Shown: one piece after another, positions 1 through 64,000 of the stretch
How positions within the stretch are numbered: the first letter of the stretch is position 1
Layout: every line of letters begins with the position of its first letter
From: an uncultured delta proteobacterium
GTDB lineage: Bacteria; Desulfobacterota; Desulfomonilia; UBA1062
Reading direction: 5' to 3'
DNA: 64,000 nt
Assembly (NCBI GenBank): GCA_963752595.1
Contig: CAVVYZ010000002.1
Span: forward strand, 64,001-128,000
The notes under the pieces: generated by a model
Database searches by the model: none
Seen by the model: the letters and a program-made list of their open reading frames with translations, nothing else
Told to the model about the DNA's origin: nothing
Made by a program: the position numbers and the translations under genes

Positions 1-654
1 CAGCTTGAGCGCATTCATCTTGAACTCGGTGTACTGGGGCTGTCTGTACTGGTAGAGACGGATAAGGAACTTCATCAACCTGCTCATAGGGGTGGCGATC
101 TTCCTGCCTTTGAGCCTCATGATGAACTCGTCCTTTTCCTTGAGCGAGCAGCTCACCCATGAATCGGTATCCTCGAAATCGATGCCGGCAAGAAACTTGG
201 GGAAGCCTGCGAAGTCGATGCCCCACCGCAAGGCCTCTTCGGTGGTGACGGGCAGGTGGTGGATGTACGGGTAGAAGTTGAACCGGATAAGCTGGCGCAG
301 GAGGTTGTAGCCGGGAATGGCCATAATGTCCGGGTTGTTGAGCAGCACGGAAATGGCGACCTCGTTATACGGCCCCACGTCGGTGTCATGGTATTCGAAG
401 CAGGCAATTGCCAGGCCGCCGATGCCCGGAAGCATCTGGGCCGGTGTGAACCGGGGATCGGGGAGCAGCTTCTTCAACGCCAGGATGCTTGCAGGGAAAA
501 TCGCCACATGAGCCCGTGCATCGCGGTAGAAGATGGGGAGCTTGACCTTTGTCCCTGCTGCCCATACATCGACCTGTTCAACCCCTTGGAAGAAATCATC
601 GTATGAATGGTGGTTATGGTGCTTATGCTTCTTGTGTGTATTGTGGTGCGTCAT
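1..654 (-). CDS. Acetoacetate decarboxylase (ADC)-family protein with His-rich N-terminus; 3' end runs off the window
   Basis: Not in the ORF track. Manual translation from ATG at 654: MTHHNTHKKHKHHNHHSYDDFFQGVEQ...KLPIFYRDA...FEYHDTDVGPYNEVAIS...HHLPVTTEEALRWGIDFAGFPKFLA. The 'Y.D.DVGPYNE' and 'G...GFPK' motifs are typical of the ADC fold. RBS GAGGAGGT at 661-668 (minus). Confidence 0.8.
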   Translation of the reverse strand, partial: MTHHNTHKKHKHHNHHSYDDFFQGVEQVDVWAAGTKVKLPIFYRDARAHVAIFPASILALKKLLPDPRFTPAQMLPGIGGLAIACFEYHDTDVGPYNEVAISVLLNNPDIMAIPGYNLLRQLIRFNFYPYIHHLPVTTEEALRWGIDFAGFPKFLAGIDFEDTDSWVSCSLKEKDEFIMRLKGRKIATPMSRLMKFLIRLYQYRQPQYTEFKMNALKL

Positions 655-849
655 CGGGAAACCTCCTCGGAATGCATGTAAGGCTATATACTGATATTAT
701 AAATGAGCCTGCAGGAAATACAATACATTAGAACAAATAAATGATTTTATTGTTGATACAGGGGACTCTTCTCATTATCTTTTACTTCGTCTCTATGGGG
801 AGATGCATCTTTTGTTACCGTGCTTATTTTCATGAAGAAGGAGGAATCT

Positions 850-2036
850 ATGGGCCTTTCGTTGCATGCAGGTGAAGGGGAAAGGGAATTCATCGATCTC
901 ACGGAATCATTTGCCAGGAAAGCCGTGCTGCCCATGTTCGGAGGCGATTCCGCGGACGGCGATCTCGGAAAAGTTCCTTCGCTTCTGGACAAGGCCTTCG
1001 AGATCGGGCTTGCAGCTTCTCCCGACCGGCAGATGCCCGGGTATGAATACGGCATCTGGGGTTCTTCCATCCGGGAGAGCGGTATGCGGCTTTCGGTAAC
1101 CATGCTCTCAGTCATTGCCGAGGCATGTGGGCGGAGTTGCCATGAACCTCCATAGCCAGGGGCTCGCTTCGCTCATCATATCCCTATCGGGCAAGGAGGT
1201 TCCCGAACCTCCCAAGCGTGCAGCGCTAGCCCTGCAGGAGGGATACGGTCCACCCGGGTATGGGACACTTCCTCGATCCGGGCGCTGATGCACCGGCCCG
1301 GATAATGACCCAGGCACGCCCTTCCGGCCAAGGCTATACAATCAGCGGGGAAAAATCCTTTGTTTATGCCCTGAAAGGGGTGGAGTCGTTCGTAGTGGCA
1401 TGCAGGGTAGGGAATGAGAAAGATCACGGGTGGGGTTTGTTCCTGGTTCCCGCATCCTCAAAAGGTGCCAGTATCCGGTCTGTATCGGGAAGGACCGGCC
1501 TGAGGGCATGTGATGTGCTCCGGATCGGTTTTGAAAACGTAGAAGTGCCCGGCCCGGCACGGATCGATGAGGGTAACGGAGCTGGTCTCGTGAATAAGGC
1601 GCTGTGCATCAACTGGCTTGGCATTTCGGCAATCGCAGCAGGCATCGCCAAGGGCGCTGTACGGGCTGCGAGAGAGTATGCTTCCACCCGTTACCAGGGC
1701 GGAGCGATGATCGAGAATCATCCTGCAATACAGAAGCTCATTGCGCTCTCGGAAGCACGGATGGAAACAGCACACGCTCACCTGAACCAGGTCGCGAGCC
1801 TAAGCCTGGAAGGTAAAGGCTTACTACCCCGTTGTGCCATAGCCAAGCTCATGGTCACGGACCTTTGTTTCCACGCAGTCACCGATTCCCTCCAGGTGTT
1901 CGGGGGTTATGGCTACATGGAGGATTACGGTATGGAAAAGCGATTGCGGGATGCCGCTGTATTGAAATCCGTCAGCGGTTCGCCCAATAGTCTCGAGCTT
2001 TTCATCTTCGAGGCAGGAAAGGAGGTGTCCGCATGA
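850..2036 (+). CDS. Acyl-CoA dehydrogenase family protein (two frameshifts near 1130 and 1260, probably assembly indels)
   Basis: GAGGA RBS then ATG 850. N-terminal 'IAEACG-GVAMNLHSQG' continues in another frame; C-terminal ORF 1260-2036 has 'RYQGG..I', 'LQVFGGYGYMEDYGMEKRLRDA'. Confidence 0.8.
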
Positions 2037-3370
2037 GTATGCTCGAGGCAGGACCGGCAGCCAGGATCGAGTCGCTCAAGGTGAAGAACGCCGCGAAGAA
2101 TCTCGATTTCTTCGGCAGGCTGCTCATCGATAACCGGGAGATGACCATATGGGAGCATGACACCAAGCTTCTTCCCTTCGGTGCCAGGGTATGGCGAAAG
2201 AGAGCCAGGGCCTTTGCCAGGGAGCACATCCGCCCCTGTGCCGCTGCGGCGGATATCTCACCGCATGAATACGATACCAGGCCTATGATCCTCAAGGCAG
2301 CAAAGCACGGGTTTCAGACCACCCTGCTTGCGATGCCGCTGGGCACGGCCTTCCCTGGGAGTTATTTTCTCAAGTCCGCATCATTGCAGCCGGCTGTCAT
2401 AGCAGAAGAGTTTGCGGCAGAATGCGGTGGTCTCGCACTCCTGCTCATGGCCCACCACCTCGGGTGCGCCCCGCTGCTCATGAGCGGTCACGTCCCGACC
2501 TTTTTCCGTCATCTCCTCCCGCTTTATGCAAAGACATTCCTGGGAAGGCCGGAGGTCATGGCCTTTGCCATTACCGAACCCGGCGCAGGCTCCGACGTGG
2601 AGGAAACCGAGGGAGGGGCTTCGGCCCAGCTGGTAACTACGGCGAAAAGAGTGCCCGGCGGCTACTCGATCAAAGGCCGGAAATGCTTTATCTCGGACGG
2701 TGCCATAGCAGACAAGGTCACTCTGTTTGCGAAGCTGGAAGGGGAGGGGATCGAATCCTGGACGTGCTTTCTCATCGAGAAAGACATGCCCGGGTATTCC
2801 ATCGGAAGGCGCGAGCACAAAATGGGGCAGCGGGCGGCGGATGCCGCTGAACTGATCCTGGAGGATGTGTTCGTGCCCGATAAGAACATCGTGGGAAGAC
2901 TCAGGAGCGGATGGGCAAACAACAGAAACGTCCTGAACTATTCCCGGCCCGTGGTGGGTGCCATGGCCCTGGGACATGCACGCGGGGCATTCGAGAGGGC
3001 GCTCGAGTTCTGCCGCAAAACCATGCTTGGGCCAAAAAGGCTTATCGATTACAAGGACATCCAGATCGAGCTGGCGGACATGATCGTCAAGCTCTGGTCA
3101 GCCCGAGCCCTGGTATGGCACAGCTGCAGCCAGTTCAGGTGCTATCAGTCGGCATCGGCTGCGGCCAAAGTGGCTGCATCGGATATCGCTTTCAGCGTGT
3201 GCACAAAGTCGCTCGAAATCATGGGCGACCATGGTTATGTCCACTCCAACGGTGCGGAAAGGCTCTGGAGAGACTCCCGTCTCACGCAGATCTATGAAGG
3301 CACGAACCAGATCAACCGCCTTGCGATCATAGAACACCAATGGGAGGCCGAGCTGACACGATCGATGTAA
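2033..3370 (+). CDS. Acyl-CoA dehydrogenase
   Basis: 'AFAITEPGAGSD', 'GRKCFISDG', 'KMGQRA', 'GDHGY...ERLWRDSRLTQIYEGTNQINR'; ATGA overlap with the upstream gene. Confidence 0.92.
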   Translation: MSMLEAGPAARIESLKVKNAAKNLDFFGRLLIDNREMTIWEHDTKLLPFGARVWRKRARAFAREHIRPCAAAADISPHEYDTRPMILKAAKHGFQTTLLAMPLGTAFPGSYFLKSASLQPAVIAEEFAAECGGLALLLMAHHLGCAPLLMSGHVPTFFRHLLPLYAKTFLGRPEVMAFAITEPGAGSDVEETEGGASAQLVTTAKRVPGGYSIKGRKCFISDGAIADKVTLFAKLEGEGIESWTCFLIEKDMPGYSIGRREHKMGQRAADAAELILEDVFVPDKNIVGRLRSGWANNRNVLNYSRPVVGAMALGHARGAFERALEFCRKTMLGPKRLIDYKDIQIELADMIVKLWSARALVWHSCSQFRCYQSASAAAKVAASDIAFSVCTKSLEIMGDHGYVHSNGAERLWRDSRLTQIYEGTNQINRLAIIEHQWEAELTRSM

Positions 3371-5002
3371 GACAGGATTGCTTTGGTAATGAATGGGTAG
3401 ATGACGGATAAAGTGTGATAATTAAGGTTTGAGCGTACAAGAATTGTGATGATGAAGCCACGATACTCTCCTGCAATTTGATGAATTTAATTAATCTTCT
3501 AAGATCTTTCATGTACTTATAGTACTCGAAAAGCTCACCCGGATCATATTTAAGCTTAGATATCCATGAGAGACTTGTTGATTATCTGTAAGGAATCATT
3601 ATAGAATATTAAATGTAACTCTTTATAGGAAGATATGAAGGAAGCTAATTGTTTGGTATGAGAATGTTTGCTCATTTTGGTTTTCTGAAACGTTTCATCT
3701 TGAAACGACAGGTTTTCTCTTCTCGATCCTGGTTATTTTTCTGCTACTGCCGGGATGCAGCGCCATGAGCAACGGAAGGCGCTGGGGCGAGGAACGTTAC
3801 ACTCTGGCCACTGGGAAAATATCGGTGAATCGAGCCTTCGATGCAGCAACTTCTCCCATGGTCTTCGTCCCTGCCACAGCCGCACTTCTCCTCCAGATCG
3901 GAGATGCCGACAAGAGGCTTTCGGACTGGGCGATTGATCACACACCCATCGCCGGTTCAAATGACCGGGCAGAAAGATTGAGCAAAGATCTCAGCGCCAT
4001 ATCATCCGTTGTATATCATCCGGTGTCTTTTACTTAAGCATATCTGGCTACTCCCAGCGGTCAGCGATCCGGTGTCCTAGGGAGCTTCCAAGGTTAAAGG
4101 GGACTGCTATACAGGGAAGCGCAGTCTTTCCTGAACCATGAAGCTCGTCTATGTACTTAAAGATGATCCGTTGGGAGAGAGCGTCCTGATAGAGCAACTC
4201 AGTGAGAATTTCCCCTCCAGCATGGCATCCGACTCTGCTGCATACACATCCCTTGCCGTAAAAAACATCAAAACCATGAATATACATGGTCCGGCCGAGA
4301 CATCTCTAGGCTAGGCTTTGTGCTGCATGCCCTGAACATTCGCCGTTGCCTGGGAGAGGGTCGTAGGCAAGGGCCCAGCTATCCTTCGGATGCGCTTGCT
4401 AAGGCATCTCTCTCGGCTACTTCACGAGTTCATTCTTCAACGATTCCTTCATGGGTACTTGATCCAAAGCAGAAAGGCATGCCTGTCGCTGGATTCAACG
4501 GAAAAGAAGTATTCATGGGTTATCGTTGGAGATTCTAAAATGCGATGAATGTCGAGCATACCTGCAAATAGAATCCTGCAGTTTTTCCCGGGATTGTTTA
4601 CCCTGAAAAAAATTATCTTTATGTTTTTCTGATTAAACACCTCACCATATTATTTAAACCGTCAGATATTATCAAGCTGACTGAAGACATAGGCCCTTTC
4701 TTCGTAGCTGATCTCTTCACCTCAGGAGGGCTTATAGTATTAATACCCGAAAGGGAGACATACCATTATGTAAGAAGGGCAATGTTTAGCATTGGTAATG
4801 CCGCTCTTTGTCCCATTTGTAAGGGCATGCTCTCAAGTGATCAGTCCTCCATCTATGCTGTTCAACTATTTGAAAATCCAACACAATCGAACTGTTAACA
4901 TAGCTGAGGCCGGATTTATATGTAGTGATCTTAAAGTAATGTGACACTAATGAGATTAACTTGTGAATCATTTCTGTTATTCATTCCATAGGAGGTTAAA
5001 TC

Positions 5003-5780
5003 ATGAAAAGAGTATAATCCTCGCTCTGGCAATACAGTATAATGAGCACAGTCGTTTATGCTGCCACGGAGCCGGAGATCATATGGGCAGGAGGGGAGTT
5101 GGAGGCTCGCGAATCAATCAGGCCCCAGGATATATTGCTGAAACCTTTGTCTATTTAGGTCAGTTAGACTCAATGTATATATTACAGCGACCCCATGGTT
5201 ATCGTAAAGGAGACCCGATTTGCGGACCGACCTTGGTGTGGGTGTACGGCTGCCGATTCCAGGTAGTCAGGTCATTGCAGGGTATAATCTATTTTTGGAC
5301 ATGACCACGGACAATGTCCAAAAACGTATGGGCACGGGAGCGGAAATCTTCCATCCGAAATTCTCTGCACATCAACATCTATCTACCTACCTGTACTCAG
5401 CATCATCGAGAAGAAGCAATCCCCGGGATCGACCTCACGCTGGGAATCCCCATTCCCGATGCCGGCTTTATTACTGTGTGGCCCGGAATATATTACTATG
5501 GTGGGGAAATTCAGACTGATGTGGGAGGCGTAAGCCTTGCGGTGAAGTAAAGCCCGTAAAAGCTGTCTCCATAATAGTGGGCGGTCGGAGCGATGCCCTT
5601 GAGGTGGGCAGGAACGACCCCGAAATATTTACCGAGCTGCAGGTTACTATCCCGATGAGACACCTGGGAAAGGATCTCTTCAAGTTCGATAAGGGCGAAT
5701 ATCCTATCAATATTAAAAACCAGCTCGATCACCGGATCATACGGGAGCCATTCATAACGGTTGAGCATAAGGAGCTATGA
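5003..5780 (+). pseudogene. Inverse-autotransporter (intimin/invasin-type) beta-barrel domain protein, multiply frameshifted, no passenger domain
   Basis: AGGAGG RBS then ATG 5003 with a signal-peptide-like start. Fragments 'DLGVGVRLP..VIAGYNLFLD...KRMGTGAEIF', 'HINIYLPT', 'GIDLTLG' and terminal 'QLDHRIIREPFITVEHKEL' resemble IAT_beta segments. Confidence 0.55.
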
Positions 5781-5793
5781 TAAAGGATCTTTC

Positions 5794-5823
5794 TTGACTT
5801 CGTGAGGCATTCTCTTCTATACA
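5794..5823 (+). promoter_or_regulatory. Sigma70-like promoter upstream of the tRNA fragment
   Basis: TTGACT-N18-TATACA, ending 12 nt before the tRNA-like 5' end. Confidence 0.45.
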
Positions 5824-5835
5824 GTACGTCGGAAT

Positions 5836-5869
5836 CGGGAAGTGGCTCAGTCTGATAGATCACAGCGTT
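5836..5869 (+). pseudogene. Degenerate 5' half of tRNA-Pro (truncated at the anticodon loop)
   Basis: CGGGAAGTGGCTCAGTCTGATAGATCACAGCGTT resembles the bacterial tRNA-Pro 5' pattern CGGGAAGTGGCTCAG..TGGTAGAGCACTGCGTT; no T-arm or acceptor 3' strand follows. Confidence 0.6.
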
Positions 5870-6085
5870 ATCTGAAAACTGATGATTTTCAGGTGACATC
5901 TATACAAAACGCCCTATACATTCGAGACTATAAAGTATGGCACGATATTTCTACCTTTTGTGAATATTCAGAAGGGTCTATTTTCTGACCTTGTCAGTTC
6001 GTTATCTTTATTGGTACGGTCAAGTTATAGCGAATACAGATAAGGATAGGCATTCCGCCTGTGTTTCTTGCTTCTGGCGGATTAC

Positions 6086-6193
6086 CTACTTGCTGGGGTA
6101 GGGGTGGGAAGCCTTCCGGGAGAAGCGCGCTACGAAACGCAGGCCAATACCCGCAAAGGCCAAAGAGCCGATGGTTATGAAAAGCAGTGTCAT
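6086..6193 (-). CDS. 35-aa single-TM microprotein (cassette copy 1)
   Basis: MTLLFITIGSLAFAGIGLRFVARFSRKASHPYPSK. TAATG overlap with the upstream gene; a paralog of identical length lies at 13562-13669. Confidence 0.75.
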   Translation of the reverse strand: MTLLFITIGSLAFAGIGLRFVARFSRKASHPYPSK

Positions 6194-6429
6194 TAGCGCG
6201 CCCTCCTCTCGATGATGACCTCCTGGATAAAACCCTTGAAGCCGAGCACGATGCCGATGATGAGCAGGAGCAACGTGAAGTTGGGGGCCATGCCGGTTAC
6301 CTTGTCGAGCCAGAGTCCTGCATAGAGGCCCAGGTAGGTCATGACCACGAGCACGATGCTGTAGCCGCTGATCCTGGTGAGCCTGTTTGCCAGTGCCCTG
6401 GGGATTCTTTCTTTTCTTGCCTTTTTCAT
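6193..6429 (-). CDS. AtpZ/AtpI-like (ATPase gene 1 family) two-TM small membrane protein
   Basis: 78 aa with 'GLYAGLWLDKVTGMAPNFTLLLLIIGIVLGF', the G..LD......P...L..G..G pattern of that family; AGGAGG RBS. Confidence 0.75.
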   Translation of the reverse strand: MKKARKERIPRALANRLTRISGYSIVLVVMTYLGLYAGLWLDKVTGMAPNFTLLLLIIGIVLGFKGFIQEVIIERRAR

Positions 6430-6460
6430 GGCACACCTCCTTGAGCTGGTTTGCCGTGTC

Positions 6461-6637
6461 CTAGAAAAGCCTCATGATCAGTTCTCTTGCCGGTGCGGTA
6501 TTGATTCCCACCAGGGCTACCATGAGAATGAATACTGCGGTAGCTTCGGCAGCGGTGATTCCCAGCACCTTATAAGTGAACCTGATCCCGATCCCGGTCA
6601 TGAACAAGCATCCGATTACGATCCAAAGGGTCAGCAT
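6461..6637 (-). CDS. 58-aa two-TM microprotein (cassette copy 1)
   Basis: Below the ORF-track cutoff: MLTLWIVIGCLFMTGIGIRFTYKVLGITAAEATAVFILMVALVGINTAPARELIMRLF. AGGAGG RBS; paralog at 13683-13859 with mostly synonymous or conservative changes. Confidence 0.85.
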   Translation of the reverse strand: MLTLWIVIGCLFMTGIGIRFTYKVLGITAAEATAVFILMVALVGINTAPARELIMRLF

Positions 6638-6681
6638 TGTCTTGTCCTCCTTTGTTTTTTATTGATTCCTGACAAGGATAT

Positions 6682-6697
6682 ATCAAGGGCCGTGCCA
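6682..6697 (-). promoter_or_regulatory. Sigma54 (-24/-12) promoter, cassette copy 1
   Basis: TGGCACGGCCCTTGAT on the minus strand (GG-N10-GA variant). An IHF-like TATCAGTTAGTTG lies at 6713-6725. Confidence 0.7.
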
Positions 6698-6761
6698 ACC
6701 GTTAAATGTTAACAACTAACTGATATTTAAAGACAATATAAATCAACTTGAAACCGGAGAT

Positions 6762-6857
6762 TGACAGTTTGGCACCAGGGGCTCATTTCAGCACCTCTGC
6801 TTTGACAAACTGGCAAAATGATCTTGAATCCGATTTCTTCCCAATGACAGTTTGGCA
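6762..6857. promoter_or_regulatory. Three phased TGACA-N3-TGGCA boxes (putative enhancer-binding-protein UAS)
   Basis: TGACAGTTTGGCA 6762, TGACAAACTGGCA 6803, TGACAGTTTGGCA 6845; spacing 41 and 42 bp. Confidence 0.7.
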
Positions 6858-6868
6858 TATACCTTGCC

Positions 6869-8264
6869 CTATCGGGCATTGGTCAGCCTGATATGAACTC
6901 CCATGTCCTCGTAGGCAACCAGCCGCGATTGAAAGCTGCTCTTGAGAATGCCGTTCTCATCCACGTAATCGTAGATTATTGCCTCGTGCTTGCCTTCGGA
7001 TACCCGCAGGATGCGGCCTATGTACTGCTTCACCCTCCCGGTGAACTTGATGGGCGTTGCAAGGAAGATGGAGGTGAGCTCCTTGAGGTCGAACCCCTCG
7101 CCGATGAGCTGGGCCGTGGCAACGAGGATATGGTCACGGGTATTGTTCAGCTTTTCGATGAGCTCGGCTCGCTGGTTCGTGGGCATTGAGCCGGTGAGGA
7201 GCGATACGGATGAGCCCTTGGAGGCGATCATCCGGTAGAGCTCCTCGCAGTGCGCCACACGGTCCGAGATCACCAGCGCGATGCCGTTCTCGCCCGAGTT
7301 GGTGCGCTCGACCACGTCGCTTGCGATGAGTGCGTTTCTCTTCTTGTCCGCTATCAGGGCCGAGATCATGGACTGGTATTCATCGGAATCGAAGTAGTAT
7401 GCACATTTCGTATTCCTAACCTTGAGCGTCGCTCTCATGATCTTCTCGATATCCTGGAGCTGGCGCGGCTGTATCCGGTGGAGACGGTCGCCGAGGTGAA
7501 AGTAGATGATCCTGGTGAGCTTGTCGCGGCGGTACGGCGTTGCGGACAGGCCGAGCATGAACGCGGTGTCGAGCTTGCCGGCAACCTCGGTAAAGGAGCG
7601 GGCAGGGACATGATGACATTCATCCACGATCAGGTGGCCGATTAACGGTTTGACCTCGTCAATGACTTTGAAGAGCGAATTGATGATCGCAATGGTAAGC
7701 TTTCTGCCTGTCTGCTTTTTTCCGTCTCCGACCAGCCCCACCTCATCTTCGGTGATATCCAGGAATTCGACCGCGCGCTTGAGCCACTGGTACATGAGCT
7801 CCTTGGTGTGGACGACCACGAGGGCAGGCTGAGCCCTGCGGGCAATGATATTCAGGGCAATCACCGTCTTCCCGGCTCCCGGAGGCGCTTCGAGCACGCC
7901 GAACCTTCGGGCGGTGAGGTCTCTGACTGCCTGGACCTGGTAGGGATGAAGCGTTGCCCGGAAGTCGAAAGTCACCGGATCGAGCATCCGGGTGCGGTCT
8001 ACGAGCATGTAGGGGGAGGGAGCCATTCTGCTCAGCAGGTGGTTGATATACCCGCGGGGAAGGATAAGGACGCCGTTTTCCCTCTCGTAGTAATCGAGCA
8101 TCTCGGGCTGGAAGTTGCGCCTTCTGCTCCTTTTGTATTTCTCCACCTGCTCCCACTTCGGGTTCGGGCAGGGTGAGATCTGCTTCAATGCGTTTGATGA
8201 CTTCCGGTGCAAGATCCGCCTCGAGCACCCTGACGGCGTTGTCTATGTGGATAACTGCTTCCAT
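6869..8264 (-). CDS. SF2 DEAD/DEAH-box helicase (ResIII/RAD25-like); one frameshift near 8170
   Basis: 'APPGAGKT', 'DECHH', 'LSATP', 'GEGFD', 'QYIGRILR'. N-terminus MEAVIHIDNAVRV...EADLTL from 8264 joins 'PNPKW' after a 1-nt shift. Confidence 0.85.
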
Positions 8265-8292
8265 TGCTGTGTTGCCTTTACAAATAAGACGA

Positions 8293-8865
8293 TCAGATGA
8301 CGCTTTTAAGGTCGTCGATGAGTCCGGCTGCCTCGTCTTTGCTCAATTCGATCCGCACCTTGCCGCCCCCGGGATGTGCAAAGGCGAGACGGATCTCCGA
8401 GCCGTCCTTCTCAACCGTCCATCTCCTGCCTTTGGGCATTTTCACCTTTGGCGAGAGCCAGTCGTCCGCCTCGAATTCAGCGATCTGGATGAGCACGCCG
8501 AAGGCATCTCTCGGATGGATGAAAAGCTCTTTCCAGATGGGGCCGTAGTCATTGAACCCGAAATAGGGGACATTGTTCTTTTCCAGGGTCTTTTTCGCCT
8601 CGTAGATATCGGGGGTCTGCATGGTGATGTGGTGGACGCCTCCCTGCTTGCTGCTCAGAAAGCCGTCGAGGAAGCTTCCGTCCCCGGTGGGGGTAAGGAG
8701 CTCGAACCTGCTCAAGTCGCCCAGCGCCATATTTTGCCAGAGATATTTCATGCTGCCGTCATCTGCATACGTGCCGGGCACGGCGCCGAGAAGCGTGGTG
8801 AAGAAGCTCAATGCCTTGTCATAGTCTCTTACTGCAAGAGCGACATGGTCGATTCGTGAGATCAT
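8293..8865 (-). CDS. VOC-family protein (methylmalonyl-CoA epimerase-like) with C-terminal extension
   Basis: 'RIDHVALAVRD', 'ELLTP', 'GGVHHI', 'FIHPRDAFGVLIQIAE'. Confidence 0.85.
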   Translation of the reverse strand: MISRIDHVALAVRDYDKALSFFTTLLGAVPGTYADDGSMKYLWQNMALGDLSRFELLTPTGDGSFLDGFLSSKQGGVHHITMQTPDIYEAKKTLEKNNVPYFGFNDYGPIWKELFIHPRDAFGVLIQIAEFEADDWLSPKVKMPKGRRWTVEKDGSEIRLAFAHPGGGKVRIELSKDEAAGLIDDLKSVI

Positions 8866-8979
8866 AAAGAACCACCTCTGATACAGTATGGCATATGTTC
8901 GTATAAGAAAGCTCCGTGGTTCGTCAATCGTTTTATCCGTGAGTCGGGGAAGCCTGCTCCGCCGGGGAAAGGACGTGTA

Positions 8980-10323
8980 TTATACATGCCCCTGCGGAGA
9001 AGGAAGCTGAAGCTCTGCACAGGGTTTCCCCTTATCAGCCGCGCCCCGGCAAGCTACCATGCCATTGATACCTTTGTCCTTGTGGGTGAAATCGATTGCC
9101 ATGATGTCCCGTGTCCTCCTCACGACTCGGCCCCGGGCCATGACATACCCTTCCTTGCCGTCTCCCGAGAGGTTGATGCTGAGATACCTGCCTTTCGGAC
9201 AGGGGTGTGCAGTGGAGAGCAGCAGCCCGTTTTCGCTGATATCGATCAGGCGCCCCGTCGTCTCCGATGCATCTCCCTGGGCTTTATATACCACATCGAT
9301 GAGAAGCGGATACCTCCGGGACTTTCGTCTCTCCTGGATGCTCCAGGCCATCCGGATAGAATCGATCTCTTCTTTTATGGCATCGCCGATCGGTGTATAT
9401 GCCATCCCCAGCTCCTTCTGCGACCTGCTGCCGTCTGCCATGAGGCTGTTCTGCAAGGTCATAAGATATTCGGGAGACATTCCCTGGAATGGAGGCCTGT
9501 TCAGGACCCTCGCCACTAGGGCGGAAGCGCCGGCCACGAACATGGCCAGAGAGTCGGGCAGGATTACCCTGGCAGTTTTGGATCCTATGACCTCTGATAC
9601 GGCTGCCAACAGGCGGCGTGTGGATATGCGTTCATGGGCAATGAAGTAACGTTTGCCCACAGCGCCGTCGAGGGTTAGGACCCTTGAAATAGCCTCTGCC
9701 ACATCCTGGACATGGATATAGGTATGGGCCGAATTCATCGATGACCTGGAAAAGAGCGAGTAGCTCATGATCCTTCTGACGGGGGATATGCGGTTTCTGT
9801 TTCTCCCCGGCCCGAGGACCACGGCCGGATAGCATACCGTCAGCGGAAGGCCCTTCTTGTAATGAAGGACCCATGCGATCCGCTCAGCCTCATATTTGCT
9901 CCGGGCCAGTTCGCTGAACCGCTGCGGCCCGATCGTGCTCTCCTCGTTGAACTTGGCCTGTGCCGGTTTGCCGTAGACATACAGCGGGCTCACATGGATC
10001 ACCCGGGAAATACCCGTCTCCAGAGCGCACTCCATGACGTTTCGTGTGCCGTTCACATTGACCTCGGCATAAATCTTTTTATGGGACTCCCAGAAGGATG
10101 ATGTTCCTGCCAGGTGGATAAGGGCTTCACATCCCGACATCCCGGGGAGAATGGTTTTTCTGTCTCTCACATCTCCCCAGACAAGATCGACGTCGAGTTT
10201 TTCCAACTCCTGAATATGGCTTGTCTTCCTGACGAGGCACACCAGTTGGTGGCCTTGCTTGACCAGGAGCCTCGCGGCATGGGTGCCTATGAAGCCCGTA
10301 GCGCCTGTGATAAAGATTTTCAT
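8980..10323 (-). CDS. NAD-dependent epimerase/dehydratase (HpnA-like extended SDR) fused to a C-terminal PilZ domain
   Basis: 'ITGATGFIG', 'NVNGTRNV'; C-terminal 'ERRKSRR...DISENG' match the PilZ RxxxR and DxSxxG motifs. Confidence 0.85.
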   Translation of the reverse strand: MKIFITGATGFIGTHAARLLVKQGHQLVCLVRKTSHIQELEKLDVDLVWGDVRDRKTILPGMSGCEALIHLAGTSSFWESHKKIYAEVNVNGTRNVMECALETGISRVIHVSPLYVYGKPAQAKFNEESTIGPQRFSELARSKYEAERIAWVLHYKKGLPLTVCYPAVVLGPGRNRNRISPVRRIMSYSLFSRSSMNSAHTYIHVQDVAEAISRVLTLDGAVGKRYFIAHERISTRRLLAAVSEVIGSKTARVILPDSLAMFVAGASALVARVLNRPPFQGMSPEYLMTLQNSLMADGSRSQKELGMAYTPIGDAIKEEIDSIRMAWSIQERRKSRRYPLLIDVVYKAQGDASETTGRLIDISENGLLLSTAHPCPKGRYLSINLSGDGKEGYVMARGRVVRRTRDIMAIDFTHKDKGINGMVACRGAADKGKPCAELQLPSPQGHV

Positions 10324-10528
10324 CCGATCCCTCCAAACAATGAAATTAAAACAATTCAGCGAGAGATCTTCCCCTGCGGAAGCCCCTCTGCACAGGGTGA
10401 CTGCCGGGAAAGAACTGTCTTAATAATATCATACTATGAAGAAAAATCAAGGGCTTGAATATTATTTCAGCCAGATGGAGGGATTTTCAAGGACAGATCA
10501 AAGAGAGGTTTCTGCCGGTGCGAATTGA

Positions 10529-10811
10529 TCACACCTCAACCGACATCCCGTCTCATACGCACATTCGAACTCGATGGATCCGCACCGCTGAAGCATGGAA
10601 TCTCCCAGATGGGTGAGAATTAATTTTTTGCAATCGGGTTCACGGCGGTGTTCCATGAGGGTGAGGTAGTTGAGGTGATTGCCGGCATATCTCTCGTATT
10701 CGAAGGTCTCGCAGATGAAGAGGTCGCAAGGATGCTGCTCCGGAGCCTGCCGCCGCTTCCGAATGCATCCCCGGAACCGAGAAACAGGACCTTGACAGAA
10801 CCCGCATCCAT
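10529..10811 (-). pseudogene. MBL-fold metallohydrolase remnant with large internal deletion
   Basis: N-terminus 'VLFLGSGDAFGSGGR' joins out of frame to C-terminal 'DLFICETF...HLNY...KLILTHLG'; the HxHxDH core is absent. Confidence 0.7.
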
Positions 10812-10815
10812 GGCT

Positions 10816-13227
10816 CTAGAAAACCTTCTTGAGCGCGTCCTTCAGCTCTTCGGCGGTATAGGGCTTGGCGACGGCACCACTGAAGCCGAATTCCCGGTAG
10901 TTCTCCAGGAGGTTCTCTTCTGCGTAGCCGCTCGACACAATGCCGATCACTCCCGGATCTATCTCCTTGAGCTTCTTCATGGTCTCGGCACCGCCCATGC
11001 CGTTATCGACCGTAAGGTCGAGAATCACTACGTCGAAGGAGCGGCCGGAGCGTTTTGCCTCGATAAACTTCTCGATGGCCTCCTCGCCGTTTTTCGATGA
11101 CTCCACCTGGTACCCCAGGTGCTCAAGGATCTCGGAAGCAGCGTCCCTGATCATCTCTTCGTCGTCCATGGTGAGGATGGACTCCCGGGAGGCGCTTGCA
11201 TGAGGTTGAGCAGCCTCTTCCATCCCCGTTTCCTTAATGCTTGCCGGCAGGTAGATGCTGAATACGCTCCCTGAACCGACATTTGACTCCACAACGATAT
11301 AGCCGCCATGCTTCTTTATGATGGAATAGGCGGTCGTCAGCCCGAGCCCCATTCCTTTCTGTGTGCCTTTGCCCTTGGTCGAAAAGTAAGGATCGAAGAT
11401 CTTATCCTTGATTTCTTCAGGGATTCCTGTCCCCTGATCACGGATGTCGATGACCACATACGGGCCTTGTTTTACGAATTTCGGATGTTCGGTGTTGTCC
11501 TGGCCGATGGTGGTATTTTTTGCGGCTATGGTGATCCGTCCGTCCCCATGCATGGCTTCCCTGGCATTCATGATGATGTTATGGAAGGCATGCATGATCT
11601 GATTCTGGTCGAATTCGACCATCCAGAGGCCGTCCGGAATATCGTACATGCAGGTGATATGCGTTCCCGAGAGTGCGAGATTTACCGCATCCGAAACGAG
11701 CGGCACCAGGGGGGCATTTTTCTTGTTCGAGAGCCCGCCCTTAGCGAGGGTCAGGAACTGCCTGATGAGATCACGGGAACGGGTACATGCCTCGATGGCC
11801 TTTACCAGCCTTTTATTTGCAGGATGATCCTGGGTAATGTGGAACTGCGCAAGCTCGATGTTGCCCAGAATCGTTGCGAGGAGATTATTGAAATCATGGG
11901 CGATGCCGCCGGCAAGCGTGCTGATGGATTCGAGCTTGCTCACCTTGATGTTCTCCTCTTCCTTTATCTTGCGATCCGTAATGTCGCGGGAAACGGCAGC
12001 CACACCCGAGACGGAGCCGTCCGGCTCAAAGAACGGATAATAGCTCAGGAGGCTGTACCGGCTCCCCCATCCCGGATAGTCGAACCATTCTTCATGATGG
12101 ATCTCTTTCCCTTCAAGGGCATTGTCCAGGTGTTTCTTCATCTTTCCGTCGAATACGTCCGGGCCGACGATTTCCGCGACGCTTCGCCCGATGAAATCCT
12201 TGCGCGTTTTGTTGAATGCGGAGAGATAGGCGTCATTGACTGCCTGGAATATATAATTTCCGTCGATGAAGGACATGGGGTTGTGGACCGTGGCGATGAT
12301 GAGTTCATACTTGTGCAGCAGTTCCTCTGCCTTGGTCCTGTTGATAACATCGCCGATCCTTCCTGCGACCGTCTCCAGGGCAATCCTCGAAGTAACGGGA
12401 ATCTTGTCGAAGTCGCGGGAGATCAGGCTTAAAGAAGCTATTACGGAGCCTTCGGATTTTATGGGGATGATCGCAACCCCCCGGATATCATCCGGCGGGA
12501 GTGAAACCCGGAACCTCTTCGAGGCTTCCTGATTGCTCCAGTACAGGGGACGACCCTCTCTGATGAGGAGTACCTGAGGGGACCAGGCATCAAGGTGGGT
12601 CAGGGGTTTCACGAGATTGTCGGGCATGCCCTTCTGTACGACAAGGTCCATTCCCCCTGTGCGTTCCTGGAGTATATAGACACCCCCTGCATCGACTCCC
12701 TCCACCGCCAGGACCGCATCCAGGATGCGGGAAAGCAGCTCGCGAAGCTCCAGGGAAGAGCTCAGGACAAGGCCCAGATCGCGCTGGAAGCGAAGCAGGT
12801 CTTCTATCTGTTTGTGAGGGGTAATGTCCCGGGCAAGGATGGCTATCTCTTCGGGCCTTCTGCCTTCCTGGGAGACCGGATAGAGCATGATGTCATACCA
12901 TATCTGATCCTGTTTATATTCGAACTGCAGGGACTCACCGGAAGAGAACACCTTTTCGGCCTGTTCTTTCCTGAATTGCGATGAATCCGGAGGAAAGTAG
13001 TTCCAGAGACAGGTTCCGATGAATTCCTCATGGTGTATGCCGAGATAGCTTGAGACAACCTCGTTTGCATCCTGAACCGTTCCCTGTTCGTCGATGAGGA
13101 TGAAGAAATCTGTCTGAGCATCGAGGATTGCCCGGATGACGCCGAGATTATGCCGCATCTTGCTGTTTTCCGTTTGCAGTTCCCTGAGATGGTTCTCGGA
13201 ATCTCCCCGGGCTGCTTTTTCAAACAT
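10816..13227 (-). CDS. Cytoplasmic hybrid sensor histidine kinase (PAS-GAF-PAS-HisKA-HATPase-REC)
   Basis: 'AGGIAHDFNNLL', 'NIIMNAREA', 'DQGTGI', 'FDPYFSTK', 'GLGL', REC 'MDDE...ILDLT...KPY'. ATG 13227 follows AGGAG. Confidence 0.92.
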   Translation of the reverse strand: MFEKAARGDSENHLRELQTENSKMRHNLGVIRAILDAQTDFFILIDEQGTVQDANEVVSSYLGIHHEEFIGTCLWNYFPPDSSQFRKEQAEKVFSSGESLQFEYKQDQIWYDIMLYPVSQEGRRPEEIAILARDITPHKQIEDLLRFQRDLGLVLSSSLELRELLSRILDAVLAVEGVDAGGVYILQERTGGMDLVVQKGMPDNLVKPLTHLDAWSPQVLLIREGRPLYWSNQEASKRFRVSLPPDDIRGVAIIPIKSEGSVIASLSLISRDFDKIPVTSRIALETVAGRIGDVINRTKAEELLHKYELIIATVHNPMSFIDGNYIFQAVNDAYLSAFNKTRKDFIGRSVAEIVGPDVFDGKMKKHLDNALEGKEIHHEEWFDYPGWGSRYSLLSYYPFFEPDGSVSGVAAVSRDITDRKIKEEENIKVSKLESISTLAGGIAHDFNNLLATILGNIELAQFHITQDHPANKRLVKAIEACTRSRDLIRQFLTLAKGGLSNKKNAPLVPLVSDAVNLALSGTHITCMYDIPDGLWMVEFDQNQIMHAFHNIIMNAREAMHGDGRITIAAKNTTIGQDNTEHPKFVKQGPYVVIDIRDQGTGIPEEIKDKIFDPYFSTKGKGTQKGMGLGLTTAYSIIKKHGGYIVVESNVGSGSVFSIYLPASIKETGMEEAAQPHASASRESILTMDDEEMIRDAASEILEHLGYQVESSKNGEEAIEKFIEAKRSGRSFDVVILDLTVDNGMGGAETMKKLKEIDPGVIGIVSSGYAEENLLENYREFGFSGAVAKPYTAEELKDALKKVF

Positions 13228-13341
13228 GAACCGCTCTCCTTTTATGATCCTCACACACAGTTATGACGTATGTATGAGAGATTATCTCTGATGTGTCAAT
13301 ATCACATATCATAGAGCCTGTTCATGCTGTTTCAAACAGAT

Positions 13342-13367
13342 TATTCCCGGCAGCCCGGCTTTAGGGG
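13342..13367 (+). repeat. Imperfect direct repeat, left copy (flanks cassette copy 2)
   Basis: TATTCCCGGCAGCCCGGCTTTAGGGG; 23/26 identical to 14130-14155. Confidence 0.65.
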
Positions 13368-13561
13368 TCGCCCTTTTTCCCTCTCGCGACTCGCTTGCGG
13401 GTGCCCCGGGGGGAGAATACAGGAGAGGGGGTAAATGCTGATGCCGGCTTCAGGCAGAGGACGCCGATAGAAGAGAGGTCCAAGGAATAAAAATATGGAA
13501 AAGCGGCCCCGGAAGATGCCATATCCCCAAGGACCGCGAATGGTTGTTTTGCCGGGAAGGA

Positions 13562-13669
13562 CTATTTTACCCTGTCGGCGACAGGTTCTTTGAAAAGCAC
13601 TCTGGCGGCAAACCTGTATCCGATTCCGATGAAAGATACGATGCCGATGATGGTGAATATGAGTGTCAT
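13562..13669 (-). CDS. 35-aa single-TM microprotein (cassette copy 2)
   Basis: MTLIFTIIGIVSFIGIGYRFAARVLFKEPVADRVK; AGGAG/AAGGA RBS; paralog of 6086-6193. Confidence 0.75.
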   Translation of the reverse strand: MTLIFTIIGIVSFIGIGYRFAARVLFKEPVADRVK

Positions 13670-13682
13670 GGTCCTTTTCTCC

Positions 13683-13859
13683 TTAAAACATCTGGGCAAT
13701 CATTTGTCTTGCCGGCCCGGAATTGATGCCTATCAGCATAACGATAAGTATGAATACGGCGGTTGCCTCGGCAGGGGTGAGCCCCAGAACTTTGTACGTA
13801 AACCTGATCCCGATCCCTGTCATGAACAAGCATCCGATAATAATCCAAAGGGTAACCAT
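13683..13859 (-). CDS. 58-aa two-TM microprotein (cassette copy 2)
   Basis: MVTLWIIIGCLFMTGIGIRFTYKVLGLTPAEATAVFILIVMLIGINSGPARQMIAQMF; GAGGAG RBS; paralog of 6461-6637. Confidence 0.85.
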   Translation of the reverse strand: MVTLWIIIGCLFMTGIGIRFTYKVLGLTPAEATAVFILIVMLIGINSGPARQMIAQMF

Positions 13860-13898
13860 CTTCTATCTCCTCTCATGTGTTTATGCGTCCTCACATTG

Positions 13899-13914
13899 AG
13901 CAAGGAGAATGCCA
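13899..13914 (-). promoter_or_regulatory. Sigma54 (-24/-12) promoter, cassette copy 2
   Basis: TGGCATTCTCCTTGCT on the minus strand; canonical GG-N10-GC. Confidence 0.8.
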
Positions 13915-13977
13915 GGTGACCATCATTTGTAACTTAATGAAAATTAAAGATAAATAAACATTGCAGAAAATGATGAA

Positions 13978-14071
13978 TGACAAATTGACAATATGGGATC
14001 AAATTACTTCGAGGTTTTTGTCAAGTTGGCAAAAATACGGAGTGCAGCCTGAAATATGTGACAACTTGGCA
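13978..14071. promoter_or_regulatory. Three phased TGnCA-N3-TGnCA boxes (putative UAS)
   Basis: TGACAAATTGACA 13978, TGTCAAGTTGGCA 14019, TGACAACTTGGCA 14059; spacing 41 and 40 bp. Confidence 0.7.
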
Positions 14072-14129
14072 AATCTTATTTAAACAGGCAGTGAACCATG
14101 GCCATCCGGAAATCTGAATTCTATCAGGA

Positions 14130-14155
14130 TATTCCCGGCAGCTTGGCTTAAGGGG
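14130..14155 (+). repeat. Imperfect direct repeat, right copy
   Basis: TATTCCCGGCAGCTTGGCTTAAGGGG; matches 13342-13367. Confidence 0.65.
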
Positions 14156-14159
14156 CACT

Positions 14160-14876
14160 TCACTGGGTCAGCTCGAAGGTAACGCTCACAAAAGACTCGA
14201 AAGTAATCTGGCCGGGGACAATAGGTGTGCCTACGCCTTCGACCTGCATGGTTTGCTCGGTGCCCGGTTCAGCGTTATTAGGGACATACTGGATGTATTT
14301 GATTCTTCTCACGCCCAGTCCTGCCGCTTTTGCAAGCCTCTTTGCATAATCGACAGCATTCTCAAGGGCTTTTTCCGCTGCCTGTTTCCGGAGTTGGTCT
14401 TTGTCGGTCCGGTGAAAGGTGAGTGAACCCACACGGGTTGCTCCTGCACCGACAGCAGTATCGATGGCGGATCCCAGACGTTCTATCCTCGATGTTTGTA
14501 TAAAGATAGAATTGTTCACCCGGTAGCTCCTGGGAACAATCCGGTTTGATTTCTCGAAGAGCTCCTTGTCTCTTTCATACAGAGGTTGAATGGTATAGTT
14601 CGAAGTGGATACCGTGATATCCTTGTTCAGGAGTCTTCTCAATGCGGTTATCACCTTGCCGGAGAGCTCTGCATTCTTCCTGATGGCCGACTCAGCCCTG
14701 GCTTCGGAGTTCTCTACGGAAAAAATTATGGTTGCCAGGTTCGGGGGTGCGGTGATCACGGCCTGCCCGGTTACGTCAATGATAGGTGCAAAGCCCCTAT
14801 CCTGTGCGCCCGAGAAAGCAGGTATCGACACTATGAAAAGTATCATGCCGGCGCATAGTGCAAACCCTCTTCCCAT
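14160..14876 (-). CDS. SIMPL/DUF541 periplasmic protein
   Basis: Signal peptide, 'IDVTGQAVITAPP', 'YRVNNSI', 'AEKALENA...AKRLA', 'PGQITFESFVSVTFEL'. Confidence 0.85.
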   Translation of the reverse strand: MGRGFALCAGMILFIVSIPAFSGAQDRGFAPIIDVTGQAVITAPPNLATIIFSVENSEARAESAIRKNAELSGKVITALRRLLNKDITVSTSNYTIQPLYERDKELFEKSNRIVPRSYRVNNSIFIQTSRIERLGSAIDTAVGAGATRVGSLTFHRTDKDQLRKQAAEKALENAVDYAKRLAKAAGLGVRRIKYIQYVPNNAEPGTEQTMQVEGVGTPIVPGQITFESFVSVTFELTQ

Positions 14877-15333
14877 ACATCCCTCCGCCGCTGGAGAACT
14901 TGAACTCCCTCCATGGGAAAGCCCTTTTACGGCAAAAAAGCTTGTTTCCCATACCTTATCATTGTCCTGCTATCATATTATAAGAGGAATAAAATCGTTT
15001 TCATCCGGCAGATTGCCTTCCTGTGTGACGGGTGACGTTCAGCGTATTTTACCACGGTAAAAGTATTACTCTCCTTTGGATATAGCCGATATTCTTCTTC
15101 CTTGATTCCCGGATAAATCTCTGAAGTATCATCTTGCCTATCCCTTTGCGAATATGCTCCGGAAGGATGAAATGGAAAGGAAGGGAGCCCGGTACGGATT
15201 ATGGTCAAAGCACCATACTATGGTCGGATATTCTATGGCGGGCTTGGGGGAAATACCTTGAAAACAAAGGAACCTCATTTTGCCCATTGAGTGATTCCAA
15301 TAACTTGCATTAGACGGTGAATTTTACAGATTC

Positions 15334-15349
15334 TGGCATGCATTTCGCT
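15334..15349 (+). promoter_or_regulatory. Sigma54 promoter for the CoA-transferase operon
   Basis: TGGCATGCATTTCGCT (GG-N10-GC), 45 nt upstream of ATG 15394. Confidence 0.65.
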
Positions 15350-15393
15350 TTATGTGGTTGATCAAGTAAAAAAGCAAGATGTGGAGGATATGT

Positions 15394-16485
15394 ATGGCAG
15401 TTTTCGATTACAACAAGGAAGCTCTTGCGAACCTCAAGATAGAGGATACGAGCATCCTGGACAGACTCGTCGACTTCGAGGCGGCAAGAAAGGTTCATCT
15501 GAACAAGGAAAGGGCAAAGAAGGACAAACGTATGTCTCTCAAAGAGGCTGTCGCTGAGTTCGTGAGTGACGGCGATGTTGTCCTGGACACCGGGTTCGGA
15601 TATGTGCGGACATGTATCCAGAGCCATTTCGAGATTTGCCGCCAGGAGAAGAAGAATCTGCAGATGATAGGCGCCCCGAACACGAATCAGAGCTATATGA
15701 GCTTTGCCGGCTGTGTATACTACTCCCACAGTTCCTACACAGGCGCAGAGATGCGGGGCACTGACAAGAATTACAAGAGGATGATGCTGAGCGGGAAGCT
15801 CAAAGTCGTGTCCGAATGGAGTCACGGAGGCGTGGGCCAGGGGCTCAAGGCTGCACAGCTCGGGTGTCCCGGCGTTTTGAGCAAACAAATGCTGGCTTCA
15901 GATATTGTCAGGTACAACCCGTACCTCAACGTGATCCAGAATCCCATGAGGCAGGATCCGGACCCGGTTGTCTTCATCCCTGCCCTCTACCCGGATATCG
16001 TCTTCATCCATGCACAGGTTGCGGATAAGTACGGCAATGCATGGCTCTACGGTCCTACGGTGAACGATGTGGCCGGTGCTGCGGCTGCCAAGAAGGTGGT
16101 CATCACTGCAGAGGAGATCGTTCCCGAAATGGATATCCGAAACAACCGGAAAGGCACCATCATCCCGTTTTTCTATGCCAATGCAGTAGTGGAGTTGCCC
16201 TATGGGGCACTTCCTGGAAGTATGCCCGGTTACTATTACTGGCCGCGCCAGTGGTGGGAAAAGCTTATGCGTTTTGGCGGAGCGAGTGACGAGAACATGA
16301 AGAAGTTTGTCGACGAGTGGATTTTCGGCACCAAGGACCAGATGGAGTTCGTGGAAAAACTCGGCGGCGCCAAGTGGATGATCGAGGCGAGACGACAGAC
16401 AAAGGCTGCCGAGGGAGACAACGAGGATATCGATTTTGCATACCAGGAATACCGGACGGATAACGACCCTGGTATCTACTATTGA
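15394..16485 (+). CDS. Family I CoA-transferase subunit A (glutaconate CoA-transferase GctA-like)
   Basis: 'KRMSLKEAVAEFVSDGD', 'PALYPDIVFIHAQVADKYGNA', 'VVITAEEIV', 'PYGALP'; GGAGG RBS. Confidence 0.88.
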   Translation: MAVFDYNKEALANLKIEDTSILDRLVDFEAARKVHLNKERAKKDKRMSLKEAVAEFVSDGDVVLDTGFGYVRTCIQSHFEICRQEKKNLQMIGAPNTNQSYMSFAGCVYYSHSSYTGAEMRGTDKNYKRMMLSGKLKVVSEWSHGGVGQGLKAAQLGCPGVLSKQMLASDIVRYNPYLNVIQNPMRQDPDPVVFIPALYPDIVFIHAQVADKYGNAWLYGPTVNDVAGAAAAKKVVITAEEIVPEMDIRNNRKGTIIPFFYANAVVELPYGALPGSMPGYYYWPRQWWEKLMRFGGASDENMKKFVDEWIFGTKDQMEFVEKLGGAKWMIEARRQTKAAEGDNEDIDFAYQEYRTDNDPGIYY

Positions 16486-16515
16486 TGCCGATCGACACGA
16501 AAGGAGGAATATGAC

Positions 16516-17304
16516 ATGGAAAAAGACGCTCCGGCAAACGTATTGGAGATATTGGCATATATCATAGCAGCACAGATCAAGGACCACACGATCGTATATG
16601 TGGGGACAGGCCTTCCCATGGTGGCAGGGATCCTTGCACGCAACACCCACGCACCGAACATCACCATGGTCTATGAATCGGGCGGGCAGGACCCCCTGCC
16701 GGGGGACATGCCCTGGTCGGTGGGTGGGCCGTTCACCTGGCGGAAATCCCCCATGATCCAGGAAATGCCTTATTCGTTCGGTCAGGTCTATAACGGCTAC
16801 GTGGACATCGCCTTCTTGGGATTTGCCCAGGTGGACATGTACGGCAACGTGAACACGCATATGATCGGGGACGATTTTCACAAGCCCAAGGCCCGTCTTA
16901 CCGGATCGGGCGGCAACAACGACCTCACCTCGCTCGCGGAGAGCATGGTCATCGTGGGCCTGCAGACACCGGACAAGTTCCCGGAAAAAGTGGATTTCAT
17001 CACCTCTGTCGGCCACTTAACGGGCGGCAATTCCCGGAAGGAGGCAGGGCTCCTCGGGAACGGACCGGTAGCGGTCATCTCCCAGTGCGGGGTATTCGAT
17101 TTCGAGCCCGTCACCAAGAGGATGCGGGTAAAAACTCTGCACCCGGGAATGACCTTCGAGATCGCCCAGGCGTGTACCGGCTTCGAGCTTCTGAAACCTG
17201 AAGGTGAGATCCCCCTGACCCCCATGCCGTCACCCGAAGTGATCCATATCCTCAGGACGAAAGTCGATCCAAGAGGTGTATTTACATCGTTTCCGCCCGC
17301 TTAA
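16516..17304 (+). CDS. Family I CoA-transferase subunit B (GctB-like)
   Basis: 'VGTGLP', 'YESG' (catalytic Glu position), 'AQVDMYGNVN', 'GSGGNND'. Confidence 0.88.
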   Translation: MEKDAPANVLEILAYIIAAQIKDHTIVYVGTGLPMVAGILARNTHAPNITMVYESGGQDPLPGDMPWSVGGPFTWRKSPMIQEMPYSFGQVYNGYVDIAFLGFAQVDMYGNVNTHMIGDDFHKPKARLTGSGGNNDLTSLAESMVIVGLQTPDKFPEKVDFITSVGHLTGGNSRKEAGLLGNGPVAVISQCGVFDFEPVTKRMRVKTLHPGMTFEIAQACTGFELLKPEGEIPLTPMPSPEVIHILRTKVDPRGVFTSFPPA

Positions 17305-17318
17305 AGGCCCCCACAGAA

Positions 17319-17349
17319 GAGGGTGCCCCTCGTACACCGGGGCACCCTC
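17319..17349. terminator. Hairpin between convergent genes
   Basis: GAGGGTGCCCC...GGGGCACCCTC inverted repeat. Confidence 0.6.
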
Positions 17350-17380
17350 CGAGATTACACACGTCAGATACGAAGACTTC

Positions 17381-17848
17381 TCATGCAGGGGCATTGAGGA
17401 TAGCAGTCAGATTATCGAGAAAGCCCCGTTGGGCATCGATGATCTTTTCCCTGGCCGGTTCGAGGGGAAACCATTCCGCACGGTCGATCTCGGGAAATTC
17501 TGTTTTCCTTCCGGACCCCGGAGGCCATTCAAGGGTAAAGGTGTTGCTCTTTATGGAAAGCACGTCGAGGTCTCCTGCGAGGGCCCAGGCCGTAGCCAAT
17601 TTTCCGCCTTTCTGCTTCACCGTGCCCAGTTCCAGAAAAACGCCGTCTGCCCGGCAGCCTGTTTCTTCCTCGAATTCCCGGCGTGCAGCCGTGAGAGGAT
17701 CTTGGTCTTCCTGATATTCTCCTTTTGGGATGGACCATGTGCCCATGTCCCTTTTTGCCCAGAAAGGTCCGCCCGGATGGACAAGGAGGACCTCTATCGT
17801 ATCGTTTATGACGCGATACATGAGTAATCCGGCGCTCCTTTTCGGCAT
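17381..17848 (-). CDS. NUDIX hydrolase
   Basis: 'LLVHPGGPFW', Nudix box 'PKGE......AARREFEEETG'. Confidence 0.9.
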   Translation of the reverse strand: MPKRSAGLLMYRVINDTIEVLLVHPGGPFWAKRDMGTWSIPKGEYQEDQDPLTAARREFEEETGCRADGVFLELGTVKQKGGKLATAWALAGDLDVLSIKSNTFTLEWPPGSGRKTEFPEIDRAEWFPLEPAREKIIDAQRGFLDNLTAILNAPA

Positions 17849-18121
17849 ACCTTAATCCCTTTCCATACTATTCTAACCAAAGAGAGCATCCGAGAAAAGA
17901 ATAGCATGAGATAGGAATGATAGTATCGATTCAATATTTATTCAGAAGATTTTTCCATACAAAGGAAAGGAATCATTAGGCACATTGTCCGTTAACCTCG
18001 CCGGATAAAAGCTGATATGGTCTCACTGCAGTGGTTATAAAGCTTTCATCAGGATATTCTATATGGAAGAGCCCTTGAGGATAGAAATCCTTCGGGTTCA
18101 GCTTTTCTCGAAGGAGGATAT

Positions 18122-18901
18122 ATGACAAGTAGAAGAAGAATTCTTCATACGCTGATCGCGTGCGCTGTATACCTGCTCATCCCCCTTGGAACGATTCATG
18201 CGGATGTTTACCTGAAATACAAACAGCACACGGACCCGTTCGAAGTAATGGGCCAGTTGGAGCCTGCGAAGGATACAATCCGGGAGACGTGGATCTCCAA
18301 GAATATGATTCGTAATAATGAGGGCGCAAAGACAGTCATCATGAGGCTTGACAAGAAGGTGGTCTATTTCATCAATAACCAGCAGAAGAGCTATGCCGAA
18401 TTGCCCATGGATGTGGAAAAAATGGCGAATAAGGCCATCGAGCGTGATGAAAAGATGAGCGAACAGGAAAAGATGCAGGCAAAAGAATTCGTTCAGGGTC
18501 TGATGAAAAACATGTCCGACCTGAATATTACGATCAAGGAAACCGGAGAAAAGAAAAAGATCAATAATTGGGATTGCAGGAAATACATTCAAACAACCAC
18601 AACGGCCATGGGTCCTTCCATAACCGAAATATGGGCCACAAACGATATTAATCTGGACTATGAGCTCCTCAACAGGATGTATGCGTCTAGCATGGTCATG
18701 CTTCCCAGTTTGCGGGATTCAATCGACGGCATCACAAAGGAGATGAACAAGGTAAAAGGGATAACCGTATATTCGGTTTCCACGACCACGGTCATGGATG
18801 CACAGATCAAATCCAGTCAGGAGCTTATGGATTTTGCAGAAAAAGAAATACCTTCGAGTTTCTATGAGCCTCCGGAAGGCTATACCAAGCAGGATATGTA
18901 G
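18122..18901 (+). CDS. Exported DUF4412-like protein
   Basis: Signal peptide; 'TGEKKKINNWDCRKY', 'EIWAT', C-terminal 'YEPPEGY'. Confidence 0.7.
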   Translation: MTSRRRILHTLIACAVYLLIPLGTIHADVYLKYKQHTDPFEVMGQLEPAKDTIRETWISKNMIRNNEGAKTVIMRLDKKVVYFINNQQKSYAELPMDVEKMANKAIERDEKMSEQEKMQAKEFVQGLMKNMSDLNITIKETGEKKKINNWDCRKYIQTTTTAMGPSITEIWATNDINLDYELLNRMYASSMVMLPSLRDSIDGITKEMNKVKGITVYSVSTTTVMDAQIKSSQELMDFAEKEIPSSFYEPPEGYTKQDM

Positions 18902-19016
18902 CATCCTTAAGGGTCGCTCTTGCGATTGGGGATATGCATTGATCACCTTATTTTAATTCATAGAAGCTATCAGTCACTATACTGATGGAAAAACGAGGAA
19001 GGGAGGACAATACAGT

Positions 19017-19280
19017 ATGGGTATACTATCTTGGATAATTGTCGGCTTGATAGCCGGGTGGTTAGCCGGTGTTGTGATGAAAGGAAGCGGCTACGGCGTT
19101 TTGGGCGATATGATCTTAGGAATCATTGGAGCCCTGGTAGGCGGTTTCCTGGCAGGTGCCATATTCGGTATATCAACTCCGGTATCCGGTTTTAACTTCG
19201 GTACCCTTGTGATTGCCTTTCTTGGCGCTGTTGTCGTTGTTGCAATCGTTCGTGCCTTGCCGGGCCGATCTCGGATCTAA
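19017..19280 (+). CDS. GlsB/YeaQ/YmgE (transglycosylase-associated) membrane protein
   Basis: 'WIIVGLIAGWLA...GYGVLGDMILGIIGALVGG'. Confidence 0.9.
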   Translation: MGILSWIIVGLIAGWLAGVVMKGSGYGVLGDMILGIIGALVGGFLAGAIFGISTPVSGFNFGTLVIAFLGAVVVVAIVRALPGRSRI

Positions 19281-19306
19281 CCAGCCCTATAAGATTTTCA
19301 GGAAAC

Positions 19307-19345
19307 GGAGTACGCTTCTTTAAAAAAGAGCATACTCCTTTTCTT
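19307..19345 (+). terminator. Rho-independent terminator
   Basis: GGAGTACGCT...AGCATACTCC followed by a T-tract. Confidence 0.6.
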
Positions 19346-19441
19346 TCTGACCCGGCACTGCACACGGCTCACTTCCTGTGAAGAGCTTAATAACGCAAGG
19401 GAACCGCTTGGATAAAAGCCTCCATGATTCCTTTAAGCCTC

Positions 19442-20026
19442 TTATGAAGAAAGGGATCGGATACGCGTTATCGATTTTTCGAGGTAATGCTTGAGAAGTA
19501 CTTCGTCACCGAACCAGAAGTGATCCACCCCCTCAAGAATGGTGATGCGTTCCTCCTCCAGCACCTGCAAGAGAGCGCCGTGATCGAAAAACTGATCTTG
19601 TTTGCCTGTCACAGCCCACACATCGTGTCCCTTCAGGGAAGGGAAAGGAAACATGTCAGTGGGAGGGGATATGAGGATGCAGGGCACTTTTGCCTCCTGC
19701 AGGAAACGGGCAGCCACCCATGCACCGAAGGAATATCCGATTAAGACTACAGGACGATCCAGATAATGGATCACGGTTGCAAGATCGAAAGTCTCTCCTA
19801 TGCCGTTGTCGAATTTTCCGCCGCTCCTGCCTACTCCCCGGAAATTGAAACGAAGGGCGGAACATCCCAGGCCGACCATTGTCTGCCATGCAGCCATGAC
19901 CACATTGTTGGACATGCTGCCTCCCATCAGGGAATGCGGGTGCGTGATAACGGCACATAAATCGGAGACATTGTCTTCGAAAACTACTTCCAGTTCGTGG
20001 TCGGTCCCGATGAATATTGATGGCAT
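19442..20026 (-). CDS. Alpha/beta hydrolase
   Basis: 'HPHSLMGGSMSN', 'RFNFRGVG', 'GYSFG', 'DHFW'. Confidence 0.88.
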   Translation of the reverse strand: MPSIFIGTDHELEVVFEDNVSDLCAVITHPHSLMGGSMSNNVVMAAWQTMVGLGCSALRFNFRGVGRSGGKFDNGIGETFDLATVIHYLDRPVVLIGYSFGAWVAARFLQEAKVPCILISPPTDMFPFPSLKGHDVWAVTGKQDQFFDHGALLQVLEEERITILEGVDHFWFGDEVLLKHYLEKSITRIRSLSS

Positions 20027-20120
20027 GGATATTGTCTATCCCGATATCAGATAGTTTGCAACCAGGAGCCGGAAAGGAAACCTATAAAAATACAGATGGG
20101 GACGGGATCGGAAAGATCAA

Positions 20121-20891
20121 TTAGTGGGTCTTGGGCAGGAGGATGATTCCATCTGCAACAGATACCAGGGATACATTGGGGAGAATATTCATGGAGCTGA
20201 GCAACGGCATCTTCACGCCGCCAAACATCACAGGGTTGATGTCCATGGCTACCGGCAGGGTAGTATCAGCCGCATCGGGCCAGGGAACCACCGAGAAGGT
20301 GTCGTAGTCCTTCAAGTAGTCAGCGAGAGAGGGTGCGTGAGAACATGCCCATTCGAGCCCTTTGAGCACATGGCGTGCGCCGACCACTACGATGCCCTTG
20401 TCATCCGGGTGTTCCTGGAAATAGTTGTTTATTTGTTTTGCCATCCACTCATCACGGCTTATAGGCGAGGGAATCTCTGCATCGATGGCGATGATCTTCA
20501 TGCTCAGGTCCCGTGCCTGCGTGAGGATCTCCCTGAAATAAGGGGATGTTACGATCTCGGAAACCCGGATACTCTCAACACTTGATCTCCCGGCGCAGAA
20601 TTCATTGATCACCTGCTGCTGCGAGGTAGGTATTTCGATAAAGAGGGTGCAGGAGCCTGCTTCCTTCACCATGGAAGGCAGCGAGGAGGTGATGACATTG
20701 TGGATGAACGCGTTCCGGTGATGGGTCCCTATCAGGAGGAGCTTCTTCTCACGGGCCTTGCTCACAAGGTAAGCCGTGGGATTGTCGGCTATATCGAGGC
20801 CGTAGGCTTTATTCATCGTCATGTCCGTGCTGCCCATGAGTACAAAACAGAATATCAGCCCTATGATGCAGTATCTCAGCTGTTTTATCAT
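20121..20891 (-). CDS. Exported protein, ChaN/EreA/TIKI-like fold (tentative)
   Basis: Signal-like N-terminus; 'LIGTHH', 'FIE', 'AID', 'RDEWMA', 'VGARHV' follow the conserved residue pattern of that superfamily. Confidence 0.55.
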   Translation of the reverse strand: MIKQLRYCIIGLIFCFVLMGSTDMTMNKAYGLDIADNPTAYLVSKAREKKLLLIGTHHRNAFIHNVITSSLPSMVKEAGSCTLFIEIPTSQQQVINEFCAGRSSVESIRVSEIVTSPYFREILTQARDLSMKIIAIDAEIPSPISRDEWMAKQINNYFQEHPDDKGIVVVGARHVLKGLEWACSHAPSLADYLKDYDTFSVVPWPDAADTTLPVAMDINPVMFGGVKMPLLSSMNILPNVSLVSVADGIILLPKTH

Positions 20892-20938
20892 CTAGCAATT
20901 CTTGTCGGAAAGATAATTTCTCTTCTTAACACAAATGC

Positions 20939-21886
20939 TCAAGGATTGCCAAATTCTTTTATAATACCTCGTAGTTCCAAAGAGTTCTCTGCAGTGCAGG
21001 CCTGCTGACGGAATAGAGCGGCGCCATCGAGCCCTTTGACATAAGCGGAAAGGTACTTCCTCATGAAGCGGGTGCCTTTCTGATTCCCAAAGAGGGAGCA
21101 GAGCATGTCCAGGTGTTCAAGCATGATTTCGATGCGCTCATGGGCATCAGGGGTAAGCCCTCCCGAGAGCTCCCGGAAAATCCATGGATTTCCCACGGCG
21201 CCCCGGCCGATCATGAAGGCATCAGCCCCGAGGGAGCGAAGCATCTCCATATCCCGGACGGTTTTGATGTTCCCGCTTGCAACAACCGGCAGGCTTAACT
21301 GCTCCTTCAGGGAAGAGAGGATTTCCCACCTGGGATTTCCCTGATACATCTCGGACCTGGTCCTCGGATGGAGAATAATACAGGCAATTCCGGTCTTTTC
21401 TAGTACGCCGGCGATAATGTGTGCATTAAGAGAGCTGCTGTCCCATCCGGCGCGTATTTTTACGCTTACCGGGATGTTCACGGCCTGCACGACGGATTCG
21501 CTGATACGCTCTGCAAGGGAAATATCTTTCATGAGGGCTGAGCCTGAGCCCTTGTGCACCACCTTTTTTACGGGGCATCCCATGTTGATGTCAATGCCGT
21601 CGAATCCCTGGTCTTCGATCATGCGGGCCGAGAGGGCGGCATCGTCCGGTGACGCGGTGAAGATCTGGGCGATCAGGGGGGTGTCCTCTTCGGGCCGGCT
21701 GAGGAGCGCGAGGGTATTCCTGGTATTTTGGGTCAATCCGGCAGAGCTGATCATCTCGGTGTAGCAGAGCTCTGCGCCGAATCGTCTGCTGATAATCCGC
21801 ATGGGCCAGTTCGTATATCCGGCCATGGGGGCAAGGACCAGGCCTTTAGTGAGGGGGAAGTTGTATAGCTTCATTGCCTGCTGCAC
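20939..21886 (-). CDS. dusB: tRNA-dihydrouridine synthase
   Basis: 'LAPMAGYT', 'DINMGCP', 'KIRAGW', 'HPRT', 'MIGRGA.GNPW'. Confidence 0.88.
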   Translation of the reverse strand: MQQAMKLYNFPLTKGLVLAPMAGYTNWPMRIISRRFGAELCYTEMISSAGLTQNTRNTLALLSRPEEDTPLIAQIFTASPDDAALSARMIEDQGFDGIDINMGCPVKKVVHKGSGSALMKDISLAERISESVVQAVNIPVSVKIRAGWDSSSLNAHIIAGVLEKTGIACIILHPRTRSEMYQGNPRWEILSSLKEQLSLPVVASGNIKTVRDMEMLRSLGADAFMIGRGAVGNPWIFRELSGGLTPDAHERIEIMLEHLDMLCSLFGNQKGTRFMRKYLSAYVKGLDGAALFRQQACTAENSLELRGIIKEFGNP

Positions 21887-22791
21887 ATGTTCCCCTGGCG
21901 GGTGCCGGAGGTTTTCATCTCTTTGTGGACAGCCTCTCTGACTCTTCCCTTATCAAGCGCCCAGGACGGGGCAACGAGCTCATCGGGATGGGGGTCGCCC
22001 GTGATCCGCTGGATTACGATGTCATTTCTGAGATGCCCGATAAACGACGCAACGGCCCTGGCATAGACATCCCTTTCCATGGGGATGTACCCGCCTTTCT
22101 CGAAGATTTCCTCCAGAGCGGTGCCTTTGACAACGTAGAGCAGGTGGATTTTGACATCGCTGACCGGCAAACCCGAGATGAGCTTTGCCGTTTCGATAAA
22201 GTGTTCCATGCCTTCACCGGGCAGACCGAGAATAACGTGGGTGCAGATCCTGATATTGAGCCTGGAAGTGAGCTCTACCGCATCAATGAAGCTCTGTACG
22301 TCATGGCCCCGGTTTATGCGGCGCAAGGTATCGTCATGGGCTGACTGGAGGCCGTATTCCAGCCAGACAATGCGGTGGTCTGCATACGAGCTGATCAGAG
22401 AGAGCTTTTCGGCATCGATGCAGTCCGGCCTGGTGCCGACAGCCATACCTACGATTCCGGGGTAGGGAAGGATGGTATCATAGATTCCCTTCAAAGTCGG
22501 GATATCCGCATACGTATTCGAATACGACTGGAAGTAAGCGATGAATGCAGTTGCCCTGTAGCGTCTTGACATCGATGCCATCTGACCCTCGATCTGCTCC
22601 TTGAGGCGTATTCCTTCGGCAATGGCACCTGTGCCGGAGCCTTTTGCGTTGCAGTATATGCAGCCGCCGGATTTATCTCCATCCCGGTGGGGACAGCTCA
22701 AGCCTGCATCAAGGGTTATCTTCCGAACTCGCTTCCCGAACTGCTCCCTCAAAAACGAACTGAGGGTGCGATAAGGCGGCTGTTTGGTCAT
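21871..22791 (-). CDS. Radical SAM protein, TIGR01212/YhcC family
   Basis: 'CPHRDG...GCIYC', 'YFQSYSNTY', 'GTRPDC', 'RINRGH'. Confidence 0.9.
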   Translation of the reverse strand: MTKQPPYRTLSSFLREQFGKRVRKITLDAGLSCPHRDGDKSGGCIYCNAKGSGTGAIAEGIRLKEQIEGQMASMSRRYRATAFIAYFQSYSNTYADIPTLKGIYDTILPYPGIVGMAVGTRPDCIDAEKLSLISSYADHRIVWLEYGLQSAHDDTLRRINRGHDVQSFIDAVELTSRLNIRICTHVILGLPGEGMEHFIETAKLISGLPVSDVKIHLLYVVKGTALEEIFEKGGYIPMERDVYARAVASFIGHLRNDIVIQRITGDPHPDELVAPSWALDKGRVREAVHKEMKTSGTRQGNMCSRQ

Positions 22792-23897
22792 AGAAACGGG
22801 AAATGAAAGCCGTGCAGGCCGAGGCCCTCCTTGAGGTCTTTCATGATTTTCTGCAGGGCCGCATTGATGGGAACGCCATTTGCCTTCCGGTGCTTGACCA
22901 TGTCGAATTCCTTTTCCCCTGCAAGGTAGATCTTGTCCTTGCCCGGAACCTTTGCTGAAGACCTGATCTCGCGCATGATAGAACCGGTTATTTTTTTCGA
23001 TACCTCGATGGGTACCAGGCTTTCAATATTGATGGCGATAAAGAGATGCCCCAGTCTATGGTATGCAGGCTTCCCGTTCTCAAAGCCGCTCAAGGCCTTG
23101 CCGAAGCTCCCTCCGGTCAGCGATGCGCAGAGGATTTCCACCATAACGCCGAGTCCGTAGCCCTTGTGCCCGCCGAGTCCCTCGCCGGCACCTCCCAGGG
23201 GGAGCAGTGAAGCTGTGCCCTCAACAAGGGTCCTGAGGAGTTCGATGCTGTCCGTGGGCTCGTTGCCCTGACTGTCTATGGTGAGCCCTTTTGCCGTAGG
23301 TTTCCCGTCCCTCGCATTCACCTCGATCTTCCCCCTCTGGATGGTTGATGTGGCGATGTCCAGGAGGAAAGGGTACTCTTCGTCCGAGGGTGCCCCGAAA
23401 CTGATGGGGTTCGTGCCGATGGCCGGCTCTACCCCGAAGGTGGGCGCAACGGAAGGTCTTGCATTGGAGAATGCAAGGCCCATCATATTCTGCTTTACCG
23501 CCATGAACGGATAAAAACCGGTGATACCGAAGTGCGTACTGTCGTATACACCCACCAGTCCGATATTGTTCTCCTTTGCCATGAAAATGGCCTTTTCCAT
23601 TGCCCGGTAGGCTATGACATGGCCCATGCCGTGGTTGCCGTTGATCAGGGCGGTATTCTTCGTTTCCTTTACGATGGTTTCTTTTGTCACAGGATTGAGT
23701 ATCCCGTCATGGATACGGTCCACATACATCTTGAATCTCCCGATTCCATGTGATTCCACACCCCTCAAATCAGATTCGATCAGTACGGTGGAACAGATTT
23801 GAGCATCCTGCTCCGGAACGCCTAACGCTATAAACCCTTCCTTCATGAACCGCTGAAGCTCACGGTAGTCCACATATACGATGTTCGATGTCTCCAT
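22788..23897 (-). CDS. Ldh_2 (type 2 malate/L-lactate dehydrogenase) family oxidoreductase
   Basis: 'DLRGVESHG', 'STHFG', 'GTNPI', 'LLPLGG...GHKGYGL'. Confidence 0.9.
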   Translation of the reverse strand: METSNIVYVDYRELQRFMKEGFIALGVPEQDAQICSTVLIESDLRGVESHGIGRFKMYVDRIHDGILNPVTKETIVKETKNTALINGNHGMGHVIAYRAMEKAIFMAKENNIGLVGVYDSTHFGITGFYPFMAVKQNMMGLAFSNARPSVAPTFGVEPAIGTNPISFGAPSDEEYPFLLDIATSTIQRGKIEVNARDGKPTAKGLTIDSQGNEPTDSIELLRTLVEGTASLLPLGGAGEGLGGHKGYGLGVMVEILCASLTGGSFGKALSGFENGKPAYHRLGHLFIAINIESLVPIEVSKKITGSIMREIRSSAKVPGKDKIYLAGEKEFDMVKHRKANGVPINAALQKIMKDLKEGLGLHGFHFPFL

Positions 23898-24041
23898 TGG
23901 GGTGTCTCCTTATAAGGTTATTGAATAGTACGTTTTCATTGCTGGTACCTCATATCAGATCGATATGCATTCGTGAAGAGGAAAGAAATCCGCCGAATCA
24001 GGCGCATCACGGAGCCTTACATGCCGCGCTTTGGCTCCCTG

Positions 24042-24968
24042 TCATGTATTGATGGGATAGGCCTTCGCATACTCGATGAATACCCGGTGGTGGGGGAGGG
24101 GATTGAACTGCCGCCTGGTGATCATGAAAAAGCTCCGTAGGATGCGGGGGCCTTCCAGGGGGATTCGGGTCAGTAAACCTTGTTTGATTTCCCGTTTCAC
24201 GGCATGGGCCGACAGGATCGAGATGCCGAGCCCTGAGATTACCGCTTCCTTCACCGCTTCCGAAGATCCGAGCTCGCAGGCGATCGTAAAGCGGGACAGA
24301 GGCTCAAGGCCCTGCGATTTGAGATAATCCTCCAGGATGGCCCGTGTACCCGAGCCTTTTTCCCTGATGATAAATGGCTCATGGGTGATATCTTCAATGG
24401 TCGCGTTGTTCAAAGCTGCGATGCGGCTTTCTTTCCCGGCCACGAGGATCAGCTCGTCTTGCCAGATGGGCTCGCAGACTATCCTGCTGTCATGGGTATG
24501 TTTGCCGATGAAACCGATCTCCACCCGGGAGCTTAAGACCATTTCAAGGATATCTTCACTGTCGCCGGAGAGGATATGGACCTGGATGTCCGGATGGTCC
24601 TTTCTCAGGCCGGTGAGCAAGGCGGGAAGTATGTACGTCGAAGGGATGGTGCTGGTGCCGATGTAGACATGCCCGGAGAGGGTATCCTTCAGAAAAATGA
24701 TCTTTTCTCTCGCTTCATCCCTGAGCCTGAGGATCTTCTTGGCATACCCGAAGAGGATCATGCCTTCATTGGTCAGCGAGATTCCGGTTTTGGTCCGGTT
24801 GATAAGCGGACAGTTGACGAATATCTCAAGGTTCCTGATATGCTTGCTCAAGGACGGCTGTGAAAGCATCATCTTCCGTGCCGCATCCGAGAAGCTCCTC
24901 TCCTCCACCAGCATTACCAGTGCTTCGAGCTGCTGAAGGGTAATATGCCTGAACTGATCTGCAATCAT
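24042..24968 (-). CDS. LysR-family regulator (selenium-metabolism-associated type), divergent from selD
   Basis: LysR HTH 'SFSDAARKMMLSQPSLS'; 'STIP..YILP', 'REKGSGTR', 'GSSEAVK'; adjacent to selD. Confidence 0.88.
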   Translation of the reverse strand: MIADQFRHITLQQLEALVMLVEERSFSDAARKMMLSQPSLSKHIRNLEIFVNCPLINRTKTGISLTNEGMILFGYAKKILRLRDEAREKIIFLKDTLSGHVYIGTSTIPSTYILPALLTGLRKDHPDIQVHILSGDSEDILEMVLSSRVEIGFIGKHTHDSRIVCEPIWQDELILVAGKESRIAALNNATIEDITHEPFIIREKGSGTRAILEDYLKSQGLEPLSRFTIACELGSSEAVKEAVISGLGISILSAHAVKREIKQGLLTRIPLEGPRILRSFFMITRRQFNPLPHHRVFIEYAKAYPINT

Positions 24969-25030
24969 AATTCCGACACCATATCCTTTTTCCCAAGCTC
25001 ATATCAATATGCATTATTACCATATTGAAT

Positions 25031-25059
25031 TTGACAGATTCAAAAGAGATACATAGAAT
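25031..25059 (+). promoter_or_regulatory. Sigma70 promoter for selD
   Basis: TTGACA-N17-TAGAAT. Confidence 0.7.
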
Positions 25060-25131
25060 ATTTGTAGTCTCTCTGGTATGAATACCCGGCAGGCAATCCT
25101 GCAGGGATATAGACACAGGAAAAGGAAAGAT

Positions 25132-26175
25132 ATGGACAAGAAAGTAAGGCTGACAACCCTGGTGCACGGCGCCGGTTGAGCGTGCAAGCTTGGTCCGGAG
25201 TTTCTGGACAAGGCTATATGCGCGCTTCCGGTCATGACGGATCCCGACCTCCTTGTGGGCATGGGAAAGCCGGATGATGCAGGGGTTTACCGCATCAGTG
25301 AAGATCTGGCGCTGATTCTCACGCTGGACTTCTTCACCCCTGTGGTGGACGACCCGTATCTTTTCGGCCAGATCGCGGTGACTAATGCCTTGAGCGATGT
25401 CTATGCCATGGGGGGAAGGCCTTTCCTTGCCATGAACATAATATGCTTTCCACAGGATGGAGATGTGACCATACTTCAGGAGATCCTGCGGGGCGGCTTC
25501 GACAAGATGTCAGAGGCAGGGGTGCTGCTCGTAGGAGGGCACAGTGTGGACGACCCCGAGATCAAGTACGGCCTCTCGGTTACCGGGAAGGTTCACCCGG
25601 ACAGGGTCCTCAAGAATGCAGGTGCCCTTCCCGGGGATAAGCTCATCCTGACCAAGCCTATCGGAACCGGCATCATTTCAACGGCGATAAAGGCCGGCAT
25701 GGCGAGTAGCGAGGCTGAGGAAAGCATCATCCGGTCCATGAACACCCTCAGCAGGGTGCCTGCCGAGCTTATGGAAAATTTTCCGGTGCATGCGTGCACG
25801 GATATTACCGGGTTCGGCCTCCTAGGCCATGCGTGCGAGATGATCGAGGAAACATCAACTGGGATGACTATTCATGCACCGGCAGTCCCGGTTTTCGAGG
25901 AAGCTCAGGCCTATATTAAAATGGGCCTTATCCCTGGGGGTGCATACCGCAATGAAAAGTTCAGGCAGCCGGTCGTGAGTATAGGGGAGGGAGTCAGCGA
26001 CGATATCATGAAGCTCATGTTCGACCCCCAGACATCGGGAGGCCTGCTCATCGCGCTGCCGGAGAATGAAGCCGCAGAACTCCTGGATCAGCTCCACTCC
26101 CTGGGTGTCAGTGATGCTGCCGTTATCGGAGAAATTACGAAGGATCACCCCGGGCGGATTCGCGTGACCGGTTAG
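25132..26175 (+). CDS. selD: Selenide, water dikinase (selenoprotein; UGA16 = Sec)
   Basis: MDKKVRLTTLVHGAG-TGA(25177)-ACKLGP is in frame with ORF 25234; 'DDAGVY', 'DFFTP', 'NALSDVYAMGG', 'DPQTSGGLL'. Confidence 0.93.
25180..25225 (+). other. Putative bacterial SECIS hairpin
   Basis: CTTG-GTCCGGA-GTT-TCTGGAC-AAG stem-loop directly 3' of the UGA. Confidence 0.6.
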
Positions 26176-26397
26176 TTCTCTTTCAGATATCCGCTTTCCC
26201 GGTTTTTCAGGTCCTCCCATAGGGAGAGAAGAGGAGTACTGATCCCGTGATCATAAAGCACCATGGGAACGTCCTTACCCGAAAACAATTGCACAAAAAA
26301 TTTCCAATACTTCTCGTAAGAACGGCACCTCTTTTGAGATATTTCTTCAAATCCCCTTGTAATGGCCAGTATTTTTGCCTATTTTACTTGTTATTAT

Positions 26398-27204
26398 ATG
26401 GAAAAAATCATTATTGACGGTCCTCATCAAATCATTACCATAGGTGATTCTCTTACTGCAGGCGCGCAGCCGGGAATCTTCGAATCTGCTCCTTATATCG
26501 GCTCTCAGACCAGAGGCCTGCTTCCCACCTCATACCCGTATGTACTCTCTGAGATGCTTTCGGCTTCTCTGGGGCCAAAGCTTATCAGAAATCTCGGGAG
26601 GAGCGGGGCCACTTCCAGAGATTGGCTTCCCGGAAGCACGTGGAAGAAGAGTGACGATCCGAAGTTCCCGCTCAACGGGAGGCCCCTTGATGAAATCGTG
26701 GAGTCACGGGATGCCGTCAAGGTCTGCCTTATCATTCTCGGTTCCAACGACGTCAGCAGTTCCATACTCCCGGATTTCATGTCCAGAGCACTCAAAGGTA
26801 TCGTGGGATACGAAGATGATGACTTCCTGAAAACCCGGGAAAATCTCCTGGTCACCCTCATGAACTTGAAAGAAAAGGGGGTAACCGCGTATCTGGCCAA
26901 AATACCGCCCAACCACTATCGCGGCGGACTTTATTTCCTGGGGATAGACAGGGTCTACTTTTCTTTGAGATCAACACAGGAGAAGCTCGATCGTTACACC
27001 CGGATCGTTAATGAGAGGATCGAGGAGATATGGACTTCCTATTCACACCTGGCACGGAGGGGGCCTGACTTTTACAGTTTCTTCGATCACAGGGATGACG
27101 TGTGGAACAAGGACCGGCTGCATCTGAATACGCTCGGCTATCGGCTTATGGCCTGGGCGTGGGCTGAATTGCTCAAGGCGGAAGGGATAGACATCAGGGC
27201 TTAA
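26398..27204 (+). CDS. SGNH/GDSL hydrolase
   Basis: 'IGDSLT', 'GRSG', 'GSND', 'DRLH'. Confidence 0.85.
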   Translation: MEKIIIDGPHQIITIGDSLTAGAQPGIFESAPYIGSQTRGLLPTSYPYVLSEMLSASLGPKLIRNLGRSGATSRDWLPGSTWKKSDDPKFPLNGRPLDEIVESRDAVKVCLIILGSNDVSSSILPDFMSRALKGIVGYEDDDFLKTRENLLVTLMNLKEKGVTAYLAKIPPNHYRGGLYFLGIDRVYFSLRSTQEKLDRYTRIVNERIEEIWTSYSHLARRGPDFYSFFDHRDDVWNKDRLHLNTLGYRLMAWAWAELLKAEGIDIRA

Positions 27205-27273
27205 GGGTGGCGCTTATTACCCGATATACCCGTTGTCACTTTCTCATAAATAAAGGATCGGTCGGAGTGGATT

Positions 27274-28551
27274 ATGTGTGATACCTTTGCGATAGGAAGA
27301 GCATGGGCTTCTGAAGGGAATCCGATCTTTGCAAAGAATTCCGACAGGGAGCCCGACGAAGCTCACGTAATCATCTCGGAGCCGCGGAAAGAGTATACAC
27401 ATCAGGAAACACTTACCTGTACGTACATCGCTATTCCCCAGGCAAGGAGAACCAATGCCGTTCTGCTCTGCAAACCTTTTTGGATCTGGGGCGCAGAAAT
27501 GGGCGTGAACGAGAAGGGTGTGGTGATCGGGAACGAGGCCTTGTTCACGAAGGTAAAGCCCGAAAAAACACGCGGCCTGATCGGCATGGACCTGTTACGC
27601 CTTGCACTTGAGCGGGCTGACACGGCAGAGGAGGCCGTCGACGTTATCATAGATCTCCTGCGTGGCTATGGGCAGGGCGGTGCATGCGGGTTCCGGGATA
27701 AGAAATTTTCCTACATGAATTCATATCTGCTCATGGACCGGGATGACATCATCATCCTGGAAACAGTGGGGAGAGATTATGCGGTCAGGCGTAATAAAGA
27801 TGGAGCAGCCATTTCCAATAGAATTACCATAGATGATGGCTGGGATCGGTCAAGTCTTGAAAGAGGTTTTGATTTCAGGATGTTCAACGACGTTCTCATT
27901 ACCTTTTTCTCGGGCAGCAGCCAGAGGAGAAGGCATGTGGCACAGAGCATTAGAAGCCGCCCCCAGGGATTGGGTGTTTCGGATGTGTTCGAGATCCTGC
28001 GCAGCCATAAAGGGCTATATCCGTTCCAGGGACTGAACCTGAATCATGATGTGTGCATGCATGCCGCAGATCCCTTCATCAGACGGTCTCAGACTACGGG
28101 CGCCCTAGTGGTGGAACTGGATTCTTCATCAGGGTTCCGAATCTTCGTCACTGCCGGATCGTCGCCTTGCCTCACCCCGTTCAAGCCGGTCCTGCCCTCG
28201 GGGTTGCCGGACAGGGTTGATCAAGGCGGACCCGAATATGGAAGCAACTCATTCTGGTGGAGGCATGAGGCCTTTCACATCCATGCGGTAATGCGCCTTT
28301 CGAAGGTTCGGAATGCCTTACTGGAGGAGATTCGGGATCTGGAAGGCCATTATTGCAAGGATATCCCGATGTATCGGTGGGGGAGCCGTGATGATGAACT
28401 ATTGCGCACATGCCATGAGGCGTTTCTCCGTGCATCGATGCTGGATACGAAATGGCTCCAGAAAATGAAAAGGATCGATAAAGACCCGCACCCGATGCAT
28501 AATACATTCTGGTCAATGATCGCAAAGCGCGGCGGCATACCGCTCTCCTGA
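27274..28551 (+). CDS. Peptidase C69 / secernin-like Ntn hydrolase
   Basis: 'MCDT' N-terminal Cys, 'AKNSDRE', 'WGAEMGVNEKGV.IGNEA'. Confidence 0.88.
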   Translation: MCDTFAIGRAWASEGNPIFAKNSDREPDEAHVIISEPRKEYTHQETLTCTYIAIPQARRTNAVLLCKPFWIWGAEMGVNEKGVVIGNEALFTKVKPEKTRGLIGMDLLRLALERADTAEEAVDVIIDLLRGYGQGGACGFRDKKFSYMNSYLLMDRDDIIILETVGRDYAVRRNKDGAAISNRITIDDGWDRSSLERGFDFRMFNDVLITFFSGSSQRRRHVAQSIRSRPQGLGVSDVFEILRSHKGLYPFQGLNLNHDVCMHAADPFIRRSQTTGALVVELDSSSGFRIFVTAGSSPCLTPFKPVLPSGLPDRVDQGGPEYGSNSFWWRHEAFHIHAVMRLSKVRNALLEEIRDLEGHYCKDIPMYRWGSRDDELLRTCHEAFLRASMLDTKWLQKMKRIDKDPHPMHNTFWSMIAKRGGIPLS

Positions 28552-28823
28552 TCCATCATCCGGGGTTACGAGAGGCATAAACCCGGTTCTCGCACTCAAA
28601 GGGTACGCTTACTTTATGTGTATTCCAGGCATGTAATAAGCCGTGAAAATCCTGCATTCTTAAGGATATTTCAGTATCATAACAAAAGAATAGCCTAAGG
28701 ACTTGTCCTTTATACCGTTTTTCGGGATGTATATGGGATGAGACGGAACGATGACTGTCGGTATTTTTGCTGAGAGCGCTCAATATATTGGCGCTGCCTA
28801 TACAATATGAAGGGATTTGGCAA

Positions 28824-29387
28824 ATGGATGTTTTAAAGACAGTTTCAGACCCGATTCGAAGTCTTCCTCAGTACCCGGCTATTCAGACCAAGGTCAAGTA
28901 CCTCCTCTGCTCAACTGTTCTCTCGGTTCTGGGCCCGGCATTTGAGGTCGTTGGAAAGAGAGTGCCCGAATTCAAAACGGAAATCGAGTGCTGGGAGGAT
29001 GGGAGACGGTTTGCCATAGGCGTTCTTCCCGAAGGCCCCAGCATGACCCTGGAGAAGAGGTGGAACTTGGTTTATTACCTGGGCAAGGGGCTTCAGTCTC
29101 CCGATATATCCATGCTTTTCAAGAATCTCGATTCCGCGTTGCTCATGTTCCTGAGCATCATCGGCGCGCACCAGGCCTTTGCGGAAAACAGAGTGCTCGT
29201 GTATGGAGATCTCGGTCAGACTATGGAAGTCAACCGGGTGGTAAGTATTGTCAATTCTTATCTCTTGCCCGGGATAGTCCTGAAGCATGTCATGAAGAGA
29301 GTGCCCAAAATGAGCCTGGATCAGTATCTTCTGAAAATCAGGATCTCGCTTGCCCTTGTTCCGGCAATAATCAAACACCTTGTTTAA
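28824..29387 (+). CDS. Hypothetical protein, possibly SCP2-like lipid-binding fold
   Basis: ORF directly upstream of the Fe-ADH gene; 'PDISMLFKNLDSA...AENRVLVYGD' pattern. Confidence 0.55.
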   Translation: MDVLKTVSDPIRSLPQYPAIQTKVKYLLCSTVLSVLGPAFEVVGKRVPEFKTEIECWEDGRRFAIGVLPEGPSMTLEKRWNLVYYLGKGLQSPDISMLFKNLDSALLMFLSIIGAHQAFAENRVLVYGDLGQTMEVNRVVSIVNSYLLPGIVLKHVMKRVPKMSLDQYLLKIRISLALVPAIIKHLV

Positions 29388-29417
29388 ACACCCGAACCGC
29401 ATGATGAGGAGAAAATT

Positions 29418-30593
29418 ATGATACCGAATTATTACCAGCACTTCTGCCCGGTAAAAATACTCTCAGGACACGATGCAGCAGGCAGCATACCCTATGAGAT
29501 GGGGCTGCTCGGCTGCCGGAGAGCCATGATCGTAACCGACAAAGGCGTTGTAGGTGCCGGATTGATAAATATAGTCAGAGAGGCCTTTTCTGATTCCGAT
29601 AAAGAGATCGGGTATATTTTCGATGAAACTCCTCCGGACTCCAGCAACCGGCTTGTCAACAAGCTCGCGAAGCTTTTTTCTGAAGAGAAATGCGATTGTT
29701 TCGTGGCAGTCGGAGGAGGGAGTGCACTGGATACGGCAAAAGGCGCAAACATCGTTGTGTCCGAAGGGACTGACGACATCCTCAAGCTCCAGGGCAATGA
29801 GATCATAACTAAGAATCTGCTCCCCATGATCGCCGTACCCACCACCTCCGGCACTGGGTCGGAAGTCACCAAGGTCGCCGTGATCTACAACGAAGAAAAG
29901 AATATCAAGATGGCCTTTGTGTCGGACCGACTTTACCCGAAGGTGGCGGTCCTGGACTCGAGAATGACCCTGACCGTGCCGCCGAAGCTTACCGCTGCAA
30001 CCGGCATGGATGCGCTTACCCATGCGATAGAGGCCTATACATGCCTGCAGAAGAATACTATCGATGATATTTTCGCCAGGGCAGCTATCGAGCTCATTCG
30101 CAAGTATCTCGTCAGGGCAACGGAAAACGGCTCGGATGTTGAGGCACGTCTGGGTATGGCCAATGCCTCGCTGTTTGCCGGAATTGCTTTTTCCAATTCA
30201 ATGGTGGGAATGGTACATTCTCTTGCCCATGCATGCGGCGGTGTATGCCATGTGCCGCATGGTATAGCCAATGCCATCCTGCTCCCCTACGGGATGGAAT
30301 ACAATATTCCGAAGGTCGGCAAGTACATTGCCGAGATTTCCGGAATGCTGGGAGCTTCCGTAGAATATCTGGAATCCAATGAGCAGGCAATGGTGACCAT
30401 ATCCCTGGTAAGAAACCTCATCGGAAGGCTCAATCAGATAAGCGGTCTTCCGACCAGGCTGAAAGATGCAGGAGTGACGGAAGACAAGCTTCCTGCAATA
30501 GCCCACGCTGCAATCAACGACGGCTCACTCATCCTTAATCCGACCGAACTGAGCCTGGAGGACGCCTTGAATGTACTGAAAAAGACTTTCTAA
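29418..30593 (+). CDS. Iron-containing alcohol dehydrogenase
   Basis: 'GGGSALD', 'PTTSGTGSE', 'DALTHAIE', 'HSLAH', 'PHG'. Confidence 0.92.
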   Translation: MIPNYYQHFCPVKILSGHDAAGSIPYEMGLLGCRRAMIVTDKGVVGAGLINIVREAFSDSDKEIGYIFDETPPDSSNRLVNKLAKLFSEEKCDCFVAVGGGSALDTAKGANIVVSEGTDDILKLQGNEIITKNLLPMIAVPTTSGTGSEVTKVAVIYNEEKNIKMAFVSDRLYPKVAVLDSRMTLTVPPKLTAATGMDALTHAIEAYTCLQKNTIDDIFARAAIELIRKYLVRATENGSDVEARLGMANASLFAGIAFSNSMVGMVHSLAHACGGVCHVPHGIANAILLPYGMEYNIPKVGKYIAEISGMLGASVEYLESNEQAMVTISLVRNLIGRLNQISGLPTRLKDAGVTEDKLPAIAHAAINDGSLILNPTELSLEDALNVLKKTF

Positions 30594-30714
30594 AGGTTTC
30601 GCTTGACATGCCGGAGAGTAAGCCTTTAAGGTTACTCTCCGTTTGCGTTTTCCATGACATGGAGTTTCTTCCGGAGCCTGCTTGGAAATTTTTATATAAG
30701 TGAGGTTGAATCGC

Positions 30715-31359
30715 ATGAGTGATAAATATAAAATCATTGGTCCCCTCTATGATTTTGTCGCAATGGTATATAGCGCAGGCCGGATCGATAAATGCAAAAC
30801 CGCCATGCATGACCATATCAAGCCCGATGACAAAGTGCTCTTCGCAGGGGTGGGGCAGGGGATGGATGCAGTCGCCGCAGCAGAGAGAGGCGCTCAGGTG
30901 ACGGTTGTGGATATTTCGCAGACAATGCTGAACCTCTTCGCCAAGAGGACATCGGGAAGATACTTCCTCCATCCAATAAGGAAGGTCGGCTACGACATCT
31001 TCAAATTCGAGGAATATGAACAGTTCGATTTCGTATACGCCAACTTCTTCCTCAATGTCTTTTCACGGGTCATGGTTCTCCCTCTGCTCGAACACCTTAC
31101 AAAGCTGGCAAAAAAAGACGGTCATGTCGTTATCGGCGATTTTGCCCTTCCATCCGGCGGGCCTTTTGCCAGGACAATTCAGAGCATATACTGGTACATA
31201 GCTGATATCTTTTTTAACCTCTTAGCAAAGAATGCCCTCCACCCGGTGTATGATTACCAGGAGATGTTGAGGGGCCTTGGTTTTACCATCGAGGAGGTAC
31301 GGTACTGCCGGTTTTTATTCGCAAACCGCTATTGCTCGATTCTCGCAAAAAAAGGTTAA
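30715..31359 (+). CDS. Class I SAM-dependent methyltransferase
   Basis: 'VLFAGVGQG.D', 'VVDIS..ML', 'FDFVYANFFL', 'IGDF'. Confidence 0.85.
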   Translation: MSDKYKIIGPLYDFVAMVYSAGRIDKCKTAMHDHIKPDDKVLFAGVGQGMDAVAAAERGAQVTVVDISQTMLNLFAKRTSGRYFLHPIRKVGYDIFKFEEYEQFDFVYANFFLNVFSRVMVLPLLEHLTKLAKKDGHVVIGDFALPSGGPFARTIQSIYWYIADIFFNLLAKNALHPVYDYQEMLRGLGFTIEEVRYCRFLFANRYCSILAKKG

Positions 31360-31561
31360 GGAAGAGCCCCAACTTTGGGGTAATCGCATGAGGAGGAGAA
31401 AATATCTTCCCTGGAATGTGAAAAAAATTACACACATTGGAAATATTCCCCTCGCCCACAAAAATAGATAACTCATTGAATAATAAGTCTATAATATAAT
31501 TTATACTAGATATCACCTGATAATATACTAGTAATCGTTTCGTGGTTTTTGCTATTTTTTT

Positions 31562-31577
31562 TGGCACGTTTCGTGAT
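31562..31577 (+). promoter_or_regulatory. Sigma54-like promoter upstream of HMG-CoA reductase
   Basis: TGGCACGTTTCGTGAT (GG-N10-GA) after an AT-rich tract. Confidence 0.45.
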
Positions 31578-31669
31578 TACTCTACTTCCATGATGATTTT
31601 ATCCCGGAATAAGGATCTGAAAATCAGCATCATGTGATTGCTTTTTCATTCATTGAAAGGAAGGGAGTT

Positions 31670-33277
31670 ATGAGAAATACAAATGCTGAGCATAAAATAA
31701 TATCACTCAGTAGTATTTCAGAGGTCAAACACCAAGTTGCAATATCCCCCATCATCCTGAAGAAGATCTACTCCAGCGGCAGCCTTAAAAATTTCGAAGA
31801 AGGCGTGAGCTTCCAGATCAAGAACCAGATGCGGGATGCGGTTCTTACAGGTATCTATGAGGTGACCGTCAACGGGATGGAGATCCCTTTGCACGAAGTA
31901 TTCATCGGCAGCAATGAGGCGCGGGTGAGGGCGGATAAAATAGATCAGGCCAATACGGTCTCCTTCCCCTTGGGCGAGAACATCGATTTCACCGTCCGGG
32001 TTCATCCTTTGAAGAAGAATCAGGAACACCGGATAGAAATGATCCTTGATACGGTGCCATACGGCATATTACATCTCGACGCGGTAGACACTGTCACGGA
32101 AACCAGGATCGATCAGACGCGTATTCCTTGTAATAAGGAAGCCAACTACGACTTGGAGATCATCCGGAAGAGACAGGATTTCATCGAGAGCTTTTCCGGA
32201 ACCACACTCCATCATATTAAGCAGCATTCGTTCGATCCTGCGGTCACCAAAGGGAACATCGAGAATTTCACCGGCGTGGCCCAGGTGCCCATGGGATTTG
32301 CCGGCCCTATCAAAGTCAACGGCGAATATGCAAAAGGCGAGTTCATAATCCCGTTGTGTACGAGTGAGGGCACCCTGGTCGCTTCCTACAACCGGGGGAT
32401 GAAGCTCATCAATATGAGCGGCGGCGTAACGGTCACGATCGTAGAAGATCACATGCAGCGAGCCCCGGTATTCGTATTCGAATCCACCAGGCAGGCGCGT
32501 GATTTCTCGCTCTGGCTCGATGAAAATATGGACGAAATCCGCAAACAGGCGGAATCGGCTTCCAAGGTGGCAAAGCTCCTCGATATCGAGAAATACCTGG
32601 CAAGCAAATTCGTCTACTTGCGCTTCAACTACTTTACCGGTGACGCTGCTGGGCAGAACATGGTGAGCATGGCCACTTTCCTGGCATGCAGCTGGATCCT
32701 TGCCCAGTACAAGGGAATCGAGCATTTCTACATGGATTCGAACATGACGACCGACAAGAAGTGCTCGCAGATCAATACGCTGAAGACCAGAGGGAAGAGG
32801 GTTGTCGCAGAGATCACCATTCCCCGCGACATCCTGATCCATCAGATGAGGGTTGACCCCGATACGCTGGTTCACTTGAGCCAGGTTGCGAATCTCGGGG
32901 CCTTCATGGCAGGTTCCAGCAGCAACGGGCTGCATTCTGCCAATGCCCTTGCTGCAGTGTTCATTGCAACCGGCCAGGACGTCGCCAATCTGGCTGAATC
33001 TTCAACCGGTCTCATTTACGCTGAGGTCACGCCGAACGGCGATCTCTATGTATCTCTGACTCTTCCTTCCCTTATCGTAGCTACGTACGGAGGGGGGACA
33101 GGGCTTCCGACGCAGAAAGAATGCCTGGAGGTTCTTGGATGCTATGGTCAGGGCAAGGTTAAAAAGTTCGCGGAACTCGTTGCCGCAGTGGCCCTTGCAG
33201 GGGAGCTCTCCCTGGCATCGGCGCTCTCATCACTAGATTGGGTGACCAGCCATGAGAGGCTGGGGAAAAACAGGTAA
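31670..33277 (+). CDS. Class I-type hydroxymethylglutaryl-CoA reductase with extra N-terminal domain
   Basis: 'ENFTG..QVPMG', 'TSEGTLVASYNRG', 'DAAGQNM', 'TDKK', 'GQDVA', 'GGGTGL', 'SHERL'; ~140-aa N-terminal extension. Confidence 0.88.
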   Translation: MRNTNAEHKIISLSSISEVKHQVAISPIILKKIYSSGSLKNFEEGVSFQIKNQMRDAVLTGIYEVTVNGMEIPLHEVFIGSNEARVRADKIDQANTVSFPLGENIDFTVRVHPLKKNQEHRIEMILDTVPYGILHLDAVDTVTETRIDQTRIPCNKEANYDLEIIRKRQDFIESFSGTTLHHIKQHSFDPAVTKGNIENFTGVAQVPMGFAGPIKVNGEYAKGEFIIPLCTSEGTLVASYNRGMKLINMSGGVTVTIVEDHMQRAPVFVFESTRQARDFSLWLDENMDEIRKQAESASKVAKLLDIEKYLASKFVYLRFNYFTGDAAGQNMVSMATFLACSWILAQYKGIEHFYMDSNMTTDKKCSQINTLKTRGKRVVAEITIPRDILIHQMRVDPDTLVHLSQVANLGAFMAGSSSNGLHSANALAAVFIATGQDVANLAESSTGLIYAEVTPNGDLYVSLTLPSLIVATYGGGTGLPTQKECLEVLGCYGQGKVKKFAELVAAVALAGELSLASALSSLDWVTSHERLGKNR

Positions 33278-33300
33278 AGGAACCTTAAGGGAGGATATTT

Positions 33301-34377
33301 ATGGAGACAAGTATTCAGTTCGCGTCCGTCAGTGCACAGGTTCTGGAAAAACCGTATACGAGAGTAATTCCTCTTGAGACGCACAAGACGAAGAAGCGGT
33401 TCAGAGAGATCGGCATCGACATGTTCAGCTTCGAGGAACGCGTTGAATACCTCAAGAAATACGGCAATCACTGCATGTCATTCTCACAGTTTCAGCGGGA
33501 CATGCATTATTTCGACATCTCGGGGATCGGCTACATCGCCTACCGGAAGAAATGGGCTGCGCGGTATGTACTGGCAGATCCGGTTTGTGACGAAAAGGAT
33601 CGGGAATATATCATCGGTGAGTTTCTCAAAGATAAAACCCATACGGCCTTTATCCAGATTTCCGAACCGGTTGCCGAACTGATTCATGAAAAGTTCGGGT
33701 ATTATTCAAGCCAGTTCGGCGTGGAGACCGTCGTCGACCTCAAAACCTGGGATGTGAAGGGGAAAAAGAAGCAGGTTCTTCGCACCTCCGTCAACAAGGC
33801 ACAAAAGGACGGTGTCCGGTTCGTCGAGATGAGTGAAGACGCATATGATGACAGTCTCACAAAGGAGTGGATGCGCACCAGGAAAGTAAAGAACAAGGAA
33901 GTCGTGTTTCTCATCAGGCCTAAGGATCAGGAATACCAGGAGGGGACGAGGAAATTCTATGCATTCCTGGGTGAAGAACTCCTCGGATATATCCACTTCG
34001 ATCCGGCGTATGAAAATGGAAAGGTTCTGGGCTATGTTCCAAACATCTCCCGGTTCTCCCCCAAGTTCAAACAGGGGATCTTCTATCCGCTCATGGTTCA
34101 TGCCATGGAGGCATTCAAGAAGGAAGGTACGCCGTATCTTTACCTTGGGATCTCTCCTGCGGTTGTGGATGACAAAGACAAGCCCTGTGAATCCAAGATC
34201 TTCAAGATTTTCGTCAGGCTTCTTTTCAAGTACGGGAATATGTTCTACAGTTTCAAGGGCCTGCACTTCACCAAGTCGAGGTTCCAGGGCGAAGATGTGA
34301 AGACCTTCTGTGCACATAGGGAAATGCTGCCCACTAGGTCTTTCCTCACCGTTTTCCACATGTGCAACATCATCTAG
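33301..34377 (+). CDS. DUF2156 (aminoacyl-phosphatidylglycerol synthase C-terminal, tRNA-dependent transferase) stand-alone protein
   Basis: 'LADPVC', 'GVETVVDL...KGKKKQVLRTSVNK', 'YLGISP', 'YSFKGLHFTKSRF'; no TM segments. Confidence 0.8.
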   Translation: METSIQFASVSAQVLEKPYTRVIPLETHKTKKRFREIGIDMFSFEERVEYLKKYGNHCMSFSQFQRDMHYFDISGIGYIAYRKKWAARYVLADPVCDEKDREYIIGEFLKDKTHTAFIQISEPVAELIHEKFGYYSSQFGVETVVDLKTWDVKGKKKQVLRTSVNKAQKDGVRFVEMSEDAYDDSLTKEWMRTRKVKNKEVVFLIRPKDQEYQEGTRKFYAFLGEELLGYIHFDPAYENGKVLGYVPNISRFSPKFKQGIFYPLMVHAMEAFKKEGTPYLYLGISPAVVDDKDKPCESKIFKIFVRLLFKYGNMFYSFKGLHFTKSRFQGEDVKTFCAHREMLPTRSFLTVFHMCNII

Positions 34378-34386
34378 CGATAAAAA

Positions 34387-34422
34387 GCCTGCAGACTGTT
34401 GTTAGGTGGACAGTCTGCAGGC
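34387..34422. terminator. Bidirectional terminator
   Basis: GCCTGCAGACTGT...ACAGTCTGCAGGC between convergent genes. Confidence 0.7.
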
Positions 34423-34438
34423 CCTTGTATGATTTATC

Positions 34439-35110
34439 TCAGAACGCGCTTTGCTTCTTGAAATCCAAAATGGGCCAATGCGATTCCAATGCAGCTTTCC
34501 TCAATTTCATGTCCGGGTTGGTTGCGATGGGGTAACCAACCACTTTCATCAAGGCGACATCAAATGAGGAATCCGTGTAAAAATAGCTCCGTGCGAGGTC
34601 GACTCCGTTTTCTTCCGCCCAGACTTGTGCATAGAACTTTTTGCCTTCACCATAGCATAACGGCTTCACGAGCTTTCCTGTCAGGATACCGTTTTTTATT
34701 TCTACCCGGGAGCAGATGACATCGGGGATCTGCAGCACATGAGCCATAGGCTTGACAAAAAATATCGGCGAATTGGAAATGATCACCACGCGCCGTCCCT
34801 TTTCCTTGTGGCCTCTTATGAGATCAAGGGCCTCTTTATAAATCGCTTTTTTCAGGGTTTCCTCGAACCATGCGGTGCAGAAATTATCCATGTCCTGAAG
34901 CTTCGTACCTGAAAGCATTTCCATGTTTTTTTCGTACCAGTGCTCGATGTTGAGCAACGACAGCCGGTAGAGGACGATCTTGAACATGCTTTTGAGCACA
35001 TGGCCTGTGGGTATTATTCCCTTGGCTCCGGCAAACCGTACAAACGATAATCCGGAATTCTCCCAGGTAATGGTGTGGTCCATGTCGAAAAAGGCAGCCG
35101 CATCTCCCAT
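34439..35110 (-). CDS. HAD-IB family hydrolase
   Basis: 'FFDMDHT', 'ISNS', 'GEGK', 'YTDS..D', 'NPD'. Confidence 0.88.
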   Translation of the reverse strand: MGDAAAFFDMDHTITWENSGLSFVRFAGAKGIIPTGHVLKSMFKIVLYRLSLLNIEHWYEKNMEMLSGTKLQDMDNFCTAWFEETLKKAIYKEALDLIRGHKEKGRRVVIISNSPIFFVKPMAHVLQIPDVICSRVEIKNGILTGKLVKPLCYGEGKKFYAQVWAEENGVDLARSYFYTDSSFDVALMKVVGYPIATNPDMKLRKAALESHWPILDFKKQSAF

Positions 35111-35344
35111 ATATATGGCTCATAACAGAGCAGGGCATCCAATGCAATAAGAGCTGGTTAAGATACCCTGATAATGGATATAAGCCTTTGTGTGTTTCCC
35201 CACAATAACGTTTGAGCTTACTTTTGTTGAGAATTTTAAAGGCTATTGCCCCCCCCGGACGGGGACCCTTCGCAGGATTGACTTTTCCTGTGTTGTATGG
35301 TTGGACTCTCTCACTGAGCCGGAAAGGGTTTACGGGGTGCGGCG

Positions 35345-36268
35345 GTGATCGTTGTTGAGAATCTCACCAAATATTATGGTTCCAAAATTGCGATTGAGGA
35401 TGTGACGTTTACCGTAAATCGGGGTGAAGTACTCGGTTTCCTTGGGCCCAACGGTGCCGGCAAATCCACGACCATGAAGGTTATCGCCTCATTCATGCCT
35501 CCTACTTCAGGCAGCGTCAGGATCATGGGTTATGATACGGTGAGAGATTCTCTGGAAGCCAGGAAATGCATCGGTTACCTCCCTGAGAATACGCCGTTGT
35601 ATTCGAAGATGACAGTGGAGTCGTTTCTTGGATTTGCTGCAAAAGCAAAAGGTGTGAAGAAAGAGAATATCTCATCCCAGATCAAGGGGACGATCTCCGA
35701 CCTTGGCCTGGCGGAAGTAAGAGGCAAGAATATCGAGACCCTCTCCAAGGGATACCGGCAGAGGGTAGGCTTTGCGCAGGCGCTGATCGGGGATCCCCCG
35801 GTCCTTATACTCGACGAACCGACCATCGGGCTTGATGCTAGGCAGAGCCGGGAGATCGAGCAGCTGATAAAAGACTTGTCCGGATGGAAAACCATGATCA
35901 TTTCCTCCCATAACCTTTCGGAGATAAGCAGGCTCTGTGACAGGGTTGCGTTCATCAACAAAGGCAGAATCGTAGCTGTAGACGCCCCGAGGGATCTGAC
36001 CGAAAGATACCGGAATCATACAAGCATAACCGTAAAGGTCGGAGACAAGGCAAAAGAGGCATTAAAGACCATATGCGGCATAGAAGGTGTTCTATCTATC
36101 TTGATTTTAAATTCTTCAATGCTCAAGGTCGACACCATCAGGGAAACAGATTTGCGGCCGGTACTGGCCAACGCGCTTGTGAGTGCCGGTATTCCGCTTC
36201 TGGAACTCGTCCGTGATGAAACAATCCTTGAGGATATTTTCATGGAGATCACCAGGGAGGCAAACTAG
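35345..36268 (+). CDS. ABC transporter ATP-binding protein (GldA-like)
   Basis: 'GPNGAGKST', 'LSKGYRQR', 'LDEPT', 'SSH'. Confidence 0.92.
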   Translation: MIVVENLTKYYGSKIAIEDVTFTVNRGEVLGFLGPNGAGKSTTMKVIASFMPPTSGSVRIMGYDTVRDSLEARKCIGYLPENTPLYSKMTVESFLGFAAKAKGVKKENISSQIKGTISDLGLAEVRGKNIETLSKGYRQRVGFAQALIGDPPVLILDEPTIGLDARQSREIEQLIKDLSGWKTMIISSHNLSEISRLCDRVAFINKGRIVAVDAPRDLTERYRNHTSITVKVGDKAKEALKTICGIEGVLSILILNSSMLKVDTIRETDLRPVLANALVSAGIPLLELVRDETILEDIFMEITREAN

Positions 36269-37030
36269 GTGCGGAGTATCTACTTCAAAGAGTTGTCCAT
36301 TTACTTCTCATCGCCGCTCTTTTATGTGATAGCCGCAGTATTCGCGTGCATATCGGGTATTTATTTCTGCAATGCCATGGCTTATGTAAGCCTCCTCTCG
36401 GCGACTATAACTCATTACCAGGCCTTCCACAGGATAAGCATGGATAACGTGCTTGTCCAACCCATATTTTCAGACTTGAGCATGCTTGTTGTGTTTCTCA
36501 CTCCTCTTATCTCCATGCGCCTCTACGCGGAAGAGAGGGCAGAAGGAACGATTGAGCTTCTCTTCACGTATCCTGTGAGCGATTTGAAGGTCCTCCTGGG
36601 TAAGTATCTCTCGGGATTAACCATCCTCACGATCATGTTGTTCCTCACTCTGCCCCTTATGGGCATCATGGCCGTGGTCACATGGCCGAACTGGGGCCTT
36701 GTCTCCTCTTCTTATCTGGGGCTGACGCTTCTGGCCGGAGCGATACTCTCTATGGGGCTCTTCTTCTCCAGCCTGACAAGAAATCAGATTGTCGCAGCAG
36801 CTTTTACCATCGGGCTGATCCTTGTCTTCTGGTCGATCGGCTGGTTCTCGGCGGTTTTCCTTGACGGCACGGCCGGGACGCTGTTGAGGGAGCTATCGTT
36901 TGTGAACCATATATCGCCCTTTCTCAAAGGATCGGTATCGTTGAAAGACATTGTCTTTTTCATCGAATTCTCATTATTCTTTCTCGTGCTCACCTTCGAG
37001 GTTATTGAATCGAACAGGTGGAAAGGATAG
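36269..37030 (+). CDS. ABC-2 permease (GldF-like)
   Basis: 'KELSIYFSSP', 'MRLYAEE..EGTIELLFTYP', multiple TM segments. Confidence 0.88.
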   Translation: MRSIYFKELSIYFSSPLFYVIAAVFACISGIYFCNAMAYVSLLSATITHYQAFHRISMDNVLVQPIFSDLSMLVVFLTPLISMRLYAEERAEGTIELLFTYPVSDLKVLLGKYLSGLTILTIMLFLTLPLMGIMAVVTWPNWGLVSSSYLGLTLLAGAILSMGLFFSSLTRNQIVAAAFTIGLILVFWSIGWFSAVFLDGTAGTLLRELSFVNHISPFLKGSVSLKDIVFFIEFSLFFLVLTFEVIESNRWKG

Positions 37031-37033
37031 GGG

Positions 37034-38377
37034 ATGGGGCAAAATTGTAAGAATATCTTTCGCGCCGTTCTCTTTGTCCTTATCTTCGGGGTAATACTCC
37101 TGATCGGCTATCTCACAGCCATACAACACGAAAAGAGGTGGGACCTGAGCCGGGCCGGGCAGAACACCCTCGATACCAGGTCGAAAAGAATCGTGAGTTC
37201 CATACCCTTTGATGTGCGGATAATAGCATTCTGCACGCTTGGAGAAATGGAAAAGATTTCCAGAGCCCTCCTTGATCTCTACAGACTGGAATCCAGTCAT
37301 ATACAATACGAAGTGGCAGACCCGGATGCCAGGCCGGTCCTTGCCCGGCAATACGGCATCAGCCATTACGGGCAGGCGGCTCTTCTGGGAAGGGGCAGGA
37401 TCGTCACGATAGATGCGATAACGGAAGAGGGAATATCCAATGCCTTGATCAAACTCCAGAGGAACAGGAGGAAAAATGTCTATGTACTTTCCGGTCATGG
37501 AGAGCCGGAAATCTCGGAGACCGGCAAGGGCGGCCTTTCTCACCTCGTAAAAGCCCTGGAGCGGGATGACTGCGAGGTAAAAGAGCTTTTTCTCATGCGT
37601 CAGGGCGAGATACCTAAGGACGCCGACCTGCTCATGGTGCCCGGGCCGCAGGTTTCCCTCATGCCTGAAGAGATTGATGCCGTACGCTTGTATCTGGAAC
37701 GAGGGGGGAATGCGTTCATCGCCTTGGAGCCTCAGAGGGACGGAGGGCTCAAGAATCTCCTGGCAGAAAACGGGGTGGTCATGGATAATGCCGCTATCAC
37801 TGATCCTTCCACGAAAGTGCTCGGAAGCGATGCTTTCGTGCCGGTGGTGAATTCGTACGGCCAGGTAGGGGAACTGGGCAGGTTCCGTCTTGCAACCGTT
37901 TTCCCCACTGCAAGGCCTTTGTGGATAAAGAATAAGCCACCGCACAGCATAACCGTATCCTGGATTGCAAGGACTTCGGACCGGAGCCGGGCTGAAAATG
38001 GCAAGGGCGCTTCTTCTGAGCCGATACAACCCGCATCAGATCCTTCCGATGGAAAAGGCCCACTGAATGTTGCACTTTATATAAGGAAAATCTTGAGCGA
38101 ACAGACAGAATCCCGTGCCGTTATCTTCGGGGATGCGGATTTCCTTACGAATACCTACCTGAACATATCAGGAAACAAGGATCTGGCAATGAACTGCATC
38201 TATATGCTGCTCGAAGAGGGCCACCTTATTACCATTGATTCCAAAGAAGCCGGAAGCCGGCCTTTTATTCTGACTCCGGTACAGAGCGCTCTTTTGTTCT
38301 GGACCTCTGCAGTGATCATTCCATCCCTGATTCTTACTCCCGTTTTATTCCTCAACCGGAGAAGAAACAGGGCATGA
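37034..38377 (+). CDS. ABC auxiliary component (GldG-like)
   Basis: 'RWDLS', 'GHGE', 'PGPQ', 'GDADFLTN...NKDL', terminal TM followed by a basic tail. Confidence 0.85.
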   Translation: MGQNCKNIFRAVLFVLIFGVILLIGYLTAIQHEKRWDLSRAGQNTLDTRSKRIVSSIPFDVRIIAFCTLGEMEKISRALLDLYRLESSHIQYEVADPDARPVLARQYGISHYGQAALLGRGRIVTIDAITEEGISNALIKLQRNRRKNVYVLSGHGEPEISETGKGGLSHLVKALERDDCEVKELFLMRQGEIPKDADLLMVPGPQVSLMPEEIDAVRLYLERGGNAFIALEPQRDGGLKNLLAENGVVMDNAAITDPSTKVLGSDAFVPVVNSYGQVGELGRFRLATVFPTARPLWIKNKPPHSITVSWIARTSDRSRAENGKGASSEPIQPASDPSDGKGPLNVALYIRKILSEQTESRAVIFGDADFLTNTYLNISGNKDLAMNCIYMLLEEGHLITIDSKEAGSRPFILTPVQSALLFWTSAVIIPSLILTPVLFLNRRRNRA

Positions 38378-39636
38378 ATGCGCGTGTATTAATCCTCTGC
38401 AGCATCACCTGTATCTGTCTTATTGCCTGGTACGCATATGTTGAGATGCATCTACCTTCAAGGAAAGGCGGGGAAGTACGGCAGGCGCAGAAACTGTTCC
38501 CCATTGAAAAGAAAGATATCCTCGGCATCACTGTCAGGGGAGACTCCCTGGTATGCCTGGAAAGATACGGATCGGTCTGGTGGATTACTGCACCCATACA
38601 GACCCAGGCTGATCAAAAGGAAGTAGGCAACCTCATCTCTTCCATAATAAACCTGAGGAACGTCCGGTCTCTGGGAGCTGATGACAGACATGGCCAGTTC
38701 GGTCTGGAAATGCCCGGTCTCATGTATGCCTTGCGCACCATGAAGGGTGAGTACATCCTTTCGATCAGCGATAAGACGCCTACCTCCCATTTTTTTTATG
38801 CCAAGGTCTCGGGAAGACCGGATATCATTCTCATTCCTGCTCAGAAGATGGCCGGCCTCGCGAAGGATTTTTTCAGCCTGCAGAATAAACATCTGGTTGC
38901 AATGAGTGAGGTGGATGTGAACAGGCTGAAGTTTGTTAAGCATGGAATGATCGCCGAGTTCATGCGTGATCCATCTGGAATATGGCACCTTTCAGCAGAT
39001 GACGGCAGAAGGGTCGATCAGAAAAGGGTCGGCATGTTTATCCACAATATTTGCGGAAGCGAGGCTCTGGCATACCTCGAGAATCAAGGGGTGCCTGAAA
39101 CCCCGGACGCCGTCATAGAGCTTTCCTCGCCGACACACACAGAAAAGATCGATATCTGGGAGCAGGACGGCAATGTGTATACTGTTGCAAGCCTCAAGAA
39201 AAACAAGGTCCGGATCGATGGTTCTCTCCTGGAAATGATCCCTGTCGAAGCAGGCGATGTACTGGACAAGGCTTTTATCGCACTCGCAGAGAAAAGGGTC
39301 GGCAAGATAGCGCTGTCAGGAAAGGAAGAAAGGGTTTTCTCGAAGCACGGCAACCAATGGTATGCAGGGAAAGAGAAGATAGATGATTCATCGGCATTGA
39401 ATTCCTTTATCAGGCAGTTAAACAGCCTTGAATATGTTGACGAATATTTGAGGATCCCGAAAGAAGCAGGCAGGAAACTGGGTATCCGGATTTACTATGA
39501 GGGCACATCTCCCGCCTTTGACATCACAATATATTCCCAGTATTATGTGACGGTCGGTGGTAAAATCTATCGTATCAATGAAGGTGATATGGAGAATTTG
39601 AGAAAATCAGCGGATGCGCTGTTTGAAGGAGCGTGA
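38374..39636 (+). CDS. DUF4340-like periplasmic protein
   Basis: N-terminal TM, 'W.ITAP...AD', 'FGLE.P', 'DKTP'; usual fourth gene of Gld-like ABC operons. Confidence 0.7.
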   Translation: MNARVLILCSITCICLIAWYAYVEMHLPSRKGGEVRQAQKLFPIEKKDILGITVRGDSLVCLERYGSVWWITAPIQTQADQKEVGNLISSIINLRNVRSLGADDRHGQFGLEMPGLMYALRTMKGEYILSISDKTPTSHFFYAKVSGRPDIILIPAQKMAGLAKDFFSLQNKHLVAMSEVDVNRLKFVKHGMIAEFMRDPSGIWHLSADDGRRVDQKRVGMFIHNICGSEALAYLENQGVPETPDAVIELSSPTHTEKIDIWEQDGNVYTVASLKKNKVRIDGSLLEMIPVEAGDVLDKAFIALAEKRVGKIALSGKEERVFSKHGNQWYAGKEKIDDSSALNSFIRQLNSLEYVDEYLRIPKEAGRKLGIRIYYEGTSPAFDITIYSQYYVTVGGKIYRINEGDMENLRKSADALFEGA

Positions 39637-40185
39637 ATGAGGGAGAATATGCAAGGGAGACGCCCGACGTGGGATGAATATTTCATGATGCTTGCCAAGC
39701 TGACCGCTTCCCGCTCCACCTGTCTGTCGCGCCCCACCGGTGCCGTGGTGGTCAAGGACAGGCAGGTCCTGGCCAGCGGCTATAACGGCTCGCTTCCGGG
39801 TGAGGGACATTGCATGGATGATGGTGTATGCTTCAGGAGGTCGGTCGCCTGGTCCGAGGAGGCCAAGTATGATATGTGCAGATCGGCCCATGCAGAGGCG
39901 AATGCCATAGCGCTCGCGGCAAAAAAAGGGGTTTCCCTCGAAGGCGGAAGCATCTACTGCACCCTCGAGCCGTGCATTACCTGTGCTAAGCTCATTATCA
40001 TGTCAGGGATAAGCAGGGTGATCTTTGAGCATTCCTATGATTCACCCATCCCCGAGCGGGATAAATACTGGAAATCGGTGCTCTCCTCCAGTCACATCAC
40101 TGTGGAGCAGGTTATTTTGAATGATGAAAAACTCCGATATGCAGTCGGATTTCTTGAGGCAGATACATCGAAGAGGAGGATATAA
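39637..40185 (+). CDS. dCMP deaminase (ComEB family)
   Basis: 'RPTWDEYFM', 'RSTC', 'GYNG', 'HAEANAI', 'PCITC'. Confidence 0.9.
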   Translation: MRENMQGRRPTWDEYFMMLAKLTASRSTCLSRPTGAVVVKDRQVLASGYNGSLPGEGHCMDDGVCFRRSVAWSEEAKYDMCRSAHAEANAIALAAKKGVSLEGGSIYCTLEPCITCAKLIIMSGISRVIFEHSYDSPIPERDKYWKSVLSSSHITVEQVILNDEKLRYAVGFLEADTSKRRI

Positions 40186-40186
40186 C

Positions 40187-40771
40187 GTGGTATTGGGGGC
40201 TGACAAGATCGTACGCATGACCAGAGACGGCATACGAGTAGAGGATCATGGTTCCGGGCAATCGGCAATAAAACCATTGATCGAGTATATCGGACAAGAC
40301 CAGATCGAGCAGATCGAGGGGACTACGGCGGATTTGAGGCTTGGCGCCATTTTTCGTCCCGTAGGCTCTGCGCGGCTCATGAGAGACAGCCGCATCACCC
40401 CGAGGATCGAGAAGATCATGGACATCGAGGAATCTCCTGACGGTGTTTACCGCATATCCGGCGGCGAATACCTGCTGTTCCAGACCATCGAGCAGGTCAA
40501 CCTGCCCCATGATCTGTTCGCCTATATCAGGCCGCGCACTACGCTCATCCGGTCCGGAATTCCTCTGGAAACAGCCTTTATCTCGCCCAACTATCAGGGC
40601 AGGCTCACCGTGGGCATGAAGCACCAGGGCATCGGCGAGGTGGAGATCCAGATGGGATTCAGAATTTTATGTATCGCCTTCTACCCCATCGACGGGGAAG
40701 CGGTTCCCTACCGGGGGGTATGGCAGGGAGACAGGGTATCGACAAACGGGGAAGAGGAGAGACCATTTTGA
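40187..40771 (+). CDS. Trimeric dUTPase/dCTP deaminase family protein
   Basis: GTG start after GAGGAGG; 'DLRLG', 'PRTTLIRSG', 'PNYQGRL', 'YRGVWQG'. Confidence 0.8.
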   Translation: MVLGADKIVRMTRDGIRVEDHGSGQSAIKPLIEYIGQDQIEQIEGTTADLRLGAIFRPVGSARLMRDSRITPRIEKIMDIEESPDGVYRISGGEYLLFQTIEQVNLPHDLFAYIRPRTTLIRSGIPLETAFISPNYQGRLTVGMKHQGIGEVEIQMGFRILCIAFYPIDGEAVPYRGVWQGDRVSTNGEEERPF

Positions 40772-41490
40772 AGTATTTCACACGTGAACTGGAGCATATT
40801 GAAAGGTGGAAGGACTTGAGGAAGGAGCTTTTCAGGAATGAAGAACCTGCCGTCAAGCTCATCGGGATGACGACCCCGAGCGAGGAGATGGCCTCCCAGG
40901 GGGTTACGACAGAGACATTGCCCGCATATACGGCCCGTCAGAGTCACGAATCCGACGGTACGTACGAGGATGACCTGAAGCTCAATAAAAAACTCATATC
41001 CTGGGGACACCACACATGTCTGGAAGCCGTGCAGTTCGTTTATTATGTGACGGGGGTATCCAAGTCACTGGCAGGGCAGTGGACCCGCCACAGGATCGGG
41101 ATCGGGTGGACGTTCCGCTCCACCAGGTATGTGAAGGCAAACAAAAACATGTTCATCTATCCGGCGCTGGAGTATATGGATTCGGATGATGCTGTCCGGA
41201 CCGCCTATGGGATCTATGAGCGGGAGCACAAGCGGGCGATGGATGTCTATGATGAGCTGAAAGGACTTGGCGTACGAAACCAGGAATTGCGCAGGCTCAT
41301 GCCGGTGGGCTGGTCAACGGCTGCCTATGTGTATGTGAATGCAAGGTCTTTACGGCACTTCTTTGAGCTGAGGCTGGATAAATCCGCCGAGTGGGAAATC
41401 CGGAGGCTCGCTTACACGATGTTCAACGATGCCATGGGCATCGCACCCACACTCTTTGAAGACCTCACGGGTGATGAAACTTCCGGGTAG
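40768..41490 (+). CDS. thyX: FAD-dependent thymidylate synthase
   Basis: 'GHHTCLE', 'RHRIGIGWTFRSTRY' (RHR-X8-SxR), 'NARSLRHFFELR', 'AEWEIR'; TTG start overlaps the upstream stop. Confidence 0.9.
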   Translation: MKYFTRELEHIERWKDLRKELFRNEEPAVKLIGMTTPSEEMASQGVTTETLPAYTARQSHESDGTYEDDLKLNKKLISWGHHTCLEAVQFVYYVTGVSKSLAGQWTRHRIGIGWTFRSTRYVKANKNMFIYPALEYMDSDDAVRTAYGIYEREHKRAMDVYDELKGLGVRNQELRRLMPVGWSTAAYVYVNARSLRHFFELRLDKSAEWEIRRLAYTMFNDAMGIAPTLFEDLTGDETSG

Positions 41491-41621
41491 GAAGAAAAAA
41501 GAAGAGATATGGACGTGAATCCCATTTGTATGTCGGTTCATCTAAGACAGGCATGGAGATTTTCTTTATCAGGGGACAAGAAGCCGGTACGGTTCAATGC
41601 TAATGCCCCGGTAGGCAGTCG

Positions 41622-42374
41622 ATGAGCAATGAAACCAACCCGAGAGATGACGAAACGCTGGATTCCCTGGTCTGCGGGGGCCTTTCTGTCCTGCAGAAGA
41701 AGCAGGGCTACCGGTACTCTCTGGATGCATATCTTTTAGCCGCCTTTGTCGATGAAAAACCGGGGACCCAAGCCCTTGAAATAGGGTCGGGTTCCGGTGT
41801 GGTGTCGTTGCTTCTTGCTGACGTGAAAGGGCTCGTCATGACAGGGGTGGAAATACAGGATGCCATGGCAGAGATGTCGAGGAGGTCGGTTGAGATTGCC
41901 GGGCTTAAGGACAGAGTGAAGATTGTATGTGCAGATATCAGAGAATACGGCGTGCCGGGAAAGGTGGATGTTGTCGTAACGAACCCACCTTACCGCCCTG
42001 CGCGGGCAGGGAGGATCAATGCTGATCAAAGCAAGGCCCTGGCGCGCCATGAGATATCGCTCGATCTGGAGGCATTGCTGGAGCGTTCGTATGCACTGCT
42101 CAAGCCCGGAGGAAGGTTCTACCTCGTTTATCCGGCATGGCGGATGCCCGATCTCATAAGCGTCATGCGGAATAACAGGATAGAGCCGAAGAGGATCATG
42201 CTTGTTCATTCAACATTGCAGTCATCTGCGGAAATATGCCTTGTATGCGGGATCAAGGATGGGGGAAAGGAGCTTGGTGTTCACAGTCCTTTTATAGTGT
42301 TTGCACAGGAAGGTATGTATACGCCGGAAATGGAGGGTGTTTTCAGAAACCTAAGCCTTCCAAAAAGCCATTGA
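41622..42374 (+). CDS. tRNA1(Val) A37 N6-methyltransferase-like protein
   Basis: 'GYRYSLDA.LLA', 'EIGSGSG', 'NPPY', 'ARHE'. Confidence 0.85.
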   Translation: MSNETNPRDDETLDSLVCGGLSVLQKKQGYRYSLDAYLLAAFVDEKPGTQALEIGSGSGVVSLLLADVKGLVMTGVEIQDAMAEMSRRSVEIAGLKDRVKIVCADIREYGVPGKVDVVVTNPPYRPARAGRINADQSKALARHEISLDLEALLERSYALLKPGGRFYLVYPAWRMPDLISVMRNNRIEPKRIMLVHSTLQSSAEICLVCGIKDGGKELGVHSPFIVFAQEGMYTPEMEGVFRNLSLPKSH

Positions 42375-42435
42375 CCTATAACCCATTTACATGTTGAAAT
42401 GAATAAGATCTATGTCAAGTGAGAAAGGATGAGGA

Positions 42436-43740
42436 ATGAAGGTTGAGATATCAGATGTGGGCAGCACACAGTAAAGAGATGACGGTGGTCGTTCCCAAGC
42501 AAGAGGTGAACGATGTAACAAATGAGGTTTACAAGGACATTTCCCAGAAAGTGATCATCCGGGGCTTCCGGAAAGGCAAGGCTCCGAGAAATATCGTCAA
42601 GATGTACTATGAAGACTACATCAAGACCGAGCTTTCCAAGAAGCTTGTCCAGGAGAAATTCGAGCAGGCGGCAAAAGAAAAAGAGCTCTTTATCGTTTCC
42701 ATGCCGGAGATCACGAACGAACCGCCTCAGGAAAACCAGGATTTTACCTTCACTGCCCGGTTCGATGTGAAGCCTGCCATCACCCCGCAGAAATATACCG
42801 GTCTTTCATTGAAGAAGCCCAAGATCGACGTGGGTGATCAGAATATTCAGGATGTTCTGACCAGGCTCCAGGAAACCTATGCATCCATCCAGGATATTGA
42901 AGATAAAGAGTATCAGGCAGGCAAGGGGGATTATGCCATCGTGGACGTAGTGAGTGAAGAGAATCCCAAACTCAATCGCTCCAAGATGACTGTTGAGGCC
43001 GGGGTAAGAAGCGCCATCCCCGGATTGGACAATGCGGCGCTGGGAATGCATCCCGGCGAGGAGAAGGATGTCGAGGTTACCTTCCCCGAAGACCATTTCA
43101 TGGAAGACATGCGGGGAAGAACGCGAAGGTGAAGGTCAAGGTTGAGGCCATCAAGCAAAGGGAGCTCCCCGAACTCGAACGACGAGTTCGCCAAGACGGC
43201 CCGCCAGGACGTCGGAAGCCTCGACGAGCTCAAAGAGACCATCCGCAAGGACCTTGTGGAGCGCCTCGAGGCCGAAGCCGGAGTTCATCTGGAAAAACAG
43301 ATCAGTGAGCAGCTTATGAAAGAGAATCCATTCGATGTGCCCGAATCCATGGTGAAGCTCCAGGCAGCCATGATGATCCAGGGGATGTCCCAGAGACTGT
43401 CTTCTCAGGGATTCAAGATGGAGGACCTGTATCCCGATACCGACAGCCTCCGGGAAGAGACCATGTCTTCTGCGGAAAACCTCGTGAAGACATCGCTTTT
43501 GATCGAGGCCATCGCAAAAGAGCATGGATTCGAAGCGACGTGAAGAGGATGTTGATGAAGAGATACAGAAACTTGCTCGAGCGGTACAATATGACTCCGG
43601 AATTAGTGAAACAGGGAATGGAGGAACGGGGATGCCTCGAAGAAATCAAGTTTGGTATTGTCGAGAAGAAGGTTTATAATTACATTATAGACAATTCCAC
43701 GGTTGAGGAAGTCGAACAGATACAGGAGAAAGAAGAATGA
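42436..43740 (+). CDS. tig: Trigger factor (about three frameshifts, likely assembly errors)
   Basis: MKVEI start; 'GFRKGKAP' ribosome-binding motif; 'VTFPED'; 'DEFAK'; precedes clpP-clpX-lon. Confidence 0.88.
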
Positions 43741-44363
43741 CGCTGGTTCCGATCGTAGTTGAGCAGACGAATAGAGGAGAGCGATCGTACGATATTTACT
43801 CCCGTTTGCTCAAGGACAGGATTGTAATGCTGAGCAATGAAGTCCACGATGAAATAGCCAGTCTCCTGGTTGCGCAGTTCCTCTTTCTTGAATCCGAGGA
43901 CCCTGATAAGGATATTTACTTCTACATCAATTCTCCCGGAGGGTCCGTGACTGCAGGCATGGCCGTATATGACACCATGCAGTACATAAGACCGAACGTG
44001 AGCACCATATGCATCGGGCAGGCGGCCTCCATGGCTGCGGTACTCCTCGCCGCCGGTGCCCCCGGTATGCGATATGCGCTTCCCCACTCCAGGATCTGAT
44101 TCACCAGCCGCTTGGCGGGGTTCAGGGTCAGGTAACGGATGTGAGCATTCAGGCCCAGGAGATGCTGCGGCTCAAGGATGAGCTGAACAAGATCTTGTCG
44201 CACCATACCAAGCAGCCGATAGAGAAGATAGTCAAAGGATACGGACAGGGACTTTTTTATGACTGCCCAAGATGCGGTAACATATGGTATAACCGATCAT
44301 GTAATATTCAAGAGACCCTCCAAGGAGACACAAGAGGAGAGCATCGATGCCAAAAATAAATGA
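43737..44363 (+). CDS. clpP: ATP-dependent Clp protease proteolytic subunit (frameshifted near 44097 and 44235)
   Basis: '[15 protein letters not shown]', 'YINSPGGS', 'GQAASM'; 'IHQPLGG' lies in the next frame. Confidence 0.9.
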
Positions 44364-45600
44364 TCATTACCGGCCTGGTTTACGCTGTTCCTTCTGTGGG
44401 AAATCACAGGAAGAGGTGAGGAAGCTCATTGCAGGGCCAGATGTTTATATCTGTGACGAATGCATTGCCTTGTGCAATGAGATTCTTGCCGAAGAGGAAG
44501 GCGAATACAGGCATTTCAGCACGTCTTCGAATATCCCGAAGCCGTCCGAGATAAAGGAGATACTGGACGAATATGTCATCGGGCAGGAATATGCGAAGAG
44601 AATCCTGTCCGTTGCCGTTCATAACCACTATAAAAGGATCGAGTCCAATACAAGCATAAACGGCGTCGAGATCAACAAGAGCAATATCATGCTCATCGGC
44701 CCCACCGGCTCCGGCAAGACATTGCTTGCCCAGACGTTGGCCAAGATCCTCGATGTGCCGTTTACCATTGCCGATGCAACCACATTGACGGAAGCAGGGT
44801 ATGTGGGCGAGGATGTCGAGAATATCATCGTAAACCTTCTGCAGAACGCCGATTATGATGTGGAGAGGACCCAGAAGGGAATCGTCTATATCGACGAGAT
44901 CGACAAGATCGCATCGCGCGGGGACAACCCTTCGATCACTCGGGACGTCTCGGGAGAAGGGGTTCAGCAGGCATTGCTGAAGCTCATCGAGGGGACCATA
45001 GCCTCGATTCCTCCCAAGGGTGGGAGAAAGCATCCCCAGCAGGAGTTCATCCAGATCGATACCACGAATATCCTGTTCATCTGCGGTGGTGCCTTTGTAG
45101 GGCTGGACAAGATCATATCCCAGCGCCTCGACAAGAAGACAATCGGGTTCGTCGCGGAGATCAAGGGAAAGAAGGACCGGGATATCGGCGAGATCCTGAG
45201 AAACGTCCAGCCGGAGGATCTGATCAAGTTCGGTATGATCCCCGAGTTCGTGGGCAGGGTTCCCATTGTATCGACCCTCACTGAGCTCGATGAAAACGCA
45301 CTTATCGCTATTCTCACCGAGCCCAAGAATGCACTCGTGAAACAGTACCAGGCCTTGATGAAGCTTGAAGGTGTGGATCTGAACTTCAGCAAGGATGCCC
45401 TGAAGGCCATTGCCGAAGAGGCGATGAAGCGCAAATCAGGGGCAAGGGGATTGCGTTCCATCATGGAAAACATCATGCTCGACATCATGTACGAGATCCC
45501 TGACATGGAAGGAGTGAAGGAATGTATCATCGGTCAGGATGTCATTCTGAATGGAAAGGCCCCGATGATCGTCTATGAGAGGAAGACTTCTCAAGCTTAA
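44347..45600 (+). CDS. clpX: Clp protease ATP-binding subunit
   Basis: 'CSFCGK..CDEC' zinc finger, 'GPTGSGKT', 'GYVGEDVE', 'IGF' loop. Confidence 0.97.
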
Positions 45601-45611
45601 AAGTTTAAATT

Positions 45612-47927
45612 ATGGGAAGAGCTTTTTCCGGTAGCGTGTACCCTCTGTTGGTACTCAAGGATATCGTTGTCTTTCCGCACACGATTATCCCGCTCCTCAT
45701 TGAAAATGAGAAGACTGCTGTGTGGGTGAGAGCGACCTTCGATGCCAAGGAGGAGATTCTCGTAAGCTGCTTAAAATCCCAAGGGATTAAAGAAGTTGCG
45801 GGTGACGATATCCACCCCGTGGGCGTGAGAGCCCACATCCTCCAGCTCATTCAGCTTCCCGACGGATCGTTAAAGGTCTTCATCGAGGGGAAGTCCCGCC
45901 AACTCATTACCAGGACCTTCCAGCATGAAGGCATGCTCCTGGCAGAATCTGAAGAAATCTCCGACATTATCCATGAAGACCGGAGGACCGAGGCCTTAAA
46001 GCGGCTTCTCGTAGACGTATTTCAGGAGTATTGCGAGTCCTATAATGTCGATATCCACTCGGATATGATCGCGAAGATCAAATTCCAGGAAGACCCTGGG
46101 TTCGTTGCCGACATCATTGTCTCTTATACGGATCTCAAGACCGACAAGAAGCAGGAAATCCTGGAAGAGAGAAACGTGGATGCCCGCCTGAGCAGGATAT
46201 ACGACTATATCCAGGGCGAACTCGAGATCGCGAAAATCCAGCTCCATTTCAAGGAACAGGTAAAACAGCGCAGTGAATCAACTCGCAAGCACATGCAGTA
46301 TGATCAGGCGCAAGCACAGAAAATGGCTATGGAGTCCATGGATGATGAAGTAGCCGTGATCGAGAAGCAGGTCCGTTCCAAAAATATGCCCCAGCATGCG
46401 AGGGACAAGTGCTTAAGTGAGATCAAGCGGCTGCGCATGATGCCGCCCATGAGCGCCGAGGCAACGGTGATCAGAAACTATGTGGACTGGTATCTTGCCC
46501 TGCCGTGGAACGACATTACCGAAGACAAGAAAGATATCGTCCATGCACAGCAGATCCTTGGTGAAGATCATTTCGGGCTGGATAAGGTAAAGGAGCGCAT
46601 TCTCGAATATCTGGCGGTTCAGCAGCTCGTTGGTGCCGTCAAGGGGCCTATCCTCTGCCTGGTGGGTCCGCCCGGTGTTGGGAAGACATCATTGGGCAGA
46701 TCCATTGCCAGGGCTACCGGGAGAAAATTCGTGAGGGTCTCCCTCGGAGGCATCCGGGATGAGGCTGAGATAAAGGGGCACAGGCGAACCTACATCGGCG
46801 CCATGCCGGGAAAGATCATCCAGGGGATCAGGCAGGCAGGGACTTCGAATCCGGTTTTTCTCCTCGATGAAATCGACAAGATGAGTGTGGATTTCAGGGG
46901 AGATCCTTCCGCTGCGTTGCTCGAAGTCCTTGATCCGGAACAGAACAGTACGTTCAGCGACCATTACATGGATATCGAATACGACATATCCAAGGTCATG
47001 TTCATTACCACGGCGAATACCTCCTATTCCATTCCGGCTCCCCTTCTGGACCGCATGGAGGTTATTCGGATCGAGGGATATACCTCCCACGAAAAGCATC
47101 TCATCGCCAGAGACTTCCTTGTCCCCAAGCAGCTCGGTCTCCACGGCCTGGAAGGGAAAGGCATCTCGTTTATGGCAAAGGCGATCGACACGATCATCCA
47201 TGAGTATACCAGGGAAGCAGGCGTGAGAAGTCTGGAAAAGGAGATATCGTCGATCTGCAGGAAGATCGTGAAAGAGATTGTTTCCCGGAAGAGCGCCGGC
47301 AAAGCACGGAACAGGATCACCGTAAGCAGTGTCTATGAGTATCTCGGTATCCCGCGGTACCGGAAACCCGTCCGGGACGGCAACGATTATATAGGGCTCG
47401 TGAACGGCCTTGCCTGGACGGAGGTAGGAGGAACCCTGCTGACCGTTGAGACAACGATAATGCCCGGAAAGGGAAAGCTCATGCTTACCGGCAAGCTCGG
47501 CGAGGTGATGCAGGAATCGGCCCAGGCAGGGATGAGCTATGTCCGGGCCAGGGCGGAAGAATTCGGTCTCGATGCGGATTTTTATGATAAACTCGATATC
47601 CATGTCCACATTCCTGAAGGCGCTGTGCCCAAAGACGGACCGTCTGCCGGCATTACCATGGCGACTTCCATCGTATCTGCCCTTACCAAGCGGCCGGTAA
47701 GAGGAAGGGTTGCCATGACTGGGGAGCTGACTCTGGGCGGCCGGGTACTGCCTGTGGGAGGTCTCAAGGAGAAGCTTCTCGCAGCAAAAGAGGCTGGGAT
47801 GAAGAAGGTTTTGATACCCCTTGAAAATGAAAAGGATCTCAAGGATACGCCGAAAGAAATTTTAAAGGGTTTAGAGGTTCATATGGTCGAGCATATGGAC
47901 GAGATAATCGCATACGCCCTTAATTGA
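45612..47927 (+). CDS. lon: Endopeptidase La
   Basis: 'GPPGVGKT', 'HRRTYIG', 'PKDGPSAG'. Confidence 0.96.
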
Positions 47928-47931
47928 GGTA

Positions 47932-47960
47932 TTGACAGCCCAAATAAATATTGATACTTT
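47932..47960 (+). promoter_or_regulatory. Sigma70 promoter for hup-tRNA
   Basis: TTGACA-N17-TACTTT with extended TG. Confidence 0.55.
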
Positions 47961-48010
47961 CAGTTCACGTTTGGGCATGGGAGAAACTAATCATTTATAG
48001 GAGGTATACA

Positions 48011-48292
48011 TTGACCAAGACAGAATTGATATCAGTTGTGGCAAACAAGGCTGGGTTACCAAAGGCTGCAGCGGAAAAGGCAATAAATGCCACCACCGAG
48101 GCAATCCAGGAGGCACTGAAAAAGGGTGATAAGGTCACTCTGGTTGGTTTTGGTACCTTTGACGTTGCCAAAAGGGCCGAGAGGACAGGCGTAAACCCGA
48201 GAACACGTGCAACAATCAAGATAAAGGCTTCCAAGGCTCCCCGTTTCAGGCCCGGCAAAGCCTTTAAAGAAATCGTAAACAAGAGCAAGTAA
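48011..48292 (+). CDS. hup: DNA-binding protein HU
   Basis: TTG start after AGGAGG; 'TKTELI', 'GFGTF', 'GVNPRT', 'PRFRPGK'. Confidence 0.93.
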   Translation: MTKTELISVVANKAGLPKAAAEKAINATTEAIQEALKKGDKVTLVGFGTFDVAKRAERTGVNPRTRATIKIKASKAPRFRPGKAFKEIVNKSK

Positions 48293-48306
48293 GTCGAACA
48301 GGATCA

Positions 48307-48382
48307 GGGCGGGTAGCTCAGTTGGGAGAGCATCGGCCTTACAAGCCGAGGGTCACAGGTTCAAGCCCTGTTCCGCCTACCA
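48307..48382 (+). tRNA. tRNA-Val(TAC)
   Basis: Cloverleaf; anticodon arm TCGGC-CTTACAA-GCCGA; GTTCAA; CCA end. Confidence 0.95.
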
Positions 48383-48399
48383 TTCTGCTAAGATACTAA

Positions 48400-48476
48400 G
48401 GGGGCGTAGTTAAGTTGGTTATAACGCCGGCCTGTCACGCCGGAGGTCGCGAGTTCAAGTCTCGTCGCTCCCGCCA
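48400..48476 (+). tRNA. tRNA-Asp(GTC)
   Basis: Cloverleaf; anticodon arm CCGGC-CTGTCAC-GCCGG; GTTCAA; CCA end. Confidence 0.95.
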
Positions 48477-48482
48477 ATAGAT

Positions 48483-48525
48483 AAGTCTATACCTCATGAA
48501 AATGAGGTGTAGACTTTATTTTTAT
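48483..48525 (+). terminator. Rho-independent terminator after the tRNAs
   Basis: AAGTCTATACCTCAT-GAAA-ATGAGGTGTAGACTT followed by a T-tract. Confidence 0.8.
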
Positions 48526-48774
48526 TCTGGGGCTGCCCGCATATCTCTACGTGTATAAAGCATCTAACCAATTGATATTATATAATTAATTTAATATATA
48601 CTCTCCGGCTACTCATTGAATACTCCAAGAATATTGCTCGAAATAATCGATAATCCCTGCTAATAGACTGATGCGATATAAAGGATCACATGCCGTCACC
48701 ATTAAAAAATTGATTATATCGCGCGCCGGATTTCCATGAGATAAGGTTCCTTTATTAATGATGGAGTAGTCAAC

Positions 48775-49800
48775 ATGATGAATAATAGATGCATAGCCCT
48801 GTATTCAGGCGGACTTGACAGTATCCTTGCTATAAAGATGCTGCAGGAACAATCCATCGATGTGATCGCTGTCTATTTTTGCACGCCTTTTTTCGGCCTG
48901 CCTGCACTGAACAATCCTGAAGCCTTCCGTGAACTCCAGAAAGAGAAATACGGGATCACCGTTCATCCGACTGATTTCACTAGCGAAATTATCGAGATAG
49001 TGAGCAATCCGAAACACGGGTACGGCAGGCATCTCAATCCCTGTATCGACTGCAAGATAGGTATGCTCAAGAAGGCAAAAACCATGATGGGCTCGCTTGA
49101 CGCTTCTTTTGTGGTAACCGGTGAGGTGCTCGGCCAACGGCCGATGTCCCAGAGGAGGGACGCCATGAATGCCATATTGAAAGAAACCGGCTTGAAAGAT
49201 ATCCTTCTGAGGCCGTTGTGTGCAAGATATATGCAGCCGACTCTTCCCGAGCGTGAAGGCCGGGTTAACCGGGAGCTTCTGGGTGAAATAACGGGAAGGG
49301 GCAGGAAAAACCAGATGGAACTCGCCTTGAAATACGGCATCGGAAAAAGCCAGATTCCATCCCCTGCGGGTGGCTGCTTGTTGACATACGGTCAGATAGC
49401 AAACAAGATTCGCTCGACGTTCAACCGTTTCAAGCCCGGTCTGCCTTCGCCTGCGGATATCATGCTCGACATCGCGGGCAGAAAGTTCATTCTGGATGAT
49501 AAGACGGTTTTCATAGTCTCACGGAGTGAAGAAGAGAACCGGAACTTGTCAACCATGGCGCAGCCGGGCAATGTATTCATGAAGATAGCAGATGTTCCGG
49601 GGCCCTTGTGCATTCAGAGGGGTGATACATCGGAAGAGAATATTAACAGAGCAGCCGGCATCTGCCTGAGATACGGCAAGGCAAGAGGTCTGAGCGGCAA
49701 TGTTGCCGTGTATGGACCTGATCCTTTTTCCATGACCGAAACCGTCAGTGCACCTGTGTTCAGCGATGATTACTGTAAGCTGTTCCAGATTGACTTAATA
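48775..49800 (+). CDS. ThiI/MnmA-like PP-loop tRNA thiolation protein (as assembled, reads through into the DUF2065 gene)
   Basis: 'SGGLDS', 'NPCIDCK', 'GEVLGQRPMSQ', 'PAGGCLLT'; the true end is uncertain. Confidence 0.8.
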
Positions 49801-49818
49801 TTTAATTTCCGCTATAAG
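49790..49818 (+). promoter_or_regulatory. Sigma70 promoter for DUF2065-queA-tgt-yajC-secDF
   Basis: TTGACT-N17-TATAAG. Confidence 0.6.
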
Positions 49819-49827
49819 GCCACAACT

Positions 49828-50025
49828 ATGGAATATTTTTTAAGCGTATTAGGTATGGTTTTTATTATCGAAGCGCTTCCTTACATGGCCTTTCCCGGTA
49901 AGGTGAAGGAATTGGCGAAATTCATCGAGAACATCCCTAATAAAACTTTACAAATCATCGGTATCCTCCTTGCATTATCAGGGGTTGCAATCATTTATTT
50001 CGCACGTAAGGTTATCGGGGCATAA
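49828..50025 (+). CDS. DUF2065 small membrane protein
   Basis: 'MEYFLSVLGMVFIIEALPYMAFPGKVK...LQIIG'. Confidence 0.8.
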   Translation: MEYFLSVLGMVFIIEALPYMAFPGKVKELAKFIENIPNKTLQIIGILLALSGVAIIYFARKVIGA

Positions 50026-50030
50026 ACACT

Positions 50031-52115
<2,085 letters not shown>

Positions 52116-52126
<11 letters not shown>

Positions 52127-52441
52127 CGTTGCATATGCAGCAGGGAGCCCGCGGTGGAGATACCATGAGCTTTCTGATGAGCCTTGCTCCCGCTGATCCT
52201 CATTTTTATCGTATTCTATTTCCTCCTGATCATGCCTCAGCAGAAGAAGGCAAAACAGCATAAACAGATGCTGGAAAGCATTCAAAAAGGTGATGATGTG
52301 ATCACCAGCGGCGGGATACACGGCAAGGTGGTGGGTATCACGGATCAGGTGCTCACCCTAGATGTGGGTGAAAAGGTGAAGATCAAGGTCTCCAGGGAAT
52401 TCATCGCACTGAAGAAGAGTGGCGAAGAGACACAAAAATAA
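52116..52441 (+). CDS. yajC: Preprotein translocase subunit YajC (5' frameshift)
   Basis: 'FYFLLIMPQQKK', 'GDDVITSGGIHG'. Confidence 0.9.
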
Positions 52442-52455
52442 GTCCGGGGGTTAGA

Positions 52456-54044
52456 ATGAACAAGTTGAAAATTCAAGGGGGTACTCATCCTGCTGGTGCT
52501 ATGGTGGGATTGATTTATTGCAATTCCCAGCTTCCTGGGAAAAACAGAAATTCCCGAAGGATGGATCGGCCCCAAGTAGCAAGATAAAGCTGGGGCTCGA
52601 TCTGCAGGGAGGCATGCATCTGGTCCTCAAGGTGGATCACGATAAAGGCTGTGGAGAGCAGGATCAACGCATCGCAGCCGACCTCAAGACCCAGATGATC
52701 AATGACCGGATCCACTACAGCAAGGCTGGATCTGTTTCGACCTGATACCATGCAGGTGAGCTTAGGGGCAAGCGATGAATATGACAAGCTCGAACAAGCT
52801 CGTCATCAGATACGTACCCCTATCCTGACAGAGACCAATAAGATACAAGCGCCCGGAAGGCAGCATTGCCGTAACCTACAATGAATCCCAGCAGGAGGCT
52901 GCAGAACATCAGGAAGCAGGCTGTGCACCAGGCTCTGGAGACCATCCGCAACCGGATCGACCAGTACGGGGTGAGCGAGCCTTCCATTATCCCCCAAGGA
53001 AATGACAGGATCGTGCTCCAGCTTCCCGGCATAACCGACCCCGAAAGGGCGAAGAAGATCATCGGCAGGACAGCGCTCCTGGAGTTCAAGCTGGTTGATG
53101 AAGAGCACACCGCTGGAAGTGCATGTCGGGCAACGTCCGCAGGGGAGCTATGTTGCCAACATGAAGGACGGTAATCAGCCGATCCTCCTCAAGCAGCAGA
53201 CCGTCATGACCGGTGCATGCTTCTCGAGATGCCGGGTGAAGATCCAGAGCTACATATAACGAGCCATACGTCGCCATATCATTCAATAAGGAAGGCGCCA
53301 GCATATTCGAGCGGGTAACGAGTGAGAATGTGGGGAAGAGGCTTGCCATCCTCCTGGACGGAAGAGTTACTTCCGCCCCTGTGATAAGGGAAGCCATATC
53401 GGGCGGCAGTGCCATAATAGAAGGACAGTTTCACCATGGAGGAGGCAAGCGACCTGGCGATTATCCTGAGGGCCGGATCGCTGCCCGCGCCGGTGAATAT
53501 CCTTGAAGAGCGGACCGTAGGGCCGTCCCTTGGTCGTGACTCCATCCAAAAAGGGATCATCGCATGTGCCTAATCGGCGGCATTCTCGTAATCATCTTCA
53601 TGGGAGTGTACTACAAGTTTTCCGGCGTGATCGCCAATCTTGCCCTGGTCTTCAATATCATACTTCTTATCGGGATCCTTGCGCATTTTCGTGCGGTTTT
53701 GACGCTGCCCGGTATTGCGGGCATCGTGCTCACCATCGGTATGGCAGTGGACGCGAACGTGCTTGTTTATGAGAGGATAAGGGAGGAGATCAGGCTGGGA
53801 AGGACAGCCGAAGATGGCGATTGAGGCCGGATACAGCAATGCCCTGTCCGCGATAGTCGATTCGAACATAACGACCCTCATAGCAGCGGTCGTCCTGTTC
53901 CAGTTCGGTACAGGACCCATAAGGGGATTTGCAGTCACCCTGTCGGTCGGCATTATCTCCTCTATGTTCACAGCCCTCATTGTTGTCAAGTGGATCCAGG
54001 AGTGGCTGGTAAACTATAAGAAAATCGAACGGATCAGTATTTAG
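52456..54044 (+). CDS. secD: Protein translocase subunit SecD (multiply frameshifted)
   Basis: 'LGLDLQGG', '[13 protein letters not shown]', 'LAILLDG', '[20 protein letters not shown]', 'DSNITT', 'RGFAVTL'. Confidence 0.9.
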
Positions 54045-54053
54045 GAGGGTTTC

Positions 54054-54956
54054 ATGGAGTTGATACGACCAGGAATCCACATTGAGTTCATGAAATACAA
54101 CAAGATCACCACCTGTATCTCGGTTGTATTTTTGATAATATGTCTCATCTCAATATTCTTTGTCAGAGGATTGAACTACGGGATAGATTTTTCCGGCGGG
54201 ACAGAGATCCAAGTGGCCTTCAATAAGGCAGTTAAAACAGACGATATCAGGGCGGCATTAAAACCTTTAGGATTTGCAGGAGCAACCATACAAAGTATGG
54301 GCATTTCAAGCGACAATGAGTTCCTCATCCGAACCAGCACCGAAGGTGATGTCGGTTATCAAACTGCCAAGAAGATAGAGGGCGCTCTGAAAAATGCCTT
54401 CGGGGCAAAAGATGTAGATATCAGAGGGACAAATATGGTGGGCTCGGCAGTGAGCGAGGACCTCAAAAAGAAGGGTTTCTTTTCCTTGTTGTACGCAGGG
54501 ATCGGGCTTCTCATCTACATATGGTGGCGCTTTGAGTTTAGCTTTTCCGTCGGGGCAATAGCCGCACTGGTTCATGATGTAATAGTAACGGTCGGCATGT
54601 TTTCTCTTACAGGCAAAGAGATCGACCTTACCGTTATTGCCGCCTTGCTTACTATCGTGGGATTTTCCCTGAATGATACAATAGTAATTTTCGATAGAGT
54701 TCGTGAAAATCTTAAAAAGTTGACCGGATCTGTCGAACTCTCCACAGTGATGGACAGCAGTGTATCGCAGACGCTGAACAGAACGATCCTTACTTCTTTT
54801 ACCGTGTTTGTCACTATCCTGTGTCTCTTCCTGCTCGGCGGAAGCGTTATCCATAATTTCGCCTTTGCAATGATTGTAGGGGTGATATCAGGTGTATACT
54901 CCACCGTGTTCATTGCAAATCCGGTCGTACTTCTCTTTAACCGGATTAAGAAATAA
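54054..54956 (+). CDS. secF: Protein translocase subunit SecF
   Basis: 'GIDFSGG', 'HDV', 'GFSLNDTIVIFDRVRE', 'RTILTS', 'YSTVFIA'. Confidence 0.95.
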   Translation: MELIRPGIHIEFMKYNKITTCISVVFLIICLISIFFVRGLNYGIDFSGGTEIQVAFNKAVKTDDIRAALKPLGFAGATIQSMGISSDNEFLIRTSTEGDVGYQTAKKIEGALKNAFGAKDVDIRGTNMVGSAVSEDLKKKGFFSLLYAGIGLLIYIWWRFEFSFSVGAIAALVHDVIVTVGMFSLTGKEIDLTVIAALLTIVGFSLNDTIVIFDRVRENLKKLTGSVELSTVMDSSVSQTLNRTILTSFTVFVTILCLFLLGGSVIHNFAFAMIVGVISGVYSTVFIANPVVLLFNRIKK

Positions 54957-54965
54957 GACCTATTC

Positions 54966-54988
54966 AGGGAGGCAGTTTCTGCCTCCCT
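54966..54988 (+). terminator. Terminator after secF
   Basis: AGGGAGGCAG-TTT-CTGCCTCCCT. Confidence 0.7.
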
Positions 54989-55214
54989 TATTCTTCTCAT
55001 CCCCTGTAAGTCTGCTCCAAAAACCGCTCATAACAAATCTTCATATCCAGCAGAAAAACCTCCGCATGGCCTTTTAGAGGCGATCGTTAGATCATATTAT
55101 TCTATTATCAGTTTCATATGATTAATATACAGATTCGTAACCAGCGTTACCAAATTTATCAGTATATCAATTCATGATCAATGGTAACTATCTGAAATAA
55201 TAAATCAAATATAC

Positions 55215-55230
55215 TGGCATGCATTTTGAG
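55215..55230 (+). promoter_or_regulatory. Sigma54-like promoter for the FN3 protein
   Basis: TGGCATGCATTTTGAG (first 12 nt identical to the site at 15334) after an AT-rich tract. Confidence 0.5.
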
Positions 55231-55248
55231 AATAAAGCCGGCATGAAG

Positions 55249-56424
55249 ATGACAAATGTGATTAAAAAAATGATGATGGTTCTGGTTTTTGTGGGGATGG
55301 TAAGTGTTGCTCATGGTGCTACCGTGAGGATAAGCTGGAATGGAAACAGTGAGTCCGATCTAGCCGGATATAAGGTCTACTACGGTACGACAAGCGGCTC
55401 ATATTCCAAGATTATCAATGCCGGCCTTAATACAAGCGCGGATGTCCCGGCCCTTACCGCGGGTGTCACGTATTATTTTGCCGTTACAGCTATTGATACC
55501 TCGAACAATGAGAGCGGTTTCTCCCAGGAAGCCCATGCAACGATCCCGGAACAGCTGGGTGATCAGGGTAATGGACTCCCGGCCGATTCTGACCTGGACG
55601 GAATTCCGGATAGTATGGAAGAGCTCTGGGGGCTTAACCCGTCAAATCCGATGGATTCGCTGATGGATTCAGATGGAGACGGAGTGGTTAACCTCGTTGA
55701 ATTCATGGCCGGGACATCCGCCGTAAATGCTGCCGATTATCCAAACACTGATAACGTACTCAAGGATATCATCGGGGAAGTGGGAGAGGTGATCGATCTG
55801 GCCGAAGTGAATTCCGGCAACTATACCATCGTGCCTCTTACTAATGCATATCCGGCACCGGCGCAGAACACCATTACAATAAATAACCCGGGCGCTTACC
55901 TGTACAATGTTATCGATGGGCAGTCACTCCTCGTCTATCGTCTCAGAGTTTCCGTCACGGACGAGTTGTCGGTGATAGGAGCATTTGAGCCTGGTTCCTT
56001 CCTGGATATCGCTGATGATGTATTCGGTATCCGGGTTGAGCTCCCCGAAGACGCCATGATTCGCAATGTTCCCATCGGAATAGGAAGTACAACTGCAGCA
56101 GCAGCCTCGGCAGTGCAGTATAAGAATGGAACGTTCGAGTTCGATATTCTCCCTTATGGCCTTGTACTGGCGAAGCCGGCTGTTATTACGGTGAACTGCG
56201 ACGACGGGAAACCAACGGTGAAGCGCTATGACAGTGCAAATGATTCCTGGGTCGACGTGAGCAACGTTGCTGCATCAGATGGGAAGGTAAGCTTTTCTTC
56301 CGATCAACTCGGCACATTCAAGATTGTCACCAGTGAAGCGGCAGATAACCAAGTCCCTGTCACTGATGGAGGAGGATCAGGTGGCGGCGGCGGAGGTTGC
56401 TTCATCTCGACAGCCGGGTTCTGA
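55249..56424 (+). CDS. Secreted fibronectin type III protein with Ca-binding DxDxDG repeats and Gly-rich CFI C-terminal tag (start approximate)
   Basis: Signal peptide; FN3 'W......DLAGYKVYYG...YYFAVTAID..NESGFS'; 'DSDLDGIPD', 'DSDGDG'; ends 'GGGSGGGGGGCFISTAGF'. Confidence 0.8.
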   Translation: MTNVIKKMMMVLVFVGMVSVAHGATVRISWNGNSESDLAGYKVYYGTTSGSYSKIINAGLNTSADVPALTAGVTYYFAVTAIDTSNNESGFSQEAHATIPEQLGDQGNGLPADSDLDGIPDSMEELWGLNPSNPMDSLMDSDGDGVVNLVEFMAGTSAVNAADYPNTDNVLKDIIGEVGEVIDLAEVNSGNYTIVPLTNAYPAPAQNTITINNPGAYLYNVIDGQSLLVYRLRVSVTDELSVIGAFEPGSFLDIADDVFGIRVELPEDAMIRNVPIGIGSTTAAAASAVQYKNGTFEFDILPYGLVLAKPAVITVNCDDGKPTVKRYDSANDSWVDVSNVAASDGKVSFSSDQLGTFKIVTSEAADNQVPVTDGGGSGGGGGGCFISTAGF

Positions 56425-56472
56425 TGCATAAAGAAATGAATTTGGAATATTATAAAATCATATAAGATTTTC

Positions 56473-56514
56473 AACAAGAAGCTCCCTGCAGCAGATGGCA
56501 GGGAGCTTCTTGTT
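56473..56514. terminator. Bidirectional terminator
   Basis: AACAAGAAGCTCCCTGC...GCAGGGAGCTTCTTGTT. Confidence 0.8.
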
Positions 56515-58399
56515 ATTGATGTTTCAGGACAGACTCGCTTTTTTCCGAAAATGGGATTTCCAGCTCGTATACCCCGTACTCCAGGTTGGTCTTAACCGGA
56601 TAACCGGTTTTCGTAAAAACCTTCATCATCGGCGTGTTCTGTGAGAGTACATCTGCAGTAAAACCCTTGATATCTTTTTCCCTGGCAATTCTTATGAGAT
56701 ACTGAAGGAGAAACGTTCCTATGCCCCTGTTCTGCCAGTCATGGTCCGTCGTGAAAGCAACCTCGGCAAAGTCGGTATTGGGGTCTCTCACGTAGCGGCC
56801 TACGGCAACGATCTTTTCCTTGCTTTCAGGTTCCTCCTTGCCCACAACGGCAGCAATCGCCATCTTGTCATGGTAATCTATGGCTGCCATGGGCATTGCT
56901 ACTTTATGGGTAAACGATTTGAGGCTCTGGAAGAACCTAGTATAGACATCCTGCACCGGGAGGGCATAGACGAGGTCTTGAATGGCTCTTTCATCAGTGG
57001 GTTTTACCGGCCGGAAGAAAATCTCCTGCCCTTTTTTATCCGTCCAATAAGTCTCGTACTCTTTTGGGTAAAAGATTGCCGGCAGAATCTGGTCTTTAAA
57101 TACATATTTTTGTCCTTTTGCCGCCGCCAGCAAATCTTCTCTGAAATTTGGATGGGCGATGTTGATGAGAGACATGGCTCTGTCCCTGATGGACTTCCCG
57201 TGTACGTAAGCCACGCCGTATTCCGTTACCACATAGTGTATATCGCCTCTGGTGACAGTGACCCCGCTGCCCGGCTCGAGGCATGGAACAATCCGTGAAC
57301 TCTTGCCATCATCTGTTGTTGAAGGTAATGTCATGATCGATTTGCCGCGGCGCGACATGGAAGAACCACGGACAAAATCCACCTGGCCTCCTATCCCGCT
57401 ATAAAAGCGGACGCCAAGCGAATCGGAACTCACCTGTCCGGTGAGATCCACGGATAAAGCAGCGTTAATGGAGACCATCTTATCGTTCTGGGCTATGATA
57501 TAGGGATCATTCACATATTTGCAGGGGTGGAATTCGAAGAACGGGTTGTTGTCAACATATTCATACAGGCGTTTTGTGCCCATGCAGAAAGCTGCAATTA
57601 TCTTTCCGGGGTGAAGAGTCTTCTTCTTGCAGGTTACCACGCCGGCTTCGATGAGATCAATGACGCCATCGGAAAAGGTCTCAGTATGGATTCCGAGATC
57701 TCTTTTATTCATGAGGCAGAGCAATGCTGTGCTCGGTATCCTGCCCACACCTGTCTGGATCGTGGATTCGTTTTCGATAAGTTCTGCAATATGCTCCCCT
57801 ATACTCCGGATAATGTCTCCGGGTATCTTCTGGTAGAATTCGAGCAGAGGCAGATCGTTTTCTACAAAGGCATCGATATCGCTCACGTGGAGGAAGCTGT
57901 CTCCAAGGGTTCTCGGCATGTTGGGATTCACCTCGGCAACGACGTAATCAGCCACCTCGGCAGCGGTCTTGGTGATATCGACTGAGATGCCGAGGCTTAC
58001 GTAGCCGTTTTTGTCAGGAAGTGAAACTGTAATGAGGGCTGCATCAAGATGCATCCTTCCCCTGAGCATGAGCAGCGGGATTTCCGAGAGAAAGATGGGA
58101 GTGTAGTCGGCCCTCCCTTCCTGGATGGCAGCCCTCGTACTCGATCCGATGAACAGGGCATTATGCCGGAAGCTATCAATGAATTTTTCATCGATATACG
58201 GTGCGGATCCGATGTCCAGGAGGTGGATAACTTCTGCATCCGCCATGTTCGGAGCAATATCGATGAGTGTGCGTACGAGAAGCTGAGGCTCTCCGCAGGC
58301 TGAACCGAGAAAAATACGAGAGCCTTTTCTGATCTTTGATAAAGCTTCTCTCGGAGTTGAGTGCCTGCTTTCATAGAGTTCTTTCCAGTTGTAGATCAT
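56513..58399 (-). CDS. Acetyl-CoA hydrolase/4-hydroxybutyrate CoA-transferase fused to a C-terminal GNAT domain
   Basis: 'ACGEP', 'EVNPNMPRTLG', 'IHTE', 'SGIGGQVDF', 'VTEYG'; GNAT 'AEVAF...WQNRGIGT'. Likely start MIYNW at 58399. Confidence 0.9.
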   Translation of the reverse strand: MIYNWKELYESRHSTPREALSKIRKGSRIFLGSACGEPQLLVRTLIDIAPNMADAEVIHLLDIGSAPYIDEKFIDSFRHNALFIGSSTRAAIQEGRADYTPIFLSEIPLLMLRGRMHLDAALITVSLPDKNGYVSLGISVDITKTAAEVADYVVAEVNPNMPRTLGDSFLHVSDIDAFVENDLPLLEFYQKIPGDIIRSIGEHIAELIENESTIQTGVGRIPSTALLCLMNKRDLGIHTETFSDGVIDLIEAGVVTCKKKTLHPGKIIAAFCMGTKRLYEYVDNNPFFEFHPCKYVNDPYIIAQNDKMVSINAALSVDLTGQVSSDSLGVRFYSGIGGQVDFVRGSSMSRRGKSIMTLPSTTDDGKSSRIVPCLEPGSGVTVTRGDIHYVVTEYGVAYVHGKSIRDRAMSLINIAHPNFREDLLAAAKGQKYVFKDQILPAIFYPKEYETYWTDKKGQEIFFRPVKPTDERAIQDLVYALPVQDVYTRFFQSLKSFTHKVAMPMAAIDYHDKMAIAAVVGKEEPESKEKIVAVGRYVRDPNTDFAEVAFTTDHDWQNRGIGTFLLQYLIRIAREKDIKGFTADVLSQNTPMMKVFTKTGYPVKTNLEYGVYELEIPFSEKSESVLKHQ

Positions 58400-58646
58400 A
58401 CTGTGAAAAAGAATAGGGCTTTTACAGAGGATATCAATCATATCTGCCTTGAATCCCTCTATATGACGGGTTGGAGTAATATGAGCATGAAGTGATTGGG
58501 TTGCAATATTATCCCAGGTATGTCTATAAGATCCTTCACAAGTCTCCGTCTCTTCCGGGTACCAAAACCGGGTAAGGGGAGATACGTTGTGACGGTAGGC
58601 TGGTATATACACCGCTTACATCAGGCAGCCTGCGAAGCGTCAAGAT

Positions 58647-59465
58647 ATGGTTTGGATGTTTGATGAGAAGGTAAAAAAGAGCGTCGTGACAGAAATATCT
58701 GCATGCATGATTACATTCAATAATTCGAGGACTGTGGAAAAGGCGCTTCAAAGCGTCTCCTCCTGGGTCTCGGAGCTGATCGTAGTGGATTCTTTCAGTA
58801 CGGATGGGACCTTTGAGATCGCCAGGAGATATGCCACCCTGTGCGAACAGCGGCAATGGCCCGGCTTCAGGGATCAGTATAACTACTGCATCTCCAAGGC
58901 AAAGAACGACTGGGTGCTCTTTCTGGATGCGGATGAAGAAGTATCTCCGGAATTGGCCGAAGAGATCCGGCAGAGGTTCGAGCAGGATGCATGCGCTTAT
59001 GACGGCTATATAGCTCATCGGAGGAATTTCTATCTCGGCAGATGGATCCTGCACGGCGGCTGGGTGCCTGATTACGAGATCAGAATTTTCAGGAAATCGA
59101 AAGGTGCTTTTGAAGGCGCCCTGCACGCGAATGTAAAGATGAAGGGTAAAACAGGAGAACTCAAAAACTATTATTATCACTACAATTACCGTGACATTGC
59201 CGATCAGATCGATACCATCAACCGCTATTCCAAGACCGCTGCGGAAGATATGATGCGGGAAGGCAAACGGTTTTCGTACATTGATCTTTTATTGCGGCCC
59301 CCCATTCGGTTCATCAAGGAGTATATTTTCAAGAGGGGGCTTTTGGATGGCACAGCAGGGCTCGTGATTGCCGTTTCCACCATGTACTATGTGTTTGCCA
59401 AATATGCAAAGCTATGGGAGTTGGAAAGGGGTAGAGGAAAAGGGAATGGAAGAGATCTTTCATAA
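58647..59465 (+). CDS. Glycosyltransferase family 2 (WaaE/KdtX-like)
   Basis: 'VVDSFSTDGT', 'WVLFLDADE', 'GLLDG.AG', 'KYAKLWE'. Confidence 0.9.
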   Translation: MVWMFDEKVKKSVVTEISACMITFNNSRTVEKALQSVSSWVSELIVVDSFSTDGTFEIARRYATLCEQRQWPGFRDQYNYCISKAKNDWVLFLDADEEVSPELAEEIRQRFEQDACAYDGYIAHRRNFYLGRWILHGGWVPDYEIRIFRKSKGAFEGALHANVKMKGKTGELKNYYYHYNYRDIADQIDTINRYSKTAAEDMMREGKRFSYIDLLLRPPIRFIKEYIFKRGLLDGTAGLVIAVSTMYYVFAKYAKLWELERGRGKGNGRDLS

Positions 59466-60483
59466 ATATTACCAGGGAAAGAATGTCCTGATAACCGGGG
59501 GGCTAGGTTTTCTTGGGTCCAACCTCGCGATCGAGCTCGTAAACCTCGGGGCTTCGGTCTCCATTGTGGATAACATGCTCCCGAGGCAGGGCGGAAACCT
59601 TTTCAACATAGAGCCGGTCAAGGATAAGGTCAGGGTTAATTTCTCGGATGTGCGAAACCAGCTGTCCATGAACCATCTTGTCAAGGGTCAGGATGTGATT
59701 TTCCATCTGGCAGGCCAGGTAAATCACGTAGACTCCATGAAAAACCCTGTGCTGGACCTCGAGATCAACTGTCATGGGACTTTGACACTCATGCAGTCCC
59801 TGAAAAATCATAACAGGAAGGCTATTGTCATCTATTCAGGCACCAGGGGAGAGTACGGTTCGAGCGTGAAGTTGCCCGTGAACGAAGACCATCCTACCAA
59901 CCCCAAGGGGCTTTATGCAGTCACGAACCTTGCTGCGGAGAAGATAATCCTCGTTTACCATGAGATTTATAAAATACCTGCTGTCTGCATGAGGATCACG
60001 AACACCTACGGCCCAAGGCATCAGATGATGCATGATGAATACGGCGTCTTCAACTGGTTTATTAAAAAGGCCATGGATGACGAAGCCCTGCCTGTTTTCG
60101 GGGACGGTACCATTATCCGGGATTTTCTCTACGTAGATGATCTCGTGGAGTGCATGCTCGCCGGAGCAATTTCGGATAAGGCATACGGCGAGGTGTTCAA
60201 CATAGGCTCAGGCATCCCTGTGACATTCCGGGAGATCGCCGAGAAGATCGTGAAGACCATCGGGAAGGGAAGCTACAAATTTACCGATTTTACGAAAGAG
60301 CGGGCAGAGGTAGAGCCCGGGGATTACTGGGCCGATATCACGAAGATAAAAAAGGCGATACGCTGGCAGCCGAAAATTTCTCTGGAAGAAGGTATTTCCA
60401 GGACGTATGAGTTCTATTCGCGCTACCGCCGGCATTACTGGATAGAGGACCAGATTCCCGCAAATGAAGATCCCATTCTCTGA
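59446..60483 (+). CDS. NAD-dependent nucleotide-sugar epimerase/dehydratase
   Basis: 'ITGGLGFLG', 'HLAGQ', 'NTYGP', 'RDFLYVDD'. Confidence 0.9.
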   Translation: MEEIFHKYYQGKNVLITGGLGFLGSNLAIELVNLGASVSIVDNMLPRQGGNLFNIEPVKDKVRVNFSDVRNQLSMNHLVKGQDVIFHLAGQVNHVDSMKNPVLDLEINCHGTLTLMQSLKNHNRKAIVIYSGTRGEYGSSVKLPVNEDHPTNPKGLYAVTNLAAEKIILVYHEIYKIPAVCMRITNTYGPRHQMMHDEYGVFNWFIKKAMDDEALPVFGDGTIIRDFLYVDDLVECMLAGAISDKAYGEVFNIGSGIPVTFREIAEKIVKTIGKGSYKFTDFTKERAEVEPGDYWADITKIKKAIRWQPKISLEEGISRTYEFYSRYRRHYWIEDQIPANEDPIL

Positions 60484-61561
60484 TTTCTCCAGGGAGACCG
60501 ACGAGATAGGAAGTAAGATCCGCTCAGCCTTGGATCGAGTTATCTCTTCGAATACCTTCGTCCTTGGGAACGAGGTAAAGCTCTTTGAAAAGGAGTTCGC
60601 GGAATTCTGCTCGTGCACCTACGGAGTCGGGCTGGCAACAGGCACTGATGCGCTCTTCCTTGCATTGAAGGCAATGGGGATAGGGCCTGGTGATGAAGTG
60701 ATCACGGTGTCCCATACCTTTGCCGCAACAGCCTTAGCTATTATTTATACCGGTGCCGCACCGGTTTTTATAGACATAGAAGAATCGTCATACCTCATGG
60801 ATCCCTCGCTCATCGAGGAGGCTGTCACCGATAAGACCAAGGCGGTGATCCCGGTGCATCTCTACGGCATGTGTGCCGACATGGATAAGATCAGGGAGAT
60901 CGCATCGAAATATAACCTCTTTGTTCTGGAAGACGCCTGTCAGGCACACGGAGCTCTGTACAAAGGAAGCCGTGCAGGATCATTGGGCGACGCTGCCGCA
61001 TTCAGCTTCTATCCCACCAAAAACCTAGGTGCCTACGGAGATGGCGGAATGGTCACGACAAGAGACTCGCAGCTCTACGAAAAACTTCTCCTGCTGAGGA
61101 ATTACGGGCAGAAGGACCGATATCATCATTTGATGGTGGGTTATAATTCGAGGCTGGATGAGATTCAGGCCGCTTTCTTGAGGGAGAAGCTAAGGCGCCT
61201 TGATGCATGGGTTGAGAGAAGGCAGGAAACGGCCCATGCTTACGATGCCGTCTTGGGCAGCATCAACCTGATTAAGAATTCACTTGCTCCTGGGAGCACC
61301 CATGCTTATCACCTCTATGTAATCTCGGTCAAAAATCGTGACGGTCTGCGTGACCACTTGAGCAGCAAGGGAATCCAGACTCTTATCCATTACCCGGTGC
61401 CTATTCACATGCAGCCCGCCTTCAGCCATGCCCATAGCCAAGGCGCTCTGAGCAATACGGAGAGGCGTTCCGGGCAGATCCTGAGTCTGCCGATGCATCC
61501 CTGGATCCGGGAGGATGAAATATCCTTTATCACTGAGAGCATCCGGGAGTATTACCGGTGA
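60464..61561 (+). CDS. DegT/DnrJ/EryC1/StrS aminotransferase
   Basis: 'PVHLYG', 'EDACQAHG', 'SFYPTKNLGAYGDGG', 'NSRLDE'. Confidence 0.93.
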   Translation: MKIPFSDFSRETDEIGSKIRSALDRVISSNTFVLGNEVKLFEKEFAEFCSCTYGVGLATGTDALFLALKAMGIGPGDEVITVSHTFAATALAIIYTGAAPVFIDIEESSYLMDPSLIEEAVTDKTKAVIPVHLYGMCADMDKIREIASKYNLFVLEDACQAHGALYKGSRAGSLGDAAAFSFYPTKNLGAYGDGGMVTTRDSQLYEKLLLLRNYGQKDRYHHLMVGYNSRLDEIQAAFLREKLRRLDAWVERRQETAHAYDAVLGSINLIKNSLAPGSTHAYHLYVISVKNRDGLRDHLSSKGIQTLIHYPVPIHMQPAFSHAHSQGALSNTERRSGQILSLPMHPWIREDEISFITESIREYYR

Positions 61562-62667
61562 AAGTCAGCATCGCAATCGAGAAGTATGACCCATCCGTAG
61601 GGGGTGCAGAGCGTTATTGCTGGGATTTTGCCAATCACCTTGCATCCAGGGGACATGAAGTTGCAATTATCTGCATGAAGGCAGCAGGGTCTCCCCATAA
61701 CTCGATCCGTATAATAAGGCTTCCGGTAGTCAGATTCCCCCAGTGCTTAAGGCACTTGAGCTTTGCAGTTCTCCATTATTTCCGGATAAGGAAGATGCAA
61801 GGCTTTATTCATTTCTGTGTGGGGAACACCTTTTCCATGGACATCTATCAGCCCCACGGTGGGGTGCACCGGGCATGGTTCCTCAAGGAAACCGTCAGGT
61901 ATGAGCTGCCGACCCGGCGCCTCGTCCGTCTACTGATGCGTATGTCTCTCAAGGACATGGTCCAGAGAACACTGGAATGGTGGACTTTCCGGGTAACCAG
62001 GCCTCAGGTGATTGCGATCTCGGAGATGGTAGCACAAGATATGAGAGAATTCTTTCACTATCCGCAGGATAAGATACATCTTATTCCAAACGGGGTGGAC
62101 GTCGAGAAGTACCGGCCCGAGCATAGAGTGCACCGGGAAACCATTCGTCAGAGATACGGCATCGACAAAGATGATTTCGTATTTCTGTTCGTTGCCCAGA
62201 ATCCCAGGCTCAAAGGGTACGACGTATTGATAAACGCCTGCCTTGAGCTTGCGCAATGGCCCTTTAAGGCCCTCATCATAGGGCATACAGATGCATGGAT
62301 GAAAGAAACGGCTAAACCCTTGGGCAACAAAATAATCTTCGGGGGCAGGGCAAATGATCTCCAAAGAGTATACCCTGCATGTGATTGTCTCGTTCATCCT
62401 ACCTACTATGACGCCTGCTCGTTGGTGGTTCTGGAGTCTCTTTCATCCGGTGTTCCCGTTATCACCACCAGTGTAAACGGTGCGAGTATGTATATAAATG
62501 AATCAAACGGGTTGGTTATTGATCCTGGAAACGTAGCAGATTTGTCCAGGGCTATGAAGGATATGATGACAAACAGTCGAGGCAGTGTGGGCGCCGGATC
62601 CTTCTTAAAAGACCATCGCACGGTTTTCTCGAACGTGGAAGAGATTTTGAAAAGCCATGAGCAATAA
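61558..62667 (+). CDS. Glycosyltransferase family 4 (WaaG-like)
   Basis: 'GGAERY', 'IPNGVD', 'PTYYDACSLVVLE...G.PVIT'. Confidence 0.88.
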   Translation: MKVSIAIEKYDPSVGGAERYCWDFANHLASRGHEVAIICMKAAGSPHNSIRIIRLPVVRFPQCLRHLSFAVLHYFRIRKMQGFIHFCVGNTFSMDIYQPHGGVHRAWFLKETVRYELPTRRLVRLLMRMSLKDMVQRTLEWWTFRVTRPQVIAISEMVAQDMREFFHYPQDKIHLIPNGVDVEKYRPEHRVHRETIRQRYGIDKDDFVFLFVAQNPRLKGYDVLINACLELAQWPFKALIIGHTDAWMKETAKPLGNKIIFGGRANDLQRVYPACDCLVHPTYYDACSLVVLESLSSGVPVITTSVNGASMYINESNGLVIDPGNVADLSRAMKDMMTNSRGSVGAGSFLKDHRTVFSNVEEILKSHEQ

Positions 62668-63661
62668 GGTACTGATACTCATACAAGGGAAAGAGGTGGC
62701 TGCAAGCAGGTACCGGATACTACAGTATATCCCGTACCTTGAGGAACACCGTATTGTCTGCACAGTCCGGGAATTTCCTGATTCCCTGAAGGATTATCTC
62801 TTTTTGATCTCTGATCTTCATCGTTATGATTGTGTATTTATCCAGAGGAAGAGATTTCATTATCCCCTCCTTCCCATATTCCGTCTCAAGGCAAATAAGA
62901 TAATTTATGACCTTGATGATGCGGTCATGTACAAGAACACCCTTGCAAAATCTCCGTATTCCCGCACTCGCGAGAAACGCTTCAAGAATATGGTTCAAAA
63001 CAGCGACGTGGTAATTGCAGGCAATTCCTTCCTGAAGGATAAATCCTCGCAGTATAATACCCGGGTAATCACCATCCCGACCTCGATCCCTGCCGCAAAA
63101 TATTGCCTCAAGGACTATTCGATCAAGAAGGATCTTGTCACTATCGGCTGGATCGGGGATCACGGAAGCATCCACTATCTTGAAAGGATGAAAGGTGTAT
63201 GGAATGAGATAGGGAAGAGATTCCCAGGCAAGGTAGAACTCAAGATCATTTGCGATGTATTCTTTGATTGCGAGAGCATCCCAGTAAGAAAGGTTACGTG
63301 GTCTTCATCTACCGAGGTTACGGAACTGATGGACATGGATATCGGCGTGATGCCGCTCATTGATGATCCCTGGTCCTGGGGGAAGTGCGGACTCAAAATA
63401 CTTCAGTATTTCGGTGTCGGCGTGCCTGCTGTCTGCACACCTGTAGGAGTGAACCGGGATGTGGTCGAGCATGGTCATAGCGGGTATTGGGCAAAGACGG
63501 AAGAAGAATGGGTTAACGCACTTTCCATGCTCATTACGAATGAAGAGAATAGGGTGACGATGGGTTTGCATGGGAGAACTATTCTGGAAAGGATGTATAC
63601 TCAGGAGGTGAATGCTCCGCGGATTCTTTCCGTAATCCTTGGGACGGGGGATTATAAGTAA
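62657..63661 (+). CDS. Glycosyltransferase (GT4-like)
   Basis: 'ASRYRILQY', 'YDLDDA', 'IGWIG', 'GKCGLKILQY'. Confidence 0.85.
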   Translation: MSNKVLILIQGKEVAASRYRILQYIPYLEEHRIVCTVREFPDSLKDYLFLISDLHRYDCVFIQRKRFHYPLLPIFRLKANKIIYDLDDAVMYKNTLAKSPYSRTREKRFKNMVQNSDVVIAGNSFLKDKSSQYNTRVITIPTSIPAAKYCLKDYSIKKDLVTIGWIGDHGSIHYLERMKGVWNEIGKRFPGKVELKIICDVFFDCESIPVRKVTWSSSTEVTELMDMDIGVMPLIDDPWSWGKCGLKILQYFGVGVPAVCTPVGVNRDVVEHGHSGYWAKTEEEWVNALSMLITNEENRVTMGLHGRTILERMYTQEVNAPRILSVILGTGDYK

Positions 63662-63663
63662 AT

Positions 63664-64000
63664 ATGTCAGACGCCGGTCTGGTAAGTATCATTATTCCTC
63701 TTTATAACGGAGAGGCATATATTCGTGAAACTATCCGATCGGCTTTAACCCAGAGTTATGAAAACACAGAAATTATTGTTGTGGATGACGGATCAACCGA
63801 TTCCGGGCCTCTTATAGCTAGCCGGTATCCCATACAGATTATTTCTCAAAAGAACAGAGGAATTTCAGGGGCGAGAAATACCGGGATCCGTGCGTCTCGG
63901 GGAGAATTCATAGCCCTACTTGACCAGGATGATATATTTAAACCGGATAAAATTGAAAAACAGGTACGCTTCTTGAGAGAAAATCCGGGATGCCTCATGG
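63664..64000 (+). CDS. Glycosyltransferase family 2, partial
   Basis: Manual translation MSDAGLVSIIIPLYNG...EIIVVDDGSTD...NRGISGARNTG...LLDQDD; runs off the window. Confidence 0.88.
   Translation, partial: MSDAGLVSIIIPLYNGEAYIRETIRSALTQSYENTEIIVVDDGSTDSGPLIASRYPIQIISQKNRGISGARNTGIRASRGEFIALLDQDDIFKPDKIEKQVRFLRENPGCLM

Follow-up and report, generated by a model that had tools for sequence, protein, structure and literature searches.

Dispersed sigma54-type cassettes of uncultured Desulfobacterota encode predicted small membrane hairpins that are likely offshoots of the c subunit in ATP synthase

The stretch of DNA analysed here (64,000 nucleotides, referred to as the window) carries two short cassettes of very small membrane-protein genes, which an earlier note had picked out as a system it did not recognise as described. 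What are these peptides, and on what would they act? Below, A denotes the 58-residue peptide, B the 35-residue peptide, and Z the AtpZ-like protein encoded between them in copy 1. Both cassettes are borne out on the minus strand, with every element found at its claimed place. Their features are as follows.

6857-6845 (-), copy 1 enhancer box 1, near-palindrome TGCCA-N3-TGTCA, 160 nt before the -24 element
6815-6803 (-), copy 1 enhancer box 2, 42 nt after box 1
6774-6762 (-), copy 1 enhancer box 3, proximal, 41 nt after box 2
6725-6713 (-), copy 1 IHF-like site, lying between the boxes and the promoter and with a single mismatch to the WATCAANNNNTTR consensus
6697-6682 (-), copy 1 sigma54 -24/-12 element TGGCAC-N5-TTGAT, 22.1 bits
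6637-6461 (-), A1, 58 aa, predicted membrane hairpin of two helices followed by a short C-terminal one, Glu31 and Pro49 invariant
6429-6193 (-), Z1, 78-aa membrane protein of the AtpZ/AtpQ family (PF09527, E 1.7e-11)
6193-6086 (-), B1, 35-aa single-helix peptide with a basic tail, paralogue of A helix 1 by profile comparison
14071-14059 (-), copy 2 enhancer box 1, by box pattern and weight matrix
14031-14019 (-), copy 2 enhancer box 2, by box pattern and weight matrix
13990-13978 (-), copy 2 enhancer box 3, proximal, by box pattern and weight matrix
13942-13930 (-), copy 2 IHF-like site
13914-13899 (-), copy 2 sigma54 -24/-12 element TGGCAT-N5-TTGCT, 18.4 bits
13859-13683 (-), A2, 58-aa paralogue of A1, 76% identical
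13669-13562 (-), B2, 35-aa paralogue of B1

The ATG of B1 overlaps the stop codon of Z1 (TAATG), and the ribosome-binding site of B2 overlaps the stop codon of A2. Copy 2 has no AtpZ-like gene between A2 and B2, and no terminator-like site was called on the minus strand for either copy. A1 and A2 are identical at 44 of 58 residues, with a dN/dS of 0.16, and B1 and B2 at 16 of 35. Public gene callers annotate A as a hypothetical protein.

Judged by consensus matches, the cassette promoters are of the sigma54-dependent type, combining a -24/-12 element, palindromic boxes at fixed distances and an IHF-like site. The sigma54 consensus available from a related genus is tGGcacg/tTGCt (PMC4641369). 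The proximal box lies 64 nt before the TGGC in copy 1, within the spacing of 64-65 bp claimed earlier, and 63 nt before it in copy 2, outside that range; the position of box 1 (-156 to -162) is conserved across related loci. A strict form of the box pattern gives only two triple clusters in the 4.1-Mb genome, both of them these cassettes. With a weight matrix trained on other genomes, the three A promoters score 46-56 bits and the next of the 895 sigma54-like sites scores -3.7. The arrangement is more than a product of chance. The A-type enhancer stands upstream of A cassettes only (3 of the 895 sites here and 46 of 46 readable family sites), and never before an atp gene in either set. An IHF-like site, for which we took WATCAANNNNTTR as the consensus when scoring the cassettes, lies between box and promoter in 40 of 50 family promoters. 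The earlier reading of both promoters did not include this site.

To find what activates the three-box enhancer, we compared the sigma54 activators of this genome with those of six others, using a quick tree only and loci for 60 of the 89 listed matches. Within that sample three or four candidates are restricted to the family (C14:21460, the C13:168863/171946 pair and C14:53383); none of them adjoins an A cassette or carries the box. Induction by envelope or PMF stress, as suggested earlier, found no support here, neither an inducing signal nor an activator having come to light. No kinase or activator was found as a conserved neighbour of the A cassettes, and the hybrid kinase at 10816-13254 was rejected as a cassette partner on finding that it is not conserved beside A loci.

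Copies 1 and 2 represent a conserved sigma54-type operon that uncultured anaerobic bacteria carry in multiple copies. The combined enhancer-box and sigma54 pattern is present in 49 of 52 family genomes, with no control matches, and the cassette occurs in all 34 near-complete family genomes searched; the hosts found are metagenome-assembled genomes. The window holds two copies, as first described, but the genome as a whole has four A genes, and other genomes have up to seven near-identical copies (G450). A cassettes are dispersed in unrelated contexts while orthologous positions are kept between species. A local duplication, as proposed earlier, is not supported: the copies belong to this dispersed family, and the pair of positions of copies 1 and 2 is also kept in a genome of the same genus. 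Some copies have occasionally decayed, and one lies behind a tRNA-like sequence (read by eye). The usual gene order is A (58 aa), AtpZ-like, B (about 35 aa), with the AtpZ-like gene behind A in 29 of 39 A loci. It is therefore the normal middle gene, not the extra of copy 1 for which it had been taken, and copy 2 probably lost its own rather than copy 1 gaining one. The length of B, which had seemed exactly conserved at 35 residues, spans 31-51 in 55 collected peptides (34-35 in 41 of them), and there is one 61-aa form. Purifying selection acts on each of the five small genes, at dN/dS values of 0.08-0.21, well below 1 (A2 against its orthologue, 0.08; B1, 0.135; B2, 0.17; Z1 against its orthologue, 0.21). 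The paralogue and orthologue comparison that the earlier note had proposed thus confirms real, selected small membrane-protein genes.

AlphaFold2 predicts for A three helices, at residues 2-21, 29-45 and 48-57 (pLDDT 86), with the helix broken at 22-28. The peptide has small glycine residues (G9, G15 and G17) and a single conserved acid. Glu31 and Pro49, 18 residues further on, are invariant in 46 of 46 A sequences, and a proline at +18 after the glutamate is present in all 17 c subunits long enough to show it. No Pfam or NCBIfam family was found for A or B, and the protein atlas matched hypothetical clusters only. One comparison combined A with X, a hairpin family described below. Of 17 matches to this joint profile among 177,635 PDB sequences, 15 are ATP-synthase c subunits; they rank first (best E 0.0058), and F-T-Y-x-x-L-G-x-x-x-x-E-A is aligned onto the ion-binding glutamate of the c subunit. 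One weak match is the c1 chain of Acetobacterium woodii (4bem_J), whose ATP synthase has heteromeric c1/c2 rings. With the A profile alone a c subunit is still the top PDB match, at E 0.2, and among 91,582 six-frame segments of the genome only two atpE frames lie below E 5 outside A, B and X. By hhalign, A scores 20.07 against 21 local c subunits and none of 150 column shuffles scores as high (mean 10.7, sd 2.3), with a probability of only 9% and a match spanning about 26-31 hydrophobic residues.

Several observations place A at a distance from true c subunits. None of the 46 A sequences matches PF00137, the c-subunit family, and the R(N/Q)P loop, which binds gamma/epsilon in c and is present in the local c subunits, is absent from all A sequences. 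The eight residues before the glutamate carry no charges in c but on average 1.2 in A and 2.2 in X, their mean hydropathy being 2.04 in c, 0.85 in A and -0.93 in X, and the glutamate of A seems from its sequence to be interfacial, near the cytoplasmic surface. T-P-A-E is also a helix-capping pattern, so conservation of the glutamate need not mean ion binding. Structure searches gave no guidance: neither A nor X had a Foldseek match at E<=0.001, and in a wide structural search the best matches were unrelated helical pairs (Z 6.5), among which an entry for a c-ring, ranked 27th (Z 5.7), did not stand out. On balance, the profile comparisons make A a likely shortened offshoot of the rotor c subunit, with weak homology.

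B is, by profile alignment, a paralogue of the first helix of A (hhalign probability 88.7), and it resembles neither c nor X, where 61 and 57 of 100 shuffles, respectively, score as high. Z1 had been labelled AtpI-like; it matches PF09527, the AtpZ/AtpQ family, at 44.4 bits (cut-off 26.6), and the AtpI family PF03899 is absent among its matches at E<=1. Kinship between A and the AtpZ-like protein was rejected, the profile comparison giving a probability of only 0.7, against the 88.7 for B and A. The observation that this AtpZ-like gene stands away from any atp operon holds throughout, in that no atp structural gene lies beside the A cassettes; the atp operons of the genome, and its own atpZ and atpQ, are elsewhere. 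In a quick tree with long, weakly resolved branches, the cassette-borne proteins fall apart from the two F-type AtpZ rows. AtpZ has no established function in assembling the c-ring: reviews credit that task to AtpI and a role in Mg2+ uptake to AtpZ (PMC4453477, PMC2881411). AtpZ of Bacillus pseudofirmus OF4 improves Mg2+ acquisition, with a suggested link to calcium uniporters (PMC4453477). Genes for AtpQ are not limited to N-ATPase operons (PMC2881411).

Sequence profiles also identify A as a homologue of a sister hairpin family, X and Y, of other Desulfobacterota, and it is through this family, not through its own enhancer, that A is tied to atpE. X has no Pfam or NCBIfam family. Mature X scores 17.2 by hhalign against mature c (1 of 150 shuffles as high), and the X leader scores 18.39 against the leader of local c subunits (2 of 150). 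The X-only profile finds no c subunit, and a distant X-like member (P0280) lacks the glutamate. The X promoters of this genome have an enhancer motif in common with two extra, orphan atpE genes of sigma54 type. With a matrix from 19 X promoters of other genomes, these two atpE and four X/Z promoters top 512 sigma54-like sites at 29.9-30.9 bits, and the next site scores 12.7. In 9 of 10 regions picked for hairpin, atpE or activator matches, atpE and a gene for a Cache-domain membrane protein stand opposite a kinase and a sigma54 activator; a third hairpin subfamily, Y, comes directly after atpE-Cache in 5 of these regions, from five genomes, and an AtpZ-like gene follows in 3. The hairpin family and the Cache protein, among 401 genomes, occur in 17 each and coincide in 16, which come from few related lineages and hence are not independent. 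A and X cassettes adjoin in 8 loci. In G020, a genome that is 99% complete, there are three copies of A but neither X nor a close orthologue of the Cache protein. A second orphan atpE-Cache operon, which like A was found in this family alone, carries neither a sigma54 site nor the box and so lies outside the regulon of A.

What is established here are the genes and the selection on them, the three-box enhancer dedicated to A, the homologies of A with B and with X, and the enhancer and neighbourhood that X and Y have in common with genuine atpE. The best explanation, with slightly less than an even chance of being right, is that A, its AtpZ-type partner and B form an inducible set of parts that would bind the c-ring and throttle it, as a switchable brake on the rotor. 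The promoter would be opened by an enhancer-binding protein sitting on the three boxes, which are spaced by about four helical turns, together with bending by IHF. A would span the membrane with its two termini on the outside and the R19/K23 loop on the inside, as a c hairpin that keeps the outer part and the Glu-to-Pro helix without the R(N/Q)P loop that grips F1. With that loop gone and the glutamate apparently near the cytoplasmic surface, A would be a non-driving spacer or wedge rather than a normal ion carrier. The many copies would yield enough product to titrate an abundant target, while Z may help in assembly or delivery and B may trim the effect. The earlier suggestion of modulators of a membrane complex is thus the reading we favour, although tentatively, and the evidence points at the c-ring of ATP synthase as the complex. 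A bolder version is improbable in our estimate: that the synthase is re-geared on a signal, loop-less mini c subunits with a protonatable glutamate being inserted beside normal or alternative c so that the ions per ATP change, with the two sigma54 regulons (A-Z-B, and X-Z with the extra atpE) as different gears.

Other targets have to be weighed against the c-ring. A, Z and B, and X and Y with the orphan c and Cache proteins, could instead modulate a sensor kinase within the membrane, as products of a two-component regulon whose signalling they would adjust by feedback in the way of MgrB, SafA or UgtL/UgtS on PhoQ, the c-like helix sensing or relaying the energy state of the membrane. The X cassette does stand immediately behind a likely kinase and activator of its own, the Cache protein regulated with it has a sensor domain without an output domain and would need membrane partners, no A, X or Y cassette carries atpB, and regulons commonly encode small membrane peptides that act on kinases (PMC12648545). 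We nevertheless hold this explanation unlikely: A cassettes lack a conserved kinase or activator neighbour, up to seven near-identical copies presumably exceed what a scarce kinase would need, and the AtpZ-family partner is left unexplained. Slightly less probable again is an oligomer of A and Z acting as an inducible ion channel or uptake system (Mg2+/Ca2+ or H+) apart from ATP synthase, with Glu31 at its mouth and B as a single-helix regulator. The cation role of B. pseudofirmus AtpZ, the interfacial look of the glutamate and the three glycines, which suit tight oligomer packing, speak for a channel; a single conserved acid and the lack of any transport gene as a conserved neighbour speak against it, and it does not explain what X and Y have in common with atpE.

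Strong purifying selection, presence in every near-complete family genome and the orthologous positions kept between species make it quite improbable that the cassette is a selfish or stress unit, that is, an inducible membrane-depolarising or dormancy module with a TisB- or holin-like toxin and Z or B as modulator. No toxin family was matched either, nor any Rfam antitoxin RNA within 3300-15500, even though dispersal into unrelated contexts, the copy behind the tRNA-like sequence, the very tight promoter type and the decayed copies would suit such a module. The G26-I-T-A-A-E31 stretch fits the prepilin pattern as we understand it, and the length, copy number and sigma54 control of A presumably resemble those of Flp or pilA. 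A minimal type IV or Flp-like prepilin, cut after Gly26 with Glu31 as Glu+5 and served by a PilR-like activator, was rejected all the same and seems highly improbable. The supposed leader, instead of being short and hydrophilic, is a hydrophobic helix, one that B encodes on its own, Gly26 varies within A and is absent from most X, none of 46 members matches a pilin Pfam family, no tad or pil genes are conserved neighbours, and the ordinary pilA-like gene of the genome has neither boxes nor, by the pattern used, a sigma54 site.

It has long been asked how syntrophic anaerobes manage to make ATP on very small energy margins, and the size of the c-ring sets the ion cost of ATP. If throttling of the c-ring is correct, a regulon of c-like mini-hairpins and an AtpZ-family protein would be an undescribed control of Fo from inside the membrane, and would give stand-alone AtpZ-family genes, whose function is poorly known, a testable job. 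Re-gearing, if true, would mean a transcriptionally switched rotor stoichiometry in bacteria near the thermodynamic limit. Even without ATP synthase as the target, A, B, X and Y form an unnamed superfamily with sigma54 enhancer architectures among the cleanest. The earlier note had not recognised the system as described, and likewise we found no published description, in a search that covered mainly journals open without subscription.

Among known systems, the PhoQ modulators MgrB, SafA and UgtL-UgtS are also small membrane proteins of a two-component regulon, and the set includes a 34-aa peptide with a larger partner in one operon (PMC12648545). The A cassettes differ in having no sequence family match and no adjoining kinase, in being multi-copy and in carrying an AtpZ-family gene. 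Small proteins that inhibit ATP synthase, cyanobacterial AtpTheta among them, are likewise conditionally made and proposed to restrain the enzyme (PMC12648545); AtpTheta is an amphipathic single protein without likeness to c, unlike the three-gene sigma54 membrane cassette seen here. Z1 is placed by the curated cut-off in PF09527, the family of AtpZ from B. pseudofirmus OF4 and of AtpQ, called 'gene 1' in N-ATPase operons, but does not stand at the head of an atp operon. The closest comparison is with the c subunit itself (AtpE, PF00137). A is about 18-20 residues shorter in mid-protein, lacks the R(N/Q)P loop and the Na+ ligand set, has polar residues before the glutamate, falls below Pfam detection and is encoded in dispersed sigma54 cassettes without atpB. 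In common with c it is predicted to form a hairpin of two helices whose ends both lie outside, and it has G-I-G in helix 1 and a glutamate followed by an aromatic residue at +5, a proline at +18 and then a short helix; its sister family X adds a leader peptide similar to that of c and is both co-regulated and co-located with atpE.

Both minus-strand cassettes lie where the earlier note had placed them, and their control regions are the same:

Window 6086-6857, minus strand: copy 1, with three 13-nt boxes, an IHF-like site, the -24/-12 sigma54 element, A1 (58 aa), Z1 (78 aa) and B1 (35 aa), in that order.
Window 13562-14071, minus strand: copy 2, with the same control region followed by A2 and B2.

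A is a predicted two-helix membrane hairpin and B a one-helix peptide. Z1 is AtpZ-like, matches the PF09527 profile, and has its stop codon overlapped by the start codon of B1. The IHF-like site is so called for its likeness to the IHF consensus. A GGAG-type ribosome-binding site precedes every cassette gene, in keeping with the good sites claimed before, and the DNA around the boxes has diverged as reported: the box-to-box spacers of the two copies differ, and the one of equal length is identical at 12/28 positions. The dN/dS comparisons that had been proposed were run by the Nei-Gojobori method and gave 0.16 between A1 and A2. Against orthologues in a same-genus genome they gave 0.13 (A1), 0.21 (Z1), 0.135 (B1), 0.08 (A2) and 0.17 (B2). 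For the 76 A genes as a whole, the median of 1,989 pairs was 0.157, with saturated pairs and pairs with dS < 0.1 excluded. Judged by these ratios, the cassette genes are protein-coding and under selection.

Several other features border the cassettes. A second sigma54-like element (18.9 bits; window 6853 onward, plus strand) overlaps box 1, in antisense orientation towards the helicase gene; it is probably due to chance, and none was seen by eye in the orthologue from the same-genus genome G004. Downstream of copy 1, window 3400-6050 is AT-rich with short broken frames, including an inverse-autotransporter beta-domain fragment at 5220-5519, and G004 has a different gene in this place. Downstream of copy 2 is a PAS-GAF-PAS hybrid histidine kinase (10816-13254) with its own sigma70-like site at 13335; by comparison with other A loci, the kinase is not a conserved neighbour of the cassette.

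In the host genome the strict enhancer box is found 26 times against 33 predicted from composition, which is near chance, and triple clusters of it occur twice genome-wide, both inside the window. Among 895 sigma54-like sites, three reach 46-56 bits with a weight matrix built on 34 promoters of other genomes (copy 1, copy 2 and a third A cassette, located on contig C1), and the next best reaches -3.7. The pattern of proximal box, 58-67 nt and -24/-12 element is present at 113 sites in 49/52 genomes of the host's family within Desulfomonilia (34/34 near-complete ones), and a reversed control pattern has no match among the 52. Fifty of these sites were inspected: 46 run directly into an A gene and four reach a contig edge within 67 nt. 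The three-box enhancer therefore serves the A cassette and, among the 50 sites, nothing else. An activator of the A promoter was not found among the sigma54 activators compared. A sigma54 element is located upstream of 36 of the 38 A genes that have enough upstream DNA, from 39 collected. The fourth A gene of the host (C22:157023-157199) is intact, has neither boxes nor -24/-12 element, and sits behind a tRNA-Phe-like sequence, as read by eye; its orthologue on C2 of G004 keeps both elements.

The host genome has four A gene copies. Relatives of A are present in 21/24 family genomes, compared with 0/16 from the other family of the class that was sampled, and a protein search gave 388 relatives, labelled Desulfomonilia, Syntrophaceae UBA1062/UBA6087, Deltaproteobacteria, Thermodesulfobacteriota or, in two bins, 'Bacteriovoracaceae'. 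The copies, up to seven per genome, occupy unrelated neighbourhoods. An AtpZ-like gene follows A in at least 29 and B in at least 23 of the 39 A genes (pattern-based lower bounds, some loci being incomplete), so the usual unit is A-Z-B. Z is thus a normal part of the unit and not, as first thought, an extra of copy 1; copy 2 probably lost it, since its close relatives in two other genomes (G009, G001) retain Z. Aligned with the first 26 residues of A, B reaches a probability of 88.7 (0/100 shuffles as high), and by this alignment B is a half-hairpin paralogue of A. Outside the family a single A-type cassette was found (G376:C59:323-496); it lies in a genome from a different family, close to the end of a contig, and may reflect transfer or mis-binning.

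Two sister hairpin families were found. X, detected through weak matches in the A search of family and class genomes, is 91 aa long and combines a signal-peptide-like leader with a hairpin homologous to that of A (hhalign probability 74, E 2.8e-5). It too follows a sigma54 element, often with its own PF09527 gene next, and its enhancer, TTGAA-N7-TTCAA, differs from that of A. Y is a subfamily of 64-69 aa without a leader. At E<1e-6 a joint A+X profile finds the superfamily in 17/401 phylum genomes from five families; two further genomes at E 0.003-0.01 are probably chance matches. Named members of X type or related to it are labelled Desulfomonilia, Syntrophaceae or Syntrophales. An exhaustive search of 1.84 billion representatives gave 45 matches, and the 27 examined are family members or fusions of them, except one repeat protein. 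In eight loci (L034, L143, L147, L156, L157, L160, L164, L167) an A and an X cassette adjoin, each under its own type of enhancer; seven of these pairs are convergent and one is in tandem. Decayed sister copies in the host (C9:333530-334000; C17:337800-338400; C5:120880-122182) include the remains of an X gene, with intact promoter and AtpZ-like gene, as well as an AtpZ-like gene and a Cache gene that each carry a frameshift. The X copies on C5 and C17 are nearly identical and may reflect assembly contamination (6.8%).

Family X leads to the ATP-synthase c subunit gene, atpE. Of the five atpE genes in the host, one belongs to atpZIBE, another to an N-ATPase operon, and three are orphans, two of which have a sigma54 element. 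With a matrix from 19 X promoters of other genomes, exactly these two orphan atpE promoters and the four X/Z promoters top 512 sites by a wide gap. One sigma54-type orphan, followed by the gene for a Cache-domain membrane protein, stands opposite a kinase gene, a sigma54 activator gene, X and Z. This facing layout recurs in 9/10 regions, chosen for hairpin, atpE or activator matches, and in five Y comes right after the atpE-Cache pair. Orthologues of the Cache protein occur in 17 genomes and so does the hairpin superfamily, 16 in common (one orthologue split over contig ends), in counts that include kin genomes and are not independent. No atp gene was found behind the A-type enhancer at the sites inspected, and the tie of A itself to atpE is indirect, through X. 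Genome G020 has A without X or a close Cache orthologue. The atpE loci are as follows:

Host C17:305876-313100 (L046; also L247-L254, L256, L264): conserved atpE-Cache locus.
Host C1:369519-371386 (L074; also L257-L262): the other orphan atpE and Cache pair.
G005:C95:113264-114961, G006:C34:125446-127133, G007:C70:51476-53165 and G013:C297:5558-7237: six-hairpin frames in relatives.

At L046 the atpE gene is of sigma54 type and encodes a leader peptide; together with the gene for a 433-aa Cache protein, which has two helices and no output domain, it faces a Cache/PAS kinase and sigma54 activator, after which come X and an AtpZ-like gene. The atpE-Cache pair occurs a second time opposite an X cassette on C5. 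The L074-type pair is present in 7/7 genomes of the host family and none outside it in the phylum sample. Its promoter is sigma70-like, an inverted repeat read by eye (ATTCAGA-N7-TCTGAAT) is conserved, and rnf-like genes come next in 5/7 regions. The six-hairpin frames (487-492 aa, six c-subunit hairpin matches) lie beside an 82-83-aa c subunit and are, by sequence, a fused six-hairpin rotor subunit.

A itself resembles the c subunit. The joint profile places c subunits on top in the PDB (15/17 matches, best E 0.0058), in an alignment that pairs F20-T-Y..L-G..E31-A of A with the outer helix of c, including the ion-binding Glu. The A-only profile also has a c subunit first (E 0.2), and the X-only profile matched none in the PDB. 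Compared by hhalign with 21 c subunits from these genomes, A scores 20.07 (0/150 shuffles as high; reversed control 11.3), with a probability of only 9%. The Glu and the Pro at +18 are invariant in A, and this Pro is present in 17/17 c subunits that reach so far. From the profile, hhalign and Glu/Pro results, homology of A with the c subunit is likely, not proven. A is not a member by the PF00137 profile, and the cytoplasmic stretch of c with its R(N/Q)P loop, which grips F1, is absent from A. In A and X the eight residues preceding the Glu are far more polar than their counterparts in c, and the helix is broken just ahead of it in the A model, which suggests that the Glu no longer sits in the middle of the membrane.

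Our best reading, held tentatively, is that A works together with Z and B at the c subunits or the ring, binding there and throttling Fo. A signal would act through an enhancer-binding protein to open all A promoters; past transcription, we infer that A would insert as a short c-like hairpin, that A, Z and B would bind c subunits or the ring, and that A would serve as a non-driving spacer or wedge, for example to prevent hydrolysis of ATP or leakage of ions at times of energy shortage. In the boldest reading, which is quite improbable, mini-c subunits would enter the ring and alter the ions-per-ATP ratio. The cassette products might instead be feedback modulators of a sensor kinase, which we consider unlikely, or form a cation channel independent of ATP synthase, which is rather unlikely. 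A depolarising stress toxin is a very unlikely identity. Stretches of A fit a prepilin and a helix-capping pattern. A minimal pilin is scarcely credible. The remaining probability belongs to some unforeseen explanation.

The cassette is real and conserved, and apparently undescribed in print. The earlier note had not recognised it, and we found no published description of A-Z-B, though a matching enhancer could be among the motifs drawn in the figures of PMC4641369. In the sources cited here, AtpZ is linked to Mg2+ and AtpI to assembly (PMC4453477); AtpQ is distinct from AtpI and occurs also beyond N-ATPase operons (PMC2881411); small membrane proteins include AtpTheta and MgrB (PMC12648545); atp loci can be split (PMC4154653); and a sigma54 consensus is given with a motif, yGTCA-N6-TGACr, different from the A boxes (PMC4641369). 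The portion of bioRxiv 10.64898/2026.10.01.756066 covered makes no mention of AtpZ or AtpQ. The interest lies in a testable link to rotor control in energy-limited anaerobes, and is tempered by the weak homology. Z1 belongs to PF09527, yet stands outside any atp operon. A, on the throttling reading, would act as a c-subunit mimic, yet it lacks both the profile match and the loop. The arrangement fits no known kind of system, and its parts derive from known ATP-synthase families.

Follow-up and report, generated by a model that had tools for sequence, protein, structure and literature searches.

Two-component systems controlling the genes for short-chain fatty acid or acetate activation include AtoS/AtoC and CrbS/CrbR. 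AtoC is a sigma54 activator, the site and targets of which are unlike those of the candidate activator described below, and CrbR is of the LuxR type. To our knowledge, substrate detection by syntrophic fatty-acid oxidizers is poorly described. In the literature covered, mostly non-subscription papers, no description has been found of the TGNCA-N3-TGNCA motif, of sigma54 in Phosphitivorax or of sigma54/Cache/acs control. The enhancer mechanism itself is textbook knowledge, and it is established that a sigma54 promoter is silent without an activator (PMC4641369). At norVW, three dimers of NorR have been proposed to build a hexamer (PMC2831303).

The window, which is the whole 64,000-nucleotide stretch of DNA analyzed here, contains two sets of three 13-bp near-palindromic boxes placed 40–42 bp apart (Table 1). 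A sequence-only reading had listed six TGNCA-N3-TGNCA sites with spacings of 41, 42, 41 and 40 bp, and the window holds exactly these six at these spacings, compared with 1.13 ± 1.07 sites expected; none of 100 shuffles reaches six. The consensus TG(A/T)CA-N3-TG(G/A)CA given in that reading stands for the plus strand but not for the transcribed strand and the relatives, where the boxes read TG(A/C/T)CA-N3-TG(T>G,A)CA. Each triple lies 76–77 bp upstream of a minus-strand sigma54 promoter with an IHF-like site in between, and the IHF-like site proposed for copy 1 is present as a minus-strand reading. The distal box of copy 1 is overlapped by a sigma54-like site of divergent orientation, which has been found in no relative. 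A scan of the host genome (4.12 Mb; assembly 84% complete) finds only three triples, all of them before genes of the gene A family, with none in 5 shuffles; a single triple arises in 3 of 450 shuffles.

Table 1. Coordinates of the boxes, promoter elements and cassette genes in the window.
Feature	Position	Strand	Remarks
Copy 1 distal box	6845..6857	-	TGCCAAACTGTCA on the transcribed strand
Copy 1 middle box	6803..6815	-	TGCCAGTTTGTCA
Copy 1 proximal box	6762..6774	-	TGCCAAACTGTCA; -24 element 77 bp further on
IHF-like site, copy 1	6713..6725	-	TATCAGTTAGTTG; position -27/-28 common to 41/66 spacers
sigma54 -24/-12 promoter, copy 1	6682..6697	-	TGGCAC-N5-TTGAT
Gene A1	6461..6637	-	58-aa helical-hairpin membrane peptide
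Gene B	6193..6429	-	78-aa AtpZ/AtpQ-like; PF09527, 44.4 bits vs cut-off 26.6
Gene C1	6086..6193	-	35-aa peptide, one hydrophobic stretch; start overlaps stop of B
Copy 2 distal box	14059..14071	-	TGCCAAGTTGTCA
Copy 2 middle box	14019..14031	-	TGCCAACTTGACA
Copy 2 proximal box	13978..13990	-	TGTCAATTTGTCA; -24 element 76 bp further on
IHF-like site, copy 2	13930..13942	-	weaker, two mismatches
sigma54 -24/-12 promoter, copy 2	13899..13914	-	TGGCAT-N5-TTGCT
Gene A2	13683..13859	-	58-aa paralogue of A1, 76% identity
Gene C2	13562..13669	-	35-aa peptide; copy 2 without gene B

Across 66 scored promoters of the UBA1062/Ca. Phosphitivorax family, orthologous or paralogous and anchored on the -24/-12 site, the boxes retain their sequence and spacing while the intervening DNA diverges. 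Over these promoters the distances range over 40–43, 41–44 and 73–78 bp, TG-CA-TG is invariant in boxes 1 and 2, and degeneracy is greatest in the middle box. An IHF-like match, as a match of sequence only, is found in 48 of the 66 box–promoter spacers versus 6.3 in shuffled ones. Of 40 family genomes, 36 have the triple pattern, and none has the reversed pattern used as a control; the strict triple is also found in four genomes outside the family (G062, G107, G257 and G395). Other families carrying the same activator clade often have two strong boxes 68–92 bp apart, with the middle one weak or absent. The boxes are almost certainly an enhancer, as the conserved arrangement in front of sigma54 promoters suggests.

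The earlier reading held that an NtrC-family activator acts at the boxes and that no gene for it lies in the window. Indeed, no sigma54-activator domain is found in the 55 ORFs of the window, none of the 30 PF00158 matches of the genome falls inside it, and the 1.5–3 kb flanks around the cassettes contain no activator gene. The NtrC-family reading gains support from one activator outside the window that gene linkage in other families appears to tie to the motif. This candidate, C13:170441-171790, is a response regulator with a GAFTGA loop and an HTH (the orthologue is REC-AAA-HTH_8), and its gene is in an operon with a dCache kinase gene. Of 20 scorable loci outside the family, 13 have a strong box at most 600 bp behind the activator gene and 7 have no strong box there, compared with 0/28 for a rival activator and 4/86 for assorted activators. 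The genes behind the activator-linked box in other families are acs or etfBA; acs and etfBA of the host genome have neither box nor sigma54 promoter. Within the UBA1062/Ca. Phosphitivorax family, a box behind the activator gene is found at 0 of 7 loci, and so the link between activator and boxes comes from other families, which as kin are non-independent. No clear autoregulatory boxes were found near the activator genes scanned.

The distribution of the activator has been compared with that of the boxes. The activator clade has an SH-aLRT support of 98, with one member from the host genome among the tree sequences, and the activator HTH is found in 36/40 family genomes, in 48/401 genomes of the phylum and in three of the four non-family genomes with the strict triple. 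A double box 40–44 bp apart occurs in only 13 of the 43 genomes of the activator-bearing set (G017, G395 and 41 carriers from outside the family) versus 3 of 43 non-carriers. In G017 the activator is present with neither gene A nor boxes; in G395, which is 100% complete in about 100 contigs, cassette and boxes are present and no activator orthologue was found (best match, 50%). Overall, C13:170441-171790 is very probably the activator acting at the boxes.

An alternative of low probability is that the sigma54 enhancer is bound by another family-wide activator, namely the orphan regulator C9:150649, the QseF-like regulator C13:169073 or one missing from the 84%-complete assembly. Both regulators are conserved in the family, the HTH of the orphan is found in 6/6 family genomes and 0/7 of the sister family, and G395 carries boxes without the preferred activator. 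However, no box lies behind the orphan gene in 28 loci, none of the four triple-bearing genomes outside the family yielded the orphan, and five genomes that do carry it have no double box. Box linkage and phylum distribution, the latter profiled for the orphan alone of these two regulators, are unsupportive of the orphan as the cognate activator. Other family-wide activators, adjoining flagellar, lpxC/NtrY, polysaccharide and nitrogen genes, were set aside by neighborhood only.

The kinase paired with C13:170441-171790 has a dCache_1-PAS architecture, and its gene is split across two contigs in the assembly. When mapped by spacing rather than by structure, the putative pocket residues W177, H188 and K245 are found in 12/12 kinases and Y175 in 9/12; the first Tyr is absent from three kinases, and the second is Phe in the host kinase. 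In known carboxylate-sensing Cache domains, Y, H, Y and K contact the ligand next to a flanking W. The residue spacing resembles that of the pockets in which PscD and 9HVJ bind carboxylates, and the proximal module has a weak sequence match to 9HVJ (E 0.0025). In a close relative, F81, two B-type genes that map to A–B cassettes are listed in the PMC7082340 supplement merely as ATPase subunits. According to this supplement, they are induced 28.8- and 28.1-fold with acetate, 419- and 336-fold with propionate and 114- and 130-fold with butyrate (controls, 1.2 and 1.0), the counts being low, with a baseline of 0–1 reads and 0–7 reads with acetate. These data come from mixed sludge, where the acids interconvert, and F81 is connected with the boxes through its orthologous cassette genes. 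The putative pocket and the induction suggest that the signal is quite probably either a short-chain fatty acid or the product formed directly from it.

It is also conceivable, with about the same low probability as a different activator, that activator and boxes act as proposed and that the kinase senses another cue, such as pH, another metabolite or envelope or energy stress, fatty acids inducing the cassette indirectly. Direct and indirect effects of fatty acids are inseparable in community incubations, and the carboxylate pocket match concerns the proximal dCache module, leaving the distal one unassigned. In addition, the kinase of one family has an sCache_3 domain instead, the regulator of another family precedes unrelated genes, and the kinase and regulator genes are separated by a 354-aa gene that matches nothing in Pfam. 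Against this, induction in F81 is seen one hour after the acids are added, with almost no reads at baseline and no rise in the controls, the putative pocket residues of the kinase are conserved, and the targets of the regulator elsewhere are acetate-activation and ETF genes.

Behind each triple, the 58-aa membrane-peptide gene is followed by the AtpZ-like gene (copy 1 only) and the 35-aa gene. Gene A1 has no Pfam or NCBIfam match, a fold search of one library with the gene A model gives no match at E ≤ 0.001, and the top matches in the ESM Atlas are all unnamed clusters, with recognition below threshold. A profile search of 1.84 billion representatives yields 16 matches, 14 of them family-like and two of them unrelated long repeat proteins. 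The entropy at the three codon positions is 0.61, 0.28 and 1.43 (70 genes). A relationship of gene A to the ATP synthase c subunit was rejected (hhalign probability 4.7%), as was a CsrA-sponge role of the cassette transcript, in which the glycine codons providing the GGA motifs vary freely and GGA is not conserved at the RNA level. Reading G|LTPAE in gene A as Flp/type IV pilin was discounted on inspection by eye, since a hydrophobic helix is predicted for the N-terminal part. A sister A'/B' module and an orphan ATP synthase c gene are found together at one locus. Tentatively, A, B and C may assemble into a small complex in the membrane and adjust ion flux or Fo assembly of the ATP synthase during fatty-acid oxidation.

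These observations lead to a mechanism that we regard as probable as a whole: the boxes would be the enhancer through which C13:170441-171790 switches on the cassette of small membrane proteins when the dCache kinase senses short-chain fatty acids. A carboxylate would bind to the membrane-proximal pocket of the kinase, and the activator would become phosphorylated. Activator dimers on the three same-face boxes may then oligomerize, and IHF may loop the box-bound activators onto the sigma54-polymerase, so that the cassette would be switched on via the sigma54 promoter. A broader and rather doubtful extension is that a fatty-acid-sensing sigma54 system, serving acs and ETF genes in other Desulfobacterota families, has in the Phosphitivorax lineage come to drive the multicopy micro-membrane-protein operon only, and that this operon, with A'/B' and the orphan c subunit, readjusts the ATP synthase or the ion balance of the membrane on the arrival of fatty acids. 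If so, the operon would be a substrate-triggered energy-conservation switch of syntrophs.

It is very improbable that the boxes serve as operators for some non-sigma54 factor or are a functionless by-product of duplication. Two of the three triples are 7 kb apart in duplicated cassettes and TGGCA half-sites look like a -24 element, but the boxes are fixed across genera while the spacers diverge, they keep the same distance from the -24 element and from the IHF-like site, and a sigma54 promoter needs an activator to fire, as is established (PMC4641369). A NorR-type nitric-oxide enhancer with three GT-N7-AC sites is barely credible: norVW likewise has three sites, IHF and sigma54 (PMC2831303) and TGTCA-N3-TGACA would include GT-N7-AC, but of the 66 boxes of each kind only 12, 22 and 16 have the T of GT and 3, 5 and 5 have the A of AC, the cassette targets are not NO-detoxifying, and two NifA-like activators of the host genome adjoin nitrogen genes.

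The preferred reading, fatty-acid-responsive activation by C13:170441-171790, comes with a named kinase and activator, a 13-bp motif and a target promoter and brings to notice a strongly fatty-acid-induced set of unannotated micro-proteins. With the motif, regulons can be predicted in several uncultured families, and a promoter with such tight on/off behavior could become a volatile-fatty-acid reporter for digesters.

The locus shares features with several known systems. It resembles E. coli NorR at norVW in having three dyad sites, an IHF site, a sigma54 promoter and a CA-N3-TG-type core (PMC2831303). Unlike in the NorR system, GT-N7-AC is not conserved in the boxes, the targets are small membrane peptides, and the linked activator has a receiver domain and a dCache kinase as partner instead of being a GAF-iron NO sensor. 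The small dedicated sigma54 regulons of DVU1949, DVU2394, DVU3334 and DVU2827 in Desulfovibrio, of the same phylum, likewise have CA-N3/4-TG palindromes, but none of the motifs given there equals TGHCA-N3-TGDCA when compared by eye: that of the DVU1949 nitrogen regulon has a 4-bp spacer instead of a 3-bp spacer, that of DVU2394 has an extra outer TG and a variable inner G, and that of DVU3334 has TTACA halves (PMC4641369). The proximal module of the kinase is like the carboxylate-binding Cache domains of PscD and Adeh_3718 and the proximal module of dCache_1UR A4 (PDB 9HVJ) in its Y-x-W...H...Y/F...K pattern with matched spacing; unlike in these chemoreceptors, the domain is on a kinase predicted to feed a sigma54 activator, and the second Tyr is Phe (PMC5062169, PMC12415202). 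Gene B is like AtpZ of Bacillus pseudofirmus OF4 and AtpQ of N-ATPases in scoring above the PF09527 cut-off, but it is unlike them in lying outside any atp operon, separate AtpZ/AtpQ-type operon copies existing in the genome, and in being multicopy, paired with two peptides and apparently sigma54-controlled (PMC4453477).

The window contains exactly six matches to TGNCA-N3-TGNCA where 1.13 are expected, and none of 100 shuffles gives six or more. The six matches are the boxes located by the sequence-only reading, with no others, and form two triples (6762/6803/6845, copy 1; 13978/14019/14059, copy 2) that serve minus-strand promoters. The IHF-like site that this reading placed between the upstream boxes and the copy 1 promoter is present, and the window encodes no activator gene, as it had stated. 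A sigma54-like site at 6853-6868 (+) overlaps the copy 1 distal box in the opposite orientation; it occurs in no relative and is likely due to chance. A further sigma54-like promoter with AT-rich DNA upstream lies at the start of a fibronectin-III ORF (55215-55229, +). In four genomes of the genus, copy 2 is followed by a PAS-GAF-PAS hybrid kinase (10816-13254, -), with no link to the boxes shown.

Coordinates of promoter elements and related loci (G000, source genome; G018, compared genome; C, contigs; L, extracted loci)
Feature	Coordinates	Strand	Remark
sigma54 -24/-12 element, copy 1	window 6682-6697	-	77 bp beyond proximal box
sigma54 -24/-12 element, copy 2	window 13899-13914	-	76 bp beyond proximal box
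IHF-like site, copy 1	window 6713-6725		between boxes and promoter
IHF-like site, copy 2	window 13930-13942		weaker; between boxes and promoter
Sister module A'/B'	G000 C17:307341-313094 and C5:119220-120716; G018 C32 (L224, L419)		
94-103-aa protein genes	L316:12197-12478, L318:11548-11829, L322:12293-12601		

When the sites of this genome are left out of the weight matrix, a scan of its 4.12 Mb yields three triples, copies 1 and 2 and C1:236034, all before gene A, which encodes a 58-aa membrane peptide. With a matrix that did include these sites, a single triple appears in 3 of 450 block shuffles and more than one in none. The fourth gene A paralogue (C22:157023), which by eye sits behind a tRNA-like sequence, has neither boxes nor promoter; gene A beside the same neighbour in another genome (G004 L040) has a full enhancer, and the bare copy reflects promoter loss or misassembly. 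Of 36 genomes from the UBA1062/Ca. Phosphitivorax family, 33 have gene A, against none of 24 from the class's other family; the accessible text of bioRxiv 2020.12.28.424620 includes Ca. Phosphitivorax in the UBA1062 lineage of Desulfomonilia. Consistent with a conserved activator-binding motif, the boxes are kept upstream of orthologous or paralogous genes: in 66 scored promoters the spacings are 40-43, 41-44 and 73-78 bp, a spread bounded by taking the best matches within 9-15-bp windows at the expected places, and TG, CA and TG are invariant in 66/66 distal and middle boxes. These 66 come from 74 extracted gene copies, the others being five cut by contig ends, a tandem second copy, a promoter missed by the pattern and a promoterless paralogue. 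The fixed triple pattern is found in 36 of 40 family genomes (reversed control, 0), and 48 of the 66 spacers contain an IHF-like site, which lies at -27/-28 in 41 cases; shuffled spacers give 6.3. The palindrome ATGAAT-N4-ATTCAT, which resembles a FadR/YsiA-type TetR operator, lies within the third enhancer (C1:236090) and before an acs-tetR-beta-oxidation-etf operon (C19:119418). The genome has seven exact occurrences, and when up to one mismatch is allowed the palindrome is found in 6 of 69 promoters, compared with 51 of 3000 random windows.

The copy 1 promoter leads to genes A, B (78 aa) and C (35 aa), and the copy 2 promoter to A and C only. Among 67 copies with enough DNA, A is followed by B in 48 and by C in 50, as scored by rough patterns. 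Gene A is protein-coding, since its third codon position is far more variable than its second in 70 copies (entropy 1.43 vs 0.28). Its predicted structure (pLDDT 79.5) combines a helical hairpin and a third, short helix, and a fold search gave no significant match to it; a relationship to the ATP synthase c subunit was rejected, no homology being found. B is AtpZ-like (PF09527 above the cut-off). Peptide C (6086-6193, 13562-13669) resembles by eye the first helix of A (T-L...IG...GIG.RF) and is possibly a truncated paralogue. A sister module consists of A' (91 aa, a signal peptide and an A-like hairpin) and AtpZ-like B', both behind their own dCache kinase and sigma54 activator; adjoining it, back to back, is an orphan gene for ATP synthase subunit c, which has a sigma54 promoter in G018. 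Its upstream motif, TTGAACGTTTCWTT-like, differs from the cassette box, and A' is also found in four other families, mostly in multiple copies. Since B is AtpZ-like and the sister module shares its locus with the orphan c gene, the best, though tentative, guess is that A, B and C form a small complex that affects ion flux or the assembly of Fo. Some other function is somewhat doubtful, a carboxylate permease is unlikely, and feedback on the kinase is quite improbable.

The genome encodes about 20 sigma54 activators, with seven groups recurrent across the family. The strict triple pattern, searched over 401 genomes of the phylum, is found in this genome, in five of six family genomes and in only four others (G062, G107, G257 and G395). 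The HTH of a response regulator at C13:170441-171790 is found in 48 of the 401, among them G062, G107 and G257 but not G395. Of 40 family genomes, 36 have it, and in G023 a contig end truncates the gene. The decisive point for this candidate is its linkage to boxes in other families: a strong box lies within 600 bp behind the gene in 13 of 20 scorable non-family loci, 11 of the 13 with a strict sigma54 promoter, and double boxes 40-44 bp apart occur in 13 of 43 carrier-set genomes against 3 of 43 hand-picked non-carriers, although all these genomes are kin from about five families, so that the counts overstate independence. Of 23 loci fetched, one ended at the gene and two were unparsed, both also with a box behind the gene. 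As controls, an orphan regulator (C9:150649) gave 0 of 28 and a mixed set of activators 4 of 86, where one of the four positives is of the candidate's type. In a quick tree that omits frameshifted activators, the regulators group as a single clade (SH-aLRT 98), to which this genome contributes one member. Against the candidate, G395 has cassette and boxes but no detectable orthologue, G017 has the regulator without either, and a box lies behind the gene in 0 of 7 family loci. Four family-wide groups were set aside on neighbourhood or resemblance, and the orphan regulator, which was not found in any of G062, G107, G257 and G395, is not supported as the cognate activator. Frameshifts and duplicated or split segments are common (C9, C11, C13, C14, C17 and C22; window 42443-44099) and affect several activators, acs and the kinase operon, with trigger factor in two ORFs, which points to assembly errors.

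The candidate regulator is encoded together with a histidine kinase of dCache_1-PAS architecture, whose gene is divided between C11 and C13 in this assembly, and with a 354-aa protein that lacks any Pfam match. Behind boxed promoters in other families lie the genes for acetyl-CoA synthetase, a 94-aa membrane peptide, a multiheme cytochrome and a Hox-like hydrogenase, as well as small receiver-domain genes and etfBA, the last with a CCG/Fe-S membrane oxidoreductase; acs and etfBA of this genome have no box. In one family a 94-103-aa protein is encoded behind the same box and a sigma54-type promoter, beside acs and an MFS transporter; it probably has a signal peptide and has one membrane helix, and the two examples scanned gave no Pfam match. 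In the kinase proximal module, W177, H188 and K245 are conserved in 12/12 sequences and Y175 in 9/12; compared with PscD (PMC5062169) and 9HVJ (PMC12415202), as far as their accessible text describes them, the carboxylate contacts match by spacing, but the second tyrosine is phenylalanine in this genome.

In the accessible part of Hao et al. 2020 (PMC7082340), two genes of Ca. P. anaerolimi F81 annotated as 'putative F0F1-ATPase subunit' have 0-1 reads before feeding and increase 28.8/28.1-fold with acetate, 419/336-fold with propionate and 114/130-fold with butyrate after 1 h (control, 1.2/1.0), in low-count data on a relative in mixed sludge with acid interconversion. F81 acsM increases 2.6-, 451- and 664-fold, respectively; no discussion of the two genes was found in that part of the main text (PMC7082340). 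The two genes match gene 2 of DCDF01000095.1, a gene B directly behind gene A, at 66% and 75%, within the B range (54-100%) and far over B' (29-31%). The genes just before them correspond to the A copies of this record, one at 94.9% and the other at 96.6%, and both its cassettes carry the triple box; for F81 itself the comparison covers coding genes, not promoters.

A short-chain carboxylate would likely bind the dCache kinase, which would then phosphorylate the regulator. With the boxes 3.8-4.2 turns apart, regulator dimers bound to them would come together as an AAA+ ring, which IHF would loop onto sigma54-polymerase; A, B and C would then switch from off to on in a burst. The need for all three boxes is the weakest part: of the three, the middle one is the most degenerate, and two strong boxes 68-92 bp apart are frequent in other families.

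No paper describing the motif or the system turned up in literature searches, and none of the Desulfovibrio motifs in the accessible part of PMC4641369 matches the box by eye. The triple boxes are real and very probably act as an enhancer, for which a regulator and a signal are proposed. Judged by the accessible part of PMC2831303, it fails the NorR motif and sensor tests but would work like the NorR enhancer.
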